Assembly (NCBI GenBank): GCA_036787775.1
Contig: DAIQOR010000003.1
Location: forward strand, 9,466-73,465
Source of the DNA: a bacterium
GTDB lineage: Archaea > Nanobdellota > Nanobdellia > Pacearchaeales > GW2011-AR1
Reading direction: 5' to 3'
DNA length: 64,000 bases
In this document: positions 1-64,000 of the stretch, in pieces
Position numbering within the stretch: the stretch's first letter is position 1
How the letters are laid out: every line of letters starts with the position of its first letter
Translations under genes and position numbers: made by a program
The notes under the pieces: model-generated
What the model saw: the letters and a program-made list of their open reading frames with translations, nothing else
What the model was told of the DNA's origin: nothing
Database searches by the model: none

Positions 1-17
1 TTTTATATTGTTTCTAT

Positions 18-101
18 GCGGGAATGCCGGAGTGGTCAAACGGGACAGGCTTAGGACCTGTTAGCTTAGTGCTTACTTAGGTTCGAATCCTAATTCTCGC
101 A
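18..101 (+). tRNA. tRNA-Leu (anticodon TAG), class II with long variable arm
   Basis: Cloverleaf read by eye: acceptor gcgggaa/ttctcgc (one G-U), anticodon stem acagg/cctgt with loop cttagga, 15-nt variable arm, T-arm ttagg-ttcgaat-cctaa, discriminator A; 84 nt. Confidence 0.8.
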
Positions 102-111
102 TTTTTTAGAA

Positions 112-1044
112 TTATTTGTTTTTCTTTGCCTTAGCTTTCTTTTCTTTTTCTTTTATCTTTTCTTCTAAATCTAATTTTTCTATTAATTCTTTGTATCGAT
201 TTCTAATTGTAACTTCAGTGATTCCTGCGATGTCCGCAACTTCTCTTTGGGTTTTCTTTTCGTCGTTCATTAAAGCAGCGACGTAAAGTGCGGCTGCCGC
301 GATTCCTGCTGGACCTCGCCCCGAAGTTAATTCAACTTTTTCAGCGTCTCTCAAAACTTTCAAAGCGTCGTTCTGAGTTTTTGGAGAAAGTTTCAAAACT
401 GATGAAAATCTTGAGATGTAATTTTTAGGTGAGCTTTGTTTTACTTTTATTCCAAGTTTTCTTATGATGAATCTGTAGGTTCTTCCGATTTCTTTTCGCT
501 CAACGTCCGACGCTGTTGCCATTTCATCTAAAGTTCTTGGAATGTTGTATGAACGGCAGGCAGTGTAAAGGCAAGCTGCGATTACAGATTCCATGCTTCG
601 TCCTCGAACTAATCCTCTTTGTAAAACGTAATTGTAAATTCTCGAAGCTTCGTCTTTTACCACATTTGGTAAATTTAAATAAGAAGCGATAACTCTTAAT
701 TCAGCCATGGCCAATCTTAAATTTCTTTCAATTGAAGTTGATACTCTTTCTTGCCATTTTTTTAATCTTAAGAATTTTCGAGTTTGTTTTGGTTCTAATC
801 TGTAGATATCTGTGATTTCACCGACGTTGGTTGTTAATCCTTTGTCGAATTTTTGCATTGAGATTGGCGCTCCGCCTCGACCTTTTTTGTCGCTTTTGTC
901 GAATTTTCCTTGCATGTCAATTCCGGTGTCGACCATTTTTTCTTCAACAACAAGTCCGCAATCGTTGCAAATTACCTCTCCAAGATAAGAATCATATGTT
1001 AAATTTGTGCTATCACATTCGGGGCATTTTTTTATATTACTCAT
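112..1044 (-). CDS. tfb: transcription initiation factor IIB (TFB)
   Basis: N-terminal Zn-ribbon CPECDS...CNDCG, two cyclin-like repeats, C-terminal K/E tail; 310 aa. Confidence 0.9.
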   Translation of the reverse strand: MSNIKKCPECDSTNLTYDSYLGEVICNDCGLVVEEKMVDTGIDMQGKFDKSDKKGRGGAPISMQKFDKGLTTNVGEITDIYRLEPKQTRKFLRLKKWQERVSTSIERNLRLAMAELRVIASYLNLPNVVKDEASRIYNYVLQRGLVRGRSMESVIAACLYTACRSYNIPRTLDEMATASDVERKEIGRTYRFIIRKLGIKVKQSSPKNYISRFSSVLKLSPKTQNDALKVLRDAEKVELTSGRGPAGIAAAALYVAALMNDEKKTQREVADIAGITEVTIRNRYKELIEKLDLEEKIKEKEKKAKAKKNK

Positions 1045-1135
1045 TTTTAAAATTAGAGGGGTTTATAGTAAGGTTTATAAAGCGTTTCCTTTTATAAACC
1101 TTCCGATTTGCGTAATGATGTTTTAGAAGTAAAAG

Positions 1136-1504
1136 TTATTTAATTAAAATTCCGTTTACGCTTCCTTCTTGAGTTGGTCTGTTTGTGATTTTAACTTTTC
1201 CTAATTCTGTTTCAACGATTGTTCCTTTTGTTAAAATATTTTGTCTTGCTAAGAATCTGTTTGAAGGTGTTTCAAGAACGTTTTTTATTTGCACTTTTTT
1301 TGATTTTTTGTTGTCAGTCATAACATTAATCACATTTGATTTTAATAAAACTGTTTTTTCGTTTCCTCCTCGGATTCTTTCAGTTTTTCTTTTTTCCTCT
1401 CCGAGTTTCACTGTTCTTTTCTGTCCAGTAACTTCATATTTTTTCTTTTTTCTTCTCATGATGTATTTTCCACCAGAGATTTTTTTTCCTTTTCGCAAAC
1501 TCAT
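1136..1504 (-). CDS. rps8e: 30S ribosomal protein S8e
   Basis: Motifs GGKYIMRRKKKKYE, RKTERIRGGNEKTVLLK, KGTIVETELGKVKITNRP match S8e; 122 aa. Confidence 0.85.
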   Translation of the reverse strand: MSLRKGKKISGGKYIMRRKKKKYEVTGQKRTVKLGEEKRKTERIRGGNEKTVLLKSNVINVMTDNKKSKKVQIKNVLETPSNRFLARQNILTKGTIVETELGKVKITNRPTQEGSVNGILIK

Positions 1505-1582
1505 AGTAATTCAATTTTTATTTCGTTTAAATATCTTTCTGTGTGACGAAATGTTTATAAAACGGCGCGGTCATTATTTGTT

Positions 1583-1831
1583 ATGGCTAATGGAATAGAG
1601 AGACCTTTGGATTTGTTGAACAATTCTAAAGGTACTGAAGTGTTAGTGCATTTGAAGGGCGACAAGCAGTTCGTTGGGACTTTGTTGGCTTTCGATATCC
1701 ACATTAATTTGGTGATGGATAATACGAAAGAAATGCAGAATGGTGAGGTCAAACGAAATGTTGGCTTGACTTTTTTGCGAGGAGATACGATAATTTTTAT
1801 CTCTCCTGCTTCATCTGTACTTAAGAAATAA
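1583..1831 (+). CDS. Sm-like (LSm/SmAP) RNA-binding protein
   Basis: PLDLLNNSKG..VLVHLKGDKQFVGTLLAFDIHINLVMDN is a typical Sm1/Sm2 fold signature; 82 aa. Confidence 0.8.
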   Translation: MANGIERPLDLLNNSKGTEVLVHLKGDKQFVGTLLAFDIHINLVMDNTKEMQNGEVKRNVGLTFLRGDTIIFISPASSVLKK

Positions 1832-1930
1832 GCGTTTTACCTGTTGATTTTCGCTGGGTAGAATTCTGGTGTGTTATGGTTAGTGATAACTTTGAGTTAA
1901 TTATATAAAGATTTTTTTCTTATTTATTTT

Positions 1931-2842
1931 ATGGGAGAGAAAATTAAAATAACTTTTTTGGGAACTTCGGGGGCGATTCCTTCGATTGAGAGAAATCACA
2001 CGGCGGTTTTGCTTAGTTATAAAAGTGAAAATATTTTGGTTGATTGTGGTGAGGGCACGCAGAGGCAGTTCAAGTATGCTAAACTTAGTCCGAACAAAGT
2101 GACGAAACTTTTGATTACGCATTGGCACGGGGATCACGTTTTGGGAATTCCTGGATTTTTGCAGACGCTGGCGTTTAGTGATTATAAAAAAACTTTAGAA
2201 GTTTATGGGCCGGTCGGGACAAAAAAATTTATGGAATGTATGTTGAAAACTTTTGCTTTTTCTGGAGAAGTTAAAATGAAAATAATTGAATTAAGTAAAG
2301 AAGGAAAGTTTTTTGATTCGGGGGATTTTTATTTGGAGGCGAAGAAGTTGACGCACGGGGTTAGTTGTTTCGCGTATAATTTTGTTGAGAAAGGAAAATT
2401 GAAAATTGACAAGGATAAATTGAAAAAGTCTGGGTTGCCGGGCGGGCCGTTGATGAAAAAGTTGAAAGAAGGGAAAGATGTTTCGTGGAAAGGGAAGAAG
2501 TTTAAGTTTAAGGATTTGACTTATGGCGACGTTGAAAAAAAAGTTTCGATTATTTTGGATACGGCTTATGATAAAAAAATTGCGAAGTTTGTCGACGGGG
2601 CGGATTTGTTAATTAGCGAGGCGAGTTTTGATTCTTCATTTAAAACTAAAGCGAAAGAATATAATCACATGACTTCGGAGCAGGCGGCGGAAATTGCTAA
2701 AGCGGGGAAAGTTAAGAAATTAATTTTAATGCATTTGAGTCAGAGATATGGAAAGGCGACGAAAAAACTTTTGGATGAGGCGAAGAAAATTTTTAGTAAA
2801 AGTTCTTTGGCTGAAGATTTGGATATTGTAGAATTGAATTGA
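1931..2842 (+). CDS. rnz: ribonuclease Z (tRNA 3' endonuclease), MBL fold
   Basis: FLGTSGAIP, HxHGDH (ITHWHGDH) metallo-beta-lactamase motifs; 303 aa. Confidence 0.8.
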   Translation: MGEKIKITFLGTSGAIPSIERNHTAVLLSYKSENILVDCGEGTQRQFKYAKLSPNKVTKLLITHWHGDHVLGIPGFLQTLAFSDYKKTLEVYGPVGTKKFMECMLKTFAFSGEVKMKIIELSKEGKFFDSGDFYLEAKKLTHGVSCFAYNFVEKGKLKIDKDKLKKSGLPGGPLMKKLKEGKDVSWKGKKFKFKDLTYGDVEKKVSIILDTAYDKKIAKFVDGADLLISEASFDSSFKTKAKEYNHMTSEQAAEIAKAGKVKKLILMHLSQRYGKATKKLLDEAKKIFSKSSLAEDLDIVELN

Positions 2843-2882
2843 GTTCGGAAATGTTTTTATATGTTCTAATGTTCAAGTTATA

Positions 2883-4730
2883 ATGAGAACAATAATATTT
2901 TTAGTTTTTGGAATATTTATTTTAATTAGTTTGAATTTTGTCTTTGGTGCGAGTATTGAAGATGTTGGAAGTGTTGTTGATATGGATAAGGCGGAATTGC
3001 AAGGAGAGGGAGTTGATTATTCTATTCTTAACGAGGCTGAGACGAGAGAAAATGGTGCGGTGGTTTCGATTAAGATTGTTGATGAAGATGGAAGTTTTTG
3101 TGTTAGAGGAAATTGTTATGAAAATATTGATAAAAGTAAAACAAATTATTTTGATTTAGATGCTGAGGGAAATATTGTGAGTGCGAGTTTTGTGACAACT
3201 GGCGAAGGGAATTATACTCTTGGAGAAGATGAATATTTTTTGCCTAAGGGGACGAGTGTTGAATTTAGGGAAGGGAAGGCTGTTTTGAGTGGGGATGGTG
3301 ATTTTAAGATAAGAAAAGATGGATGCAAAGACCAATCAATATCATTTATAGAAAGGTTTCGGGAAGGAGATTTAATTATAGAGAATATGAAAGGTTGTGA
3401 AAGAAGACTTAAATCACGACAGATTATTTTTTTAATTAATAATGATTCATATTATTGTGGTTTTTGTGATGTTACCTTGGACGAATATGGAAGATTGCAA
3501 AAAATTGAAAAGGGAACTAGATTAGTTGGGGGCCCCCCTAAATTTTATAATTTTCGTCATGAATCTGTTAATCAAAACACCAATTTTTATTATAATTCAA
3601 ATTTTAATCCTGAAGAACATGAAAATGAAAATTATATAAATATTGATGGGAATAAATGGAGTATCGGCGGAGAAAATTTAAAGGTTGATTTTGGACCAAC
3701 ATCTAGTTTATTTTTAGGCATTGATGAGTCCTTTACTTTTTTTGAATTGACTGCTTCTGGGAAAACTAATATCTATGTTGATAATGGGAAGATTCGCGTG
3801 GACTCCTTTGGATATTCTGATTTAGAAACAGAAAATTTAAATGTTTTTACGTCTAATAATGGAAAAATCTTTAAGAAAATAATGAGTAATACCTATAATG
3901 AAGTTGGAGAAGATGTCTCTAAAGCAGATATGTTGATTACAACTTTTAATGAACATGAAAATATTGTTTCAACCATGAATGTCGATAAAGAAGGAAGTAT
4001 TTTTTCTGAAGAGGGGGATTTTTCTTTGTATTCTTCTCCGGCAACAGATACTATTGTGTCTCCTGATGAAAGATTGAATAAGTTTGAAGATAGAGATAAG
4101 GCAAGAGAGCAATTGAGGAATGAGGGGATAACTGATGAAAGGAGACAAGCTTATCTTCCAGAGGTGAGCGAATTTCTTTATAAACATATTAATGCCATTT
4201 GCGATTATGAAAATTATAATCTTGGGTTTGTAAATAATTTGGTTGGGGCTTTTGAAAATAATGAGGATCATTGTATTTCTTTTTGGGAAAGAAAAATCGC
4301 TAAAGGGGGGAGTTATGTTCCAGAAGATTTGTTACGAGCTTATATGGGATTGCCTCAAAAATATGGATCTCTTGGAGTTTCAGATTATCAACCTTCTATA
4401 AGTACCGAAAACAAATATTATTATAAGGTGAATAATTTTATTTCTGGGGAAAATATTAATTTTCTTTTAGAACGAATAAGTTTGGGGGAGGGTGATGAGA
4501 TAATTGAAAGAAAAAGCGGAGATTCAATTGTTTTTGGAGGAACTTTGGGAAAATATACTTTATCTCGGGGGAAAGATTCTTGTGGTTTTTATATTTCATA
4601 TTATGATATTTGGGATTTAGAACCGAATCTGTTGGAGGGTTTTGTTGGCAAGCCGTTTGAATTGTATGACCGAGTTTATTATGAACCTCTTACGTATGAA
4701 ATAATTGAAAATCCTTGTGGGAATGAATAG
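2883..4730 (+). CDS. large secreted protein, paralog 1 (signal peptide, unknown family)
   Basis: N-terminal signal peptide MRTIIFLVFGIFILISLNFVFGA; shares N- and C-terminal modules with 5509..7335; 615 aa. Confidence 0.6.
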   Translation: MRTIIFLVFGIFILISLNFVFGASIEDVGSVVDMDKAELQGEGVDYSILNEAETRENGAVVSIKIVDEDGSFCVRGNCYENIDKSKTNYFDLDAEGNIVSASFVTTGEGNYTLGEDEYFLPKGTSVEFREGKAVLSGDGDFKIRKDGCKDQSISFIERFREGDLIIENMKGCERRLKSRQIIFLINNDSYYCGFCDVTLDEYGRLQKIEKGTRLVGGPPKFYNFRHESVNQNTNFYYNSNFNPEEHENENYINIDGNKWSIGGENLKVDFGPTSSLFLGIDESFTFFELTASGKTNIYVDNGKIRVDSFGYSDLETENLNVFTSNNGKIFKKIMSNTYNEVGEDVSKADMLITTFNEHENIVSTMNVDKEGSIFSEEGDFSLYSSPATDTIVSPDERLNKFEDRDKAREQLRNEGITDERRQAYLPEVSEFLYKHINAICDYENYNLGFVNNLVGAFENNEDHCISFWERKIAKGGSYVPEDLLRAYMGLPQKYGSLGVSDYQPSISTENKYYYKVNNFISGENINFLLERISLGEGDEIIERKSGDSIVFGGTLGKYTLSRGKDSCGFYISYYDIWDLEPNLLEGFVGKPFELYDRVYYEPLTYEIIENPCGNE

Positions 4731-4777
4731 TTTAATTCTTAGAAAAGGTTTTTATATAAGAATTTGTTTAGTTAGTT

Positions 4778-5497
4778 ATGAAAAAAAGAGGACAGGTTAC
4801 TATTTTTATAATTGTGGCAATTGTGATAATTGTTGCGGGGGCGATAATTTTTTTTGTAAATCAAAAATCTAATTCTGCAATTAATTTGCAAGGTGATGAA
4901 GTTGGTTTGAGGGTTGAAAGTTGTTTGGAGAACTCTTTGGCTTTGGCGATTGTTTCTAATTCTCTTCAGGGAGGATATTTTGATTCCGAAGAATCTGGTT
5001 ATTATTTTGAGGATGGGAAATCTAATGTTCCTTCAAAAGAGGATTTGGAAAATAATTTATTGCTGGGCGTCGAGGGTATTTTCGGAAGTTGTTTGAATTT
5101 TTCTGATTTGCCTGGTGAGGTGAAATATGATTTGGAGAGAGCTATTTTTAAAATTGAAGGTGAAAATAATCTTATTAAAATTAATTTAAGATTGCCTATT
5201 ACTTTGAAGATGGATGATTCTTCTTTGGTGGTTGATGAGTTTAGTTCAGAGATTGAGACGGATTATTTTAATTTTTATAATGTTGCGGTTGAACTAACTC
5301 AGGAGCAGGAAAAACATGTTGATGAAATTTGTTTGAGTTGTGCGACGGATATTGCTGGACGAGAAAGAGTTTCAATTGTTTCTTTAGAAGGACAGAAAGA
5401 GGGAAATGATATTTTGATTTATACAATTTCAAAAGATAGAGAGGATGTTTTTAATCCATTGTTTATCTTTAAGCATAAATTTAAATTAGTGGAATAG
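4778..5497 (+). CDS. archaeal type IV pilin-like protein (class III signal peptide)
   Basis: MKKRGQ followed by a ~20-aa hydrophobic stretch VTIFIIVAIVIIVAGAIIFF, resembling a prepilin peptidase KG/Q cleavage site; 239 aa. Confidence 0.55.
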   Translation: MKKRGQVTIFIIVAIVIIVAGAIIFFVNQKSNSAINLQGDEVGLRVESCLENSLALAIVSNSLQGGYFDSEESGYYFEDGKSNVPSKEDLENNLLLGVEGIFGSCLNFSDLPGEVKYDLERAIFKIEGENNLIKINLRLPITLKMDDSSLVVDEFSSEIETDYFNFYNVAVELTQEQEKHVDEICLSCATDIAGRERVSIVSLEGQKEGNDILIYTISKDREDVFNPLFIFKHKFKLVE

Positions 5498-5508
5498 TTA
5501 ATAGGATT

Positions 5509-7335
5509 ATGAAATTTAGAGGATTATTTTTGTTTTTGTTTATTTTAATTAGTTTGAATTTTGTCTTTGGTGTGAGTATTGAAGATGTTGAAAGTTTGAT
5601 TGATCAGGAAAAAGCACAATTGCAAGGTCAAGGTATTGAATATATTATTTTTAACGAGGCTGAGACGAGAGAAAATGGTGCGGTGGTTTCGATTAAGATT
5701 GTTGATGAAGATGGAAGTTTTTGTGTTAGAGGAAATTGTTATGAAAATATTGATAAAAGTAAAACAAATTATTTTGATTTAGATGCTGAGGGAAATATTG
5801 TGAGTGCGAGTTTTGTGACAACTGGCGAAGGGAATTATACTCTTGGAGAAGATGAATATTTTTTGCCTAAGGGGACGAGTGTTGAATTTAGGGGAGGGAA
5901 GGTTGTTTTTGTTGGGAACGGAGATGTGGTAATAAACACAAAAGAAAATAAAAAATTTAATTTATTGTTGAATCCTGGTGTAAATGTTGAGGTGGAATTT
6001 TTGGAAAGGGGGAAAATGGTTTTTAGTGGAAGAGTGTTTACAATTAATGGATATTCTGGTGGTTCTTTGTCTTCAGAAGAACAAATTTCTATAATTTTTG
6101 ACAATCTTGGAAGAGTGTTGAGAGTTGAAGGAAAAGGTTTTATGCTTGGAGATGTAAGGGATTTTTCTTTAAATAATAAAGATTATTTGAATTTTTATTA
6201 TGGAGCAGATTTTAATATTTCAGCTCATAAAGATGAAAATTATTTTTATGAGGATTTGACAAGTGGGGTTTTGTATGCTGGAGGAGATTATTATTTGACT
6301 GAGCATTATGTTACCCGTTCGGGATTTAAGAGTATTTTTAGTTTAGTCCCGAATGGAAATGTTGAGATATCTAAGGGGAGGGGGTTAGCGAGAGTTTTAT
6401 GTGAGGGTTCTACAATTATTAATTCTGGTTATTTTAACACCTTGAGGATTTCTGAGGATGGGAAAATTTTTAAGAGATTTAATAGGGGATCTTTTTTTGG
6501 GAAATCTGAAGAAGAAATAAATCAAGAGGAGATTGATTTAGAGGTTGTAGTTAAATCTGGGGATGAATCTTCAAATTTAAACTATGATGGAACAAATAAT
6601 GTTTATTCTTCTGAGGGAGAGGATTTTTCTTTGTATTCTCTTCCAGCAAGAGACACTATTGAAGCGTCTGATGAGAGATTGAATAAATTTGAGGATAGAG
6701 AACGTGATAAACAATATTTTTTGGAACATGGAATAACTCCTGAATTAGAAAGAGGGTATGTTCCTAAAGTTAGTGAATGGTGGCAAGAAAATTTTAATCC
6801 TGCAGGAGATTATGTCTATGATTTAGCTACGCAGGATCCTATACAATTTATTAGAAATTTTAATGATAGGTTTAAAAGGGGGGCTACAGCATTTACTCAG
6901 GGAACTTCAACAGGAAGAGAAGATGCTTGGAGATTGTATTTGGGGATGCCCCAACAAGATAATACTTTTTCAATTTCAAAATATCAACCTTCGATAAGCT
7001 CGGAAAATAGATATTATTATAAAATAAATGAGTTTAGTGAGTTTGAAAATGTTCAACAAGTTTTATATAGAATCTCTCAAGGTGGAAAATCCAGAATTAA
7101 TGTAGACTCAGTTGTGATTCCAGATATGGGGGGGGCAGAGGGAGGAGTTGGTTTAAGAGACTATACACTTTCAAAAGGAAAAGATTCTTGTGGTTTTTAT
7201 ATTTCATATTATGATAAATGGGATCTGACTCCGAATAAGTTGGAAGGTTTTTTCGGAACACCTTTGGAAATTTATGATAGAATTTATTATGATCCAATTA
7301 CTTATGAGAAAATTGAAAATCCTTGCGGAAACTGA
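5509..7335 (+). CDS. large secreted protein, paralog 2
   Basis: Signal peptide; 243 nt (5651..5893) 100% identical to 3028..3270; C-terminal KDSCGFYISYYD..YDR.YY.P.TYE.IENPCGN shared with paralog 1; 608 aa. Confidence 0.6.
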   Translation: MKFRGLFLFLFILISLNFVFGVSIEDVESLIDQEKAQLQGQGIEYIIFNEAETRENGAVVSIKIVDEDGSFCVRGNCYENIDKSKTNYFDLDAEGNIVSASFVTTGEGNYTLGEDEYFLPKGTSVEFRGGKVVFVGNGDVVINTKENKKFNLLLNPGVNVEVEFLERGKMVFSGRVFTINGYSGGSLSSEEQISIIFDNLGRVLRVEGKGFMLGDVRDFSLNNKDYLNFYYGADFNISAHKDENYFYEDLTSGVLYAGGDYYLTEHYVTRSGFKSIFSLVPNGNVEISKGRGLARVLCEGSTIINSGYFNTLRISEDGKIFKRFNRGSFFGKSEEEINQEEIDLEVVVKSGDESSNLNYDGTNNVYSSEGEDFSLYSLPARDTIEASDERLNKFEDRERDKQYFLEHGITPELERGYVPKVSEWWQENFNPAGDYVYDLATQDPIQFIRNFNDRFKRGATAFTQGTSTGREDAWRLYLGMPQQDNTFSISKYQPSISSENRYYYKINEFSEFENVQQVLYRISQGGKSRINVDSVVIPDMGGAEGGVGLRDYTLSKGKDSCGFYISYYDKWDLTPNKLEGFFGTPLEIYDRIYYDPITYEKIENPCGN

Positions 7336-7481
7336 TTAATTTTTTTGTTTTATCGTCGGGAAATTTATTTTTTCGTATTAATAACCTTAGTGCACAAACC
7401 GCAGGTGGCCTGAAAGAAATTAGTTGGAAAAAATAGGGAAATAGAAAGATTTTAAATAAGATTATTTCTTGGTTTAATTAT

Positions 7482-7556
7482 GCCTCGGTAGCTCAGCCTG
7501 GATAGAGCACTAGCCTTCTAAGCTAGGGGTCGCAGGTTCAAATCCTGTTCGGGGCA
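7482..7556 (+). tRNA. tRNA-Arg (anticodon TCT)
   Basis: Acceptor gcctcgg/tcggggc (two G-U), anticodon stem ctagc/gctag with loop cttctaa, T-arm gcagg-ttcaaat-cctgt; 75 nt. Confidence 0.75.
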
Positions 7557-7558
7557 TT

Positions 7559-7631
7559 GCGCGGGTGGCACAGCGGCTACTGCGCTTCCCTGCAGAGGAA
7601 GTTTCCGTGGGTTCGAGTCCCACCCCGCGCT
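7559..7631 (+). tRNA. tRNA-Cys (anticodon GCA)
   Basis: Acceptor gcgcggg/cccgcgc perfect, anticodon stem cttcc/ggaag with loop ctgcaga, T-arm gtggg-ttcgagt-cccac; lies 2 nt after tRNA-Arg. Confidence 0.7.
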
Positions 7632-7652
7632 TAATTTACGAGAACCCGGTTC

Positions 7653-7749
7653 GACGAGCAACTCTGAAATTTCGAATAAATGAGCAACGAAAATAAAAAG
7701 CGAATTTAAAGAATATTTCACGGGTTGGGAGCACCATCCCCGCGCTTAA
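7653..7749 (+). repeat. tRNA-associated element fragment (second-half module) plus degenerate direct repeat of the tRNA-Cys 3' end
   Basis: 7653..7734 is ~80% identical to the reverse complement of 54318..54399; 7738..7749 ccccgcgcttaa repeats 7623..7634; the preceding ~20 nt mimic the Cys T-arm. Confidence 0.7.
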
Positions 7750-7783
7750 AAAATTTTAAATAGTTCTTTTTGTAGAGAATAAT

Positions 7784-9451
7784 ATGGCTTATGTGGTCAA
7801 ACAAAATGTTAATGGTGGCGATTACTATTATCTTCGGAAAAGTGTGCGTGAGGGCGGTAAGGTGGTGAGTAAGAGCATTGCATATCTTGGGAAGACAAAA
7901 ACCGAAGCAGATAAAAAGGCAAAAGAGATAATTAAGAACATGGGTAATTTAGATGTTGCAAAAAGTGAGAGTAAGGCGGTGAAAAAGTTAGTCTGTGAAC
8001 CGACGAATATTTCTATCGAGGAGTTGGCAAATTTTTGTAAATCGAAAGGATTTGTTTTTAGAAGTTCAGATATTTATGGGGGGCTTTCAGGTTTTTGGGA
8101 TTTTGGTCCGTTGGGAGTTGAGTTGTTTAAAAATTTAAAAGATGATTGGTGGAATCATTTTGTTTATCAAAATACAAATATGGTTGGAATGGAAGCGAGC
8201 ATTATTTCTCATCCAAGGACGTGGAAGGCTTCTGGGCACATAGAAAATTTTAATGATTTGGCTGTTGTTTGTAAGAAATGTAAAAAGGGAACTAAGATTG
8301 ATGTTTCTGAAGAAGGAAAAGTTAAATGTGAATGCGGGGGCGAGTTTGAAGTTAAAGGGAAATTTAGTTTAATGTTTAAAACAAATGTTGGAGCATTGAA
8401 TTCGGAAGTTGCTTATCTCCGAGGAGAAACCGCGCAAGGAATGTTTATGAATTTTAAATTGATTCATCAAACTTCGAGAATGCAATTACCTTTTGGTGTT
8501 GCCCAAATTGGAAGATGTTTTAGAAATGAGATTGCTCCGAGGGATTTTTTATTTAGATGTAGAGAATTTCATATTGGAGAGTTTGAATTTTTTATTCATC
8601 CTGAAGAGAAAAAATGTGAATTGCTCGACGATAAACATCTTAAAGTGAAATTTAGAATTTTGGATGCAGAGACGCAGGTTGCTGGAAAAGATGGTTTGAA
8701 AGAAGTTGCTATGAAAGAACTTGTTGCAAAAAATAAACTTGATGAGTGGCATGCTTATTGGTTGGCTGAACAAATTTTTTGGTTTAGAAGTTTAGGTTTG
8801 GATAAAATAAAAATTCGAGAGCACACAAAAGAGGAATTGAGCCATTATAGTTCTGCGACTTTTGATATTGATTATGAATATCCGTTTGGAAGTAAAGAGG
8901 TTGCGGGAAATGCAAATCGGGGACAATATGATTTGATGCAACATCAAAAAGAAAGTAAACAAAGTATGGAAGTTTTTGATGAGAAAACTAAACAGAAGGT
9001 TTTACCGAGGGTGATTGAGCCAACTTTTGGAATGGAAAGAGTTTTTTTGGCTATTTTAACTAATGCTTATTGTGATGATAAATCTCGAGGAAATATTGTT
9101 TTGAGAATTCCTGCGAAGCTTGCGCCTATTAAAGTTGCAGTTTTTCCTTTGATTAAACAAAAAGAATTTGAAGATTTAGCGAAAGGAGTTTCAAAAAACT
9201 TAGGAGAAGAGTTTAATGTTTGTTATGATAAGTCTGGTTCAGTTGGTAGACGATACGCGCGTAATGATGAAATTGGAACTCCATTTTGTGTAACCATCGA
9301 CGGTGATTCAGTAAAAAATAATGATGTTACAATTAGAGATAGAGATACAACAAAACAAATTCGTGTAAAAATTTCTGATTTGAAAGAAATTTTAAGAAAA
9401 TTAATTAATTCTGAGATTGAATTTGAAAAAGCAGGAAAATTAATAAATTAA
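7784..9451 (+). CDS. glyS: glycyl-tRNA synthetase (archaeal/eukaryotic alpha2 type) with ~50-75-aa N-terminal extension
   Basis: SDIYGGLSGFWDFGPLG and class II motifs; the first ~52 aa (GGDYYYLRK..GGKV..YLGK) are not part of canonical GlyRS; 555 aa. Confidence 0.85.
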   Translation: MAYVVKQNVNGGDYYYLRKSVREGGKVVSKSIAYLGKTKTEADKKAKEIIKNMGNLDVAKSESKAVKKLVCEPTNISIEELANFCKSKGFVFRSSDIYGGLSGFWDFGPLGVELFKNLKDDWWNHFVYQNTNMVGMEASIISHPRTWKASGHIENFNDLAVVCKKCKKGTKIDVSEEGKVKCECGGEFEVKGKFSLMFKTNVGALNSEVAYLRGETAQGMFMNFKLIHQTSRMQLPFGVAQIGRCFRNEIAPRDFLFRCREFHIGEFEFFIHPEEKKCELLDDKHLKVKFRILDAETQVAGKDGLKEVAMKELVAKNKLDEWHAYWLAEQIFWFRSLGLDKIKIREHTKEELSHYSSATFDIDYEYPFGSKEVAGNANRGQYDLMQHQKESKQSMEVFDEKTKQKVLPRVIEPTFGMERVFLAILTNAYCDDKSRGNIVLRIPAKLAPIKVAVFPLIKQKEFEDLAKGVSKNLGEEFNVCYDKSGSVGRRYARNDEIGTPFCVTIDGDSVKNNDVTIRDRDTTKQIRVKISDLKEILRKLINSEIEFEKAGKLIN

Positions 9452-9577
9452 ATTCACCGACGCTGATTTTGATAGTAATTGATTAAATTTTTTTGTGAAA
9501 AATGTTTTTTATTTTTTTACCGAAGACTTTTTAAAGTTTATATTCTTATAATAAATAATTAAAAAGAGGTATCTCAC

Positions 9578-9664
9578 ATGGCTGTAAAGAAAAAAGTTGC
9601 TAAAAAAAAGGTAGTGAAGAAGAAAGTAACTAAGAAGAAAGTAGTTAAGAAGAAAAAGAAATAA
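9578..9664 (+). CDS. small lysine-rich peptide MAVKKKVAKKKVVKKKVTKKKVVKKKKK (28 aa)
   Basis: ATG preceded by agagg 7 nt upstream; the VKKK repeat is the same type as the C-terminal tail of TFE in this window; below the 60-aa ORF-track cutoff. Confidence 0.4.
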   Translation: MAVKKKVAKKKVVKKKVTKKKVVKKKKK

Positions 9665-9743
9665 ACCTTTTTATTTTTTATTTTTTATTTTTTTATAATT
9701 GGTTTTTGATTAAGTTTTTAAATTCTGTTTGTTTGGTTTATTA

Positions 9744-10091
9744 ATGGAAGATTGTGTTTTTTGTAAGATAACGAATGGAGAAATTCCTGTTAAGATTATT
9801 TATGAAAATGATAATTTTGTTTCTTTTCCCGACGCTAATCAACAAATAGATGGTCATTCTTTGGTCGTTTCTAAGAAGCATTTTGCGACGGTTTTGGATA
9901 TTCCGAATACTTTGGGAGGTGAATTGCTTGATTGTATAAAGAATACTACTTTGAAACTTATGGCTGAGTATAAGAGTGAGGGGTTTAATATTGTGAGCAA
10001 TAATTTTGAGAGTGCGGGGCAGGTGGTTGGACACGTGCATTTTCATATTTTGCCGAGGAAGAAGGGGGGGAAAGTTCCGCGGGTTTATTGA
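9744..10091 (+). CDS. HIT family (histidine triad) hydrolase
   Basis: CVFCKI N-terminus and HVHFHILPR histidine triad; start chosen at MEDCVFCKI. Confidence 0.8.
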   Translation: MEDCVFCKITNGEIPVKIIYENDNFVSFPDANQQIDGHSLVVSKKHFATVLDIPNTLGGELLDCIKNTTLKLMAEYKSEGFNIVSNNFESAGQVVGHVHFHILPRKKGGKVPRVY

Positions 10092-10461
10092 TTTTGTTTT
10101 TTATTTTTAAAATTATTGCTGAAGAAAAAATTATTCCTATAAAATCTGTTAGAACATCTGTGATTGTTGAGCTTCTCATTGGCACGAAACTTTGATGAAT
10201 CTCGTCGCTGATTGCGTAAATTAATGAAAAGAAAATTGTTACGATTAAAACTTTGTAGGAAAATTTTTGTTTGGTTTGTAATGAGTAAAATAGAAAAAAG
10301 TTGAACAGGAAAAATACTGCGAAGTGGTAGATTATTGGGATGAATGTAATTCCGCCGGATTGATTTGTCCCTGGCAGACTTGAAAAGAAAAATATTTCTA
10401 TACCAATTAAAAGTGTTAGGATGATTGAGAGGGATTTGTTTTTTGAAAGTGTTTTTATCAT
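9985..10461 (-). CDS. VanZ-like family membrane protein
   Basis: SDEIHQSFVPMRSSTITDVLTDFIG matches the VanZ-like signature; multiple TM helices; the 3' end overlaps the HIT gene convergently by 107 nt. Confidence 0.6.
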   Translation of the reverse strand: MIKTLSKNKSLSIILTLLIGIEIFFFSSLPGTNQSGGITFIPIIYHFAVFFLFNFFLFYSLQTKQKFSYKVLIVTIFFSLIYAISDEIHQSFVPMRSSTITDVLTDFIGIIFSSAIILKIKNKINKPAELSPPSSSAKYENARVQPPAPHSQNYCSQY

Positions 10462-10523
10462 TTGAGAATATTTATTTTTAGATTTAAAAGAATTGTTGTG
10501 TTTGAGTGTTTTCTCCGGTCGAG

Positions 10524-10555
10524 AAAAAATAAATGGCTCTGAAGAGAATTTAACT
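10524..10555. repeat. direct repeat copy of the tRNA-Met 3' end plus flank (32-nt exact copy of 10638..10669)
   Basis: aaaaaataaatggctctgaagagaatttaact occurs at 10524..10555 and 10638..10669. Confidence 0.85.
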
Positions 10556-10647
10556 ACAACTCAATCATTGAAAAGTTGTCATTAATATTTTATTTTGCAC
10601 TTTCCAATAATTTCGCGACCTCTGTCGGTCTCGAGTTAAAAAATAAA

Positions 10648-10719
10648 TGGCTCTGAAGAGAATTTAACTCTCGACCTCTGCCTCATGAGAGCAGCGCTCT
10701 AACACTGAGCTACAGAGCC
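10648..10719 (-). tRNA. tRNA-Met (anticodon CAT), elongator type (G1-C72)
   Basis: Reverse complement folds: acceptor ggctctg/cagagcc, anticodon stem ctgct/ggcag with loop ctcatga, T-arm gagag-ttaaatt-ctctt (unusual T-loop lacking C56); 72 nt. Confidence 0.7.
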
Positions 10720-10790
10720 GAAACTATAAAAATAAATGGGTTTAAAAGTTTTAAGGTAAGGCTTAAATATTCTTTTTTCTTGTTTTATTT

Positions 10791-10991
10791 ATGGTTGGTC
10801 AAGAAGAAGTGATAAATCAAATGGTAAATATGTTTCCGCCAGAGGTGGCTTCTCAAATTAGTTTTTGGATTCAAGCAATTGGGGGAATTTTTGTTGTTTA
10901 TCTTGTGATTCTTTTATTTAGAACTTATTCTCAATATAAAATGAGTAGAGATATAAAATTAATTAAGAAAAAGTTGAAGATTAAGGGTTAG
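10791..10991 (+). CDS. small membrane protein (one TM), hypothetical
   Basis: 66 aa; hydrophobic core IGGIFVVYLVILLF. Confidence 0.35.
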   Translation: MVGQEEVINQMVNMFPPEVASQISFWIQAIGGIFVVYLVILLFRTYSQYKMSRDIKLIKKKLKIKG

Positions 10992-11301
10992 TTTTTGTTA
11001 GAGTTATTTCTATTGTTGAAACGTTTATTATTTTGCCTGTGTCGCTTTTTTTGGATTCGCTTCCTATTTTTATTTTTTTTACAGAAATGTTTTTCCCATC
11101 GACTTGTTTCTTTTTCATGACTTCTGCTAAATCGACGGCTTTTGTGATTTGTTTTCCTCGGGCAATTATTGTGACCTCGTCGTTTTCACTTTTGGTGAAT
11201 TGGAAAGTTATGCTTTTGATATAATTTAAGAAATGTTTAACTCCGACAAAAACTTTATTATTATTTTCTGGAGAATCCTCTTTTTGAATTGAATTCGTCA
11301 T
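10981..11301 (-). CDS. albA: Alba family DNA/RNA-binding chromatin protein
   Basis: VFVGVK..NYI...TFQF, IIARGKQITKAVDLAEV, NVSTIEITLTK match Alba. Confidence 0.85.
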   Translation of the reverse strand: MTNSIQKEDSPENNNKVFVGVKHFLNYIKSITFQFTKSENDEVTIIARGKQITKAVDLAEVMKKKQVDGKNISVKKIKIGSESKKSDTGKIINVSTIEITLTKTNP

Positions 11302-11302
11302 T

Positions 11303-11512
11303 TTATTCGGCGCTTAATTCTTCTTCTTTCTTTCTTTCTTGCCTTTTTGTTCTTACGAAAAGTCCTGCTATCTGATTTCTTATTTTTTTACTGGGCATTG
11401 TGTTATTTCCAAGAATTTTTTTATTGTGTTGAAATTCTTCTGAAAAAGTTAGACCTTTGTCTGAAAGTGTGTTCACAGTTCTTCGCACTAACTTAGATTT
11501 TATTTTTCCCAT
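11303..11512 (-). CDS. rps17e: 30S ribosomal protein S17e
   Basis: MGKIKSKLVRRT...FQHNKKIL...PSKKIRNQIAG matches S17e; 69 aa. Confidence 0.8.
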   Translation of the reverse strand: MGKIKSKLVRRTVNTLSDKGLTFSEEFQHNKKILGNNTMPSKKIRNQIAGLFVRTKRQERKKEEELSAE

Positions 11513-11546
11513 TCTTATTTGTCTATTTGAAGGTTTTTAAATATTT

Positions 11547-12500
11547 TTATTCGACTTTTTCGATTCCTGAGAGGTTTTTTATGGCTTCTATGAACTGGCT
11601 CATTTTTTTGGCGGGTTCTCCGAGGCTGAGGATTATGTAAGGGAGGTCTATTTCAGAGGCTTTTTTGTAGGCATCTATAAAGTCTTTTTCAACAATTCTT
11701 TTTTTATTGTAGGCGATTAAAAGATATTCTTTTTGGTTTTTGACCACTTTTAATCTTAAATCGGTTTTGCTGAAACTTTGAATGTCCGAGATTTCTATTG
11801 ATTTTTCTGAAAGATATTCTTTTATTTTATTGAAGAATTTTTCGTTTGTTTTTTGAGAATTTTCTATTTTTTTGAGGGGTTTCTTTTTATGAATTTCTTT
11901 TGGTTTTTCAATTATTTTTATTCGAGGTTTTTCTATTTGTTTTATTTCTTCTTTTTCTTGTTGTTTTCTAATTTCTTGAATTATTGATTTTGGAATTTGA
12001 GTTTGGGGAATTTCTTTTATCTCTGGTTTTGGTTCTTCTTTTATTTGAATAACTTCTTCTTGTTTTGGAACATCTTCTTTTTGGAATTCTGATTCTGGGG
12101 TTGTCAAATATCTCCAGATTATTTCATCATCTTTTTTGAAGGGGATTGCAAAATCTTTTATTTCTCTTAGTGCGACTCTTATTGCGGGCTGTTGTTCTCG
12201 GTCTTTTAGGAATTTTTCATTTCTTAGTAAATTGTATGCTTCGTTTTCTTTGTTTTTTATGTGCTCTGAGAATTTTTCTAATTTTGATTCTTGGCCTGGG
12301 ATGAAATAAACTGGTGTACACCCGACTTTCATGTGGCTTATTTTTAATTTTTTTTCGGAGAGGAGTTCGGATAGAAATGCCGAGGTGAAAAGTATGCTTT
12401 GATCAATTTCTTTTGAGAGGTGGACAGGTAAACTGGGTCCTCTTGTTCGGATGAATTGTATGATTTTCTCTTTTAATTGTGACGTGTCTTGTGCAGGCAT
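11547..12500 (-). CDS. hypothetical protein, N-terminal winged-helix-like domain plus K/E/P/I-rich low-complexity linker
   Basis: 317 aa; N-terminal ~90 aa look wH-like; middle is repetitive (EIKEIPQTQIPKSIIQEIRKQQEKEEIKQIEKPRIKIIEKPKE). Confidence 0.4.
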   Translation of the reverse strand: MPAQDTSQLKEKIIQFIRTRGPSLPVHLSKEIDQSILFTSAFLSELLSEKKLKISHMKVGCTPVYFIPGQESKLEKFSEHIKNKENEAYNLLRNEKFLKDREQQPAIRVALREIKDFAIPFKKDDEIIWRYLTTPESEFQKEDVPKQEEVIQIKEEPKPEIKEIPQTQIPKSIIQEIRKQQEKEEIKQIEKPRIKIIEKPKEIHKKKPLKKIENSQKTNEKFFNKIKEYLSEKSIEISDIQSFSKTDLRLKVVKNQKEYLLIAYNKKRIVEKDFIDAYKKASEIDLPYIILSLGEPAKKMSQFIEAIKNLSGIEKVE

Positions 12501-12570
12501 GATTGAAGAAGAATTAAGAGGGTTATAAATATTTTTATAATAATTTCTGGATATAAATTTATTTAAATGA

Positions 12571-12873
12571 TTGGGGATTAGTTTTTTTATGGTTGTAGTA
12601 ATTTCTGGTGAAGGTTATGATGAATTATTAGACGCATATTTTAAAGGAGAGGTGGCACCTTATTATGAGATTAGTGCAGATTTTGAACAAAAAAGATTTC
12701 TTTTATCAAATATAAAAACAACACTTTCTATCTATTTTACTGAAAAAGGAGTTTTAGTTAAGAAAAGAGTGCCGGGGGATAAAAGATCTGGATTAGAATT
12801 TTTGAGTTTAAATGATTTGAATGCGCTTACAGGATGGGGTGTTCCAAGTAGTAATCAGGAAATTAAGGTTTAA
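12571..12873 (+). CDS. hypothetical protein
   Basis: 100-aa ORF, no recognisable motif; start uncertain. Confidence 0.3.
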   Translation: MGISFFMVVVISGEGYDELLDAYFKGEVAPYYEISADFEQKRFLLSNIKTTLSIYFTEKGVLVKKRVPGDKRSGLEFLSLNDLNALTGWGVPSSNQEIKV

Positions 12874-13381
12874 TCCACTTAACCTCGTAATATGTGACAT
12901 CGCTTTCTTCGTCAAGAATTGCTATTAGAAGGTTCTTTTTTGTGGAATGTGCTACTCGGTTTTTTGCAGAGAATTCGTGCCAGGTTGATTTTTTAGATTC
13001 GTGTTCGACGAAGACAATCCATTGTGCGTGTTTCTTTCCAGGTTTTGCGCCTTTTTCGTAAACTCTAAAGTCCGCACCGAATTTTAATGCGGTTTTTACA
13101 ATGTAACCTTTTTCTCTTAAATCTTTGTAGATGGGATATTTGATTTGGAACTTTTTATCTATCTTGTTGAATTTTTTTATGACCTCGGTTTTTGCGAGTT
13201 TTTTGTTTCCTTGAATTATTTCGAGTTTTTCGGTTTCAACTAAGAAGTATGCTTCTGATAAACTGTATTGAATTTTGTCGCCGACTTGTTCTCCGAGCGC
13301 GGATTTTTTTGATAGTCCCATCGCGAGTGGGTCGTTGCTCTGGACAATTTCTCCGATTAAGTGTGCTTGTATTTTTTTCAT
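12863..13381 (-). CDS. endA: tRNA-splicing endonuclease (EndA)
   Basis: YFLVETEKL, YKDLREKGYIVKTALKFGADFRVYEKG...HAQWIVFV matches the EndA catalytic domain; 172 aa. Confidence 0.8.
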   Translation of the reverse strand: MKKIQAHLIGEIVQSNDPLAMGLSKKSALGEQVGDKIQYSLSEAYFLVETEKLEIIQGNKKLAKTEVIKKFNKIDKKFQIKYPIYKDLREKGYIVKTALKFGADFRVYEKGAKPGKKHAQWIVFVEHESKKSTWHEFSAKNRVAHSTKKNLLIAILDEESDVTYYEVKWIKP

Positions 13382-13567
13382 AGTGATAATAATTTATAAC
13401 AATATTTAAAAATATGCTTTTCATGTTTATATGATGAATGCTATTAGGGATTTAATTTTATGTAAGTCTTTGGTAGCCGTGATTCTCTTAAATTAAGTTC
13501 ATTGGTTTTCCGATGAACGAGCAATGTTTTGTTAAGAGAATTCTGAATTAAATTGGGAGGTATAAAA

Positions 13568-13858
13568 ATGGAAAAAGAAAAAAGGAAAGTAGCGTATCGA
13601 CCTTGCGAAACTGGAAGTAGGTCTTTTCAGTTGTTGAAGCCGTGTTCTGAAAGAGTTGCTGGTTATCATGACAGGGGTGCTCGTAAAACCGCTTTGGGCG
13701 TTTTCAATGCTTTTGAAAATTATGAGATGGTTTTTGAACCGCGGGCAGAAATAGAATTTCAAAAGTATCTTGAAAAAAGAACTGAGAAGAAATCTTTGTT
13801 TGAGAGAAAAGGGCTTGAGATAGTTGTTGTGAAGGCAAATAATATAAATGCGTTTTAA
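13568..13858 (+). CDS. hypothetical protein
   Basis: ATG preceded by gggaggt; 96 aa; GC richer than surroundings; no recognised family. Confidence 0.35.
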   Translation: MEKEKRKVAYRPCETGSRSFQLLKPCSERVAGYHDRGARKTALGVFNAFENYEMVFEPRAEIEFQKYLEKRTEKKSLFERKGLEIVVVKANNINAF

Positions 13859-13869
13859 GTTGTTTTAAT

Positions 13870-16293
13870 ATGACATATAATTTCAAACAAATAGAGAGCA
13901 AGTGGCAGAAGAAGTGGGACGAAGGAAACGTCTTTGTTGTTAAGGCAGATAGTCGACAAAAAAAATTTTACAATCTTGAGATGTTTCCTTATCCTTCTGG
14001 AGAGGGGTTGCATTTGGGGCACGGATTGAATTATACTATTGGAGATATTCGTGCGAGGTTCAAGCGTATGAGTGGTTTTAATGTGCTTTATCCGATGGGT
14101 TATGATTCGTTTGGTTTGCCGGCGGAGAATGCTGCGATTAAAGTTGGGGTGCATCCTCGGAAGTATACTCAGAATGCAATAAAGAATTTTATTGTTCAGC
14201 AGAAGGCGTTGGGTTTGAGTTACGATTGGACGAAGATGTTGAGTTCGTGCGAGCCAGAGTATTATCAATGGAATCAATATTTTTTCTTGAAATTTTTGGA
14301 GAAGGGTTTGGCATATCGGAAGAAGGCGCCAGTGAATTGGTGTGAGAAGTGTGATGGGGTTTTGGCGAATGAGCAGGTTCATAATGGAAAATGTTGGATT
14401 CATAAATGTGATGTCGAGGTTAAACATCTTGAGCAATGGTTTTTGAAAATTACAGATTATGCGGATGAACTTTTGGAAGTTGATAAATTGAATTGGCCTC
14501 AGAGAATTAAGACGATGCAGAGAAATTGGATTGGGAAAAGTTACGGGACTGAGATTGATTTTGATATTGGTGGCAAAAAATGGCCGATTTTCACAACTCG
14601 ACCAGATACGATTTATGGAGTTACTTTTATGGTTGTTTCGGCTCAACATAATAATTTATTTGATTTAGTTACCGAGGGGCAGAAGAAAGAAGTTGAGAAG
14701 TTTTTGAAAAAGTTGAAAAGTGTTTCTGAGAAAGAGTTGGAAGTTATGGAAAAGGAAGGGTTTTTTACTGGATCGTATGCGATTAATCCTTTGACTGGAG
14801 ATAAGGTTCCGGTTTATGCTGGGAATTTTGTCGTCGCTGATTATGGTTCTGGAATGGTTATGGCGGTGCCTGCTCACGATCAGAGAGATTTTTTGTTTGC
14901 GAAAAAATATGGAATTGATATTAAGGTAGTGATTAGTCCGAAGGATTTTGAGATTGAAGAGAAAAAATTGCCGGAGGCTTATACGGGGAAAGGAACTTTG
15001 ATTAATTCTGAAAATTTTAATGGAATGGAAAATGAAAACGCGAAGGAAGAGATTACTAAACTTTTGGTTAAGAAAAAATTTGGGAAAAAGAAAGTTCAGT
15101 TTAAGTTGAGAGATTGGTTGATTTCTCGTCAGAGATATTGGGGCACGCCGATTCCGATTGTGTATTGTGATAAGTGTGGGATGGTTCCTGTTCCTGAAAA
15201 AGATTTGCCTATTGAACTTCCTGAGAAAGTTGTTTTTGGAAAAGGAAATCCGTTGGTTACGAATAAGAAATTTTTGGAGACGAAATGTCCGAAGTGTAAT
15301 GGGAAAGCCCGACGGGAAACTGACACGATGGATACTTTTATTGATTCGAGTTGGTATTATATGAGGTTCGCGGATAATAAGAATGATAAAATTTATTTTG
15401 ATAAAAAGGCGGGTGATTATTGGTTGCCGGTTGATACTTATATTGGTGGGGCGGAGCACGCGACGATGCATTTGCTTTATGCGAGATTTTGGACGAAGGC
15501 TTTGAGAGATTTGGGAATTGTTAATTATGATGAGCCGTTTATTCAATTATTTAATCAAGGAATGTTGCACGCTTCCGACGGGAATAAAATGTCGAAGAGT
15601 TTGGGGAATGTAATTAATCCGATTGACACGATTAAAAAATATGGTGCGGATTCTTTGAGGTTGGCGTTGATGAGTTTTGCTTCGCCGGATTCTGATACAA
15701 ATTGGGATGAGAAAGTTTTGATTGGAAGTTATAAATTTTTGAATAAAGTTTGGGAAAAGTTTGAGAATATTAAAATTGGAAAGTCTAATCCGAAGATTGA
15801 GAGTAAGTTGAATAAAACGATTAAAGAAGTTTCGAGTCAGATTGAAAATTTCAAATATAGTTTGGCGATAATTAAGATTCGGGATTTGTTTAATTCTTTG
15901 GGAGATGAAGAGAGTAATGAAGTTCTTGAGAAAAGTTTGAAGTTGTTGCATCCGATTTGTCCGCATATTACCGAGGAGCTTTGGGAGAAAATTAAAGGGA
16001 AAGGAATAATTAGTTTGAGTGAATGGCCGAAGGCGGAAGAGAAAAAGATTGACGAGAGTTTTGAGAAGGCGGAGCAGGCTGTTGATAAATTGGTTAGTGA
16101 TATTGCGCAGATTAAAAAAATAACTGATAAATCTAATGCGAAAGTTTATGTTTATGTTTTGCCGAATGAGTTGGGAATTTACAAAGATGTTGAAGGAATA
16201 AATTTATTTGCTGTTTCGGATAAAAATAAATATGATCCGGAGAATAAGTCGAAGAAAGTTAAACCTGGACGGCCGGGAATTTATTTAGAATGA
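13870..16293 (+). CDS. leuS: leucyl-tRNA synthetase (archaeal/eukaryotic type)
   Basis: HIGH-type PYPSGEGLHLGHGLNY, KMSKS (GNKMSKSLGN), CP1 editing domain; 807 aa. Confidence 0.9.
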   Translation: MTYNFKQIESKWQKKWDEGNVFVVKADSRQKKFYNLEMFPYPSGEGLHLGHGLNYTIGDIRARFKRMSGFNVLYPMGYDSFGLPAENAAIKVGVHPRKYTQNAIKNFIVQQKALGLSYDWTKMLSSCEPEYYQWNQYFFLKFLEKGLAYRKKAPVNWCEKCDGVLANEQVHNGKCWIHKCDVEVKHLEQWFLKITDYADELLEVDKLNWPQRIKTMQRNWIGKSYGTEIDFDIGGKKWPIFTTRPDTIYGVTFMVVSAQHNNLFDLVTEGQKKEVEKFLKKLKSVSEKELEVMEKEGFFTGSYAINPLTGDKVPVYAGNFVVADYGSGMVMAVPAHDQRDFLFAKKYGIDIKVVISPKDFEIEEKKLPEAYTGKGTLINSENFNGMENENAKEEITKLLVKKKFGKKKVQFKLRDWLISRQRYWGTPIPIVYCDKCGMVPVPEKDLPIELPEKVVFGKGNPLVTNKKFLETKCPKCNGKARRETDTMDTFIDSSWYYMRFADNKNDKIYFDKKAGDYWLPVDTYIGGAEHATMHLLYARFWTKALRDLGIVNYDEPFIQLFNQGMLHASDGNKMSKSLGNVINPIDTIKKYGADSLRLALMSFASPDSDTNWDEKVLIGSYKFLNKVWEKFENIKIGKSNPKIESKLNKTIKEVSSQIENFKYSLAIIKIRDLFNSLGDEESNEVLEKSLKLLHPICPHITEELWEKIKGKGIISLSEWPKAEEKKIDESFEKAEQAVDKLVSDIAQIKKITDKSNAKVYVYVLPNELGIYKDVEGINLFAVSDKNKYDPENKSKKVKPGRPGIYLE

Positions 16294-16616
16294 AAATAAA
16301 AAAATTAACTGATACAGAGTTGGCGATTGTTGACAATCTTTCGGATATAGTTTACTTGGAAACTATCAAAGGAATGAACTGTGATGAGATGAAATCTTTT
16401 GATTGTTATGTTCCTAAAGATATGAGGCATTATTTGAGAAAACAAACTGAATGGATTTCGACGGAGAGAAATTTAATTGGAAGTCGAAAAGGGTGTTCTT
16501 GTGATGAAATTAATGATGAAGAATTGTTAGAAGATTTTAATCGTTGTCATAATGGTGAAAGGTTTAAAGTTTTTTATTGTTTGAAATTTCCCGAGTTAGT
16601 TGAAAGAAGAGATTAG
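16290..16616 (+). CDS. hypothetical Cys-containing protein
   Basis: ATGA overlap with the leuS stop; 108 aa; several Cys (CDE..CYV, CSCDE, CHNG). Confidence 0.4.
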   Translation: MKIKKLTDTELAIVDNLSDIVYLETIKGMNCDEMKSFDCYVPKDMRHYLRKQTEWISTERNLIGSRKGCSCDEINDEELLEDFNRCHNGERFKVFYCLKFPELVERRD

Positions 16617-16662
16617 AAACTTTAATAAATCGGAAAGTATTCTTTATTTTGTTTTCGGATAA

Positions 16663-17064
16663 TTGAAAGGAGGTAAAATGACACCAATAGAAATTATAGC
16701 ATTGGTTTTTGCATTAGTTGTAGCGGTTAAAATAATTGTGATTTTGATAAAGGCAGAGACGTGGATGAAATTTGTGAAATTTATTTACTCAAATTCGGTT
16801 TTGGCACAAATAATTTCTCTAATTTTAGCAGGAGTTACTTTGTATTATTTGGTTCGTGTTGAGGGTTTGAGCATCGTTCAAATTTTTGCAGTATTTTTAT
16901 TCATATCGTTTTTGATGGTATTGAGTTTTGCAGTTCATAGTAAGGATACAATTGGTTTTGCAAACACCATTTTAAAAAAGAAAAAAGTTATTAGAAAATA
17001 CTGGTTGGCTTTAATAATTTGGATTGTTTTAATAATCTGGTTTTTCAAAGAACTTTTGATGTAA
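16663..17064 (+). CDS. hypothetical membrane protein (4 TM)
   Basis: 133 aa, four hydrophobic helices. Confidence 0.4.
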   Translation: MKGGKMTPIEIIALVFALVVAVKIIVILIKAETWMKFVKFIYSNSVLAQIISLILAGVTLYYLVRVEGLSIVQIFAVFLFISFLMVLSFAVHSKDTIGFANTILKKKKVIRKYWLALIIWIVLIIWFFKELLM

Positions 17065-17082
17065 AATTTATTTTTTTATTTT

Positions 17083-18831
17083 TTATTCTAAAATAGCTTT
17101 AATTCTTCTAACACCAGAACTGCTTGATTCTTCTTTTTGTATTTTGAATTTTCCTAATTCACAAGTGTTTTTTACATGAGGTCCCGCACAAATTTCTTTT
17201 GAGAAATCACCGACGCTGTAAACGGAAACTATTTCTCCGTATTTATGTCCGAACGCGCCCAAAGCTCCTTGCTTTTTTGCTTCTTCTGGCGACATTTCTT
17301 CTCTAATTACCTCACAAGAAGATTGTATTTTTGCGTTAACTAAATCTTCAATTTCTTGAATTTCATCATTAGTTAATTTTCTGTCAAAATTGAAATCTAA
17401 TCTCAATCTTTCTGGAGTTATGTTCGAACCTTTTTGCATTATGTTTTCATCTTTCAAGACAACTCTTAGTGATTCTAAAAGTAAATGTGCTGTGGTGTGT
17501 AATTTTGTTGTTGCTTCGGAATTGTCTGCGAGTCCGGATTTGAATCGTCCAACCGATGCTGTTCGAGAGAGTTCTTGATGTTTATCGAAGTGTGCCTTGC
17601 ATTCTTTCTCTGGAAATTTCATTCCAGCCTTTTCAACTTCTTCTTTAATCATTTCAACTGGGAATCCGTAACTTTGATATAATAAGAAAGCGTCTTCACC
17701 GCATAAATCTTTTTTTGAGTCGAGTAATTTTTGAAGTTTTTTTATTCCTTGTTCTAAAGTTGATTCAAATTGTTTTTCTTCTTTTTTTATTTCTTCAAGA
17801 ATTTGTTTTTTGTTTTGTTCAAGATGTTCATAATCATCGTAGATTTTGAAAACTGGTTCCGCTATTTTTGAAATTGATTCGGAGATTCCTAAATCTTTTT
17901 TGTATTTTATTGCTCGTCGTAAAAGTCTTCTTAAAACATAACCTTGTTCCGAATTTCCTGGTGAAATCCCGTCGGCAATTATAAAAACTGAAGCTTTAAT
18001 GTGGTCGGCAATTATTCGCATTGCTTTTTCATTTCCTTTGTAATTTTTTTTAGAAAGTTTTTCTATTTCGTAAATTATTGGTTTGAATGTGTCTCCGAGG
18101 TAATTATCTTCTAATCCGTTTAGAATTGTGGTCGTTCTTTCAGTTCCCATTCCAGTGTCGACGTTTTTTTGTTTTGCGATTTCATATATTTCTTTTTCGT
18201 TTTTATTATACTGCATTAAAACATCGTTCCAAATTTCTACCCAATTTTTATTTTCGGGGTCAAAAATTTTTGGTGCTGGAATATTATTTAATTTCCAATA
18301 AAACATTTCTGTGTCTGGACCACAAGGTCCTGTTTTTCCGGCTGGTCCCCACCAATTGTCTTTTTTTGGGAGGAAAGCAATTCTTTCTTTTTTTATTCCT
18401 AATGATTTCCAAATCTCTGCTGCTTCTTCATCTTTGGGTGCGTCTTTGTCGCCTTTGAAACAAGTTACGGCAAATCTTTCTAAAGGAATTTTCAAAACTT
18501 TTGTTAGGAATTCAAATGAAAATTCAATTGCTTCTTTTTTGAAATAATCTCCGACGGACCAGTTTCCTAACATTTCGAAAAATGTGTGGTGGTATGTGTC
18601 TCCGACTTCTTCAATGTCACCGGTTCGAATGCATTTTTGAACATTTACTAATCTTTTTCCGAGGGGATGTGGTTGTCCCATTAAGTAAGGAACTAATGGG
18701 TGCATTCCTGCTGTTGTGAATAAAACTGTTGGGTCATTTTCTGGAATTAAACTTGAATTTGGAACTTCCCTGTGTTTTTTTGATTTGAAAAATTCAATGT
18801 ATTTTTTTATTAGTTCTTTTCGAGTTATCAT
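17083..18831 (-). CDS. alaS: alanyl-tRNA synthetase, short form (catalytic plus editing, no C-Ala domain)
   Basis: ENDPTVLFTTAGM class II AlaRS N-terminus; HTTAHLL editing-domain His motif; only 582 aa. Confidence 0.8.
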   Translation of the reverse strand: MITRKELIKKYIEFFKSKKHREVPNSSLIPENDPTVLFTTAGMHPLVPYLMGQPHPLGKRLVNVQKCIRTGDIEEVGDTYHHTFFEMLGNWSVGDYFKKEAIEFSFEFLTKVLKIPLERFAVTCFKGDKDAPKDEEAAEIWKSLGIKKERIAFLPKKDNWWGPAGKTGPCGPDTEMFYWKLNNIPAPKIFDPENKNWVEIWNDVLMQYNKNEKEIYEIAKQKNVDTGMGTERTTTILNGLEDNYLGDTFKPIIYEIEKLSKKNYKGNEKAMRIIADHIKASVFIIADGISPGNSEQGYVLRRLLRRAIKYKKDLGISESISKIAEPVFKIYDDYEHLEQNKKQILEEIKKEEKQFESTLEQGIKKLQKLLDSKKDLCGEDAFLLYQSYGFPVEMIKEEVEKAGMKFPEKECKAHFDKHQELSRTASVGRFKSGLADNSEATTKLHTTAHLLLESLRVVLKDENIMQKGSNITPERLRLDFNFDRKLTNDEIQEIEDLVNAKIQSSCEVIREEMSPEEAKKQGALGAFGHKYGEIVSVYSVGDFSKEICAGPHVKNTCELGKFKIQKEESSSSGVRRIKAILE

Positions 18832-18871
18832 GTTAAGTTATAAGAATTAGAGTTTTAAAATATTTGTGCAA

Positions 18872-19216
18872 TTATCTATCTAATGCTCTCAATCTATTTT
18901 GAATTTCTTTTAATTGGTATTCTAAATTGTCATCTTTTCTCGTTGTTGTTTTAATTTTTTCTTCTCTTTTTTTGATTGAAGGTATTTCTATTTCTGGAAG
19001 TATTTTTTGAAGTTTGTTTATGTTTGTTACAACTTCTTGCATTTTTTTATGAATTTTTAATTTGAGTTTTAATTCTTCCGTTCTTAATGTTCGGTATTGT
19101 TTTATTATTTGTGCAAGCTTTAATAGAGCTTGTTGAGAATATAACATATCTTTTTTTGATTCTACAGCCTCGCTAAATTCAAGTTTTATATGAATTAAAT
19201 TATTTTCTCCTTTCAT
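18872..19216 (-). CDS. hypothetical coiled-coil protein
   Basis: 114 aa, heptad-rich; 4-nt overlap with the upstream gene. Confidence 0.4.
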   Translation of the reverse strand: MKGENNLIHIKLEFSEAVESKKDMLYSQQALLKLAQIIKQYRTLRTEELKLKLKIHKKMQEVVTNINKLQKILPEIEIPSIKKREEKIKTTTRKDDNLEYQLKEIQNRLRALDR

Positions 19217-19836
19217 TCTACTTTAGAAAAAATGTCTTGGTTGACTTTTTCAATTTGATTTTTTATTAATTGTATTTCGTTTTCCCAAGCTTCAAGTTCT
19301 TTTTCTTCCCCTTCTTTTATTCTTTTTGTTTCTCCAAGTAAAGTTTCTATGTCTTTTATTTTTTCTTTAGTTTTTTCAAAAAGGTGAAGGCTTTCTTCAA
19401 ATTTATCAATTCTTATAAAAATTGGTTCGGCTTTTCTAATTCTGGAAGTGCCTGTTCTAAATTCTGAAGGGATTTCAATTTTTCTTTTTTCTGTTTGCAT
19501 TTTTATCGGAGTTTCTAAAGGCATCATTTGATTTTCTTCTTCGTCATCCAAATCAAATTCATCTGCCTCGAAATCTCCATCACCTTTTTCTCCTCCAGAA
19601 ACTGCCTCTTTTATAGCATTCTGTGAAAATCTATTTCCAAGTTCGCTCATCGGGAAACTCGGTAATTGTTGTAATTGATCTCTTTGAAAAGGCATTTGCG
19701 AATTTTGATTTTCTAGTGAAGGTAATTGTGGGAGAGAAATATTTCTTTGGGATTGCTGAGGCAACTCAGGTAATCTTGAAAGACTTGGAAGTTTTGGTAT
19801 GCCTTCCTCTTTTTTATTTTTGTTGAACCATCCCAT
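19213..19836 (-). CDS. hypothetical protein, Q/P-rich N-terminus, acidic patch, C-terminal coiled coil
   Basis: Start taken at MGWFNKNK; co-oriented and overlapping 18872..19216. Confidence 0.4.
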   Translation of the reverse strand: MGWFNKNKKEEGIPKLPSLSRLPELPQQSQRNISLPQLPSLENQNSQMPFQRDQLQQLPSFPMSELGNRFSQNAIKEAVSGGEKGDGDFEADEFDLDDEEENQMMPLETPIKMQTEKRKIEIPSEFRTGTSRIRKAEPIFIRIDKFEESLHLFEKTKEKIKDIETLLGETKRIKEGEEKELEAWENEIQLIKNQIEKVNQDIFSKVE

Positions 19837-19941
19837 TTTCGTGTATTTTTTGATATATATTATAAACAATATAAGTTTAAAAATGCTTCTACGATTTTCG
19901 CATAACTTAACATTTAAAAATACTTTTTTCGTTAGTTTCGA

Positions 19942-20694
19942 ATGTTAGATAAGTTTCTTAGAGAAGTTGTTGTAATTGCCGTTGGAAAACAAGCGGAAGG
20001 AATTGTAGATTTGTTGAATTCTAAAAAGTACGTTAATGAATTTATCCTCGCTAAAAAATTAAATCTCACAATAAATCAGACGAGAAATATTTTGTATAAA
20101 CTTTCGGATCATGGTTTGGTTTCGTCAACGAGAAAGAAAGATAAGAAAAAAGGGTGGTATACTTATTTTTGGAAAATAGAAGTTTTGAAAGCGTTGGAAT
20201 TTTTGAAGGATATAATGGACAAAAGGCTTTCACAAATTGGAAGCCAGATAAATAGTCGAGAGACAAAGCAGTTTTATATTTGTGAAAGATGTAACATTGA
20301 ATTTAACGAGGAGAACGCGCTTTTGAATGATTTTACTTGTAATGAGTGCGGGGATATTTTTACTTTGAAAGATAATTCTAAACTTTTGAGAGAGTTAATT
20401 AGGCGGATGGATAAATTGAAAAAAGAATTGGTTTTGGTAGACGAGGAAATTGCAATAGAATCGGACAAGGAAGAAAAAATTAGGTTGAAGGAAGTTGTTA
20501 AAGTAGAAAAAGAAGCTTCTGCAAAGCGGGCTGTGAAGAGAGCCGAGGCTGCGGTGAAAAGAGCAGTGAAAAGGAAAGAAGATGGTTTGCCTCCAATTGT
20601 TAAAAAAGTAGCAAAGAAAAAAGAAGTAAAGAAGGAAGTTAAGAAAAAAGTTATCAAGAAAGTAGCAAAGAAAATTTCTCCAAAGAAAAAATAA
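19942..20694 (+). CDS. tfe: transcription factor E alpha (TFE/TFIIE-alpha) with lysine-rich C-terminal tail
   Basis: wH motif LAKKLNLTINQTRNILYKLSDHGLV...KKGWYTYFWKI, Zn ribbon CERC...CNEC; VKKKV-type tail. Confidence 0.85.
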   Translation: MLDKFLREVVVIAVGKQAEGIVDLLNSKKYVNEFILAKKLNLTINQTRNILYKLSDHGLVSSTRKKDKKKGWYTYFWKIEVLKALEFLKDIMDKRLSQIGSQINSRETKQFYICERCNIEFNEENALLNDFTCNECGDIFTLKDNSKLLRELIRRMDKLKKELVLVDEEIAIESDKEEKIRLKEVVKVEKEASAKRAVKRAEAAVKRAVKRKEDGLPPIVKKVAKKKEVKKEVKKKVIKKVAKKISPKKK

Positions 20695-20695
20695 A

Positions 20696-21370
20696 ATGGG
20701 CGTTTATCAAGTTTATCCAACTCCGAAAAGAAAATCTTTTTTTAGTAATTTGAGTGTTAATACTAATTTGATTATTCTTAATGTTGTCGCGTTTTTTGTT
20801 TTTAGTGTTTTAATTTTAACAAAGGTTTTGCCTCTCGAATATATTGCAATTCAGCCGTCGAATATTTTTGTAGGGAAATATGTTTGGACTTTTTTGACGA
20901 GTATGTTTATGCACGCTGGATTTTTTCATCTTTTTGTGAATATGCTTTCAATGTTTTTTATTGGAGGATTAGTTGAAAAAATAATTGGTGCTAAAAGATT
21001 TTTGTATTTCTATTTAGCTTCGGGTTTGTTCGCGGGATTATTTTTTGTGTTGATGAGTAAGTTTGTTTTTGTAAATGATTTTGGTGTTTTTGCCGTCGGG
21101 GCGTCTGGAGCTTTGTTTGGGTTAGTTGGGCTTTTAGTTTTGTTGACGCCGAATCTTCCAGTTTATGTGATGTTTATTCCAATTCCAATTAAAATGAAAT
21201 ATGCTGCACCTGGTTTGTTGTTGGTTTTGTGGTTGGTTTCTATTGCTGGAAATGTTCCAATTGGAAACACTGCACATCTTGGAGGATTGTTGCTTGGTTT
21301 GGGTTATGGTTTGTATTTAAGAAAGAAATATAAAAATAAGATTCGACAGATTGGTAAGCAATTTAGTTAA
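20696..21370 (+). CDS. rhomboid family intramembrane serine protease
   Basis: GASGALFGL (catalytic Ser) and AHLGGLLLG (catalytic His) motifs; 6 TM. Confidence 0.8.
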   Translation: MGVYQVYPTPKRKSFFSNLSVNTNLIILNVVAFFVFSVLILTKVLPLEYIAIQPSNIFVGKYVWTFLTSMFMHAGFFHLFVNMLSMFFIGGLVEKIIGAKRFLYFYLASGLFAGLFFVLMSKFVFVNDFGVFAVGASGALFGLVGLLVLLTPNLPVYVMFIPIPIKMKYAAPGLLLVLWLVSIAGNVPIGNTAHLGGLLLGLGYGLYLRKKYKNKIRQIGKQFS

Positions 21371-21980
21371 AAGAGGAAAAATGAAGAAAAAAAATAAAAG
21401 AGGGTTTGATTTTAAGAAAGAGTATAAACTTAGTTGGGATTTTTTGAAAGAGTCGAAGAATTATATTTATTCTGTGATTGCGATATTTTTTGGGTTTGCT
21501 TTGATAGGATATTTTATGCCGGTTTCGGATTCGTTTAGAGATTATGTTTTGAAATTTCTTCAGGAATTATTAATGCAGACTGAGGGGCTTTCGCAATTTG
21601 AAATGATTAATTTTATTTTTTGGAATAATATTCAGAGTGGGTTTATGGGAATGATTTTTGGATTTGCGTTGGGGGTTTTTCCTGTTCTTGCGACTTTGGC
21701 AAATGGTTACTTTTTGGGGTTTGTTGCGTCTTTAGTTGTTGGAGAAAGCGGGCTTTCGATTTTATGGAAATTAGTTCCTCATGGGATTTTTGAATTGCCG
21801 GCGATTTTTATTTCCTATGGAATGGGAATGAAATTTGGAAGTTTTGCTTTTGAGAAGAAAAAATTAGAAAAATTTAAAGAATATTTTTGGAACTCGCTTA
21901 GAGTTTTCATTTTAGTGGTTCTACCACTCTTAGTAATTGCGGCAGTTATAGAAGGCAGTTTAATTTCTTTGCTTGGTTAA
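21351..21980 (+). CDS. SpoIIM/DUF95 family membrane protein
   Basis: VPHGIFELPA signature, multi-TM. Confidence 0.6.
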   Translation: MVSNLVKRGKMKKKNKRGFDFKKEYKLSWDFLKESKNYIYSVIAIFFGFALIGYFMPVSDSFRDYVLKFLQELLMQTEGLSQFEMINFIFWNNIQSGFMGMIFGFALGVFPVLATLANGYFLGFVASLVVGESGLSILWKLVPHGIFELPAIFISYGMGMKFGSFAFEKKKLEKFKEYFWNSLRVFILVVLPLLVIAAVIEGSLISLLG

Positions 21981-22174
21981 TCTTTTAAGTCACTGATTCC
22001 GAGCATTATGAAAAGTAAACCAATCATAATAACAAACCATACTAGACCGCCCTTGAAGAACAACCAAGCCGCTTCACCGAAACCAGTGAAAAACCATGCC
22101 ATGATCGCGCCGTTCAAAAGCAACAATCCCAATATTAGTTCAATCCATTTATTCATTGTAACATTTTGATACAT
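21977..22174 (-). CDS. small membrane protein (2 TM), hypothetical
   Basis: 65 aa. Confidence 0.35.
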   Translation of the reverse strand: MYQNVTMNKWIELILGLLLLNGAIMAWFFTGFGEAAWLFFKGGLVWFVIMIGLLFIMLGISDLKD

Positions 22175-22245
22175 TTTTGTTTTAAAAAGATTATGTTGTT
22201 TGAGTATATGGATAGTTTTTTAAAATCAGTTATTTAGATGGTATT

Positions 22246-23145
22246 ATGAAAGCGATAGAGCCGATTAAGGTTGAGAAGGACATGAAAGTTTCGGATTTAG
22301 TGGCGAGCATGGGTGGGGCCGGTTTTGGTGCGCGGAAAATTTCTGAGGCGAGTGTTATTATGAAGCAAATGTTTGAGGATAAAAAGTGTAAGGTTTTTTT
22401 TGGAGTTGCAGGGGCGATGGTTCCTGCGGGAATGAAAAATGTTATTATGGATGTTTTGGATGAGGTCGATGTTTTTGTTACGACGGGCGCGAATTTGACG
22501 CACGATTTGATGGAGTCTTTGGGTGAGAGGCATTATCACGGGGACGAATCTGTTGATGACGAGAAATTGAATAAAGAAGGTATTGATAGAATTTATAATG
22601 TTTTTTTGAAGAATTCAGTTTATGAGAAAATGGAGGATTTTTTTAAGGAACATTATGAAAAGTTTAAGGCGTGTAAGACTGTTAAGGAATTTTTGTGGAA
22701 GCTTGGGGAATTGGTTCCAGGAGACGGGATTTTGAAAAAGTGTTTTGAGAAAAAGATTCCGATTTTTTGTCCAGGGATTGCGGATTCTGGAATTGGTTTG
22801 ATGATTTGGGGTCGAAGTGTTGAAGGAAAGGGAGACACGAGCATTGATATTTTTGTGGACATGAAAGAGATAATTGATTTGGCTTGGACTTCGAAAAAGA
22901 ATGGAGTGATTTATGTTGGGGGCGGTTTGCCGAAGAATTTTATTCAGCAGTCTATGCAGTTTTCGAAAGGTGCGGAGTATGGAATTCAGATTACAACTGA
23001 TAGAGTTGAGCCTGGAGGAAGTTCGGGTGCGCCGTTGAAGGAAGGAATTTCTTGGGGAAAGATGGAAGCGAAGGCAAAGTTTGTTGATGTTTTTTGTGAT
23101 GCGACAATTGCGTTGCCGTTGATTTTTGGGGCTGTTAAGAAATAG
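22246..23145 (+). CDS. dys: deoxyhypusine synthase
   Basis: GVAGAMVPAG, VYVGGGLPKN, EPGGSSGAPLKEGISWGK motifs. Confidence 0.8.
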   Translation: MKAIEPIKVEKDMKVSDLVASMGGAGFGARKISEASVIMKQMFEDKKCKVFFGVAGAMVPAGMKNVIMDVLDEVDVFVTTGANLTHDLMESLGERHYHGDESVDDEKLNKEGIDRIYNVFLKNSVYEKMEDFFKEHYEKFKACKTVKEFLWKLGELVPGDGILKKCFEKKIPIFCPGIADSGIGLMIWGRSVEGKGDTSIDIFVDMKEIIDLAWTSKKNGVIYVGGGLPKNFIQQSMQFSKGAEYGIQITTDRVEPGGSSGAPLKEGISWGKMEAKAKFVDVFCDATIALPLIFGAVKK

Positions 23146-23201
23146 GATAATTTTAAAAATTTAACAAAAACATAATTTTCTTACAAAAGATTTAAATAAT
23201 T

Positions 23202-24326
23202 TTGAGTGTTTTTTTATTTATGGAAAATGAAAAGTTGGTTGAGAGCACCGTTTTTACTCCGGAAAAAAGTCATTATGAGACAATAAATCTTTTGGAAAAG
23301 GAAGATGCGTTTTTGAATATTTTGAAATTGTTTTCGCCAGGTACATCTTTGAGAACTGCAGTTGACGACATGGTTCGGGCGAAGATGGGGGCGTTGATTG
23401 TTGTTGATAAAGAAGGTCTTTCGAATGCTTTTGAGGGGGGTTTTAGAGTTAATTGTAAATTCAGTGCCCAGAGGTTGGTTGAGTTGGCGAAGATGGACGG
23501 GGCGATAATTCTTTCTAATGATTTGAAAAAGATTTTTTATGCGAATACTTTGCTTGTTCCGAGCGCGGGAATAAAAACTAAAGAAACTGGGACTCGGCAT
23601 AAGGCGGCGGAGAGAATTTCTAAGCAATTTGGGGCGATTGTTATTGCGGTTTCGGAAAGGAAAAATAAAACTACTGTTTATTGGGGAAATGAAAAACACG
23701 TTTTGGAAAAGAGCGAGGAGATTTTGAGACGGGCGACGGAGACTTTGCAGATTTTGGAAAAACAGAAAGAGAGTTTTAATGATTTACTTTTACATTTGAA
23801 TGTTTTGGAAATTACTAATCTTTCGAACACGCGGGATGTTTGCGAGGTGCTTCAGAGAACGGAGATGATTAAACGGGTTTCGGAAATTGTTCGAAGGTGT
23901 TTGGTTGAGTTGGGAAAAGAGGGAATTATAATTAGTATGCGTTTGAAAGAATTGACGCGGGATTTTTATCGAGAGGTTGATATGATTTTGGAGGATTATT
24001 TTGGATTGGGTTCGGCGAGGGTGGAGGAACTTTTGGAAAGCATGAATTTTGATTTTTTGTTGGAGACTTCAAATGTTTCGAGAATGATTTTCGAGGATAT
24101 TCATGATAAGGAAATTTCTCCGAGGGGAATTAGAATTTTGAGTAAAACTGATTTGCTTCCGAAGGATATGGATACTTTAATTGGAAAATTTGGAAGATTG
24201 GATCAGATTTTTGATTTGGGTCGGGAAGATTTGATGAGTGTTTTTAATAACGAGAGTTTTATTAATTCATTAATTATGGATTTGAGAGATTTGAGAGAGA
24301 AGATACTTGCAGGAAAAAAGGTTTAG
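23202..24326 (+). CDS. DisA-like diadenylate cyclase (N-terminal DAC domain)
   Basis: GALIVV...DGAIIL...TGTRHKAAERIS..AIVIAVSERK match DAC-domain motifs; long helical C-terminal region. Confidence 0.7.
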   Translation: MSVFLFMENEKLVESTVFTPEKSHYETINLLEKEDAFLNILKLFSPGTSLRTAVDDMVRAKMGALIVVDKEGLSNAFEGGFRVNCKFSAQRLVELAKMDGAIILSNDLKKIFYANTLLVPSAGIKTKETGTRHKAAERISKQFGAIVIAVSERKNKTTVYWGNEKHVLEKSEEILRRATETLQILEKQKESFNDLLLHLNVLEITNLSNTRDVCEVLQRTEMIKRVSEIVRRCLVELGKEGIIISMRLKELTRDFYREVDMILEDYFGLGSARVEELLESMNFDFLLETSNVSRMIFEDIHDKEISPRGIRILSKTDLLPKDMDTLIGKFGRLDQIFDLGREDLMSVFNNESFINSLIMDLRDLREKILAGKKV

Positions 24327-24360
24327 AAACCATTAAATACCTTTTTCATTTTGGTTCTTT

Positions 24361-25407
24361 ATGTTAACGAAGAAACAAGTTGAAGAGATTAAAGAACATC
24401 TCGAACGGGCACAGAATCCGGTTTTCTTTTTTGATAATGACCCAGATGGAATGTGTAGTTTTCTTTTATTGCAAAGATATATTGAACGAGGAAAGGGAGT
24501 TGCGATTCGGACTTTTCCGTCGCTGGAAGTTGGATATTTTAGAAAAGTTGAAGAGTTGAACGCGGATTATATTTTTATTGTGGATAAGCCGATTGTTTCA
24601 CAAGAGTTTTTTGACGAAGTTGAAAAGCAGAATATTCCTGTCGTTTGGATTGACCATCACGAGACTTCTCAGGAAATTCCGGCGTTTGTGAATTATTATA
24701 ATCCGACAAATAATAAGAAAAAAACAAATGAGCCTGTGACGGCTTTGTGTTATCAGATAACAAATAGGAAACAGGATTTGTGGCTCGCGGTTATTGGATG
24801 TATTTCGGATAAATTTATTCCGGAGTTTTATGAAGAGTTTGAAAAAGAATATCCGGATTTGTCGACGGAGAATGTTGAGGTTAATGATGCTTTTGATATT
24901 TTGTATAATTCTAAAATTGGGAAGGTGGTGAAAATTCTTGATTTTGGTTTGAAAGATTCGATTAGTAATGTTGTGAGGATGTTGAAGTTTTTGTTTGGTG
25001 CGAAGAGTCCGTATGAAGTTTTGGATGAGGATAATAAAAAAATTTCTTTGTATACGAAATATAATGAGATAGATAAAAAGTATCAAAAAGTTTTGAATAA
25101 AGCGATTAATGGTTTTGACGAGGGGGAGAAATTTTTGTTTTTTAAGTATGGGGGAGATTTGAGCGTGAGTAGTAATTTGTCGAATGAACTTAGTTATTTA
25201 TTTCCTGGAAAATATATTATTATTGCTTATGTTAATGGAACTAAAGTTAATATTTCTGGTCGTGGAAAAGATGTGAGGAAAATAATTTTGAAAGCGATTG
25301 AAGGTTTTGAAGATGCGACGGGTGGAGGACACGAAGATGCCGTCGGCGCGAAGATTTATGAAAAAGATTTGGAGATGTTTCGAGAAAGGGTTGAAGGGTT
25401 GATTTGA
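24361..25407 (+). CDS. DHH/DHHA1 family phosphoesterase (nanoRNase / cyclic-dinucleotide phosphodiesterase-like)
   Basis: DNDPDGMCS (motif I), WIDHHE (DHH), GGGHEDAVGA (DHHA1). Confidence 0.75.
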   Translation: MLTKKQVEEIKEHLERAQNPVFFFDNDPDGMCSFLLLQRYIERGKGVAIRTFPSLEVGYFRKVEELNADYIFIVDKPIVSQEFFDEVEKQNIPVVWIDHHETSQEIPAFVNYYNPTNNKKKTNEPVTALCYQITNRKQDLWLAVIGCISDKFIPEFYEEFEKEYPDLSTENVEVNDAFDILYNSKIGKVVKILDFGLKDSISNVVRMLKFLFGAKSPYEVLDEDNKKISLYTKYNEIDKKYQKVLNKAINGFDEGEKFLFFKYGGDLSVSSNLSNELSYLFPGKYIIIAYVNGTKVNISGRGKDVRKIILKAIEGFEDATGGGHEDAVGAKIYEKDLEMFRERVEGLI

Positions 25408-25478
25408 AAGTTGTGTGTCTAAAATAGTTTCATTCATATTTTTTTTCTGTTTGTATTATTTATAACAAGTTTTGGTTT

Positions 25479-26171
25479 TCAATTAATTTTTTTAAGTTTG
25501 GTTTCAAGATAGGCTATAATAAAAGTTGCAATTGCAAAGAAGAGTGCAAAACCGCATAATACTGAAGGAAATCCTGCGTTAAAGTGGGGTAATACAACCA
25601 TGAGCAATAATGTTGGGACAAGCATCATAATCGTGCCTATAAATGCTATAATTCTTATTTTTCTTTTTATTTTATTTTTCTGATGCAGATAGTCTTTTAG
25701 AATAAAGGCTAGAGCAAGAACTATAAAACCAAAATAATAGGCCATGTAAATCCAAGAGACCGAACTCTGAAGAAGTCCCGGGTTTTCTATTAATGCAAGT
25801 CGTACCTGAACAAAAACCGCGGTGCATTTTGCGCCGGTGATAAAATTAGAATTTATAATTGCGAGTAGGGAGAATGCAAAAGGAATTAAATATATTCCGA
25901 AAACTTTCATATTTTTCCCAGAAATCCTTAGCACCGAATGAAGCACCAATGCCGGCAAGAGGGTATAAGTAATAAATCCTAATTTAGCCCATAAAAAAGC
26001 ATTGTTTGATGTGCAGAGCATAAATTCTGTGAATTGGTAAAAACCCAGAACATAAATAATCCATGCAAAATACATCCTGAAATTTGTTCGCTTAAAAAAT
26101 ATAAGAATTATTGTTGTCAGAATCCATTCAATAATCGCGATACTTAATGAAACAGCGGGAGTAAAACACAT
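25479..26171 (-). CDS. hypothetical polytopic membrane protein
   Basis: 230 aa, ~7 TM. Confidence 0.4.
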   Translation of the reverse strand: MCFTPAVSLSIAIIEWILTTIILIFFKRTNFRMYFAWIIYVLGFYQFTEFMLCTSNNAFLWAKLGFITYTLLPALVLHSVLRISGKNMKVFGIYLIPFAFSLLAIINSNFITGAKCTAVFVQVRLALIENPGLLQSSVSWIYMAYYFGFIVLALAFILKDYLHQKNKIKRKIRIIAFIGTIMMLVPTLLLMVVLPHFNAGFPSVLCGFALFFAIATFIIAYLETKLKKIN

Positions 26172-26348
26172 TCATAAATGAGGAAAGGAACGTATATATG
26201 TCTTTACCAGTTTAGAGAAAACATCAAGCGATTAATAATATACTAAAACTTATAGGTTTGTCGAGGGTGTAAGGAAAATGAAAAGGATTCTAGTTCAGCT
26301 TCCCCAGTCAAACCGAAGCTATTTAAATGATGTAATGCTTTTTAGATA

Positions 26349-27416
26349 ATGGAAATTAATAACCAATATAAAAAAATAGTTCCGTTTATAATTTTTGTAT
26401 GGGCATTGGTTTTGTTTTTTATGCTTGTTCGACCAATGATAGTTATTTTTTTGAGCAGTGTGCTTTTAGCTTACATTACTTTTCCTTTGTATAAGCGAAT
26501 AAATAAAAAGATACCTAATGAGTCTCTTTCAGCTATTTTATCTTTGTTAATTATTTCTATTATTATGTTAATTCCTTTTTTTATTTTAGGTTCGTTAATT
26601 ATACAGCAGGGAATTTATTTTCATGATTCTTTATCAACCAGTATTAGTCAGGGGGCAGTGTTTGGTTTTGGATGTACTGGTACGGATTCAAAATTATGTA
26701 CAATTATTAATGATATAGAAAAATTTAGTTTAGAGCAATCGTCATCTTTTGGAATTGAAGGACAACTTCAAAAATTCTTGCCGTTTTTGAAATCGAAATT
26801 GATAAATTTTATTCAGAGCATACCGATTATATTGGCAAAGATTTTTCTTACATTAATTATAACTTTTTTTATTCTAAAAGAATGGAGAAAAATACTGAAT
26901 GGGATAATTGATTTGCTTCCCATGAAAAAGAAAACAACGGATAAACTTATTAGTCAATTCGGAGATATAACTCACACGGTACTTTATGCGCAATTATTTA
27001 TTGCATTAATTCAGGGTGTTGTTGGAATCGTCGGATTTTATATTTTTGGTGTTCCTTTTCCTATAATCTTGGGGTTGTTGTTAGCGTTTTGTGCTTTGAT
27101 TCCTGCTATTGGGACAGTTATTATCTGGTTGCCAGCGTCGCTGTTTTTGATTTTAAGCGGTTATTTTTCCAATGATTATTTGATGTTGGGTAGGGGAATA
27201 GGTTTGTTTTGTTACGGCCTTTTAATAATTAGCACAATTGATAATCTTCTTCTTGCAACAATCGTGCGTTCAAAAGCAAAGGTAAATCAAATAATTGTAA
27301 TTGTGGGAGTTATAGGTGGAGCGAGTCTATTTGGAATTGTAGGGATTTTTATAGGACCAATATTGTTGCCTTTGCTTATAACATATTTTCAGGCATTTAA
27401 AGAAAGATTTGAATGA
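26349..27416 (+). CDS. AI-2E (PerM/UPF0118) family transporter-like membrane protein
   Basis: Topology and length typical of the family; no sharp motif. Confidence 0.5.
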   Translation: MEINNQYKKIVPFIIFVWALVLFFMLVRPMIVIFLSSVLLAYITFPLYKRINKKIPNESLSAILSLLIISIIMLIPFFILGSLIIQQGIYFHDSLSTSISQGAVFGFGCTGTDSKLCTIINDIEKFSLEQSSSFGIEGQLQKFLPFLKSKLINFIQSIPIILAKIFLTLIITFFILKEWRKILNGIIDLLPMKKKTTDKLISQFGDITHTVLYAQLFIALIQGVVGIVGFYIFGVPFPIILGLLLAFCALIPAIGTVIIWLPASLFLILSGYFSNDYLMLGRGIGLFCYGLLIISTIDNLLLATIVRSKAKVNQIIVIVGVIGGASLFGIVGIFIGPILLPLLITYFQAFKERFE

Positions 27417-27422
27417 GTCTTT

Positions 27423-27650
27423 TTGAGTTCTTACAAATATTTATCTATTTTGGAGATGATAACTTTTATTATAAGGGATTTATTTAAAATGAAAATGAAA
27501 AAAATAAAAAAACAAGTAAAGAAAGTTACTAAAAAAGTAATGAGGGATCCTTTAACAAAAGAGTTTTTAGAAGACGAAAAAAAAGTTGTTAAGAAAGCAA
27601 TCGGAAGAGCCGAGAGTAGGGCAAAAAGGTTTGTGATGGTTAAAAAGTAA
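27423..27650 (+). CDS. small basic protein, hypothetical
   Basis: K-rich; start uncertain. Confidence 0.3.
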   Translation: MSSYKYLSILEMITFIIRDLFKMKMKKIKKQVKKVTKKVMRDPLTKEFLEDEKKVVKKAIGRAESRAKRFVMVKK

Positions 27651-28162
27651 TTTTCTGATTGAACTGTTAAACTATTCTATTAGCAATAAATTTAAATTAA
27701 TAATTATTTACAATTCTCGACGATGATATTATTTTGAAATAACTACTTTTACTATCGATAAATATATAAACTTATTATTCTTGGATAAGATATGGAGCAA
27801 AGATTTAGTCTGACGTGGAATTGTAGATCCGGCTTAGTCTGTACTGCCCCTATTAAACATTATTCATTTTAATTCACGGTTTTAGGCCTGGGTTGAAATG
27901 AAATTTCTTTACAACTTAATGGGTCTGAAACTTTTGAATTGATTTGGATTTTTGGAAAATAAAATGAAACAAACATACGAAAAACAAGAATTGAGTGAAA
28001 GAGTTTTCGTGGAGCAAGAATTAAACGGTTTGATAGAACGAACTCTTCACTTAGAGAACGAACTATACAAAATCCTTAGACAATAATGTTGCTTTGGGAT
28101 TACTCTTAGTAGGTTAGTGATAGTTGTGCAAGTTTTAAAAAGTATAATTGATTAAATAAAAT

Positions 28163-29605
28163 ATGGTTAAGAAATCAGAAGAAGGATTGACAGTAAAGAA
28201 GGAAGATGATTTTACAGAGTGGTTTATTCAGTTGATGACAAAGGCCGAGCTCGCAGATTATTCGCCGGTTTCTGGTTTTATTGTTTATCGTCCTTATGCT
28301 TTTGAAATTTGGGAAAGGATGAAAGAGGCTGTTGATAAAGAATTTAAAAAACTTGGAGTTAAGAATGCATATTTTCCAATGTTGTTTCCCGAGAGTTTAT
28401 TTGAGAAAGAGAAAGAGCATGTTGCGGGTTTTGCTCCGGAGGTTGCGTGGGTTACGGAGGTTGGAAATAAAAAATTGAGTGAGCGATTGGCGATTCGTCC
28501 GACGTCGGAAGTTATTATGTATTATTTTTATTCGAAGTGGATTAGAAGTCATCGTGATTTGCCTTTGATAATTAATCAGTGGAATAATGTTGTGCGGTGG
28601 GACACGAATAATCCTGTGCCATTTTTTAGAGGACGAGAATTTTTATGGAACGAATTGCACACGGCTTTTGCTACAGAGAAAGAATGTTTGAAGCACGGGT
28701 TAAATGTTATAAAAGCTTATGATAAAGTTACTGAAGAATTGATGGCGGTTCCTGCGATTTATGGAAGGAAGACCGAAAAAGAAAAATTTGCTGGCGCGGT
28801 TTTTACAGAGAAGAATCATGTTTATTTGCCGAATGGAAAAGTCTTGGAAGGAACTTGTAATCATTATGACGGGCAGAATTTTGCGAAGGCGTATGATATA
28901 AAATTTAAAGATAGCGATGGAAAAGAAAATTATGTTTATCAAAACACTCACGCGATTTCGACGAGGTTGTTGGGCGGGATGTTAGGAATGCATTCAGATA
29001 ATAATGGTTTGGTTTTGCCTCCAAGGATTGCGCCGAATAAAGTTGTTATAATTCCGTTGTTGTTTAAAGGAAAGGAGAAAGAAGTTTTGGAAGTTGCTAA
29101 AAATATTGAGAAGGATTTGAAATCTTTTGATCCGCTTTTGGATGACAGGGATTATGTTACGCCTGGAAGAAAATTTGGAGAATGGGAGTTGAAAGGAATT
29201 CCGTTGAGAATTGAATTAGGTCCGAGGGATTTGGAGAAGAAGCAGGTTGTTGTTTCGAATAGAGTTAGTGGCGAGAAAATTGAAATTAAAATTAAAGATT
29301 TGAAAAATAAAATTCCTGTGATTTTGGAAGAGATGCAAAAAGAACTTTATGCTCGTGCGAAGAAATTGTTGGATGAAAGCATGGTGAAGGCGGAGACGAA
29401 AAAAGATTTGAAGAAATTTCTTGACGCGAAGAAAATGGTTTCTATTCCAATGTGTGATGGTTTTGCTTGCGAGGATTTGATGAAGTCGGAGAATAGTGGG
29501 GCGAAGACTTTATTTATTGATGAGAAGAATTCTGCGAAAGGAAAGAAATGTTTGTATTGTGGGAAGAATGCTAATTATTGGGTTTATGTTGGGAAGACTT
29601 ATTAG
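28163..29605 (+). CDS. proS: prolyl-tRNA synthetase (archaeal/eukaryotic type)
   Basis: Class II motifs; C-terminal Zn-binding extension ending YWVYVGKTY; 480 aa. Confidence 0.85.
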   Translation: MVKKSEEGLTVKKEDDFTEWFIQLMTKAELADYSPVSGFIVYRPYAFEIWERMKEAVDKEFKKLGVKNAYFPMLFPESLFEKEKEHVAGFAPEVAWVTEVGNKKLSERLAIRPTSEVIMYYFYSKWIRSHRDLPLIINQWNNVVRWDTNNPVPFFRGREFLWNELHTAFATEKECLKHGLNVIKAYDKVTEELMAVPAIYGRKTEKEKFAGAVFTEKNHVYLPNGKVLEGTCNHYDGQNFAKAYDIKFKDSDGKENYVYQNTHAISTRLLGGMLGMHSDNNGLVLPPRIAPNKVVIIPLLFKGKEKEVLEVAKNIEKDLKSFDPLLDDRDYVTPGRKFGEWELKGIPLRIELGPRDLEKKQVVVSNRVSGEKIEIKIKDLKNKIPVILEEMQKELYARAKKLLDESMVKAETKKDLKKFLDAKKMVSIPMCDGFACEDLMKSENSGAKTLFIDEKNSAKGKKCLYCGKNANYWVYVGKTY

Positions 29606-29719
29606 ATAGTTTAATATATATTTTAGAATGTATATTTTGGAGTGTAGTATTTTTTATAAATTGTTATTTTGTGATTTTATTAGAGGTGGTGGTACCTCAG
29701 AGACCTAATTCTGAGAAAA

Positions 29720-30502
29720 TTGAAAATGACATTTAAAATAAAAGTAAAACAAGGTTTGGTAGTTTTAGTTGTACCTTTCGTTATTGGAAGCACTGTTAAT
29801 GCGGTTGCTGGGGAGAATCAAGTTCAGGAAAAAAAATCTTTGGTTGAATTGACTGGTGCAAGTATTGGAAATGATTATGTTTCACAATATGTTACTGGAA
29901 GTGGTTCTATTTTTAATGATTCGCCGGTTGTTCAGAGTTCCGTTGATTTTACAACTAATTTATTTGGAGTGAATGTTTGGAATAATTATGTTGTTAGAGA
30001 TCATATTACAAATGAGCGAGATGTTGAAGTTAGAGTGCCTTTTAGTACGGAGTATGTTAATTTAAAATTAGCGGGGTGTTATTTTACTTTTCCAAATACA
30101 GATTTGGGGGAAGGTTTTGCGGTGACGGGAAAAGTTTCTTCAACTAATCTTCCAGTGGATTTATCTTTAGCAGTTCCAAATATTTTTTGGGAAGGTTATG
30201 AACAAGGAAGAAGGTTTGATTTTGGAATTGGAAAATCTTTTGAGGATTTGTTTACTGATGGATTGAATTTAGGATTGAATGGATTTGTTAAATATAATGA
30301 TAGATGGTTTGCTCTCGAAGGAGATAAAACAAAAGATTGGTCTCATTATGGTTTATCTGGAAATGTAAGTTATTCTCTTCCTGAAAATGTTTCGTTGAAT
30401 GTAGGAATTAATTATCAAAAACCTTTTGAAGGTTCGAAGTTTGAAGATAAATATAAAGAAACTTTTTGGAATAGCTTCGGTGTTAATTGGGGTTTTGATT
30501 AA
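29720..30502 (+). CDS. secreted beta-rich protein with outer-membrane beta-barrel-like pattern
   Basis: Signal peptide (..VNAVA/G); alternating hydrophobic beta-strand pattern; aromatic C-terminus FGVNWGFD. Confidence 0.45.
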   Translation: MKMTFKIKVKQGLVVLVVPFVIGSTVNAVAGENQVQEKKSLVELTGASIGNDYVSQYVTGSGSIFNDSPVVQSSVDFTTNLFGVNVWNNYVVRDHITNERDVEVRVPFSTEYVNLKLAGCYFTFPNTDLGEGFAVTGKVSSTNLPVDLSLAVPNIFWEGYEQGRRFDFGIGKSFEDLFTDGLNLGLNGFVKYNDRWFALEGDKTKDWSHYGLSGNVSYSLPENVSLNVGINYQKPFEGSKFEDKYKETFWNSFGVNWGFD

Positions 30503-31347
30503 ATCAGCGTCTGATTTAAAGCTCCTTGAGAAATTTCATTAACTATATTTTCTATGTATTTTGATTCAAGTGCGAAACCTAAACTTTCTCCTCCGCCGAT
30601 TTTGAAATTGTTAATTCCTATGACTTCTCCTTGTTTGTTGATTAAAGGTCCGCCCGAGTTTCCGGGGTTTAGTGCGGCGTCGGTTTGGATGTATGCATTT
30701 ATTCCGTTTGCTCCTGGTCTGTTAATTGCTGAAACTATTCCTTCGGAGACTGAGAATTGTAATCCTAATGGGTTTCCTATTGCGATTACTTTTTCCCCGA
30801 TTTGTAATTCGTCGGAGTTTCCTATTTCTATTGATTGCACGCTTTTGTCTATTTTTAATAATGCGATGTCGTAGTCCGCGTTGTATCCTATGAATTTTGC
30901 GGGGAGGTTTTCTTGTTCGTATGTTATTGCAGTTATTGTTTTTCCTCCGACGAGAACGTGGGCGTTTGTTACGATGTATCCGTCGTCGGTGATTATGAAT
31001 CCTGTGCCTTGTCCGACGTCGGTTCTTATTGTAACGACGGATTTTATTGCGTCTTCAATTATTCCTGAGAAATCTGCACTTGTTGATGCTTTTAGTTCGT
31101 CGAATTCTTGGCCGATTGTTCCGAGTTTTGAGCCGAGGTTTTTGAGTTCAGTGTTTGCTTGTATGAGACTTGAAGATATTTCGGTTATTTTATTTTGGGA
31201 GTCGATTATTTCTGTGCTTAATTTGTCGTAGTTCATTTGTTGGTTTACGAATAATCCGTACATAAATATTGAACTTAAAATCATGAAAACTATTACAATT
31301 GTTGTGAAACTTCCAATCATGTATTTGTGTTTTCTTTCTAATACCAT
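30499..31347 (-). CDS. trypsin-like serine protease (HtrA/DegP family, no PDZ domain), membrane-anchored
   Basis: TNAHV (His), DIALLKI (Asp), TDAALNPGNSGGPL (Ser) catalytic triad motifs; N-terminal TM. Confidence 0.8.
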   Translation of the reverse strand: MVLERKHKYMIGSFTTIVIVFMILSSIFMYGLFVNQQMNYDKLSTEIIDSQNKITEISSSLIQANTELKNLGSKLGTIGQEFDELKASTSADFSGIIEDAIKSVVTIRTDVGQGTGFIITDDGYIVTNAHVLVGGKTITAITYEQENLPAKFIGYNADYDIALLKIDKSVQSIEIGNSDELQIGEKVIAIGNPLGLQFSVSEGIVSAINRPGANGINAYIQTDAALNPGNSGGPLINKQGEVIGINNFKIGGGESLGFALESKYIENIVNEISQGALNQTLI

Positions 31348-31407
31348 CTTTCTTTTAAATGAGTAAAACTCAAATTATATAAATCTAACTTTTTTAGTAA
31401 AGTGATT

Positions 31408-31479
31408 GGGCCTATAGTTCAGTGGATAGAATAACAGGTTTCGGCCCTGTTGACCGAGGTTCGAATCCTCGTAGGCTCA
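31408..31479 (+). tRNA. tRNA-Arg (anticodon TCG)
   Basis: Acceptor gggccta/taggctc, anticodon stem acagg/cctgt with loop tttcggc, T-arm cgagg-ttcgaat-cctcg; 72 nt. Confidence 0.7.
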
Positions 31480-31496
31480 TTTGAATTTGAACCGGT

Positions 31497-31574
31497 GGTT
31501 TCGTTTTACCACGCTTGGGAGAACGAGCGAGCGACTTGTTCGCGACGCCGAATCCTCGTAGGCTCATTTGAATT
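31497..31574 (+). repeat. tRNA-associated element core (53 nt) plus 25-nt direct repeat of the tRNA-Arg 3' end
   Basis: 31497..31549 is 51/53 identical to the reverse complement of 54400..54452; 31550..31574 is an exact copy of 31463..31487. Confidence 0.85.
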
Positions 31575-31681
31575 TTTTAAAAATAAATTCACAAATAACT
31601 TTTTATACTGGTTTGTTTTTATTTTGTTATGAAAGAAGTAAATCAAATATTTTCATACTTTCATTTTAGGGGGAATTTAAA

Positions 31682-32812
31682 ATGAAAGGTGATACAAAAA
31701 GATTTTTTTCGGCGTCGGCAATCCTGATTGGAACTTGCATTGGTGCTGGCGTTTTGGCGATTCCGTATGTTGCGGTGCAGTCGGGTTTTTTTGTTGCGCT
31801 CGGTTATATTCTATTTATTGGTTTGATGTTGATGGTTGTTAATCTTTATCTTGGAGAAATTTCTTTGAGGACGAAAGAGAAACATCAGCTTGCGGGATAT
31901 GTTGAGAAATATCTTGGGAGAAAAGCGGGCTGGGTTATGGAGTTTGCTTTTGTGTTTGGGATTTATTCGGCGATAATTGCGTATCTTTTGGGAATTGGCG
32001 GGAGCATTAGTTTTTTGGTTTATGGTGATTTGAGTCATACTTTATTGTTCGGAGTTTTGTTTGGGGTTTTTATGTCGGCTTTGATTTGGAGGGGTTTGAA
32101 GTCGCTTAAGTTTTTTGAGAAGGTCGGGGTTTCACTTGTGTTTTTGTTGCTCATTTTAATTTTTATAATTTTCATAAAAGATTTTTCTTTTGTTAATTTG
32201 ACTGGTTTTAATTCTTCGAATATTTTCTTGCCGTTTGGAGTTGTGCTTTTTGCGTTGCTATCTTTTAGTGCGATTCCGGAAGTTAATCTTGTTCTGAAAA
32301 AGAACGAGCATCTTATGAAACGAAGTATTCTTTTTGCGATTGTGTTTTGCACGATTTTTTATGCTTTGTTTACACTTATTATTGTTGGTGCAAAAGGTTT
32401 TGAAACGCCAGAAATAGCGACGCTGGCGTTGGGAACTATTTTTGTTTTCTTTGGTATTTTGACAATGTTTACTTCTTATCTTGCGTTAGGAAATGCTTTG
32501 AGGGATAATTTGAAATATGATGAGAGAATGAGTCGTTTTAAAGCGTGGTTTTTTTCTGCAATAATCCCTGTTGTTGTTTTTGCTTTGATAAATTATTTTG
32601 ATATTTTTTCATTTAGTAAAATTCTTTCTATTGGAGGTACTATTGCGGGAGGATTGACTGCAATTTTAATTTTATTTTGTGTGAAGGTGGCGAAGAAAAA
32701 AGGAAATAGAAAACCTGAATATAGTTTTCCACTTAATTGGTTTATTTTAGGAATTGTGACTTTGATATTTGTTTTGGGAATTGTTCAAGAAGTTTGGGGG
32801 ATTTTGGTTTAG
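31682..32812 (+). CDS. amino acid permease (APC-superfamily-like), ~11 TM
   Basis: Topology and G-rich TM1 (IGTCIGAGVLAIP) typical of aromatic/amino-acid permeases. Confidence 0.5.
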   Translation: MKGDTKRFFSASAILIGTCIGAGVLAIPYVAVQSGFFVALGYILFIGLMLMVVNLYLGEISLRTKEKHQLAGYVEKYLGRKAGWVMEFAFVFGIYSAIIAYLLGIGGSISFLVYGDLSHTLLFGVLFGVFMSALIWRGLKSLKFFEKVGVSLVFLLLILIFIIFIKDFSFVNLTGFNSSNIFLPFGVVLFALLSFSAIPEVNLVLKKNEHLMKRSILFAIVFCTIFYALFTLIIVGAKGFETPEIATLALGTIFVFFGILTMFTSYLALGNALRDNLKYDERMSRFKAWFFSAIIPVVVFALINYFDIFSFSKILSIGGTIAGGLTAILILFCVKVAKKKGNRKPEYSFPLNWFILGIVTLIFVLGIVQEVWGILV

Positions 32813-32857
32813 GAAGAAATAGCAATTTTTATTAAGACTAAAAATTATCTTTATTGT

Positions 32858-33127
32858 ATGTCTAAGAAAATTATTAAATTAAGGACAACTGGAAAATATC
32901 CTTGTCAATATGACGATTTAATTGATGAAAATAATTTAACTCGAGCAACGTTTTATACTTTGGAAGAAATTAAGAAAGATTTGTCTTCTTCGAAAGAAGG
33001 GATTACAAAAGGAACAGATGGAGTTTATGATATTGTTCTTGAATTAGAAGAACTGACTATTAAGGATGTTAGAAAAGCATTGGAAATGTTGGGGAAATTT
33101 TGTAATTTTGAATTTGTTTTAATTTAA
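32858..33127 (+). CDS. hypothetical protein
   Basis: 89 aa, no motif. Confidence 0.3.
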   Translation: MSKKIIKLRTTGKYPCQYDDLIDENNLTRATFYTLEEIKKDLSSSKEGITKGTDGVYDIVLELEELTIKDVRKALEMLGKFCNFEFVLI

Positions 33128-33379
33128 AATAGATTGTCTCGCCTTCGGCGAGGATGATTGAAAATTTTTCCTGACTTTGTCGAGGAAAATTTTTTTGGGA
33201 AGGAATTATTAATGAACTGGCTATCGCCGAAAATCGTTTGAGAAACTATTGGAGATTAGATTGTGAGATATGTTTTTGAGAATAGAAAAGTTTAATGATT
33301 TTAGAAATTCTCCTACAAATCCATTTCAAAAATAAAAGTAAATTTTTCTCTCATCTTTTTTCTAAAAAGAAGATTTTAT

Positions 33380-33688
33380 CTAATAAATTTTAAATAATGA
33401 ATCTAATTTTTTTATTATAAAACTAAAACATCCTCCAAAGCAAAGAGAAAGTATTACTCCAAAAATCGCAGAAAGAAGTGGAGATAAATTGAGAGCTTTA
33501 ATGCAAAATAAAGAAATTAAAATAAAAGAAGCCAGGCATAAAATAACTTTTAAAATTAATTCTGCTGGAGTTTGTGGATATATGTTTACAATAGTTCCTT
33601 TGGGAAAATTATGTAAATCTATATTCCCTCCACATCCGCAAGAATTTTTTAAATTAACCATCTTAAAATTATTTAGTTTTGACACCAA
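33380..33688 (-). CDS. small membrane protein with N-terminal CGCGG motif
   Basis: 102 aa; 16-nt overlap with the upstream Cys-rich gene. Confidence 0.35.
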   Translation of the reverse strand: MVSKLNNFKMVNLKNSCGCGGNIDLHNFPKGTIVNIYPQTPAELILKVILCLASFILISLFCIKALNLSPLLSAIFGVILSLCFGGCFSFIIKKLDSLFKIY

Positions 33689-34164
33689 GCAATTTCTCCT
33701 GCATTACAACTATAAGAGCTACTTCCTGTAAAGATAGCATAAAGTCCTTTGGTATGGCAAGTTGCAACTTCTCCAGTATTACAAGTAGTATATGGTTCAT
33801 CTTCGTCTACACAGATAGAATATTGGTCTGAAGAGCAATAAGAAATTTGTTGGTTTTGATTTACACAAGTTGCTTGTTCATTTTTTAGAGCATTGCATTT
33901 TACGACACTATCTGTTTTTGTATCATAAATCATAGCATATTCATTTGAGTTATAACAAGTATAACTTTGCCCTTTCTCGCAATAGAAACCTTGACTTCCT
34001 TCTGGGACAAATTGATAATTATTATACATATCAGATAAACTTGAACTTTGTTCTTTAATTATTTGAGACATACCAAAAAGAATTAAAACTGATAACACTG
34101 CCCAAACCATTAAAATTATTTTCCAAACATCTTTTTTCTTGTGAGTTGTATGTGGTTCAACCAT
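33673..34164 (-). CDS. membrane-anchored Cys/Tyr/Ser/Thr-rich extracellular protein
   Basis: N-terminal TM anchor; 12 Cys in 163 aa. Confidence 0.4.
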   Translation of the reverse strand: MVEPHTTHKKKDVWKIILMVWAVLSVLILFGMSQIIKEQSSSLSDMYNNYQFVPEGSQGFYCEKGQSYTCYNSNEYAMIYDTKTDSVVKCNALKNEQATCVNQNQQISYCSSDQYSICVDEDEPYTTCNTGEVATCHTKGLYAIFTGSSSYSCNAGEIAWCQN

Positions 34165-34273
34165 TCTATTAACAAAAAGAACTTCTTTATAAATCTTACT
34201 ATGTATTTACAATACATTACCAATAGATAACCAAAAGAGGTTTTATAGTTAATCTGTTTCGTATAGATTAACT

Positions 34274-34441
34274 ATGGTTAGTAAATATACAAATGTTGCA
34301 TTGCCAGAAGAACTAATTCAAGAAATTGATTTGGTTGTTAAGAAAAGTGGTTTGGGCTACACTTCACGAGGAGAAATTGTGAAAGAAGCTGTGCGAAGAT
34401 TTTTGAAAGAACTAGCAGAATACAAGCAAATTAAAAAATAA
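34274..34441 (+). CDS. ribbon-helix-helix (CopG/Arc/MetJ-like) DNA-binding protein, 55 aa
   Basis: MVSKYTNVALPEELIQEIDLVVKKSGLGYTSRGEIVKEAVRRFLKE: beta-strand then two helices typical of RHH; absent from the ORF track (<60 aa). Confidence 0.5.
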   Translation: MVSKYTNVALPEELIQEIDLVVKKSGLGYTSRGEIVKEAVRRFLKELAEYKQIKK

Positions 34442-34623
34442 AAATAAAATTTACTTGTTTTTCTTAGAAGAAAAATTTTTATCTTTTTTATAAATAAAAC
34501 TTTTTTGGCAAGGCTGACAAAATATCTGAAGAATTTGGAACTTCTATATTAATGAAAAATTTGGGCGAATCCAAGCAACAGACTTTTAACGAACTTTGAT
34601 AAATTAAACAAATTAATTAACAA

Positions 34624-35979
34624 TTAATCCAATTCTCTAATCAACATTTCCTTCGCGGTTTTAAAATCAGCCCTCTTATTACTTAATTTCATTACTTGTC
34701 CTACGAGGAAGTTTATTGATTCTTGTTTTCCAGCTTTATAATCTTCGACGGCTTTTTGGTTTTCCTTAATTGCTTGTTGTACGAATTTATCTATTTCAGA
34801 TTTGCCTGAAATTTTGGCGTGTGCCTTTGCGTGTTCTTTTGGTGAGAAAGACTTTGGAATAAATTGCCTCAGAATTTCTTTTGCCTTCAGTTCGGTGATT
34901 GTGTTTTTTTCTACAAGTTGCAAAAGTTCGATGAAATGTTTTGCTTCAATCTCGACGTCTTCCAATTCTTTCTTGACATAATTCAAAGCTCCGACGAGTT
35001 CTATTGTTATCCACGGGATTGCGATTGAGGGTTTTATTTTTTCGATAACTTGTTCAAATAGTTCAACAATTTCTAATTTTTTTGTCAGGATTGTTGCGTG
35101 TTGTGATGGAATTTTATGTTTTTTAATTAATTTAGATAATTTTTCTTGAGGGGTTTCAGGTAATTCAGATTTTATTTTTTGTATTCTTTTTTTATCAATA
35201 ATTAACATTGGTAAATCTGGGTCAGATATAAATCGGTAGTCCGCGGTTTCTTCTTTTGAACGCATTTTTGTTGTGGTGTTTTTTTTGTCGTCATATCGTC
35301 GGGTTTCTTGTTCTAAAGGTAAATCTTTTTGTTGTCTTTTTATTTCAGATTCGATTGCGTTTTTTATGTTTGTTAAACTGTTGATGTTTTTCATTTCTAT
35401 TCTTTTTCCTTTAGGGATTGACACATTTACGTCGGCCTTTATTCCTGCGTTTTTGTCGATTGCTTTTATGTAGCTTAAAGTTGCGAGTAATTGTTTTAGC
35501 CATTCGATGACTTCGTCTGAACTTTTGAAATCTGGGTCGGTGACTATCTCGATTAGTGGGCTTCCGCTTCGGTTGTAGTCGATTTCTCCAGTTTGTGGGT
35601 TCCAGGCGGCAGGGTCTTCTTCGAGATGACATTCAGTTATTCCGATTCCTAAGAATTTTCCTTTGGTTCCGTTAGGTGTGGAGTGCGGGCCCGAGATTGT
35701 GTTCTGATATCCTTTTGGTAGGTCTGCCCAGTTGTAATGTTTTCTTTGCCAAGTTAATTTTTCATTTACTTTGCATCCGAGGATTAGTGCGATTTGAATT
35801 GCTTTGTCGACGGCGGTTTTGTTTGGGAGTTGGGGTTTGCATCCGGGTTGGGCTGTGCATATCGGGCAAATTGAAATGTTTGGTTTTGTGTTTTTCGCTC
35901 CGTGGATTGCTTCGCAAGAACAGAATAATTTTTTTTTAGTGTCCAAGTAGCCGTGAATTTCCAAACCTATTTTTACCAT
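34624..35979 (-). CDS. gatB: Asp-tRNA(Asn)/Glu-tRNA(Gln) amidotransferase subunit B (GatB)
   Basis: GLEIHGYL..KLFCSC N-terminus; C-terminal GatB/YqeY tail. Confidence 0.85.
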   Translation of the reverse strand: MVKIGLEIHGYLDTKKKLFCSCEAIHGAKNTKPNISICPICTAQPGCKPQLPNKTAVDKAIQIALILGCKVNEKLTWQRKHYNWADLPKGYQNTISGPHSTPNGTKGKFLGIGITECHLEEDPAAWNPQTGEIDYNRSGSPLIEIVTDPDFKSSDEVIEWLKQLLATLSYIKAIDKNAGIKADVNVSIPKGKRIEMKNINSLTNIKNAIESEIKRQQKDLPLEQETRRYDDKKNTTTKMRSKEETADYRFISDPDLPMLIIDKKRIQKIKSELPETPQEKLSKLIKKHKIPSQHATILTKKLEIVELFEQVIEKIKPSIAIPWITIELVGALNYVKKELEDVEIEAKHFIELLQLVEKNTITELKAKEILRQFIPKSFSPKEHAKAHAKISGKSEIDKFVQQAIKENQKAVEDYKAGKQESINFLVGQVMKLSNKRADFKTAKEMLIRELD

Positions 35980-36059
35980 GTAATTAGAAAGATTGTTTAT
36001 TTTTATAGGTTATGTTGTATTATAGTAATATTTATATAAGGAATTGGCGGTAGGATTTT

Positions 36060-36425
36060 ATGGAAAAGGATACTTTGAAGGAGTCGTTCGCGCGGGTTAA
36101 GAATGATATAATGAATATTCAGGCGCAGTTGATGGAGATAAGTTCGCAACAGATGGAGTTGTTTGACGTGATTAACGATTTGAAAAGAAAAGATGTTCAG
36201 TTGGTTAAAGGAATTTCTGAAAATAAGAAAACTATTGAAAAGAAAATTGCTTCGAAAAAGGCTGTTAAAGTTCATACTTATATTGCGTCGAAGACTGGGA
36301 AAAATTTTCACATTAAAGAATGTCCGTTTGCAAAGAATATTTCTCCGAAAAGTTTGGTGCGATATAATTCTGCACAGAAAGCTTTGGAAGAAGGGTATAA
36401 AGCCTGCGATTGTGTTCGAGCTTAA
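36060..36425 (+). CDS. coiled-coil protein with C-terminal Ada-type Zn-binding-like domain
   Basis: C-terminus FHIKECPFAKNISPKSLVRYNSAQKALEEGYKACDC resembles the Ada metal-binding domain. Confidence 0.45.
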   Translation: MEKDTLKESFARVKNDIMNIQAQLMEISSQQMELFDVINDLKRKDVQLVKGISENKKTIEKKIASKKAVKVHTYIASKTGKNFHIKECPFAKNISPKSLVRYNSAQKALEEGYKACDCVRA

Positions 36426-36451
36426 TTAATTTTGATTCTTTTTGATTTATA

Positions 36452-36537
36452 CTTCGTTGGAAGAAGTCTCGAGTACGGACGTACCCCAAGGAGGGGCGAG
36501 AACCTGCAAGCAGGCACTTCGTAACCTTCCGCCTCGT
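36452..36537 (+). ncRNA. candidate structured ncRNA (GC-rich multi-hairpin island); strand not determined
   Basis: Local GC well above surroundings; nested helices GGAAGAAGT/ACTT..CTTCC, CTCG/CGAG, GTAC-GGAC-GTAC, CCCC-aagga-GGGG. Confidence 0.35.
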
Positions 36538-36619
36538 ATAAACCTAAAAATAATTCAAAATTTTATATATGGAAATATAAATTAGTTAAGTTTATAATTT
36601 GAAATTTCATTATTAATTT

Positions 36620-37018
36620 ATGAAAGAGGAGATAGTTAGATATTCTGCACCTGTGAAGTATTTCTTTTTTTTGGCGGGGCTGATTGCGACTTTGGCTTAT
36701 CGGGTTGTCATTGTGTTGAATTTTTATAGTCCGCTTTGGGTTAAGATTTCTTGGTATATTGGAACTGTGGGTTTCATTTTGTATTTTGGTTATCAATATA
36801 GTGTTGAGGCAAGAGAAAGAAATATTATTTTAGATTATGGTTTGGCGAAGATGATTAGGGACGATAAAAAAATAAAAGGAAAGCAAAGGCAGGCCTTGAA
36901 TTATGTGATTAATACTTCTGTAAATTCAAAGGCGAGGTGGAATTCTTTGCTTATTTGCTTGCTTTCAATTTTTGCTTTGATTGTTGGAATTGTTTTGGAT
37001 GCGGGAGTTTTTGGATAG
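36620..37018 (+). CDS. hypothetical membrane protein (4 TM)
   Basis: 132 aa. Confidence 0.4.
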   Translation: MKEEIVRYSAPVKYFFFLAGLIATLAYRVVIVLNFYSPLWVKISWYIGTVGFILYFGYQYSVEARERNIILDYGLAKMIRDDKKIKGKQRQALNYVINTSVNSKARWNSLLICLLSIFALIVGIVLDAGVFG

Positions 37019-37048
37019 TTTTATTAATTCTATTTTTCTTTTAGTTTT

Positions 37049-38317
37049 ATGACAGCAGAAGTTGGAGATTATGTTGAATTGCATTTTAGTTTGAAAATTT
37101 ATGAAGGTGTTTTGTTAGAAGTTCCGAAGTCGGAGAAGGGCATTGTGCTTTTGAAGTTGGATAATGGTTATAATATTGGTTTTAATAAAAAAGATATTTT
37201 GGAAATTAAAGTTAAGCGGAAGTTTAAGAAAGGCGAGAAAGTTGAGGAAATTATTAAGAAAGATTCTGCGAAGCCGAATGTAGCGATGATAATTACTGGC
37301 GGGACTATTGCTTCGAAGTTGGATGCAAAAACGGGGGGCGTTAGTTGGTTGACTGACACGAATGATTTTTTAAAATTTTATCCTGAGCTTTTGAAGAAAG
37401 TTAATATTTCTAAAATTGAAGTTCCGTTTATGAAAGGTTCGGAGGATATGGATTACAAAGATTGGATTAAAATTGCTAAAACTTGTGAAAAATTACTTAA
37501 TGATGATAATCTTAAAGGAATTATAATTACGCATGGGACAGATACTTTGCATTTTACAGCGTCGGCGTTGAGTTTTATGTTGAGGGATTTGAACAAGCCG
37601 GTTGTTTTGACTTATTCGCAGAGAAGTATTGATAGAGGTTCGTCGGATGCGAATTTGAATTTGCAGTGTTCGGCGTTGACGGCGATTTCTGATATTGCTG
37701 AAGTGGTTTTAGTTGGGCACGCGACGACAAATGATGATTATTGTTATGCTTTGCGTGGAACTAAAGTTAGAAAGTTGCATGCTTCTCGACGGGATGCGTT
37801 TAAGCCAGTGAATGAAAAACCTATTGCGAAAATTGATTCGGAGAAGATAATTATTTTGAATGAACATAAAATTAGAAATAAAGCGAAGGTGAAATTGGAT
37901 ACAAAATTCGAGGAGAAAGTTGCGTTGTTGAAATTTTATCCGGGGCAGAGTGCGGATATTTTGGATTATTATTTGAAAAATAAATTTAAGGGAATTGTGA
38001 TTGAGATGACTGGGTTAGGACATGTTGCGACTTCGAGTTCGAGAAATAGTTGGATTAAAAAGTTGAAAGAAGTTCAGGAAAAAGGTTTGATTGTTTGTGC
38101 CGCGGCTCAGACGATTAATGGGAAATTGGATCCTTTAGTTTATTCTAATGGTCGAGAGATTATGGAGACAGGAGTTATTTTTTTGAAAGATATGTTGAGT
38201 GAGACGGCTTTTGTGAAATTGGGTTGGGTTTTGGGGCATGTTACGAAAAAAGAAGAAGTAAAGAAATTGATGTTGGAAAATATTTCTGGTGAGTTTAATG
38301 AAAGGTTGGAAGAATAG
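37049..38317 (+). CDS. gatD: Glu-tRNA(Gln) amidotransferase subunit D (GatD), asparaginase-like
   Basis: N-terminal small domain plus type I asparaginase fold (ITGGTIAS, HGTDT). Confidence 0.8.
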   Translation: MTAEVGDYVELHFSLKIYEGVLLEVPKSEKGIVLLKLDNGYNIGFNKKDILEIKVKRKFKKGEKVEEIIKKDSAKPNVAMIITGGTIASKLDAKTGGVSWLTDTNDFLKFYPELLKKVNISKIEVPFMKGSEDMDYKDWIKIAKTCEKLLNDDNLKGIIITHGTDTLHFTASALSFMLRDLNKPVVLTYSQRSIDRGSSDANLNLQCSALTAISDIAEVVLVGHATTNDDYCYALRGTKVRKLHASRRDAFKPVNEKPIAKIDSEKIIILNEHKIRNKAKVKLDTKFEEKVALLKFYPGQSADILDYYLKNKFKGIVIEMTGLGHVATSSSRNSWIKKLKEVQEKGLIVCAAAQTINGKLDPLVYSNGREIMETGVIFLKDMLSETAFVKLGWVLGHVTKKEEVKKLMLENISGEFNERLEE

Positions 38318-38351
38318 AAAGAATTAAATATCTGAGTAAATAAATTAACTT

Positions 38352-38579
38352 ATGAAAAGAAATAATTATATTTTAATTTTTTTGGTTATTGGGGCACTTG
38401 CTGGATTGATTTATGGTTTTAGTTATTCACCAACTTGTCCGGTTAATTCTTTAACAGGAGAGATTTCTTCTTGTATGGGAGATCCAAAATATTACGCTTT
38501 TTTTGGATTAATTGGCGGTTCTATTGCTGGGGCAGTTGTCGGATTAATTTTGGGATTAATTTTTAATCGGAAAAAATAA
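38352..38579 (+). CDS. small membrane protein, hypothetical
   Basis: 75 aa, 2 TM. Confidence 0.35.
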   Translation: MKRNNYILIFLVIGALAGLIYGFSYSPTCPVNSLTGEISSCMGDPKYYAFFGLIGGSIAGAVVGLILGLIFNRKK

Positions 38580-38589
38580 TTTTTCATTA

Positions 38590-39018
38590 TCACTTCTTTC
38601 CCAATCTCCTTTCAATTCTATCAAGTTGTTTGAGAATGATAACATTTTCTCTTTCGGCTTTTCTGTTAACTTTATAGTCATATTCCGCTCGTTGTCTGTC
38701 TTTTTCTGAAGCTCTGTTTTGGGACATTAAAATTACTGGAGCTTGGATTGCGGCGAGGCAGGATAAAACTAAGTTTAGAAAAATGAATGGGTATTCGTCC
38801 CAATTTTTTCCGAAGATTATCCAACTTGTGTTCATAGTCATCCAAAGAACTATAAGAATAAAAAAAGATATTATGAATGTCCAACTTCCTGCCCATTTGG
38901 TTAGTTTGTCGGCGGCTCTTTGACCGAGGGTGATTTTTCCTCCGAATCCGAGGGCATCCGTGATAGTTTTGTTAATCACAATTTGTTTTTTGTCGTCTCC
39001 TTTTATCATATTATTCAA
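38590..39018 (-). CDS. DUF1003 family membrane protein
   Basis: FGKNWDEYPFIFLNLVLSCLAAIQAPVILMSQNRASEKDR..AEYDYKVNRKAE matches the DUF1003 signature. Confidence 0.65.
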   Translation of the reverse strand: MNNMIKGDDKKQIVINKTITDALGFGGKITLGQRAADKLTKWAGSWTFIISFFILIVLWMTMNTSWIIFGKNWDEYPFIFLNLVLSCLAAIQAPVILMSQNRASEKDRQRAEYDYKVNRKAERENVIILKQLDRIERRLGKK

Positions 39019-39103
39019 AGGGAAATTTTTTTTATAAATGTATTTGATGGAATTACTTTAATGTTGTAACTATTTAAAGGTTACAAATAGAAAGGTTTAA
39101 ATA

Positions 39104-40075
39104 TTGAAAAATCGTAAATTATTTATGGCAAATAAGGAACAAATTATGTCTTATATTGATGCAATGAAAGAGGCTTCGTCTTTAATTACGAGAGAGAATC
39201 CTGACTATTTAGTTGTACCTATGTTGGGTTCTATTCCTTTTATAGATGCAATGGCAATTGTGGATCGTGATTTTGATCCAACAAATGTTATCTATATGCC
39301 GGCTTCGAGTAGAATTAATAATATTAGTCACATAATAAAAGAGTGGTATGGGAATTTTTTAGAAGACGTTGTTAATTCTCCAAATCATTTTCCAACTATT
39401 TTAGGAATTGACGAAGTTGTTAGTGGTAATTCTCTTGTTAGATGCGTTAAGAATATTGATGTGGCTACTCAAAATTATAGAAAATTATTGCAGCAAGATT
39501 TAATAAAACGAATTTCTTCTCACGACGATGAGGAATGTTTGAAGGCAATTGATGATTTAGATTTTTTGACAGATAGTAAGGAGAGCGTTGAACTAACAAA
39601 TATTAGAAATAGATTTGGTGATGGTTCTTACAGAAAGGATAAATCTCTTGTTATTAATGATTCAAAATATCTTCGAGAATCAGTTAAAAAATCTCTTTCA
39701 GAGAAATTAGTTTATAGGTCAATCGGGATAGAAGATTCTAAAGCAAAAAATAATCGAGGTAAACAATATTCTTCTTTGAGATCTGAAGGCCGAATTTTGC
39801 CGGTTGAAGTTGAGATGATTCTTACAATGGATGATCCGAGACTTTGCCCCGTTAGTTATGAAATGGCAAAAGGTGTAAATAGTTCTGATTATGATATTTT
39901 TACTCCAAGAGTAAAAAATGATCTTAATGTCACTGAAGAGTATGTTAATTTTCTTTCAAATCTTGCAAGATATGTTGGAGTAAATCCTTCACAAGTTTCA
40001 ATAACTACTGTGGGAAATATGGAGCGTATGCTTGCGTCAAACAAATATCTTGAAGATAGTAATAATTCCCATTAA
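39104..40075 (+). CDS. hypothetical protein with N-terminal phosphoribosyltransferase-like fold
   Basis: VVPMLGSIPF ... ILGIDEVVSGNSL resembles the PRTase type I PRPP-binding loop; C-terminal 180 aa unknown. Confidence 0.35.
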   Translation: MKNRKLFMANKEQIMSYIDAMKEASSLITRENPDYLVVPMLGSIPFIDAMAIVDRDFDPTNVIYMPASSRINNISHIIKEWYGNFLEDVVNSPNHFPTILGIDEVVSGNSLVRCVKNIDVATQNYRKLLQQDLIKRISSHDDEECLKAIDDLDFLTDSKESVELTNIRNRFGDGSYRKDKSLVINDSKYLRESVKKSLSEKLVYRSIGIEDSKAKNNRGKQYSSLRSEGRILPVEVEMILTMDDPRLCPVSYEMAKGVNSSDYDIFTPRVKNDLNVTEEYVNFLSNLARYVGVNPSQVSITTVGNMERMLASNKYLEDSNNSH

Positions 40076-40105
40076 TTTATTAAACTCTTTCTTCTTTATT
40101 TTTCA

Positions 40106-41542
40106 ATGGATTATGAAAAGTTAGGATTTAAGTCTGGGTTGGAAATTCATCAGCAGTTGGACACGCATAAACTTTTTTGTGATTGTCCGTCGGTGTTGAG
40201 AAATGATGAGCCGGATTATGAGGTTGAGCGGAGGTTGCATGCGGTTGCGGGAGAGTCGGGCGAAGTTGATGTTGCGGTTGCGCACGAAGTTTCTTTGAAT
40301 AAAAAATTTATTTACCAGGGTTATAATGAAAATGTTTGTCTTGTTGATTTGGACGAGGAGCCGCCGCATGAGATTAATTCTGAGGCTTTGAAGATTGCGT
40401 TGCAGATTGCAATTTTGTTGAATTGTAAAATTGTGCCCTTGAGTCAGATTATGCGGAAAACGGTTTTGAATGGTTCGAACACGGGCGGGTTTCAGAGGAC
40501 AGTTATGATTGCATTTGATGGTTTTGTTGAGACTTCTCGAGGGAATGTTAGAATTAATCATCTGTTTTTGGAAGAGGATTCTGCGCGTCCCGTCGAGAAA
40601 ACCGAAGATAAAGTTATTTATCGTCTTGATAGGTTGGGAATTCCTTTGGTTGAGATTGCTACTCGTGCAGATATTAAAGATGCAGAGCACGCAAAAGAAA
40701 CTGCTTTAAAGATTGGTGAGATTTTGAGAAGTTGTAAAGTTCGTCGAGGAATTGGAACTATTAGACAGGATATTAATATTTCAATTAAGGGAACTAATCG
40801 AGTTGAGTTGAAAGGTTTTCAGGATCCGAAAATGATGATTAAGACAGTTGAGAACGAAGTTGAAAGGCAGTTGGAATTTGTAAAAGTTAAGAAAGAAAAT
40901 TCTGAAGAAGTTAGAAATGTTTTGGAGGATGGGAGTTCGGAGTTTTTGAGACCGATGCCCGGAAGTGCGAGAATGTATCCGGAGACAGATTTGCCGTTGT
41001 TGAAAATTCATCGAGATTTAATTAATGAAGTTAAGCGGACTTTGCCGAAATTGCGAAGTGTTGTCGAGGAGGAATTGAGGAAAGAGGGGCTTGGCGAGGA
41101 TATGATTAAGTTATTGTTTAAGCAGAATAAAGTTGAGGAATATAAAGAATTGTTGGCGATTTTTAATAATCCGAATTTGGTCGCGAAGATTTTATTGATG
41201 TGGTTGAAAGAGGTTGGGACGAAGAATAATTTGGGCGAGGAGCGGGTTGAGGAATTGGTTGAGGATAATCTTGGAAATGTTTTGAGTTTGTTGGTTAAGA
41301 AAAAGATTTCGGAGAATCAGATTAAGGATGTGATGGATAAGTTGGCGAAGGGAGAGAGTTTGGAAGATGCGATTAAAGTTGAGAAAATTGATTTGGGTGA
41401 TGTCGAGGAGAAAATTTTGAAAATGATAAAATCGAAACCCGGACTTTCTGAAAAGGCTTATATGGGATTGGTGATGAAGGAGTTTGGTGGAAAAGTTTCT
41501 GGAAAAGAAGTTATGGGGATTATTGGGAAGTTTGTGAAATGA
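40106..41542 (+). CDS. gatE: Glu-tRNA(Gln) amidotransferase subunit E (GatE)
   Basis: SGLEIHQQLDT.KLFCDC N-terminus, short length and archaeal-type insertion. Confidence 0.8.
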   Translation: MDYEKLGFKSGLEIHQQLDTHKLFCDCPSVLRNDEPDYEVERRLHAVAGESGEVDVAVAHEVSLNKKFIYQGYNENVCLVDLDEEPPHEINSEALKIALQIAILLNCKIVPLSQIMRKTVLNGSNTGGFQRTVMIAFDGFVETSRGNVRINHLFLEEDSARPVEKTEDKVIYRLDRLGIPLVEIATRADIKDAEHAKETALKIGEILRSCKVRRGIGTIRQDINISIKGTNRVELKGFQDPKMMIKTVENEVERQLEFVKVKKENSEEVRNVLEDGSSEFLRPMPGSARMYPETDLPLLKIHRDLINEVKRTLPKLRSVVEEELRKEGLGEDMIKLLFKQNKVEEYKELLAIFNNPNLVAKILLMWLKEVGTKNNLGEERVEELVEDNLGNVLSLLVKKKISENQIKDVMDKLAKGESLEDAIKVEKIDLGDVEEKILKMIKSKPGLSEKAYMGLVMKEFGGKVSGKEVMGIIGKFVK

Positions 41543-41721
41543 AAGAAGATTATAATTTAGGTTTGCAAAAGGCGATGGATGAATGTAAAGAATTATATTC
41601 CGAATGTGTAAAATATATGGATGATTGTACTAAGTGCCCTTATTCTGATAAAAATTGTAAGAGTGGTTGTAGGGTTTTTGATGAATTGTTAGGGCGATTA
41701 GAAAAGAGTAAAAAGAAATAA
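41539..41721 (+). CDS. small Cys-rich protein (7 Cys in 60 aa)
   Basis: ATGA overlap with the gatE stop. Confidence 0.35.
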   Translation: MKEDYNLGLQKAMDECKELYSECVKYMDDCTKCPYSDKNCKSGCRVFDELLGRLEKSKKK

Positions 41722-41751
41722 TTTTAAATAACCTATTTCCTTTTTCTTTTC

Positions 41752-42162
41752 ATGAAGACTTGGATTAAAGTGGTTTTAATTTTTCTTGTAATATTTTTAT
41801 TAATTATTGGGGGATATTTTTCTTATAAAAAAATTAAGAGTATGATGTACCGAGAGAAGATAGTTGATGAAAATCTTTGTTTTCAAGAATGTGTTCTTTT
41901 AGTATTTCCAGAATCCGAGGGAGAAATTGACTCTTCGGCACTTTATCAATTTGTTTCGAATGCTTCTTTTAATTGTCGTCTTCAGTGCTTTTCTGGATTG
42001 TATGAAAATTATTATGATGATAAACTAAAATCTTTGAGTCCTTATTGTTTGACAATTTCAGAGAATGTAATGGAAGAAGATTCATTTGAATCTAAAAATA
42101 AACAGTATAAAACTTATCTTGAATGTATGAATAATGAATTTAAGAAATTGAAGAATGATTAA
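41752..42162 (+). CDS. membrane-anchored Cys-containing protein, hypothetical
   Basis: N-terminal TM, 136 aa. Confidence 0.35.
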   Translation: MKTWIKVVLIFLVIFLLIIGGYFSYKKIKSMMYREKIVDENLCFQECVLLVFPESEGEIDSSALYQFVSNASFNCRLQCFSGLYENYYDDKLKSLSPYCLTISENVMEEDSFESKNKQYKTYLECMNNEFKKLKND

Positions 42163-42191
42163 TTATATAACTTAGAAATTCTTTTTTATTC

Positions 42192-42563
42192 ATGAAAATT
42201 AGATGGCATTTGTTTTTTTCGGTGGTGGTTTTTGTAGATGTGATTTTTGCTGGGGCTTATGCTTATTAATATGTTGAATGTTGGAGCATGTTGGATTCGG
42301 TTTATTTTGTGGTTGTGACTGTGATAACGATTGGTTATGGCGATATTGTTCCGATTACAGCGACGGGAAAAATTTTTACAATGTTTTATTCTTTTTTTGG
42401 AGTTGGAATGGCGTTTTATTTTCTTTCTTTAATTGGAATTGTGATGTTTAAGAAACATGTTTCGGCAAAGGTGAGTGAAATTAAAAGAGAAGTTAAGAAG
42501 GAGGAAAAGATTAAGGATGCTGTTGATGAGGCGATAAAAAGAAATAAAAAAAGGAAGAGATAA
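42192..42563 (+). pseudogene. two-TM (KcsA-type) potassium channel interrupted by an in-frame TAA between TM1 and the pore helix
   Basis: 42192..42266 encodes MKIRWHLFFSVVVFVDVIFAGAYAY then TAA at 42267; the same frame continues into 42288..42563 with LDSVYFVVVTVITIGYGD selectivity filter and TM2. Confidence 0.6.
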
Positions 42564-42593
42564 TTTAATAAACAATATTTTTCTGTTTAATTT

Positions 42594-43901
42594 ATGAAAG
42601 ATGATTTTGATTTGGTTAAGTTGAATGAAAATAGAACCTCGATAAAAGATGTTTTTGAAAGTAAGAAAAAGAGCGTTGAGATTGCGGGTTGGGTGCATAA
42701 TACTCGTGGGCTTGGGAAGATTAAGTTTTTGCTTTTGAGAGATGTTTCGGGTTTGATTCAGGTTACGGCGGTTAAGGGGAAAGTTGACGACGCTGTTTTT
42801 GAAATTGCTGATAAAGTTTCTCGAGAGTCGGTGGTTTATGTTAAGGGTTCGGTTGTGGATTCGAAACAGGCGCCTGGTGGGAAGGAAATTATTCCAGAGA
42901 AGATTTATGTTTTTGCGAGTGCGGATGAATTGCCGATTGATGTTTCTGATTTTTCTAAAACTGAATTGCCGAAGAGGTTGGATTATCGGTTTTTGGATTT
43001 GCATCGTTCGAGGACGCAGGCGATTTTTAAAGTTCAGTCTACAATTATGCAGGCGTTTAGAGAATTTATGATTAAAGAAAATGCGGTTGAAGCGGTTTTT
43101 CCGTCGATAATTAGTTCTTCGAGTGAGGGGGGGACAGAATTATTCGAGGCGAAATATTTTGATAAGAAAGCTTATTTGAGTCAGAGTTGTCAGTTGTATA
43201 AACAAATGTTGGCTTGTTCGATGGAGAAAGTTTTTTCAATTTTTACTGTTTGGCGGGCGGAGAAGCATAACACAGTTCGGCATTTGAATGAAGCGAGGCA
43301 GTTGGATTTTGAGATGGCGTTTGCGGACGAGTTTGTGGTGATGGAAGTTATGGGGCGTTGTGTTCAGTATATTATTGAGAAAGTTTTGGAAATAAATTCT
43401 GAAGAGTTGAAATTATTGGAAGTTAAATTGAAAGTGCCGAAGACGAAATATATTACTTTTGAAGAAGTTGTGGAGTTGATGAAGAAAAATAAAATTAATA
43501 TGGAGAAGCACGATTTGTCTACAGAGGCAGAGAAAAAGTTAGGGGATTTGTTTCCGGATACGATTGTTTTTGTGCATGATTGGCCATTGGAAGGCAAGCC
43601 GTTTTATATTATGCCGAAGGGAAAAAATTCTTCGAAAGGTTTTGATGCGATTTATCAAGGAATGGAGATAACTTCTGGAGGACAGAGAATTCATATTCCA
43701 GAATTGTTGGAAGAAAGATTGAAAGCGAAGGGATTGAAATCTAAGGATTTTAAGTCTTATATTGATAGTTTTAGATTTGGTGCGCCTCCTCACGCGGGTT
43801 GGGGAATTGGTTTGGAAAGATTGACTATGTTAATTTTAGGAATTCAGAATATTCGTGAAGTTACTTTGTTCCCGCGTGATAGAGATAGGCTTACACCGTA
43901 A
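42594..43901 (+). CDS. aspS: class IIb aspartyl-tRNA synthetase (possibly non-discriminating; AsnRS not excluded)
   Basis: OB-fold N-terminus, SQSCQLYKQM flipping-loop region, FRAE-type motif 2, GAPPHAGWGIGLERL motif 3; 435 aa. Confidence 0.7.
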   Translation: MKDDFDLVKLNENRTSIKDVFESKKKSVEIAGWVHNTRGLGKIKFLLLRDVSGLIQVTAVKGKVDDAVFEIADKVSRESVVYVKGSVVDSKQAPGGKEIIPEKIYVFASADELPIDVSDFSKTELPKRLDYRFLDLHRSRTQAIFKVQSTIMQAFREFMIKENAVEAVFPSIISSSSEGGTELFEAKYFDKKAYLSQSCQLYKQMLACSMEKVFSIFTVWRAEKHNTVRHLNEARQLDFEMAFADEFVVMEVMGRCVQYIIEKVLEINSEELKLLEVKLKVPKTKYITFEEVVELMKKNKINMEKHDLSTEAEKKLGDLFPDTIVFVHDWPLEGKPFYIMPKGKNSSKGFDAIYQGMEITSGGQRIHIPELLEERLKAKGLKSKDFKSYIDSFRFGAPPHAGWGIGLERLTMLILGIQNIREVTLFPRDRDRLTP

Positions 43902-43959
43902 TTCTTACTGTAATTTAGTGGTTAGAAAGCTTTAAAAATGATTAACCTTGTGGAGTTTT

Positions 43960-44058
43960 ATGGCATGCGATTGTGGAAAATGCGATGAGTGTAAGTGGAA
44001 TGCGATAGAAGACGACACTAGTTTGGACGATGATTTGGATTTCCTCGATGACGATTAG
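43960..44058 (+). CDS. small acidic CxxC peptide MACDCGKCDECKWNAIEDDTSLDDDLDFLDDD (32 aa)
   Basis: ATG preceded by ggag; not in the ORF track (<60 aa). Confidence 0.35.
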   Translation: MACDCGKCDECKWNAIEDDTSLDDDLDFLDDD

Positions 44059-44138
44059 TTTCCCTTTAGGGTTTATGTAAATCTTTAAAAAAGGTGGAAT
44101 TTTTATGTTTCTATCTAAATTAAGGAGGTAAAAATAAA

Positions 44139-44378
44139 ATGACATGTGGCGAATGCGATGAAGAAATTGAAGATGTTGAAGAAGATTCAGATGAAGAAGA
44201 ATCAGAAAATGATTCTAGTGAGGATTCAGATGATGATTCTGAAGATGTAGAAGAATCTGAAGATGAAGTTGAAGAAGAGGTTATAGAAGGGTCTGATGCG
44301 GAAGATGAAGTTGTAGAAGAAGATTCCGATGATGATGACGATGACGACGATTCCGATGATGATGAGGATGAATATTAA
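44139..44378 (+). CDS. hyperacidic protein (N-terminal MTCGECDEE, then ~70% D/E/S)
   Basis: 79 aa; strong aggagg Shine-Dalgarno-like sequence 9 nt upstream. Confidence 0.45.
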   Translation: MTCGECDEEIEDVEEDSDEEESENDSSEDSDDDSEDVEESEDEVEEEVIEGSDAEDEVVEEDSDDDDDDDDSDDDEDEY

Positions 44379-44501
44379 TCTTTCTCATTTTTTATTTTTA
44401 TTTTTATTTTTTATTGGCTAGTTTGTACCTATTTTTTAGGGCATGGAAATGTTTAAAAACTGAACAAATAAATAGTTTTATTCTAAATTGGAGGGTTGAA
44501 A

Positions 44502-44582
44502 ATGCCTGAAGACGAATATGACGATGACTATAACGAAGATGACGATGACTTCGATGCAGACGATGACTACGACGACGAGTAA
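44502..44582 (+). CDS. small hyperacidic peptide MPEDEYDDDYNEDDDDFDADDDYDDE (26 aa)
   Basis: ggaggg 7 nt upstream of the ATG. Confidence 0.3.
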   Translation: MPEDEYDDDYNEDDDDFDADDDYDDE

Positions 44583-44648
44583 GTTTCTTAGTTAGTCGAC
44601 TTTATTTTTTATTTTTTATAAATTTATATACTCTGTTTCTGAGGGATT

Positions 44649-45503
44649 TTGATGTTGGAAAGTATTTTAAATGAAAGTTCTTTGAATGAAAGTATGAAAG
44701 TTTTGATTGTTGGTGATCCACATGGAGATATTTCTAAGATTAAAAAGTCTGATTTGAAAAAAGCTGATTTGATTTTGATTACAGGAGATATTGGGAAAGC
44801 GGATTTGGCTCGGAAGCAATTTTTTGAAAATCTTAAACGAAAGAGGGAGGGTTTGCCTGAATTAGAAAAGGATGCGAAGTTTGAGAAAAAAGTTCGGATG
44901 GAAATTTATGATTCGACTTTGAGTATTGTTAAAGAATTGTCAAGATATGCTCCAGTTTATTCTATTTTGGGAAATGTTGGTTCAACAATGATTCAAGAAT
45001 TTGAAAGGAAAAAAGTGGAGAAGAAAAATAAAATTAAATTACCTTCTCTTAGAAAAGAATTAGATAAGATTGAAAATTTTTATTTGGTTAAAAATGTTTC
45101 GAGGAATATTGGGAATTTGAGGGTTGGTTTTTTGGAGCATTTTAATGATGTTTCTTGGGTTAAGGAATTCAAACCTAAAGATTATTCTAAAGAATTGAAA
45201 CGAGCTAAAAAAGAAAGTGATAAAGCAAAAAAAGTTTTGAGGAATTTTAAGAATATTGATGTGTTGGTTTGTCATGCTCCACCTTATGGAATTTTGGATG
45301 AAGTTAGTGGAAAATTTGGGGCGCCGAAACATTGGTGGGGAAAGCATGCGGGGAGCAAAGTTATTTTAGATTATGTTAAGAAATATCAACCGAAATATGT
45401 TTTTTGTGGGCACATTCACGAGGGGAAAGGAATGAAGAAGATTGGGAAATCGATTGTGTATAACGTTGGTTTTAATGGTGATTATGTTTTGTTGGATATT
45501 TAA
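44649..45503 (+). CDS. calcineurin-like metallophosphoesterase
   Basis: VGDPHGD (motif I), GDIG (motif II), CGHIHEG (motif V). Confidence 0.7.
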   Translation: MMLESILNESSLNESMKVLIVGDPHGDISKIKKSDLKKADLILITGDIGKADLARKQFFENLKRKREGLPELEKDAKFEKKVRMEIYDSTLSIVKELSRYAPVYSILGNVGSTMIQEFERKKVEKKNKIKLPSLRKELDKIENFYLVKNVSRNIGNLRVGFLEHFNDVSWVKEFKPKDYSKELKRAKKESDKAKKVLRNFKNIDVLVCHAPPYGILDEVSGKFGAPKHWWGKHAGSKVILDYVKKYQPKYVFCGHIHEGKGMKKIGKSIVYNVGFNGDYVLLDI

Positions 45504-45536
45504 TAATTTTATAAATTGATTTGTTCTTTGTAATTA

Positions 45537-45875
45537 ATGGAAGAATTGGTGAGAAATGTCTTAAAAAAGATTGAGGCTTATTCTTTAAATCAAATTGAAA
45601 TTCGACCTTATTGTTTTGGAAGAATGAATGAGAGAAATGTTGAGGAGACTCTTTTAATATCAACGCTTTTTTCAAGAAATCTTTATTATGTCCAGAAACA
45701 AAATAAGACTTTTAATGGAGAACCTGAAAAAAGATATAAATTAATATTCAAAATAAGTTCGAAATATTCTTTAATTATCATTGTGGCTTTTGGGGCAAAG
45801 ATTTTAAAGGTCATTAATGTTATTAAAACTAGTAAAGGGGTGGAGAAAAAATGGCAGAAAGAAATATTAAAGTAA
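45537..45875 (+). CDS. putative DUF4258-like toxin component
   Basis: 112 aa; overlaps the downstream DUF2283 gene by 25 nt; pattern compatible with DUF4258 but weak. Confidence 0.35.
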   Translation: MEELVRNVLKKIEAYSLNQIEIRPYCFGRMNERNVEETLLISTLFSRNLYYVQKQNKTFNGEPEKRYKLIFKISSKYSLIIIVAFGAKILKVINVIKTSKGVEKKWQKEILK

Positions 45876-46198
45876 GTTATGATAAAGAAGAAGATTTGCT
45901 TCATGTTCTTAGAGAAAATGAGAAGATAAAATTTAGTTTTGATATTGAATTACCTCAAGGAGACCTTGTTGTAGATTTTGGATTTAATGGGCAAATAATT
46001 GGATTAGAGTTTTCTGATGCTTCAGATTATTTTCCTTTTTTAAAAAAGATTAATGAGAATAAGGTACGGGCTAAAATGTCCATACAATATGGTTCAAATT
46101 GGGCACGGATTAAGTATGAAATTTCGGCTCCAGGGGTTAAGCCAGTAGTTAAAGAGATTATTTCTCCATATAATAAAAGAATGATTTTGGAACATTAA
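45851..46198 (+). CDS. DUF2283 family protein (antitoxin-like partner)
   Basis: IKVSYDKEEDLLHV ... DLVVDFGFNGQIIGLEFSDAS matches the DUF2283 signature. Confidence 0.6.
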   Translation: MAERNIKVSYDKEEDLLHVLRENEKIKFSFDIELPQGDLVVDFGFNGQIIGLEFSDASDYFPFLKKINENKVRAKMSIQYGSNWARIKYEISAPGVKPVVKEIISPYNKRMILEH

Positions 46199-46255
46199 GA
46201 GAAGCAATCCTAATTTGTCAAGTAATTTTATAAATCCCTTATTCTATATTATATT

Positions 46256-46516
46256 ATGAGTGATTTTATGTGGCACAAGGTTTCTGATAAAGAGAAGGAA
46301 GATATTGAGAGGCAGGCGAAGGGGATTATGGATTCTTTTGTGGGGAAGTTGGCAAGTGTCGAGGGTCGGCTTGGAGGTGAGGCTGTTGTTGAGCGAGATG
46401 TTTGTGAGAGGGCTGAGGACGGCGGGAAGTGTGCGGAGATGAGTCGGAAAATTATGTTTGAGAATGCGCCGAATTTCGATGAGGATTTTATAATTGCGGA
46501 GAAAGGTGGATGGTGA
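46256..46516 (+). CDS. gatC: amidotransferase subunit C (GatC)
   Basis: Small size, C-terminal ENAPNFDEDFIIAEKG matches the GatC tail; lies upstream of gatA. Confidence 0.6.
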   Translation: MSDFMWHKVSDKEKEDIERQAKGIMDSFVGKLASVEGRLGGEAVVERDVCERAEDGGKCAEMSRKIMFENAPNFDEDFIIAEKGGW

Positions 46517-47229
46517 TGATAGACGCACATTTACATTTAGGTTCAATTTCTGATAAGACAGGAAAAAAATGGGGAAGTTTTGGAGAGTATCAAAAGATAG
46601 CAAAGAAATTGAATTTAGATTATTATTGTGTTGTTCCAATTGGTTTGCCTGAAAATTTTTCAAATAATTCAACGCCAGATAATGATTCTGTTTTGGAGGC
46701 TACGAAGAAAGATAAAAAAATAATTCCAATTTATTGGTTTAATGTTTTTGATTTGCCAGAGGTAATTGATGAAAGATATAAGGCGATTAAATTTCATCCA
46801 GATATTGGACAAATTGAAATAGATGATGAAAGAGTTGTAGATTTTGTTAAAAAGATTAATCTTCCCGTTTTTGTTCATACGAATGAGGGAAAAGAATATT
46901 CTAATTTGGGCAAGGCTTCTAATTTGGCGAAAAAAGTTAAGGTTCCAGTTGTGGCTGTTCATTCGGGTTCTATTACAAGAACTTTTTTTACATTAGATGG
47001 TTATGATTTTCCAGACAATTTTTACTTTGAAACTTCTGGAATTCAATATGCTGTTATCTTAAAAAAAATTTATAAAAAATTTGGAGCAGAAAGAATTATT
47101 TTTGGAAGTGATTATCCTTTTGGAGATCCGCGGGTTTCTTTAGGAATGGTTGACTCTCTCTCTCCAAATAAAAAAGAATATAATCAAATTGTCGGGGGAA
47201 ATATTAAGAGGATTTTGGGTTTGAAATGA
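46510..47229 (+). CDS. amidohydrolase-family (TIM-barrel metal-dependent) hydrolase
   Basis: MIDAHLHLG N-terminal metal-binding motif, FGSDYPF near C-terminus. Confidence 0.55.
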   Translation: MVMIDAHLHLGSISDKTGKKWGSFGEYQKIAKKLNLDYYCVVPIGLPENFSNNSTPDNDSVLEATKKDKKIIPIYWFNVFDLPEVIDERYKAIKFHPDIGQIEIDDERVVDFVKKINLPVFVHTNEGKEYSNLGKASNLAKKVKVPVVAVHSGSITRTFFTLDGYDFPDNFYFETSGIQYAVILKKIYKKFGAERIIFGSDYPFGDPRVSLGMVDSLSPNKKEYNQIVGGNIKRILGLK

Positions 47230-48533
47230 CAACAACATCAAAAGTAAAAAAATATTTGAGAGAGATTTGGGCGAATGATCAAGCTGGAAAAAAAATAAAT
47301 GCATTTATTCAGGTTCGAGATGAAAAAGATTTAGTGAAAGAGGCGGAGGAAATTGATAAGAAAATAAAAAGTGGAAAGGCGGGGAAACTTGCGGGAATGA
47401 TTTTTGGAATTAAGGCTTGCATTAATGTTGAGGGTTTGAATTGTAATTGTGCGTCGAAAACTTTGGAAAATTATCGTGCAGTTTTTGATGCGACTGTTGT
47501 TAAAAAAATTAAAGCGGAAGATGGTTTGATAATTGGTGTTTGTAATATGGATGAGTTTGCTTGCGGGAGTTCGGGCGAGACTTCGGCTTTTGGTCCGACG
47601 AAAAATCCTGTTGATTTAGAATATATTCCTGGTGGTTCGTCGTCGGGAAGTGCGGCTGCTGTTGCGGCGGGTTTTTGTGATGTGGCTTTGGGTTCGGATA
47701 CTGGAGGAAGTTTAAGATGCCCAGCTTCTCATTGCGGGATAGTTGGATTAAAACCGAGTTATGGTTGCGTTTCAAGATATGGTTTGGTTGATATGTCAAT
47801 GAGTTTGGATCAGATTGGGCCTTTGGGAAAAAATGTCGAGGACGTTGCAAAAGTTTTGGAAGTTATTAAAGGGCGAGATGAATGCGATTCGATTAGTGTT
47901 GATTCAAAAGTTTCTGTTAAGGTTCCTAAAAAAATTATTGTGGGTTTGTTGGATTATGAAACTTCGGACAAGAGAGTTGGAGATTTGATTAATAAAAAAA
48001 TTGAAGAGGTTGCGAAGAAAAATAATTGGGTTGTTAAGAAAGTAAAAATTGACTTGATTGATTTGGCGATTCAGACTTATTATCCGATTGTTTATACTGA
48101 GGTTTTTTCTGGCACGAGGAAATTTGATGGGCGAAGGTTTGGAAAGAAAATTGAGGATTCTTGCGGGCCTGAAGTTTTGAGGAGAATTCTTGGTGGCGCG
48201 GAAATTACGAAGGCGGAATATGGCGGGAGATATTATCATCGGGCTTTGAAGGCGAAGAGGTTGATTGAGAAAGAGTATGGGAAACTTTTTGGGAATTTTG
48301 ATTGTATTGTTAGTGCGACTGTTCCGAGGTTGCCGTGGAAAATTGGCGAGAAGATTTCTGTTGAGGAAGGTTATGCGACGGATGTTTTGACTGTGCCTGC
48401 GAATTTGGCGGGGATTTGTGCGATTAGTGTTCCTGCTGGAAGAATTGATAATTTGCCTGTTGGGATTCAGATTGCTTGTGATAAATTTCAAGAGGGGAAA
48501 TTGTTTGGGATTGCTAAGGAATTTGAGAAGTAA
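47226..48533 (+). CDS. gatA: amidotransferase subunit A (GatA), amidase signature family
   Basis: GGSSSGSAAAVAAG...GSDTGGSLRCPAS amidase signature. Confidence 0.85.
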   Translation: MTTTSKVKKYLREIWANDQAGKKINAFIQVRDEKDLVKEAEEIDKKIKSGKAGKLAGMIFGIKACINVEGLNCNCASKTLENYRAVFDATVVKKIKAEDGLIIGVCNMDEFACGSSGETSAFGPTKNPVDLEYIPGGSSSGSAAAVAAGFCDVALGSDTGGSLRCPASHCGIVGLKPSYGCVSRYGLVDMSMSLDQIGPLGKNVEDVAKVLEVIKGRDECDSISVDSKVSVKVPKKIIVGLLDYETSDKRVGDLINKKIEEVAKKNNWVVKKVKIDLIDLAIQTYYPIVYTEVFSGTRKFDGRRFGKKIEDSCGPEVLRRILGGAEITKAEYGGRYYHRALKAKRLIEKEYGKLFGNFDCIVSATVPRLPWKIGEKISVEEGYATDVLTVPANLAGICAISVPAGRIDNLPVGIQIACDKFQEGKLFGIAKEFEK

Positions 48534-48556
48534 ATCTTTAAAAAACTCTGCTTGTT

Positions 48557-49222
48557 TTGATTTGTATGGATATTGAGAATATTAAGCTGGATTGGCTTGG
48601 ACATTCGGGTTTTAAGATAACTAATTCAAAGGTGATTTATATTGACCCGTTTAATATTCCGCCGAACAGCGAGAAGGCAGATTTGATTTTGTTGACGCAT
48701 AGTCATTATGACCATTGCAGTTTTCTGGACATTCAGAAGATTATTAAGGAAGAGACGAAGATTGTTTTGACGGCGGATTGTCAGAGTAAGATTTTGCGTT
48801 TCGATTTTCCGATTAAGATGGAGATTGTTGGTCCGGGGCGAGAGTTTTCTTACGGCGAGATAAAAATTTCCACGCTTCCGGCGTACAATTTGGATAAGCC
48901 GTTTCATGCGAAGAGCGAGGAATGGATTGGTTATCTTTTGAAAATTGGAAAAGTTTTGATTTATCATGCAGGGGATACGGACAAAATTCCTGAGATGCAG
49001 AAACTTACTGGGCATGGGGATAAAAAGTTGATTGCTCTGCTTCCGATTGGCGGGAGATTTACGATGGATGTTGAAGAGGCGGTTGAGGCGGCGAAATTGA
49101 TTAAACCTTTTTTGGCTGTGCCGATGCATTATGGTTCGATTGTTGGTTCGAAAGAAGATGCTAAAGAATTTGTTGAACTTTGCAAGGAAGAAAATATAAA
49201 TGCGGAAATATTAGAGAAATAA
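48557..49222 (+). CDS. MBL-fold metal-dependent hydrolase
   Basis: LTHSHYDH motif. Confidence 0.6.
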   Translation: MICMDIENIKLDWLGHSGFKITNSKVIYIDPFNIPPNSEKADLILLTHSHYDHCSFLDIQKIIKEETKIVLTADCQSKILRFDFPIKMEIVGPGREFSYGEIKISTLPAYNLDKPFHAKSEEWIGYLLKIGKVLIYHAGDTDKIPEMQKLTGHGDKKLIALLPIGGRFTMDVEEAVEAAKLIKPFLAVPMHYGSIVGSKEDAKEFVELCKEENINAEILEK

Positions 49223-50253
49223 TGGATTATTTAATTGGAAGTAAAAAGGAATTTTTGGATTTTGTGGATTCAATTAAGGCGGAAGATAAAATTGGAATTT
49301 TGACGCACACGGATTTGGATGGTTTGGCTTCGGCGGTTTTCTTGGAAAAAATTTTGGAGGCAAAAGGGCACGAAGTAACTTTCTTGGATTTTTTATTTTA
49401 TGAGGACGGAGTTTTAGAAAAAGTCATCTCTAATTTGAAAGAAAATTTGATAGACAAAATTTTTATTTCGGATTTTAGTATTGATAGTTTGGACGATGTC
49501 GCGTTTAATTTATTGAAGGAAGAGTTTGATGTTTTTTTGATTGATCATCATCCTTTGGTTGGAGGTTTTGATTATGGAAATAAAGTGATAAAGACGGCTT
49601 CTTCGGATTGTTCGGCTTTGACAATTTTTGATTTGGGCAAAGAAATTTTTGATAGCGAGAATTGGGAGTGGTTGGTTTGTGCGGCGATTTTTTCTGATTA
49701 TTCTTATAAAAGTTCAGAGAATTTTGAATTTATGAAAAGTGTTTATCCTGATTTGACTCTTGAAAATATTTCTTATTCGAAGCCAGGAATAATTGCAAAG
49801 AAAGTTTCTTCGGCTTTGATTTATTATAAAAGAGATTTGAAAAAAGTTTATGATTTGGTTTTGGAAAAAAATCTTTCCGAATTGGACGAGATTCATGAAA
49901 TTATCGACGAGGAAATTAATAAATGTGTGGAAGAATATTTTGATAAGGCAGAATTTTATCCAGATAAGAATATGTTTATTTATGAGGTTGATTCGAAGTT
50001 TAGTATTGCGTCTTATGTTACAACAATGGTTTCAACTATGAAAAAGGATTTTACTTTTATTTCTTATCAAGGCGGAGGAGAGTATTATAAAATTAGTGCG
50101 AGAAATCAGAATGTTACACAAGATATGAATAAGTTAATGAAAAAAGGTGTTGAGGGTTTGGAAAATGCTATGGGGGGTGGGCACGCACCGGCATCTGCTG
50201 CGAGAATTATGCGTGAGGATTTGGGAAAGTTTAAGGAGAATATTTTGAAATGA
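49222..50253 (+). CDS. DHH/DHHA1 family phosphoesterase (second copy)
   Basis: HTDLDGLAS, LIDHHP, GGGHAPASAA; start taken at the ATG overlapping the upstream stop (TAATG). Confidence 0.7.
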   Translation: MDYLIGSKKEFLDFVDSIKAEDKIGILTHTDLDGLASAVFLEKILEAKGHEVTFLDFLFYEDGVLEKVISNLKENLIDKIFISDFSIDSLDDVAFNLLKEEFDVFLIDHHPLVGGFDYGNKVIKTASSDCSALTIFDLGKEIFDSENWEWLVCAAIFSDYSYKSSENFEFMKSVYPDLTLENISYSKPGIIAKKVSSALIYYKRDLKKVYDLVLEKNLSELDEIHEIIDEEINKCVEEYFDKAEFYPDKNMFIYEVDSKFSIASYVTTMVSTMKKDFTFISYQGGGEYYKISARNQNVTQDMNKLMKKGVEGLENAMGGGHAPASAARIMREDLGKFKENILK

Positions 50254-50792
50254 GAATTGACAATTTCCCCCAAAGAAAAAAAGATGTTCTTGAAAAGTTG
50301 GATAAGAGTTCTGTCGGAGGATGGGATGAAAAGATAAAAGATTTGTGTGATAAAATAAATTCTTTGGAAAATTATTACACGACTTCGTCATGTTCTGGAA
50401 GAATTATTGTTATGGTTGACCAAGATAAAAAAGGTCCTGGGCTTTTCGAATTTGTTAGTCATGATTTAGTTAAAGAGTTGAAAAAATTTAAATGGAAGAA
50501 TTTGAAATTTAAATCTGAACCGCCGATTCTTCATGTGGCTTGTAAAACTCTTGAGGATGCGGAAACTTTTTTGATTAAAGCGCAAAACGCTGGTTGGAAA
50601 AGGTCTGGAATAATTTCTTTGAGAAGGAATATTGTTGTTGAAATAATTAGTACAGATAAGTTGGAATTTCCGTTGGTTAAGAATGGGAAACTTTTGGTGG
50701 ATGAAGAATTTTTGAAAATTGTTTTGGAAAAGGCGAATGAGAATTTGAAGAAGGGTTGGCGAAAGATTGAAAAACTAAAAAAGATTATTTAG
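50250..50792 (+). CDS. tRNA wybutosine/wyosine synthesis protein Tyw3/Taw3
   Basis: SSCSGRI signature. Confidence 0.7.
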   Translation: MRIDNFPQRKKDVLEKLDKSSVGGWDEKIKDLCDKINSLENYYTTSSCSGRIIVMVDQDKKGPGLFEFVSHDLVKELKKFKWKNLKFKSEPPILHVACKTLEDAETFLIKAQNAGWKRSGIISLRRNIVVEIISTDKLEFPLVKNGKLLVDEEFLKIVLEKANENLKKGWRKIEKLKKII

Positions 50793-50795
50793 TTT

Positions 50796-51263
50796 ATGTA
50801 TCCACAATCACATTTTTTATTTTCGTTTTTGGTAGCTTCGGTGTTTGCGAAGTTGGGAGTTTTTGATTTTAGAGTTGCTTTGCTCGTTGCTGTTTTTGCT
50901 TTCTTGGTTGATGTTGACCATTTTATTTTGTTCGTTTCTAAATTTAAAGATTCGAGTTTGAGAAATGCTTGGAATAAAGCGGTTTATGGAAAATATGCTG
51001 GGCGAACTTTTATTCATCATTGGATTGGGTTTTTGATTATGACTGCGATAATTATTTTTTTGTATTTTTATAATTTGAATTTATTTTGGATTGTTGGGCT
51101 TGGTTATTATACGCATATGATTTTAGATTATGCGCATTTAAATTTTCTTAAAATTAAAGGAAGATTGAGTTTGAGGTTCGGAGGTTTTGTTGAGAGGATT
51201 GGAAAGTTTGAAGCTTTGTTTGATATTTTTATTTTGATGGGAATGGTGTTGGTTTGGATATAG
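50796..51263 (+). CDS. membrane-bound metal-dependent hydrolase-like protein (DUF457/YdjM-like)
   Basis: VDVDHF, HHWIG, HMILDYAH His/Asp clusters in TM context. Confidence 0.45.
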   Translation: MYPQSHFLFSFLVASVFAKLGVFDFRVALLVAVFAFLVDVDHFILFVSKFKDSSLRNAWNKAVYGKYAGRTFIHHWIGFLIMTAIIIFLYFYNLNLFWIVGLGYYTHMILDYAHLNFLKIKGRLSLRFGGFVERIGKFEALFDIFILMGMVLVWI

Positions 51264-51501
51264 TTGAATTTCACAACGAAAATATATTTAAACTCGAGAA
51301 GCCTCTATTTTTTTATCATATTATAATTTGGGTGGTACTGAATTTAATATGCGGGCTTCGGCCCATTTTTTTTCTAAGGTAAACATAGAAGGTGCTGGAA
51401 GTTTTTAAGGCTTTATCACCACTTTCGAAATACAGATGAAAGAGAGTTTTCAACTCTCAAACAAACGCGAGGAATCGCATTTGAAAGGAGGAAATAAATA
51501 A

Positions 51502-52581
51502 ATGGTTTTAGATTTTGCAAAAGAAGCGATACAAAATACGGCTACACATAGTATTAACTTTGACGAGTTGCGAGCAGGTAAGGCTAGCATTAAAGTTGTT
51601 GGATGCGGAGGTTGCGGTGGAAACATGACAACTTGGCTTTTCAATAAAGGAATTAATGGGGCGACAATTTATTCTGTAAACACAGACGCTTTGCACCTTA
51701 GTGTTACAAAAGCAGATGAGAAGGTTCTTTTGGGTAAGGAATTAACAAGAGGTCTTGGTGCTGGAGGAATGCCGAACAAAGGTCGGGAAGCAGCTAAGGA
51801 AGCAATTGTTGAACTTAAGAAAGCAGTTGGTAATTCAGATATGGTTTTCGTTCTTGCAGGTCTTGGAGGTGGTACCGGTACTGGTTCTGCACCGGTTGTG
51901 GCTCAATTAGCTAAAGAAACTGGAGCAGTTGTTATTGCAGTTGTTACAATGCCTTTCGAGTCAGAGAAAGCAAGAATTGATAAGGCTGAGTTTGGACTTC
52001 AAGAATTAAGAGAAGTTAGTGATACTTGCATCGTGCTTGACAACAATCGTTTAGTTGATATTGCTGGACAATTACCTATCGAACAGGCTTTCGCAGTTGC
52101 TAATGAACTTGTTTCTACAATGATTAAAGGAATTGTTGAGACAATCACTCTTCCGAGTTTAATTAACTTGGATTATGCTGATGTTTCGACTATCATGAAG
52201 AACGGGGGAGTTGCTGTGATTGGAATTGGAGAATCGGACGCTGCAGATCGTGTTCAAGAATCAGTAAGGCAAGCCCTGACTCATCCTCTACTTGATGTGG
52301 ATTATAAAGGAGCTACCGGAGCTTTGATTCATATTACGTGCGGTCCTGATTTAAAGTTGGAAGAGTTCGATACTATCGGTAAGACTGTTTCAGAAAACTT
52401 AAGTAATGAAGCGCAGGTTATAATTGGTGCGAGAATTTCTAAAGATTTTGTTGGAAAGGTTCGTGTTATTACAATTATGACTGGTGTTAAATCTCCTTAC
52501 GTTTTAGGAAGAGGAAGAGATAACAATTCAATGCCTGTTTCAAGAGAAGTTTCTGATTTAGGTATAGACGTCTGGCGTTAA
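51502..52581 (+). CDS. ftsZ: cell division GTPase FtsZ
   Basis: VVGCGGCGGNM, tubulin signature GGGTGTG, T7-loop region. Confidence 0.9.
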   Translation: MVLDFAKEAIQNTATHSINFDELRAGKASIKVVGCGGCGGNMTTWLFNKGINGATIYSVNTDALHLSVTKADEKVLLGKELTRGLGAGGMPNKGREAAKEAIVELKKAVGNSDMVFVLAGLGGGTGTGSAPVVAQLAKETGAVVIAVVTMPFESEKARIDKAEFGLQELREVSDTCIVLDNNRLVDIAGQLPIEQAFAVANELVSTMIKGIVETITLPSLINLDYADVSTIMKNGGVAVIGIGESDAADRVQESVRQALTHPLLDVDYKGATGALIHITCGPDLKLEEFDTIGKTVSENLSNEAQVIIGARISKDFVGKVRVITIMTGVKSPYVLGRGRDNNSMPVSREVSDLGIDVWR

Positions 52582-52659
52582 ACAAATTAATTAATTTTTA
52601 TTTTATTTTTTTAAAGGGGAGAAAATTTCTCCCCTTTTACTTTTTTAGAATTTTTTTTA

Positions 52660-53244
52660 TTATATTAGAGCGGGAGCTATTCCCATAACCATTAAAATGG
52701 CAAAGATTATATAAATTATTATTGGAGTAATTATTAATAATATGAACCAAATCCAAGGTCCTACTCTTTTTTCATTTTCTCTGTCGTCAATAATTCTGTT
52801 AATCTCATATTGTAAATAAGCGAAGTTGAAGAAGAATGTGAATAGTCCAGAGATTTTTCTTGTTACGCCTTTTTTATCTAAAGCTTGATTTAATACTGTT
52901 CTTGTTGAGAATGCCAAAATTAATATTATTATAAATTGAATTAATCCTACAAGTGAAAGTAGTCCTAAAAAAATTGTAAAAGAAGCTAAAGCTACTAAAT
53001 CCAGAGTCATTATTGCTCCCCTCATCATCGTTTGAATTATTATGGCTAAAATTAAATAGAGTATGTGCAAAATTAAATATGTCTTCGCTAAACCTACACT
53101 TAATTTTTTTTCTGTGTTTAAATTATTTAGTTCTTTAGTTCTTTTCAAATACCAAACTGGAACATAAATTCCTGCGGTAATTATTGATAAAAATAATAAC
53201 AATACTACGCTTTTTTTCTCTGGTAAGTTTTTCATTTTAAGCAC
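52660..53244 (-). CDS. hypothetical membrane protein (DUF4234-like)
   Basis: GIYVPVWY motif, 4 TM. Confidence 0.4.
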   Translation of the reverse strand: MLKMKNLPEKKSVVLLLFLSIITAGIYVPVWYLKRTKELNNLNTEKKLSVGLAKTYLILHILYLILAIIIQTMMRGAIMTLDLVALASFTIFLGLLSLVGLIQFIIILILAFSTRTVLNQALDKKGVTRKISGLFTFFFNFAYLQYEINRIIDDRENEKRVGPWIWFILLIITPIIIYIIFAILMVMGIAPALI

Positions 53245-53806
53245 TCATCTTTCCCACCTTTTTCATTCTTTTGTTTCCGTATTTTTCGAAATAAATAATT
53301 TTGTCGAGGGAAATTCTTCTTTTTTCTGTTGTTTTTTGTCCTTTAATTTTTGCTTCAAATCCTATTGGGAAAATTGCTTCGACTTGAGTTCTTTCGGGGA
53401 TTGAAAGTGTTTTTTTAATTTGGTCTTCTACAAAATGTCCAACCCAGCAAGTTGCGAGTCCGACTTCTTCAATTTTTAATAAAAAGTTTTGTATTGCGGC
53501 TCCGCTTTGTTGTCGGTTGTAGACTTCACCGTTTTTCTCTTCGTAGGCGTTTAGTAAAATTTTTGGAACTGAGCAAACTACTAAAACATAATGTGCGGTT
53601 GAGACAAAAGGTTGTTGTGATGCCTCGGCGAGTTTTTCGATTTTTTCTGGGTCGCTTACGAGAATTATTTTTAGCGTGCAATTGTTGCCGGCTTTTGGTG
53701 CGTGTCGCATCGCGTCGACACATTCAAGAATGTATCTCCAGTCGGGTTTTTTTGAAGTAAATTTTTTCACGCTCTTTCTTGATTCAATTAGATTGTCTAA
53801 ATCCAT
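53237..53806 (-). CDS. nitroreductase family protein
   Basis: RKSVKKF N-terminus, nitroreductase fold length and conserved G/W positions. Confidence 0.65.
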   Translation of the reverse strand: MDLDNLIESRKSVKKFTSKKPDWRYILECVDAMRHAPKAGNNCTLKIILVSDPEKIEKLAEASQQPFVSTAHYVLVVCSVPKILLNAYEEKNGEVYNRQQSGAAIQNFLLKIEEVGLATCWVGHFVEDQIKKTLSIPERTQVEAIFPIGFEAKIKGQKTTEKRRISLDKIIYFEKYGNKRMKKVGKMSA

Positions 53807-53845
53807 AAAATGATTAGGAGAAAAGTATTAATAAATGTTTTTGAA

Positions 53846-54259
53846 TTATGCCGCGAAATTCTGTCTGAGATAATCATCTCTTGCCATGAATCTTTGGGAT
53901 AATTCATTACAAATTTTTACTAAATATTCTAATTTTTCTTCGGGGAGTTTGGGGGTATGAACTGAATTTAATTCTTGATAGAGAAGTTTGGCTTGAACTT
54001 TTGCATTATTCCAATCTCTGTATTCTTCCATTTTAGAAGGATTTTCTTTAGCGTCTTTTTCAATTAATTCTATATACATATCAGTTATTATTGAACTTAT
54101 TCCTTCTGTCATAAAATTTATTGAATTCTTATTTTTATATTCTCTTCGAATTAATTTTTTTAATTTTTTTAGTTGTGCAAAACCATTTCCCCTACCTAAT
54201 TTATAGTTATCTATTTCAGTTCCTGCAGAACACGCAATTTCAGCTAATTCTAAACTCAT
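53846..54259 (-). CDS. hypothetical protein
   Basis: 137 aa, alpha-helical, no motif. Confidence 0.35.
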   Translation of the reverse strand: MSLELAEIACSAGTEIDNYKLGRGNGFAQLKKLKKLIRREYKNKNSINFMTEGISSIITDMYIELIEKDAKENPSKMEEYRDWNNAKVQAKLLYQELNSVHTPKLPEEKLEYLVKICNELSQRFMARDDYLRQNFAA

Positions 54260-54303
54260 TCAGAAAATAGTTGTTTTGTGTTTATAAAAATTGTTGTGAT
54301 AAG

Positions 54304-54452
54304 AACGTCCCGAGAAGTGCTCTCAATCCGTGAAATGTTCTTTAAATTCGCTTGTTAAATTTTCTCGCTCTTTTATTAGAAATTTCAGAATTGCTCGTCG
54401 GCGTCGCGAACAAGTCGCTCGCTCGCTCTCCCAAGTGTGGTAAAACGAAACC
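54304..54452. repeat. tRNA-associated element (repeat of the tRNA-Asn 3' end, second-half module, 53-nt core); near-complete copy
   Basis: 54304..54317 repeats 54477..54490; 54318..54399 is ~80% identical to the reverse complement of 7653..7734; 54400..54452 is 51/53 identical to the reverse complement of 31497..31549. Confidence 0.85.
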
Positions 54453-54478
54453 TAAGGTTCTCGTCCTATTTTTAAAAA

Positions 54479-54551
54479 CGTCCCGAGAAGGACTCGAACC
54501 TTCGACCTAACGGTTAACAGCCGTTCGCTCTACCGACTGAGCTATCGGGAC
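54479..54551 (-). tRNA. tRNA-Asn (anticodon GTT)
   Basis: Reverse complement: acceptor gtcccga/tcgggac, anticodon stem aacgg/ccgtt with loop ctgttaa, T-arm gaagg-ttcgagt-ccttc. Confidence 0.75.
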
Positions 54552-54601
54552 ATGAAAATCTTACAGCAAATTTCCTTTTAAAGTTTATCTTTTCGGGACG
54601 T

Positions 54602-55102
54602 TTACTCTCTTAATCCTAAATCTTCTATAGGAGGGGTTTTGTTCCTTTCAGCACGAGAATATACATTTGTTTGTTTTGAGCCTTGCACGATTTCTATTAT
54701 CGCGTCTTGCGCGTTTTTTATTAGTTCGGGGTTTCCGATTATTCCGACTTTGTTTTCATTTATTTCTAAATTGCATCCAGTTAAGTTTGAGATTGTTTTC
54801 AAGGTTTTTCCTTCTTTTCCAATTATTCTTCCTCGGATTCTTTCGTAGTTTTGTTTTGTGGTGTAATCTTTTACGTTAAGTATTTCGAATTCTTTTTCTT
54901 CTTTTTTTATTGAAACTGCGTAGGAGAATGGGAATCCGAAGTTTATTGCGTCGATGACTTTTTCTGCGATGTATTCATCTTCGGGCGAGCCTTCTATGTT
55001 TACTTCTTTTCCTCGGTTTGTTATTTTGATGTTCAAAATTTTTTCGAGTTTTTTCTTGTTCTTTATAATTCTTGGGAGTTTTTCAGATATTATTGTTCTC
55101 AT
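54602..55102 (-). CDS. KH-domain RNA-binding protein (Dim2/Pno1-like)
   Basis: Two KH GxxG loops (IIGKEGKTLK; IIGNPELIKNA). Confidence 0.65.
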   Translation of the reverse strand: MRTIISEKLPRIIKNKKKLEKILNIKITNRGKEVNIEGSPEDEYIAEKVIDAINFGFPFSYAVSIKKEEKEFEILNVKDYTTKQNYERIRGRIIGKEGKTLKTISNLTGCNLEINENKVGIIGNPELIKNAQDAIIEIVQGSKQTNVYSRAERNKTPPIEDLGLRE

Positions 55103-55144
55103 GAATAATAGGAGAATAAAGGTGTTATAAGGTTTTTGATTGAT

Positions 55145-55489
55145 TCAGAATTCAGTTTTCGTTGTTTCAAGGTAGCCGTGTTTTTTTAGCCATTGAATTT
55201 GATTTGGTTTGTATTTTAGTAAAACGTCTCCTTTTGTGTTGTCGAGTTCCCAAGGTTCGATGATTACGACGTCGTTTGGTCTTAGCCACAATTTTCTTCT
55301 GAGTCTTCCGGGAACTCTGCAGTTTCTTGTTTTTCCATCGACGCAGGCGACCATCATTTTGTTTCCGCCGAGTCTTTGGTCAATTGTTCCGAGAACTTCT
55401 CTTCCTTTCGGCAAGGGCACTCTAATTCTTATTTCGCCTTCAGGAGAATCTAATAGTTCATCCTCGATGTCTTTGAATTCTTCTTCCAT
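55145..55489 (-). CDS. eif1a: translation initiation factor 1A (aIF1A)
   Basis: S1-like OB: GTIDQRLGGNKMMVACVDGKTRNCRVPGRLRRKLWLRPNDVVII. Confidence 0.85.
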   Translation of the reverse strand: MEEEFKDIEDELLDSPEGEIRIRVPLPKGREVLGTIDQRLGGNKMMVACVDGKTRNCRVPGRLRRKLWLRPNDVVIIEPWELDNTKGDVLLKYKPNQIQWLKKHGYLETTKTEF

Positions 55490-55530
55490 ACTAAATCAGG
55501 GAAAATGTATTTTATAAAGATATTGAATTA

Positions 55531-55830
55531 TTAAGCAAGAATTAGTGCGTAAGGCATGCCGTTGATTGTTTTGACGTTTTCTTTTGAGATTATGTTTTCT
55601 TTGATTGCGAGTGCGGTTGATTTTTTTCCGATGATATTGAATGTCGCGTCTTCTTTCGCCATGCTTTGTATGATTTGCGAAGTTTCTTCTTCGTTTTTTA
55701 GTTCGCCTTTATAGAAAGATTCTTTTGCGTCCAGTTGCAGGTTGCCTTCTTCGAATTTTTTCCCGAGAATTTCCGAATCGCATATTGCCACAATATTTCG
55801 GCAAGTCTCAATAATGTTTACGTAGAACAT
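55531..55830 (-). CDS. DUF424 family protein
   Basis: VAICDSEILGKKFEEGNLQLDAKESFY matches the DUF424 signature. Confidence 0.55.
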   Translation of the reverse strand: MFYVNIIETCRNIVAICDSEILGKKFEEGNLQLDAKESFYKGELKNEEETSQIIQSMAKEDATFNIIGKKSTALAIKENIISKENVKTINGMPYALILA

Positions 55831-55894
55831 GTTAATTTGAATGTCCTACGCTTTAAAAATATTTAGAAAAAATAAAATAAAAATAAAAAGGAAA

Positions 55895-56086
55895 TTAGAA
55901 AGCTTTTTTAGCGCCTTCTTTGATTGCTTTTTCAGCGTTGTCTTTGGACATCATCGCACACATGTTGCATCCACAAGATTTACATGCGCCTTTAGCCATA
56001 TAGCCCCCACGAGCAGTTTGAACAACTTCTGGGTTTTTCATGTCTTGACCTTTTTTCTTACATTTTACACAATAAGCTTTTACCAT
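55895..56086 (-). CDS. small Cys-rich zinc-ribbon-like protein (63 aa)
   Basis: Start taken at MVKAYCVKC, which has aggagg 6 nt upstream; CxxC...CxxCGC pattern. Confidence 0.45.
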   Translation of the reverse strand: MVKAYCVKCKKKGQDMKNPEVVQTARGGYMAKGACKSCGCNMCAMMSKDNAEKAIKEGAKKAF

Positions 56087-56178
56087 TTTTGCCTCCTTGA
56101 ATTTAATTATAGATTCATTGAATCTCTTAAATTTCATAAGGGAAATTCTTTTTTAAAGGTTTAGATTGGGAAAAAAAA

Positions 56179-56589
56179 TTAGATTTTACTTCTGACAGAG
56201 TGTTTTGCACCACACGCCAAACAATTTATGAAAGTTAATCTGTCTTCTTTTTTTAGTTCAGTGTCGGGTTTTCCGCATTCTTTGCATATCACAAATTCTT
56301 TTGTGTATTGTTCAATTTTTTGATTTATTTTAGCACTCGGGACTTTATTATTAAATATTAATCTGTCGCCTTCGATTTGTCCTTGGGTCGCTAATTCTCT
56401 TAATAGGAATTTTTGAAAATGTTCTGGTTGTCTTCTAAGATGAGATGCGATTTGCGAGAAGTTTGTTAAAATTGTTTTTTTGCCTTCAAAATGTCCTTGA
56501 ATTTTTGGGATTTCGAATCTTTCGCCCGACGTGTTTGATTGTTTCACTTTGCTGTATGCTTCTTCTAAAAGTTTTTCGTAGTCTGTCAT
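56179..56589 (-). CDS. eif2b: translation initiation factor 2 beta subunit (aIF2-beta)
   Basis: C-terminal Zn ribbon CKECGKPDTEL...CLACGA. Confidence 0.85.
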   Translation of the reverse strand: MTDYEKLLEEAYSKVKQSNTSGERFEIPKIQGHFEGKKTILTNFSQIASHLRRQPEHFQKFLLRELATQGQIEGDRLIFNNKVPSAKINQKIEQYTKEFVICKECGKPDTELKKEDRLTFINCLACGAKHSVRSKI

Positions 56590-56700
56590 AAGAATTAAAG
56601 ATTGAGAGGGTTTTTAAGATTTGGGTTTGGGAAAATTGCTCGCTGTCGCGAGAGATTGATTGCTACGAGTTCGCAGGGGATTTCTTTGTAGGGAATATAA

Positions 56701-56979
56701 TTAATGAGAAATTGGTTTTTGTTCTTTAGTGCTTTCTCCTAAAAATGATTTGGCAGCGATAACTTCCAATAATATTTCATCACTACAAATAAATGTTCTG
56801 TAAATCCAACCTTTACTTTCAAATTTCCTGATGATTTCTTCAGGGCATCTGGTTTCTTTCTCAAATTTTCTTTCGTAAGTTCTCATAAGATTTTCTTCCG
56901 TAATTTTTCTAATCTCCTCAAGATATCTTTGGTCAGTTCCCCTTTTTGAAATATGATAATTTTTTAAGTGCATTTTCAA
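56701..56979 (-). CDS. hypothetical protein
   Basis: 92 aa; 4-nt overlap with the upstream RPA-like gene. Confidence 0.35.
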   Translation of the reverse strand: MKMHLKNYHISKRGTDQRYLEEIRKITEENLMRTYERKFEKETRCPEEIIRKFESKGWIYRTFICSDEILLEVIAAKSFLGESTKEQKPISH

Positions 56980-57602
56980 CCAAGGTACCTCAATTTTCCA
57001 GGTCGGGGTTCGAAGATGATTCCTTCTTCGAGGAGTTTTTTGATTTCTTGATTAATTATTTCTGGCGAGGTGTTTCTGAGAGTCATTATCATTTTGTCTA
57101 TTTCTATCCCTCCGTCTTCTTCTGATTCTTTTATTGCGTTGAGTATTTGGTCTTTGATTGCGACGATTTGTCCTTTTTCAACGGGCGGGGCGATTTGCGA
57201 TTGTTGTTTTTGCAATTCGAGTTTTCTTATGAGAAGGTATTTTTGGCTGTATTCTTTTATTATTTCAGGTGTTATGTAGACTTCGTTGTTGAAGCTTCTT
57301 AGGGAGCCGATTACTAAAACGGTTTGGCCTTGTGTGAAGTTTTTGAATTTTTCGAAGTCGTCGCCGAACACTCTTAGTTTGATTTGTCCCGAGCCGTCGT
57401 CGAGTGTGAAGAAAACGTATTTTTTTTCGCCTTGATTTTCATATTTGTCGACGATGTTTCCGATTAAATTTGCTCGGTTGATTTTTTTGTCGCCGAGTTC
57501 CAAATATATGAATTTTTCTTGGTCGAACGCGGGTTTTCCAAGTAGTAAGTCGTTGATTCGAAGTTTGAATGCTATGTTTCTTTTAAATTGTGCGTCAGAC
57601 AT
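56976..57602 (-). CDS. RPA-like single-stranded DNA-binding protein (OB fold plus C-terminal winged helix)
   Basis: OB-fold segment ANLIGNIV...VFFTLDDGSGQIKLRVFGD...VLVIGSLRSFNNEVYIT; C-terminal wH. Confidence 0.55.
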   Translation of the reverse strand: MSDAQFKRNIAFKLRINDLLLGKPAFDQEKFIYLELGDKKINRANLIGNIVDKYENQGEKKYVFFTLDDGSGQIKLRVFGDDFEKFKNFTQGQTVLVIGSLRSFNNEVYITPEIIKEYSQKYLLIRKLELQKQQSQIAPPVEKGQIVAIKDQILNAIKESEEDGGIEIDKMIMTLRNTSPEIINQEIKKLLEEGIIFEPRPGKLRYLG

Positions 57603-57713
57603 ATTATGAAATAATCGCGTTCATTTATAAGTTTTTATGAGGTTTTTTAGATTGATTAAATTGCTCGCTGAGAGAAAATTTTTGAGAATTAAATTAATGG
57701 AGGTTCAACTCAA

Positions 57714-57822
57714 TCGTGAGCCAAAGATAAAGAGTAAAGAGTTAGTAAAGAGGACACTTTAAAACCCCCGACCACTCGCCCCTAAAATGTAGAAATTGTT
57801 GTAAATACGAAGTGAGCCGCCT
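57714..57822. repeat. left arm of ~110-nt imperfect inverted repeat
   Basis: Blocks tcgtgagcca, aaagaggacacttta, agaaattgttgt, gtgagccgcc recur in reverse complement and the same order at 59253..59352. Confidence 0.75.
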
Positions 57823-58016
57823 TGGTGCTTCGCACATTTACTCTCGCTTTCAGCGAGGCAGAAAAACTTCTTTTATCCGACCAAAGAAAACTCACGAAAT
57901 TAAAATTTCGTTTAACAAAGGATAAAAGGCTTCGCCCAAATTTTTCTGATTTTATTGGGGCACTCTCAAAACAAAAAAGAAAGCTTTTTATATGGGCTTT
58001 AATCTATATATTTATA

Positions 58017-58253
58017 ATGGCAAAAAAGAAAATTCAACCAAGCACAATATTTTTTTGGATAGCAGGAATATTTTTATTTGTTCTTGTGGCAAAGATTTTT
58101 GGAATATTGCCTATGTCCGTTGTTGGAGTAGAATTAGGACAAGAGGGAATTAAAGCAACAATCTCTGATATTTCTGAAACAACAGCAGTTTTATTGTTTA
58201 TTCCAATTGTTTCGGCATTAATTGGAGCATACTTAAAATCAAAAGGAAAATAA
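58017..58253 (+). CDS. small membrane protein (2 TM), hypothetical
   Basis: Start taken at MAKKKIQPS; the longer ORF-track start lies inside the inverted repeat. Confidence 0.4.
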   Translation: MAKKKIQPSTIFFWIAGIFLFVLVAKIFGILPMSVVGVELGQEGIKATISDISETTAVLLFIPIVSALIGAYLKSKGK

Positions 58254-58254
58254 A

Positions 58255-58884
58255 ATGACAAATAAAAACAATTATCTTTATATCGGAATTGCGGTAGTTG
58301 TTGTTATTGTTCTCGCCATTGTTTTTATTTCAAATTCAAATAATAATTCTCAAAATGAAGTTACTTGTAATTCTCCATATATTAAAGTCGGAATTTCATG
58401 TTGTTTAGACCAAAACTATAATAGTGTTTGTGATGATGATGAAAAATTAGGCAACTTCAATTTTATTTTATATGCAAGTAGTGATTATGAGAGTTTGGAG
58501 GGTTACTCTTGGGAAGATAATGTTCCCTTTTCAGAAGCAACATTAATAACTAGAAAAAGCGGAATTTTAAATGGCAATGATTGTCATGATGTCTATGGCG
58601 GAATCTCGCTGTTTATTGACACTAATCCAGATAATAAACAAGTTGGTTGCGAAATAAAAGAATATTATGGTAACACCTTAAATGAAGTTATAAATCGAGA
58701 ATTAACTTGGTCCGAATGGCATTTAGATACAGGAATTAATCTTAATTATGAAATAGATAAAAAACCAGAAAAAGTGAAATATGTAGTTAAATGTAAAAGA
58801 GCAGAAGACCAAAGAGAAGTTACCAAAGAATTTACAATAAATCTTAACTATAATCCGTTAGATGAGAATTTAAATATTTGTTAG
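58255..58884 (+). CDS. membrane-anchored extracellular protein, hypothetical
   Basis: N-terminal TM, then a Cys-containing N/D/S-rich domain. Confidence 0.4.
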   Translation: MTNKNNYLYIGIAVVVVIVLAIVFISNSNNNSQNEVTCNSPYIKVGISCCLDQNYNSVCDDDEKLGNFNFILYASSDYESLEGYSWEDNVPFSEATLITRKSGILNGNDCHDVYGGISLFIDTNPDNKQVGCEIKEYYGNTLNEVINRELTWSEWHLDTGINLNYEIDKKPEKVKYVVKCKRAEDQREVTKEFTINLNYNPLDENLNIC

Positions 58885-58913
58885 TTTAAGTGATGTTCTA
58901 TTTGTAATCTTTC

Positions 58914-59162
58914 CTATTCCAAATCAAGTTCAACATTCTGATTATATTTTTTTGATAGTTTCTTTTTCAAATCTTGACTATCAAAACATTTTAAATCAGT
59001 ATCGGAGTAATCACCATTTAATCCATTTCCAAGAATGCTCAATCCACCACCTTTTCCTTTTTGAGAAACTGGGCAAATCCCATGTTTTTCCTTTCCGCAA
59101 TCATATTCAAATCCCGAATCGGTTTTTCTTATTTTACATTTAAGTTCTTTATTCATTTTCAT
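58914..59162 (-). CDS. small Cys-containing protein, hypothetical
   Basis: 82 aa, 5 Cys, G-rich segment. Confidence 0.35.
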   Translation of the reverse strand: MKMNKELKCKIRKTDSGFEYDCGKEKHGICPVSQKGKGGGLSILGNGLNGDYSDTDLKCFDSQDLKKKLSKKYNQNVELDLE

Positions 59163-59252
59163 TCTGTTCTAAAATATTCTTCATATACTTAAATCTTTCG
59201 TTGATTAACGAGAGTGCCCCCTCTTCTTTTTTAGAAAAAAAGAAGCAAAAAA

Positions 59253-59352
59253 GGCGGCGGCTCACAAAACAAAAATACACAACAATTTCTATTGTAAAAT
59301 GGACAGCGTCCCGCCGTCCTAAAGTGTCCTCTTTAAAATTAATATGGCTCAC
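59253..59352. repeat. right arm of inverted repeat (pairs with 57714..57822)
   Basis: See left arm. Confidence 0.75.
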
Positions 59353-59436
59353 GACTTTGATTTTTTGCCTTCGGCATCGTTGCACTAAAAATCAATCCCT
59401 GCAAGTATTCGTATTTTTTATAAGAAATTATTATTT

Positions 59437-61485
59437 CTACATCTTTTGAACGAATCCTCGACGAGGTTTATATATTTCTGAGTTAATTACTAATTTGTTT
59501 ATTGCTTCTTCGATTTCGTCTTTTGACATTTTTCCTTCGAGTTTGTTTTCTATTTCTTCGATTGGAATCATTTTTCCAAATTTGTTTTCTAATTCTGTGA
59601 TGACTTCTTTGACTCCGAAAATTCTGTTTCTCTGGGAAGTTGAAAATTTACTGCTGATTTTGTCGATGTCAAAAGTTTTCGTTTCGTAGTCGAATCCGAC
59701 CTGCATCAAGTAATATTTCATTAGGTTTATTGCGATGTTTGCGTCGTCGATTGAGATTGTGTCTTTTAGTTTTACTTTTGCTGAGGCTTCGGCTAATCTT
59801 ACCAGAGCTTGTAGCTGTCTTGCAGAAATTGGAATTGGTCGCATTGCGCTTTCGGATGAGATTGGACGGTTTCTTAAATCTACGTAGAATTTTTTTATTT
59901 CGTCGAATGCTTCGGGAGTTAATTTTGGTTTTACTTTTCTTTTTGAGTAGGCGACATATTTTCTGAAAAGGTCTTTTGGAATCATCATCGCGGGGGTGTC
60001 TTTAAGGTGTTCTTGTAAAACGTGTGTTGCGATTTTCTCGTCGTTTTCTTTGTTGGGCAAATCTCTTAGAGTGAAAATTATATCGAAACGATTTATTAAT
60101 GTTGGGGGCAAATCAATTTGTTGTGCGATTCCTTGGTGCGGGTCGAATCGTCCGAATTTTGGATTTGCTGCTGCGAGAACCGATGTCTCTGCTCTCAAAG
60201 TTGCTTGAACGTTTGCTTTTGAAATTGTGATTGTTTGTTGTTCCATTGCTTCGTGCATGGCACTTCTATCTTGGGGGTCCATTTTTTCTAATTCATCTAT
60301 ACACACCAAACCTTTATTTGCTAAAACCATTGCACCGGCTTCAAGGGACCAGCCTCGCAAGTATTCGTCTCGAACCACCGTCGCTGTCAGTCCTGCACCT
60401 GATGCGGATTTTCCTACAACGTATCTTCCTTTGGGGGAAATGTTCGCCATGAAAACTAAAGTTACGGATTTTGCAACACCGGGATCACCGATTAATAAAA
60501 TGTGAATGTCTCCTCTGTTGATTCCTCCGTCGGGTCTTTTTTTTGTGACGCCTCCGAATAATTGCAGAACTAAAGATTTTTTTATTTCTTCATAACCCCA
60601 AACGCTCGGGCTGATACTGCTTGCTAATTTTTCAAATATCTCTGGGTCTTCGGCCAATTCTAAAATTTGTCTTTCGTCTTCGTCGCTGATATTCAATTCT
60701 TCGAAAGTTTCTTCCATTGGGATTAAATTATTTACTTCCAGAGCTAATTCGAATCGCGTAGACATTCCGCCTGTTTTTAACGGGACTGGCACTTCTTTTA
60801 AAATTCCGATAACTTTTATTCTGCTTCCGGGCGTGGTTTTTTCTTCCATTCGCGGTTCAACTAAATCTTCTTTTACGAAAACATTTAATCTTTTTGGTTG
60901 TTCACCGCCGGATAACGATTCAGGCGATTCTTCTAAAACTAATCTTTGTGTGTCCACCATTTCTTGGCTCATTTTTCTGAATCCGCCTCTTCTTCCACAG
61001 GAGCATCTTGAAGGTTCTCGGAATTTTTTTTCGATTTGTAAAACTGAGATTATTGTTCCGCAACTTGGGCATTCGAATTTCGCGTTCACGACTTGGGGTC
61101 TAACGTCCGAGGTTTGCCGGATTATTCCCTCGATTACTATCATTTGGTCAAGGTGCTTTGAACGGATGTTTCTTATTTTTATTTCTTGACTTTTTGGGAA
61201 GTTGAATAATCTGACTCGCACGTTTTTTACTAATCCTGATTCTTCGATTGCTTGTTCTATTAATTGGAGCGTGTCTTCAGGATTTAGGATTACTTCGTCC
61301 GATAGCAGGCTTGAGAATTCTGAGAGCTCTGAGAAATCTATCTGAATAACGCTGTCGCCTCGTCTTAGGGATTCTCCGACCTGTTTTTTGTAAGAATCGA
61401 AGAAGTTCTTCGCTTCTGTGACCAAGTCCTCTTTTTTGGATTTCTGCGGGGCCGTGTCTGCTTTTGGTTTTAGTTCCTCTTCCAT
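59437..61485 (-). CDS. mcm: MCM replicative helicase
   Basis: Zn finger CPSCG..CSCG, Walker A IHILLIGDPGVAKS, Walker B/arginine finger region, C-terminal wH. Confidence 0.9.
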   Translation of the reverse strand: MEEELKPKADTAPQKSKKEDLVTEAKNFFDSYKKQVGESLRRGDSVIQIDFSELSEFSSLLSDEVILNPEDTLQLIEQAIEESGLVKNVRVRLFNFPKSQEIKIRNIRSKHLDQMIVIEGIIRQTSDVRPQVVNAKFECPSCGTIISVLQIEKKFREPSRCSCGRRGGFRKMSQEMVDTQRLVLEESPESLSGGEQPKRLNVFVKEDLVEPRMEEKTTPGSRIKVIGILKEVPVPLKTGGMSTRFELALEVNNLIPMEETFEELNISDEDERQILELAEDPEIFEKLASSISPSVWGYEEIKKSLVLQLFGGVTKKRPDGGINRGDIHILLIGDPGVAKSVTLVFMANISPKGRYVVGKSASGAGLTATVVRDEYLRGWSLEAGAMVLANKGLVCIDELEKMDPQDRSAMHEAMEQQTITISKANVQATLRAETSVLAAANPKFGRFDPHQGIAQQIDLPPTLINRFDIIFTLRDLPNKENDEKIATHVLQEHLKDTPAMMIPKDLFRKYVAYSKRKVKPKLTPEAFDEIKKFYVDLRNRPISSESAMRPIPISARQLQALVRLAEASAKVKLKDTISIDDANIAINLMKYYLMQVGFDYETKTFDIDKISSKFSTSQRNRIFGVKEVITELENKFGKMIPIEEIENKLEGKMSKDEIEEAINKLVINSEIYKPRRGFVQKM

Positions 61486-61572
61486 GTTTAATAGAGAGGA
61501 TTTTCTTTTTTATAGATTTATATGAATTCTTTGGTAGTTTCAGAATGAGAGGATTATTTCAAAGGGGTGAAT

Positions 61573-62151
61573 TTATTGCTTATAATTTTTCAAAGCAGCT
61601 TTCACATTTTTCAAAAGTTGGTCCATGCTGAATTCGAGTTGTTGTTTGTTTTTAGTTCCGGTGCAAACAAGTTTCCCGTTTGAGAAAAGAAGGAATGTTG
61701 CGTTTGGCTCGATTAATTTGTAAACTAATCCGGGGAATTGCTCTGGTTCATATTCTGTGTTTTCCATTTCAAGAGCGAGGAAATTAAGATTAAGTTTTAA
61801 GTCGATTGTTCCTGAAGCTACAATATTTTGAACGGTTATTTTTGGAGTGATTGTTACATTTACATTTATTTTTCTAAGTTGTTTTATTACTTCTTCAATT
61901 ACTTTTTTTACTTGAGCAACTGATTTTGTTCCTGTGCAAACGAGGTTTCCCGACGAGAAAACTAAAACTGCGGATTTTGGTTCTTTGATTCTTAAAACTA
62001 ATCCTGGGAAAGTTTTCGGATTGTATTCTGTGTTTGGTTGAGTTCTTGCCAATTTTACTAAAGGAACTGGTTTGCCCAAAGAAGTCGTTGCTACGATGTT
62101 TTGAATTTTATATTCGCTTTTAGATTTAGTTGAGGGAGTTGTTTCGGCCAT
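61573..62151 (-). CDS. tbp: TATA-box binding protein (TBP)
   Basis: Two direct repeats IQNIVAT..FPGLV...SGNLVCTG / IQNIVAS..FPGLV...NGKLVCTG. Confidence 0.9.
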   Translation of the reverse strand: MAETTPSTKSKSEYKIQNIVATTSLGKPVPLVKLARTQPNTEYNPKTFPGLVLRIKEPKSAVLVFSSGNLVCTGTKSVAQVKKVIEEVIKQLRKINVNVTITPKITVQNIVASGTIDLKLNLNFLALEMENTEYEPEQFPGLVYKLIEPNATFLLFSNGKLVCTGTKNKQQLEFSMDQLLKNVKAALKNYKQ

Positions 62152-62196
62152 CTTATTGTATTTATAAAGAAAAATCCTTTATAAAGGTTACGAGGG

Positions 62197-62703
62197 TTAG
62201 AAATAAATATTAACGAATTTTCCTACATAGAAACTTATAATTATCACAGCAATCATAATTAAAATATGTTCTGCAATTGCCTTGAGTGGTTTTGATTTGT
62301 GTGATTTCGCGATGTAAAAACTTAGTGTGGTTATTAATAAAAATCCCCAGATTATGCTTGCGATTATTGCGGTTTGGATTTCTAAAGTTAAAATTGGAAC
62401 GGCGAAAGTTAGAGCGATGATTAATTTTGCGAAAAATGTCGAGGCTGTTGATGACCATATTTGTGATTTATCTTTTGTTTTTGATTCTGTCGCGAGGTGC
62501 ATTCCTGTTGCGTCAGAGAGTGCGTCGGCGATTGCGATTACAAAAATTCCTCCGAGGATTGCCAATTTAGAATTTGTCGAAGAATACAAACCGATGATTA
62601 AACCTAAAGTTGTGATAACTCCTGATGTTAATCCAAAACTTAACCCTGATTTTATTGATGATTTCATTTTATCCATATCTCCAATTTCTTTTTTGATTGT
62701 CAA
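62197..62703 (-). CDS. hypothetical membrane protein (possibly VIT1/CCC1-like)
   Basis: 5 TM; weak resemblance to the VIT family. Confidence 0.35.
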   Translation of the reverse strand: MTIKKEIGDMDKMKSSIKSGLSFGLTSGVITTLGLIIGLYSSTNSKLAILGGIFVIAIADALSDATGMHLATESKTKDKSQIWSSTASTFFAKLIIALTFAVPILTLEIQTAIIASIIWGFLLITTLSFYIAKSHKSKPLKAIAEHILIMIAVIIISFYVGKFVNIYF

Positions 62704-64000
62704 AATCTTTTTCTATTTCTTCTAAAGAAGAAATTTCTGAAAGTGGTTTGTCTGGTCGCATTGCTGTGAATCGTGGGAATCTTAATGCCCAGCCTGAATT
62801 GTAATTTGGTGAACGCTGGATTTCTTGGTATGTAACAGCGACGACAATTTTTGGTTTTATTGAAACTGATTTTCCTTTTTCGCTTTCAATTAATGGTGTA
62901 AGTTTTTTTGTTAATTCATCGAAGGAAATTCCTCCAACTTCTTCTTCAGTTTTTTCTTTTATTCCTGTTCCGACTTTTCCGATTTCCAAATATTCGCCTT
63001 TCTTTTTTCCTTTACATGAAAGAATAAATGACGACATCCATCCACTTCTTTTCCCGGTTCCGTATTCCGCGCCGGTGATTACTAAATCTAAATCTCTTTC
63101 TTCGGGTTTCATTTTTACCATGTTGCCGACTCTTCGTCCTGGTTTGTAAGGCGCGTCAAGATTTTTCATCATCACACCTTCTTGATTATCTTTCAATGCT
63201 TTTTTGTAGAATTCCTCAACTTTTTTTTCGTCGTCGGTAATAATTTGTTTTGATTGGATAATTTTGTAAGGGTGGTTTTTCAAAATTTTTCTGATTATTT
63301 CAGTTCTTTTTTGAAATGGTTCTTCGAGTAGGGATTTTCCGTTGTAATGTAAAATGTCGAACACGTTTACTTCTACGGGGAGTTCTTTTTGTAATTTTTC
63401 GATGTTGTGTTTTCTTCGGATTCTTTGACTTATTTTTTGGAAAGAAGTGTATTCTTTTGTTTTTTTGTCGAAGCCGACTGCTTCGGAATCTAAAATGAAC
63501 GCTTCTCCGTCGACGAAATTTTCAACATACTCTGCGACCTCAGGGAATTGGTTTGTTACGTTTTCTAAACTTCTTGTGAAAAGTGTTACGCCTTTGCTGT
63601 TTTTGTGAATTATCATTCTGAACCCGTCGTATTTGTATTCTACCGCGCATGGTTTTCCGACTTCTTTGAATCCATCTTTGATGTTTGTTACTTTTTTACA
63701 TAGCATCGCTTTTATTGGCTTTCCAACTTCAAGATGGATTTTTTTTAATTCTTTTAGGTTTCCTTTTTTTGACATGTCGAACACGATTGCTAAATCATTT
63801 GAACGGTCAATTGCTCTTTGAATTGCTTGCGATGCTTCTTTGTCGCCGTGGAAAAATGCTTGCGATAATGCTTCTCGGATTGTGCTTTCTAGGGTTCCGA
63901 TTCTTAAGTCGCCGATTAAAGTTCTTGTTATGTAAAGTGCTTCGACAGGTTCGGCGGAAGTTAGTAGTTCAGTTATTAGTCCGATTTTTTTATTTACTGT
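62669..64000 (-). CDS. lig: ATP-dependent DNA ligase, N-terminus beyond window edge
   Basis: Motif I EYKYDGFR (KxDG); the reading frame stays open upstream to 64000, encoding DBD-like ...DLRIGTLESTIREALSQAFF... Confidence 0.8.
   Translation of the reverse strand, partial: TVNKKIGLITELLTSAEPVEALYITRTLIGDLRIGTLESTIREALSQAFFHGDKEASQAIQRAIDRSNDLAIVFDMSKKGNLKELKKIHLEVGKPIKAMLCKKVTNIKDGFKEVGKPCAVEYKYDGFRMIIHKNSKGVTLFTRSLENVTNQFPEVAEYVENFVDGEAFILDSEAVGFDKKTKEYTSFQKISQRIRRKHNIEKLQKELPVEVNVFDILHYNGKSLLEEPFQKRTEIIRKILKNHPYKIIQSKQIITDDEKKVEEFYKKALKDNQEGVMMKNLDAPYKPGRRVGNMVKMKPEERDLDLVITGAEYGTGKRSGWMSSFILSCKGKKKGEYLEIGKVGTGIKEKTEEEVGGISFDELTKKLTPLIESEKGKSVSIKPKIVVAVTYQEIQRSPNYNSGWALRFPRFTAMRPDKPLSEISSLEEIEKDFDNQKRNWRYG

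Follow-up and report, generated by a model that had tools for sequence, protein, structure and literature searches.

Miniature non-coding inserts behind tRNA genes of Pacearchaeota and their possible mobilisation in trans

Introduction

Genes for tRNA are targeted by archaeal and bacterial integrative elements of the SSV, pNOB8 and pTN3 types, which use tyrosine integrases (Reiter 1989 and Williams 2002, as cited in PMC9897764). Partial tRNA genes are an accepted footprint of integration and are common in archaea as attR remnants (PMC9897764). CIMEs are remnants of integrative elements that have lost the integrase but still possess attL and attR (PMC5704250).

The inserts described here resemble the integrative elements in being flanked by an intact tRNA gene on one side and by a duplicated piece of that gene's 3' portion on the other. 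In the copies that we call core-type, the repeat starts in the T-loop, which is the classic sublocation, and empty sites, tandem arrays and inversions are likewise common to both (PMC5495485). Size and content differ, integrative elements spanning 5-100 kb with their own integrase, whereas the inserts span 60-160 bp and contain no ORF. Moreover, near-identical inserts carry locus-specific repeats, and no integrase was found in the DNA that we searched. To our knowledge, every described element that lands in tRNA genes is large and has its own integrase, and every known element that duplicates tRNA 3' ends uses an integrase of the tyrosine type.

On sequence grounds, we describe here a family of miniature (60-160 bp), non-coding and putatively hairpin-ended inserts at the 3' ends of Pacearchaeota tRNA genes.

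Results

Anatomy of the insert behind tRNA-Asn

The window, by which we mean the whole 64-kb stretch of DNA analysed, is a low-GC (~33%) housekeeping region of a DPANN archaeon. It encodes MCM, TBP, TFB, Alba, eIF-1A and tRNase Z, together with several aminoacyl-tRNA synthetases and a tRNA-splicing endonuclease. The KH-domain protein adjoining tRNA-Asn is identical to an NCBI protein from 'Candidatus Pacearchaeota archaeon', and the same DNA as the window is present in many groundwater metagenome contigs. ARAGORN and Rfam identify six tRNA genes in the window, namely Leu, Arg(TCT), Cys, Met, Arg(TCG) and Asn.

The tRNA-Asn gene, the 3' terminus of which reads cttctcgggacg on the minus strand, is followed by a non-coding insert of 159 nt, and both bounding repeats are exactly cttctcgggacgtt (14/14; Table 1). 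When the locus was aligned to the window by blastn, 54398..54452 matched 31497..31551 with 96% identity over 55 nt (E 8e-22), and 54317..54400 matched 7652..7734 with 87% identity over 85 nt (E 5e-14). A first-pass annotation of this DNA had placed a core, a module and a 14-nt repeat at tRNA-Asn, and blastn and exact strings confirm all three to the base. The Asn copy is the most complete one of the window and combines a core unit with a module unit. Since the opening of the module, gacgagcaattc, is a divergent version of the left-end motif, the insert looks like two related units in tandem. The invariant 24-mer agcgagcgacttgttcgcgacgcc is here followed by the module, whereas in core-type copies elsewhere it forms the right terminus. 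The left end (tttaaaaataggacgag...) is not complementary to the right ends (...gagagca or ...gcgacgcc), so that terminal inverted repeats are absent, and no ORF lies within any of the inserts.

Table 1. Positions of the tRNA-Asn insert, its parts and the other inserts in the window
Feature	Position	Strand	Basis or remark
tRNA-Asn(GTT) gene, intact, without encoded CCA	54478..54552 (ARAGORN); 54479..54551 (Rfam tRNA, 74.7 bits)	-	
Asn repeat copy 1, cttctcgggacgtt, 12 nt of tRNA end plus 2 nt of flank	54477..54490	-	blastn, sequence readout
Asn leader, 24 nt, A/T-rich, plus left-end motif (tttaaaaata-ggacgagaacc-tta)	54453..54476	-	sequence, alignment
Asn core unit, 53 nt	54400..54452	-	96% identity to Arg(TCG) insert; blastn, nhmmer
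Invariant 24-mer agcgagcgacttgttcgcgacgcc inside Asn core	54400..54423	-	identical in PFCU01 and L139
Asn module unit, 82 nt	54318..54399	-	87% identity to Cys insert; ~85% to L147 tRNA-Asn insert
Asn repeat copy 2, cttctcgggacgtt	54304..54317	-	followed by flank that directly adjoins tRNA in empty-site strain
Third, inverted copy of tRNA-Asn 3' end, cttttcgggacgttt, 14/15	54589..54603	+	overlaps stop codon of KH-domain gene
Arg(TCG) repeat 1, 27 nt	31462..31488	+	
Arg(TCG) insert, core-type, 60 nt	31489..31548	+	
Arg(TCG) repeat 2	31549..31575	+	
Cys repeat 1, 12 nt	7623..7634	+	
Cys insert, left end plus module, 103 nt	7635..7737	+	
Cys repeat 2	7738..7749	+	
Met repeat 1, 32 nt	10638..10669	-	
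Met insert, 82 nt	10556..10637	-	
Met repeat 2	10524..10555	-	

Other inserts within the window

Exact repeats of the gene's own 3' end follow four of the six tRNA genes, with lengths of 14 nt at Asn, 27 nt at Arg(TCG), 32 nt at Met and 12 nt at Cys. As an empirical null, 3000 random anchors were drawn from the AT-rich window and a repeat was searched for within 400 nt. Repeats of at least 12, 14 and 20 nt were found at 2.0%, 0.6% and 0.2% of these anchors, respectively, part of this tail being the real elements themselves. Measured against these frequencies, the occurrence at four of six tRNA genes is far beyond chance.

Each copy lies directly behind an intact tRNA gene, the last 10-32 bp of which reappear after the insert. 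The repeats share nothing between loci, and 0-10 nt of their 10-32 nt are locus-specific flank outside the tRNA. Inserts that are 87-96% identical are thus bounded by unrelated repeats (cttctcgggacgtt, cgaatcctcgtaggctcatttgaattt, ccccgcgcttaa) including locus-specific flank, which makes a single attP impossible. The first-pass annotation had derived one attP from tRNA-Cys, with a short crossover core shared by the other tRNAs, and this proposal is not supported. The supposed mimicry of a tRNA-Cys T-arm by the element's end fares no better, with p = 0.075 against tRNA-Cys and no significance against the other tRNAs. To rescue an integrase model, tRNA-specific lineages homogenised by gene conversion are needed.

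The Met insert bears a marginal likeness to the other inserts (local alignment p ~0.02), is not matched by the module HMM, and by alignment appears to be a distant relative at best. It is doubled in tandem (repeat-insert-repeat-insert-repeat) in L010 and L014, two independent assemblies. The idea of one family of tRNA-targeting elements stands, with homologous inserts behind several tRNAs, here and in other Pacearchaeota.

Distribution in related Pacearchaeota

The family spans four or more Pacearchaeota species and includes inserts at Asn, Arg, Cys, Val, Gly and Met tRNA genes. Every copy seen points the same way relative to its tRNA. Homology links the inserts at different tRNAs, and strains and species differ in which sites are occupied. 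A species-level scan, in which a core 21-mer was compared with one genome per species, returned two copies, both in Ca. Pacearchaeota archaeon CG10_big_fil_rev_8_21_14_0_10_30_48 (PFCU01). One is a 76-nt insert with a 21-nt repeat at tRNA-Asn, and the other an insert of ~110 nt with an imperfect repeat at tRNA-Val(GAC). In a metagenome pattern scan with GCGACTTGTTCGCGACGCC, three of the ~120 loci listed are real copies, the listing being dominated by chance matches in high-GC soil contigs. The one new copy, of the core type, is located on contig L139, with its tRNA beyond the contig. At tRNA-Gly(TCC), L139 has a different insert of 110 nt with an 11-nt repeat, which holds a degenerate core, has a 14-mer in common with the Met insert and is composite in architecture, comparable to the Asn insert. 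Searches with nhmmer and a covariance model of the hairpin gave no further copies in ~200 kb of related Pacearchaeota DNA.

In the sister species (L147 and L170), the KH protein is 76% identical to that of the window. L147 has an insert made of the left end and the module at tRNA-Asn, and its module and promoter are ~85-88% identical to those of the window, compared with 60-68% at third codon positions of the neighbouring genes. L170 has a core-type insert at tRNA-Arg(TCG), the left end of which agrees with the window copy at 14 of 15 positions; its interior is different and ~90% like that of L139. Repeat 2 of this insert keeps TAGGCTCA, the sequence of the window tRNA, whereas the L170 tRNA itself now reads TACGCTCA, with a compensating change in the 5' strand. 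Repeat 2 therefore preserves the ancestral acceptor sequence, and the Arg insertion is older than that substitution and probably older than the species split. Being old and orthologous in L170, the Arg insert implies that copies can persist without obvious recent movement.

Junctions and terminal hairpin

The core-type copies (window Arg, PFCU01 Asn and Val, and L139) end in the invariant 24-mer, which is joined directly to a repeat starting at C56 of the T-loop. Across three genomes, this arrangement is seen with four different tRNA repeats. The 24-mer is retained with 100% identity even where the KH proteins of the genomes agree at only ~46% of positions. It can be drawn as a 4-bp stem (GCGA/TCGC) with a 5-nt loop and two outer C-G pairs (CG..CG). 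In L170, the stem GGAT/ATCC replaces GCGA/TCGC by three compensatory pairs, and the flanks CGAG...GACG are kept. All cells (100%) remain paired, and the observed covariation score was reached by 3 of 500 shuffles. Because it rests on one variant lineage, this covariation is suggestive rather than conclusive, and since all stem pairs are of the Watson-Crick type, it fits an RNA hairpin and a DNA hairpin equally.

On the left, the junction is irregular, and 0-13 nt of A/T-rich sequence stand before the motif GA(C/T)GAGAACC or CTCGAACC. This motif recurs in the Cys, L147-Asn, L026-Asn, Met and L139-Gly inserts, and the Arg copy begins inside it. The repeat length of core-type copies varies from 17 to 32 nt; in module-type copies, the repeats are shorter, at 10-14 nt, and the right junctions are more irregular. 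The folding energy of whole inserts is not exceptional (z -1.6 and +1.1). With Rfam 15, only tRNAs were matched at the gathering threshold, and nothing inside the inserts was matched at E<=5.

Empty sites and patchy occupancy

The tRNA-Asn locus was compared among contigs encoding the identical KH protein. Three such alleles equal that of the window, and the fourth, on the sister-strain contig L004, is an empty site. In L004, tRNA-Asn is directly followed by ttcttatcacaac... (ttcttatcac...), so that exactly the 159-nt insert and one repeat are absent, with base precision. The empty site for which the first-pass annotation had called thus exists. Identity between L004 and the window is 99.86% upstream of tRNA-Asn and 91.5% downstream, implying that the tRNA end is also a recombination breakpoint. 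The polymorphism between L004 and the window may reflect allele exchange, not a recent insertion or excision.

The tRNA-Asn site is occupied in the window species, L147 and PFCU01, and empty in L004 and in two further species groups (L157-162 and L163-168), where tRNA-Asn adjoins the KH gene with no insert. The tRNA-Val site has an insert in PFCU01 and is empty in the window species, with the same convergent gene next to it in both. When the genes of each species are counted separately, a downstream repeat of the 3' end is found at 9 of the 14 tRNA genes examined in five genomes. The first-pass annotation would have given up its reading if the same loci were occupied everywhere, with no empty sites and no intact parent element. 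The Arg insert, orthologous and old, goes part of the way in that direction, but empty sites exist.

Inversion at tRNA-Asn

In L147, the whole cassette of promoter, tRNA and insert stands in the opposite orientation, and its repeat 2 abuts the same KH stop codon. Together with the third copy of the Asn end at this stop codon in the window (Table 1), the difference in orientation implies that the cassette was inverted, with breakpoints in the CGGGACGT core. The orientation of tRNA-Asn flips repeatedly among species. Inversion between att sites in opposite orientation is a reaction that integrases catalyse (PMC5495485).

Further REARRANGEMENTS at these sequences comprise the tandem doubling at Met, the inverted third copy of the Asn end and the inversion of the cassette.

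Search for a mobilising enzyme, a parent and earlier descriptions

The first-pass annotation had proposed a search for integrase genes and full-length elements, and neither was found in the 64-kb window, in the flanks of related loci or in viral, phage and plasmid collections. Among the ~40 ORFs of the window, no integrase, transposase, Cas1 or RT was detected with Pfam, PHROGs and NCBIfam, and the Pfam-annotated flanks of related loci (~200 kb) contain no recombinase, transposase, Cas1 or RT. Neither the window nor the related loci hold a cargo-bearing or intermediate-size copy or a full-length parent. In IMG/VR, exact-pattern scans for the core and module sequences, for the 19-mer hairpin and for the 3' ends of three tRNAs gave 0 matches, and the element had no blastn match in phage and plasmid collections. 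A literature search returned no description of such elements.

Several candidate identities were considered and rejected. The protein downstream of tRNA-Cys, which by eye resembled the N-terminus of an IS protein or integrase, is a class II aminoacyl-tRNA synthetase according to Pfam. The module does not qualify as a C/D-box sRNA, the box spacing being unfit on inspection, or as a decayed tRNA pseudogene, for which comparison with six tRNAs on both strands gave p ~0.01-0.02 among 60 tests and cmscan gave no tRNA-like signal. The left end was also read as an inverted copy of the T-arm specific to each locus, which comes down to the generic GGTTC/GAACC palindrome of the T-loop. The 24-mer might have been coding (antisense GVANKSLA, a possible integrase fragment), but the frames are not consistently open; since the L170 variant changes by compensatory base pairs, structure is favoured over coding.

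Discussion

As far as comparative alignment can establish it, copies of the family have been gained or lost, have persisted for long and have exchanged internal segments. To our mind, the chances are about even that they are miniature non-autonomous elements specific for tRNA 3' ends, which a site-specific enzyme would move in trans. For this enzyme, a tyrosine-type integrase may be proposed tentatively as the most likely class. Encoded in the genome or on an extrachromosomal element, the enzyme would insert, excise, duplicate and invert the non-autonomous copies, presumably by recognising both the terminal hairpin of the element and the T-arm/acceptor end of the tRNA gene. Recombination between resident copies could then shuffle the interiors and give rise to the core-only, module-only and core-plus-module forms.

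We rank the trans-moved miniature elements first because the tandem doubling at Met and the inversion fit the chemistry of a recombinase. An 87-bp circle, as would be released from the Arg copy, lies at the lower limit for recombinase-mediated excision, which speaks against this explanation. Further evidence against it is that the searched DNA contained neither the enzyme nor a parent, that near-identical inserts have locus-specific repeats, that the Arg insert is old, and that the empty site of L004 coincides with a recombination breakpoint.

An alternative that we regard as unlikely is that the inserts are inert scars. A kilobase-scale, tRNA-specific plasmid or virus would have been internally deleted at each locus, gene conversion would keep the remnants alike, and nothing would move now. 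The frequency of attR-remnant partial tRNA copies in archaea (PMC9897764) agrees with this, and the Arg insert, orthologous and old in two species with its interior swapped, is in keeping with conversion. Neither the window nor the flanks of related loci yielded a mobilising gene, and precise loss via the 14-nt repeats could yield the empty site. However, independent decay would not repeatedly give remnants of 60-110 bp that share a left motif and, across five loci in three to four species, attach the identical 24-mer to one and the same T-loop base. The complete conservation of this 24-mer across a distance at which the KH proteins are 46% identical, as well as the compensatory change in the hairpin, also speaks against decay, and no intermediate-size or cargo-bearing copy was seen.

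A target-duplicating insertion without an integrase would make the repeats genuine duplications of the target, although we hold it to be decidedly unlikely. A nick of one strand in the T-loop (T55/C56) and a nick of the other strand, at varying distance beyond the tRNA end, would be followed by gap filling, which would duplicate the 3' end. The element might be joined or copied in through a target-primed, hairpin-ended small RNA or ssDNA, or by copy-choice repair on the conserved T-loop. In accord with such a route, the repeats consist of target sequence and take in 0-10 nt of flank unique to the locus, and their length in core-type copies varies from 17 to 32 nt. The right junction is exact in element and target, the left one is uneven and contains 0-13 nt of filler rich in A/T, and the Arg copy appears truncated at its 5' side. 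Orientation is fixed, and the structured 3' terminus is conserved with covariation. Taken together, these features are the signature of target-primed insertion in non-LTR and SINE biology. We know of no prokaryotic precedent for target-primed insertion of this kind, however, and an RT, HUH or other nuclease was not identified in the DNA searched. In addition, module-type right junctions are also ragged, inversion and tandem doubling are more natural for a recombinase or homologous recombination, and junction microhomology does not exceed 1 nt. By extension, it seems improbable that the inserts represent an as yet undescribed class of prokaryotic mobile element with a target-duplicating, orientation-specific, non-att mechanism, in which the hairpin would be the recognition element (an archaeal 'SINE', or a copy-choice product).

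It is distinctly improbable that the hairpin and the tRNA-end copy are host features, selected to act in cis or as a small RNA in trailer processing, termination or as a decoy. In favour of a function, the module and the promoter are more conserved between the window and L147 than third codon positions, the 24-mer is invariant across distant genomes with covariation of the stem, in two species the conserved GGTTTCG of the Asn copy is preceded by A/T-rich TATA-like boxes, and the insert at tRNA-Arg has persisted for long. Nevertheless, the inserts are dispensable, as the empty sites in the sister strain and several species demonstrate, and the interiors differ between orthologous copies. The unexceptional folding energy and the lack of an Rfam match also weigh against a function, and the T run right after the tRNA should end transcription before most copies.

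Finally, it is scarcely credible that the segment from repeat 1 to repeat 2 is a T-loop intron cut out by the archaeal splicing endonuclease via a BHB motif, even though the endonuclease gene lies in the window (12863..13381), the neighbouring tRNA-Arg(TCT) has an intron polymorphism and removal of one period would restore the tRNA, because the tRNA is complete without splicing, a BHB is missing from the junctions in MFE folds of tRNA plus insert, the T-stem mimicry required of the core-type right end (GACGCC) is lacking, and with both splice sites in identical repeats the central 4-bp helix would need self-complementarity.

If the inserts are indeed miniature elements moved in trans, a ~100-bp family at 9 of 14 tRNA genes examined would be the smallest tRNA-targeting element known. 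Its hosts are genome-reduced DPANN archaea, in which few mobile elements are recognised. The inserts would explain stray partial tRNA genes in such metagenome-assembled genomes, and they mark breakpoints of recombination, inversion and assembly at tRNA loci. The hairpin and its junction with the T-loop provide a tractable handle for finding the responsible enzyme. Should the mechanism be target-duplicating rather than att-based, it would constitute a new prokaryotic mode of transposition, with a bearing on how archaeal tRNA genes became interrupted or split (PMC3293823).

Comparison with known systems

Among small or decayed elements, CIMEs are like the inserts in being non-autonomous and in having att-like repeats at a tRNA 3' end, with an integrase in trans proposed (PMC5704250). 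They are kilobase-sized and bacterial, and each can be traced to a parent ICE or IME that occupies the same site, whereas no parent of the inserts was found in the DNA searched. The inserts, by contrast, constitute a multi-locus, multi-species family of ~100 bp with a conserved terminal hairpin. MITEs and PATEs, which are miniature IS derivatives, the latter palindrome-associated and of the IS200/IS605 type, are similarly small, non-coding, multi-copy and mosaic, with subterminal hairpins; MITEs, however, have terminal inverted repeats and a short fixed target duplication, whereas the inserts have no such repeats and duplicate 10-32 nt. The asymmetric geometry of the inserts, with the left hairpin ~12 nt inside and the right one ~6 nt from the end, resembles the ends of IS200/IS605. 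Elements of the IS200/IS605 type produce no target duplication, while every insert copy is flanked by one and is strictly specific for the tRNA 3' end.

Casposons integrate at tRNA 3' ends, as the inserts do, and duplicate ~14-15 bp of their target, a length that only the Asn copy, with its 14-nt repeat, shares. As self-synthesising transposons that depend on Cas1 (PMC4779613), they have terminal inverted repeats, Cas1, a polymerase and a near-constant duplication, as opposed to inserts with no such inverted repeats, no ORF and repeats of 10-32 nt. From SINE-like retroposition the inserts differ in that an RT was not identified here and that there is no poly-A or tail repeat. The likeness to it is one of pattern only, and consists in the fixed orientation, the exact structured 3' junction, the ragged 5' junction, the variable duplications and a presumed dependence on an enzyme acting in trans.

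Recombination at tRNA ends

In these populations, the ends of tRNA genes serve as recombination breakpoints. Alignment of window positions 53979..58102 with L004, a sister strain whose tRNA-Asn carries no insert, gives an identity of 99.86% upstream and 91.5% downstream, with the step located exactly at the 3' end of tRNA-Asn. The comparison of L157 and L162, two strains of another species, demonstrates that the downstream flank is common to both, whereas tRNA-Asn and its upstream region differ. A T-arm-like palindrome, ctcGGTTCGAACCtc, was also observed in the sister species contig L170 (5815..5830, minus strand), upstream of the tRNA-Arg(TCG) promoter, and it may be a further relic of recombination at tRNA ends.

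Within the window, the 12-mer TTTTTAAAAATA has just two copies, one at the Asn locus and one at the Arg(TCG) locus (see table). Its presence at both may reflect either a shared history or a common terminator or TATA motif.

Positions of the 12-mer copies and of tRNA-Arg(TCT) in the window
Feature	Position	Description
TTTTTAAAAATA, copy 1	54467..54478	left end of the Asn insert
TTTTTAAAAATA, copy 2	31574..31585	Arg locus flank, directly after repeat 2
tRNA-Arg(TCT)	7481..7557	without intron

Strain variation at tRNA-Arg(TCT)

The intron of tRNA-Arg(TCT) is a presence/absence polymorphism inside one population: the gene is uninterrupted in the window, and in one strain contig it is split at the canonical 37/38 position by a 40-nt insertion, aaaatcgctagcgggtttttataatcccgcagccgaaga (L007, about 5900..5940). 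Between tRNase Z and this gene, window 2883..7335 holds three successive ORFs of 615, 239 and 608 aa, for which searches of Pfam, PHROG and NCBIfam returned zero matches. In one strain contig, L008, a 98-aa ORF lies directly upstream of tRNA-Arg(TCT) in DNA unlike that of the window, and the 4.5-kb block is therefore strain-variable.

Neighboring genes and base composition

In L026 (PFCU01), the tRNA-Asn insert is followed directly by a small antitoxin-like ORF of 78 aa and a RelE/ParE-like ORF of 127 aa (6195..6684), and in strain L017 a ParE/DUF7557 pair stands in place of other genes close to the Arg locus. Immediately outside window position 1, a 2424-aa ORF without a Pfam match adjoins tRNA-Leu and TFB (L153, 11089..18363).

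Across the whole window, the GC skew is very strong (+0.4 to +0.5) in all regions of plus-strand genes and close to 0 in regions of minus-strand genes; G is strongly enriched over C on the coding strands.

Consequences for assembly

Several assemblies (L022, L023 and L024) break within the core of the Arg locus, presumably because this core recurs at the Asn locus. The inserts of this family fragment metagenome assemblies at tRNA loci.
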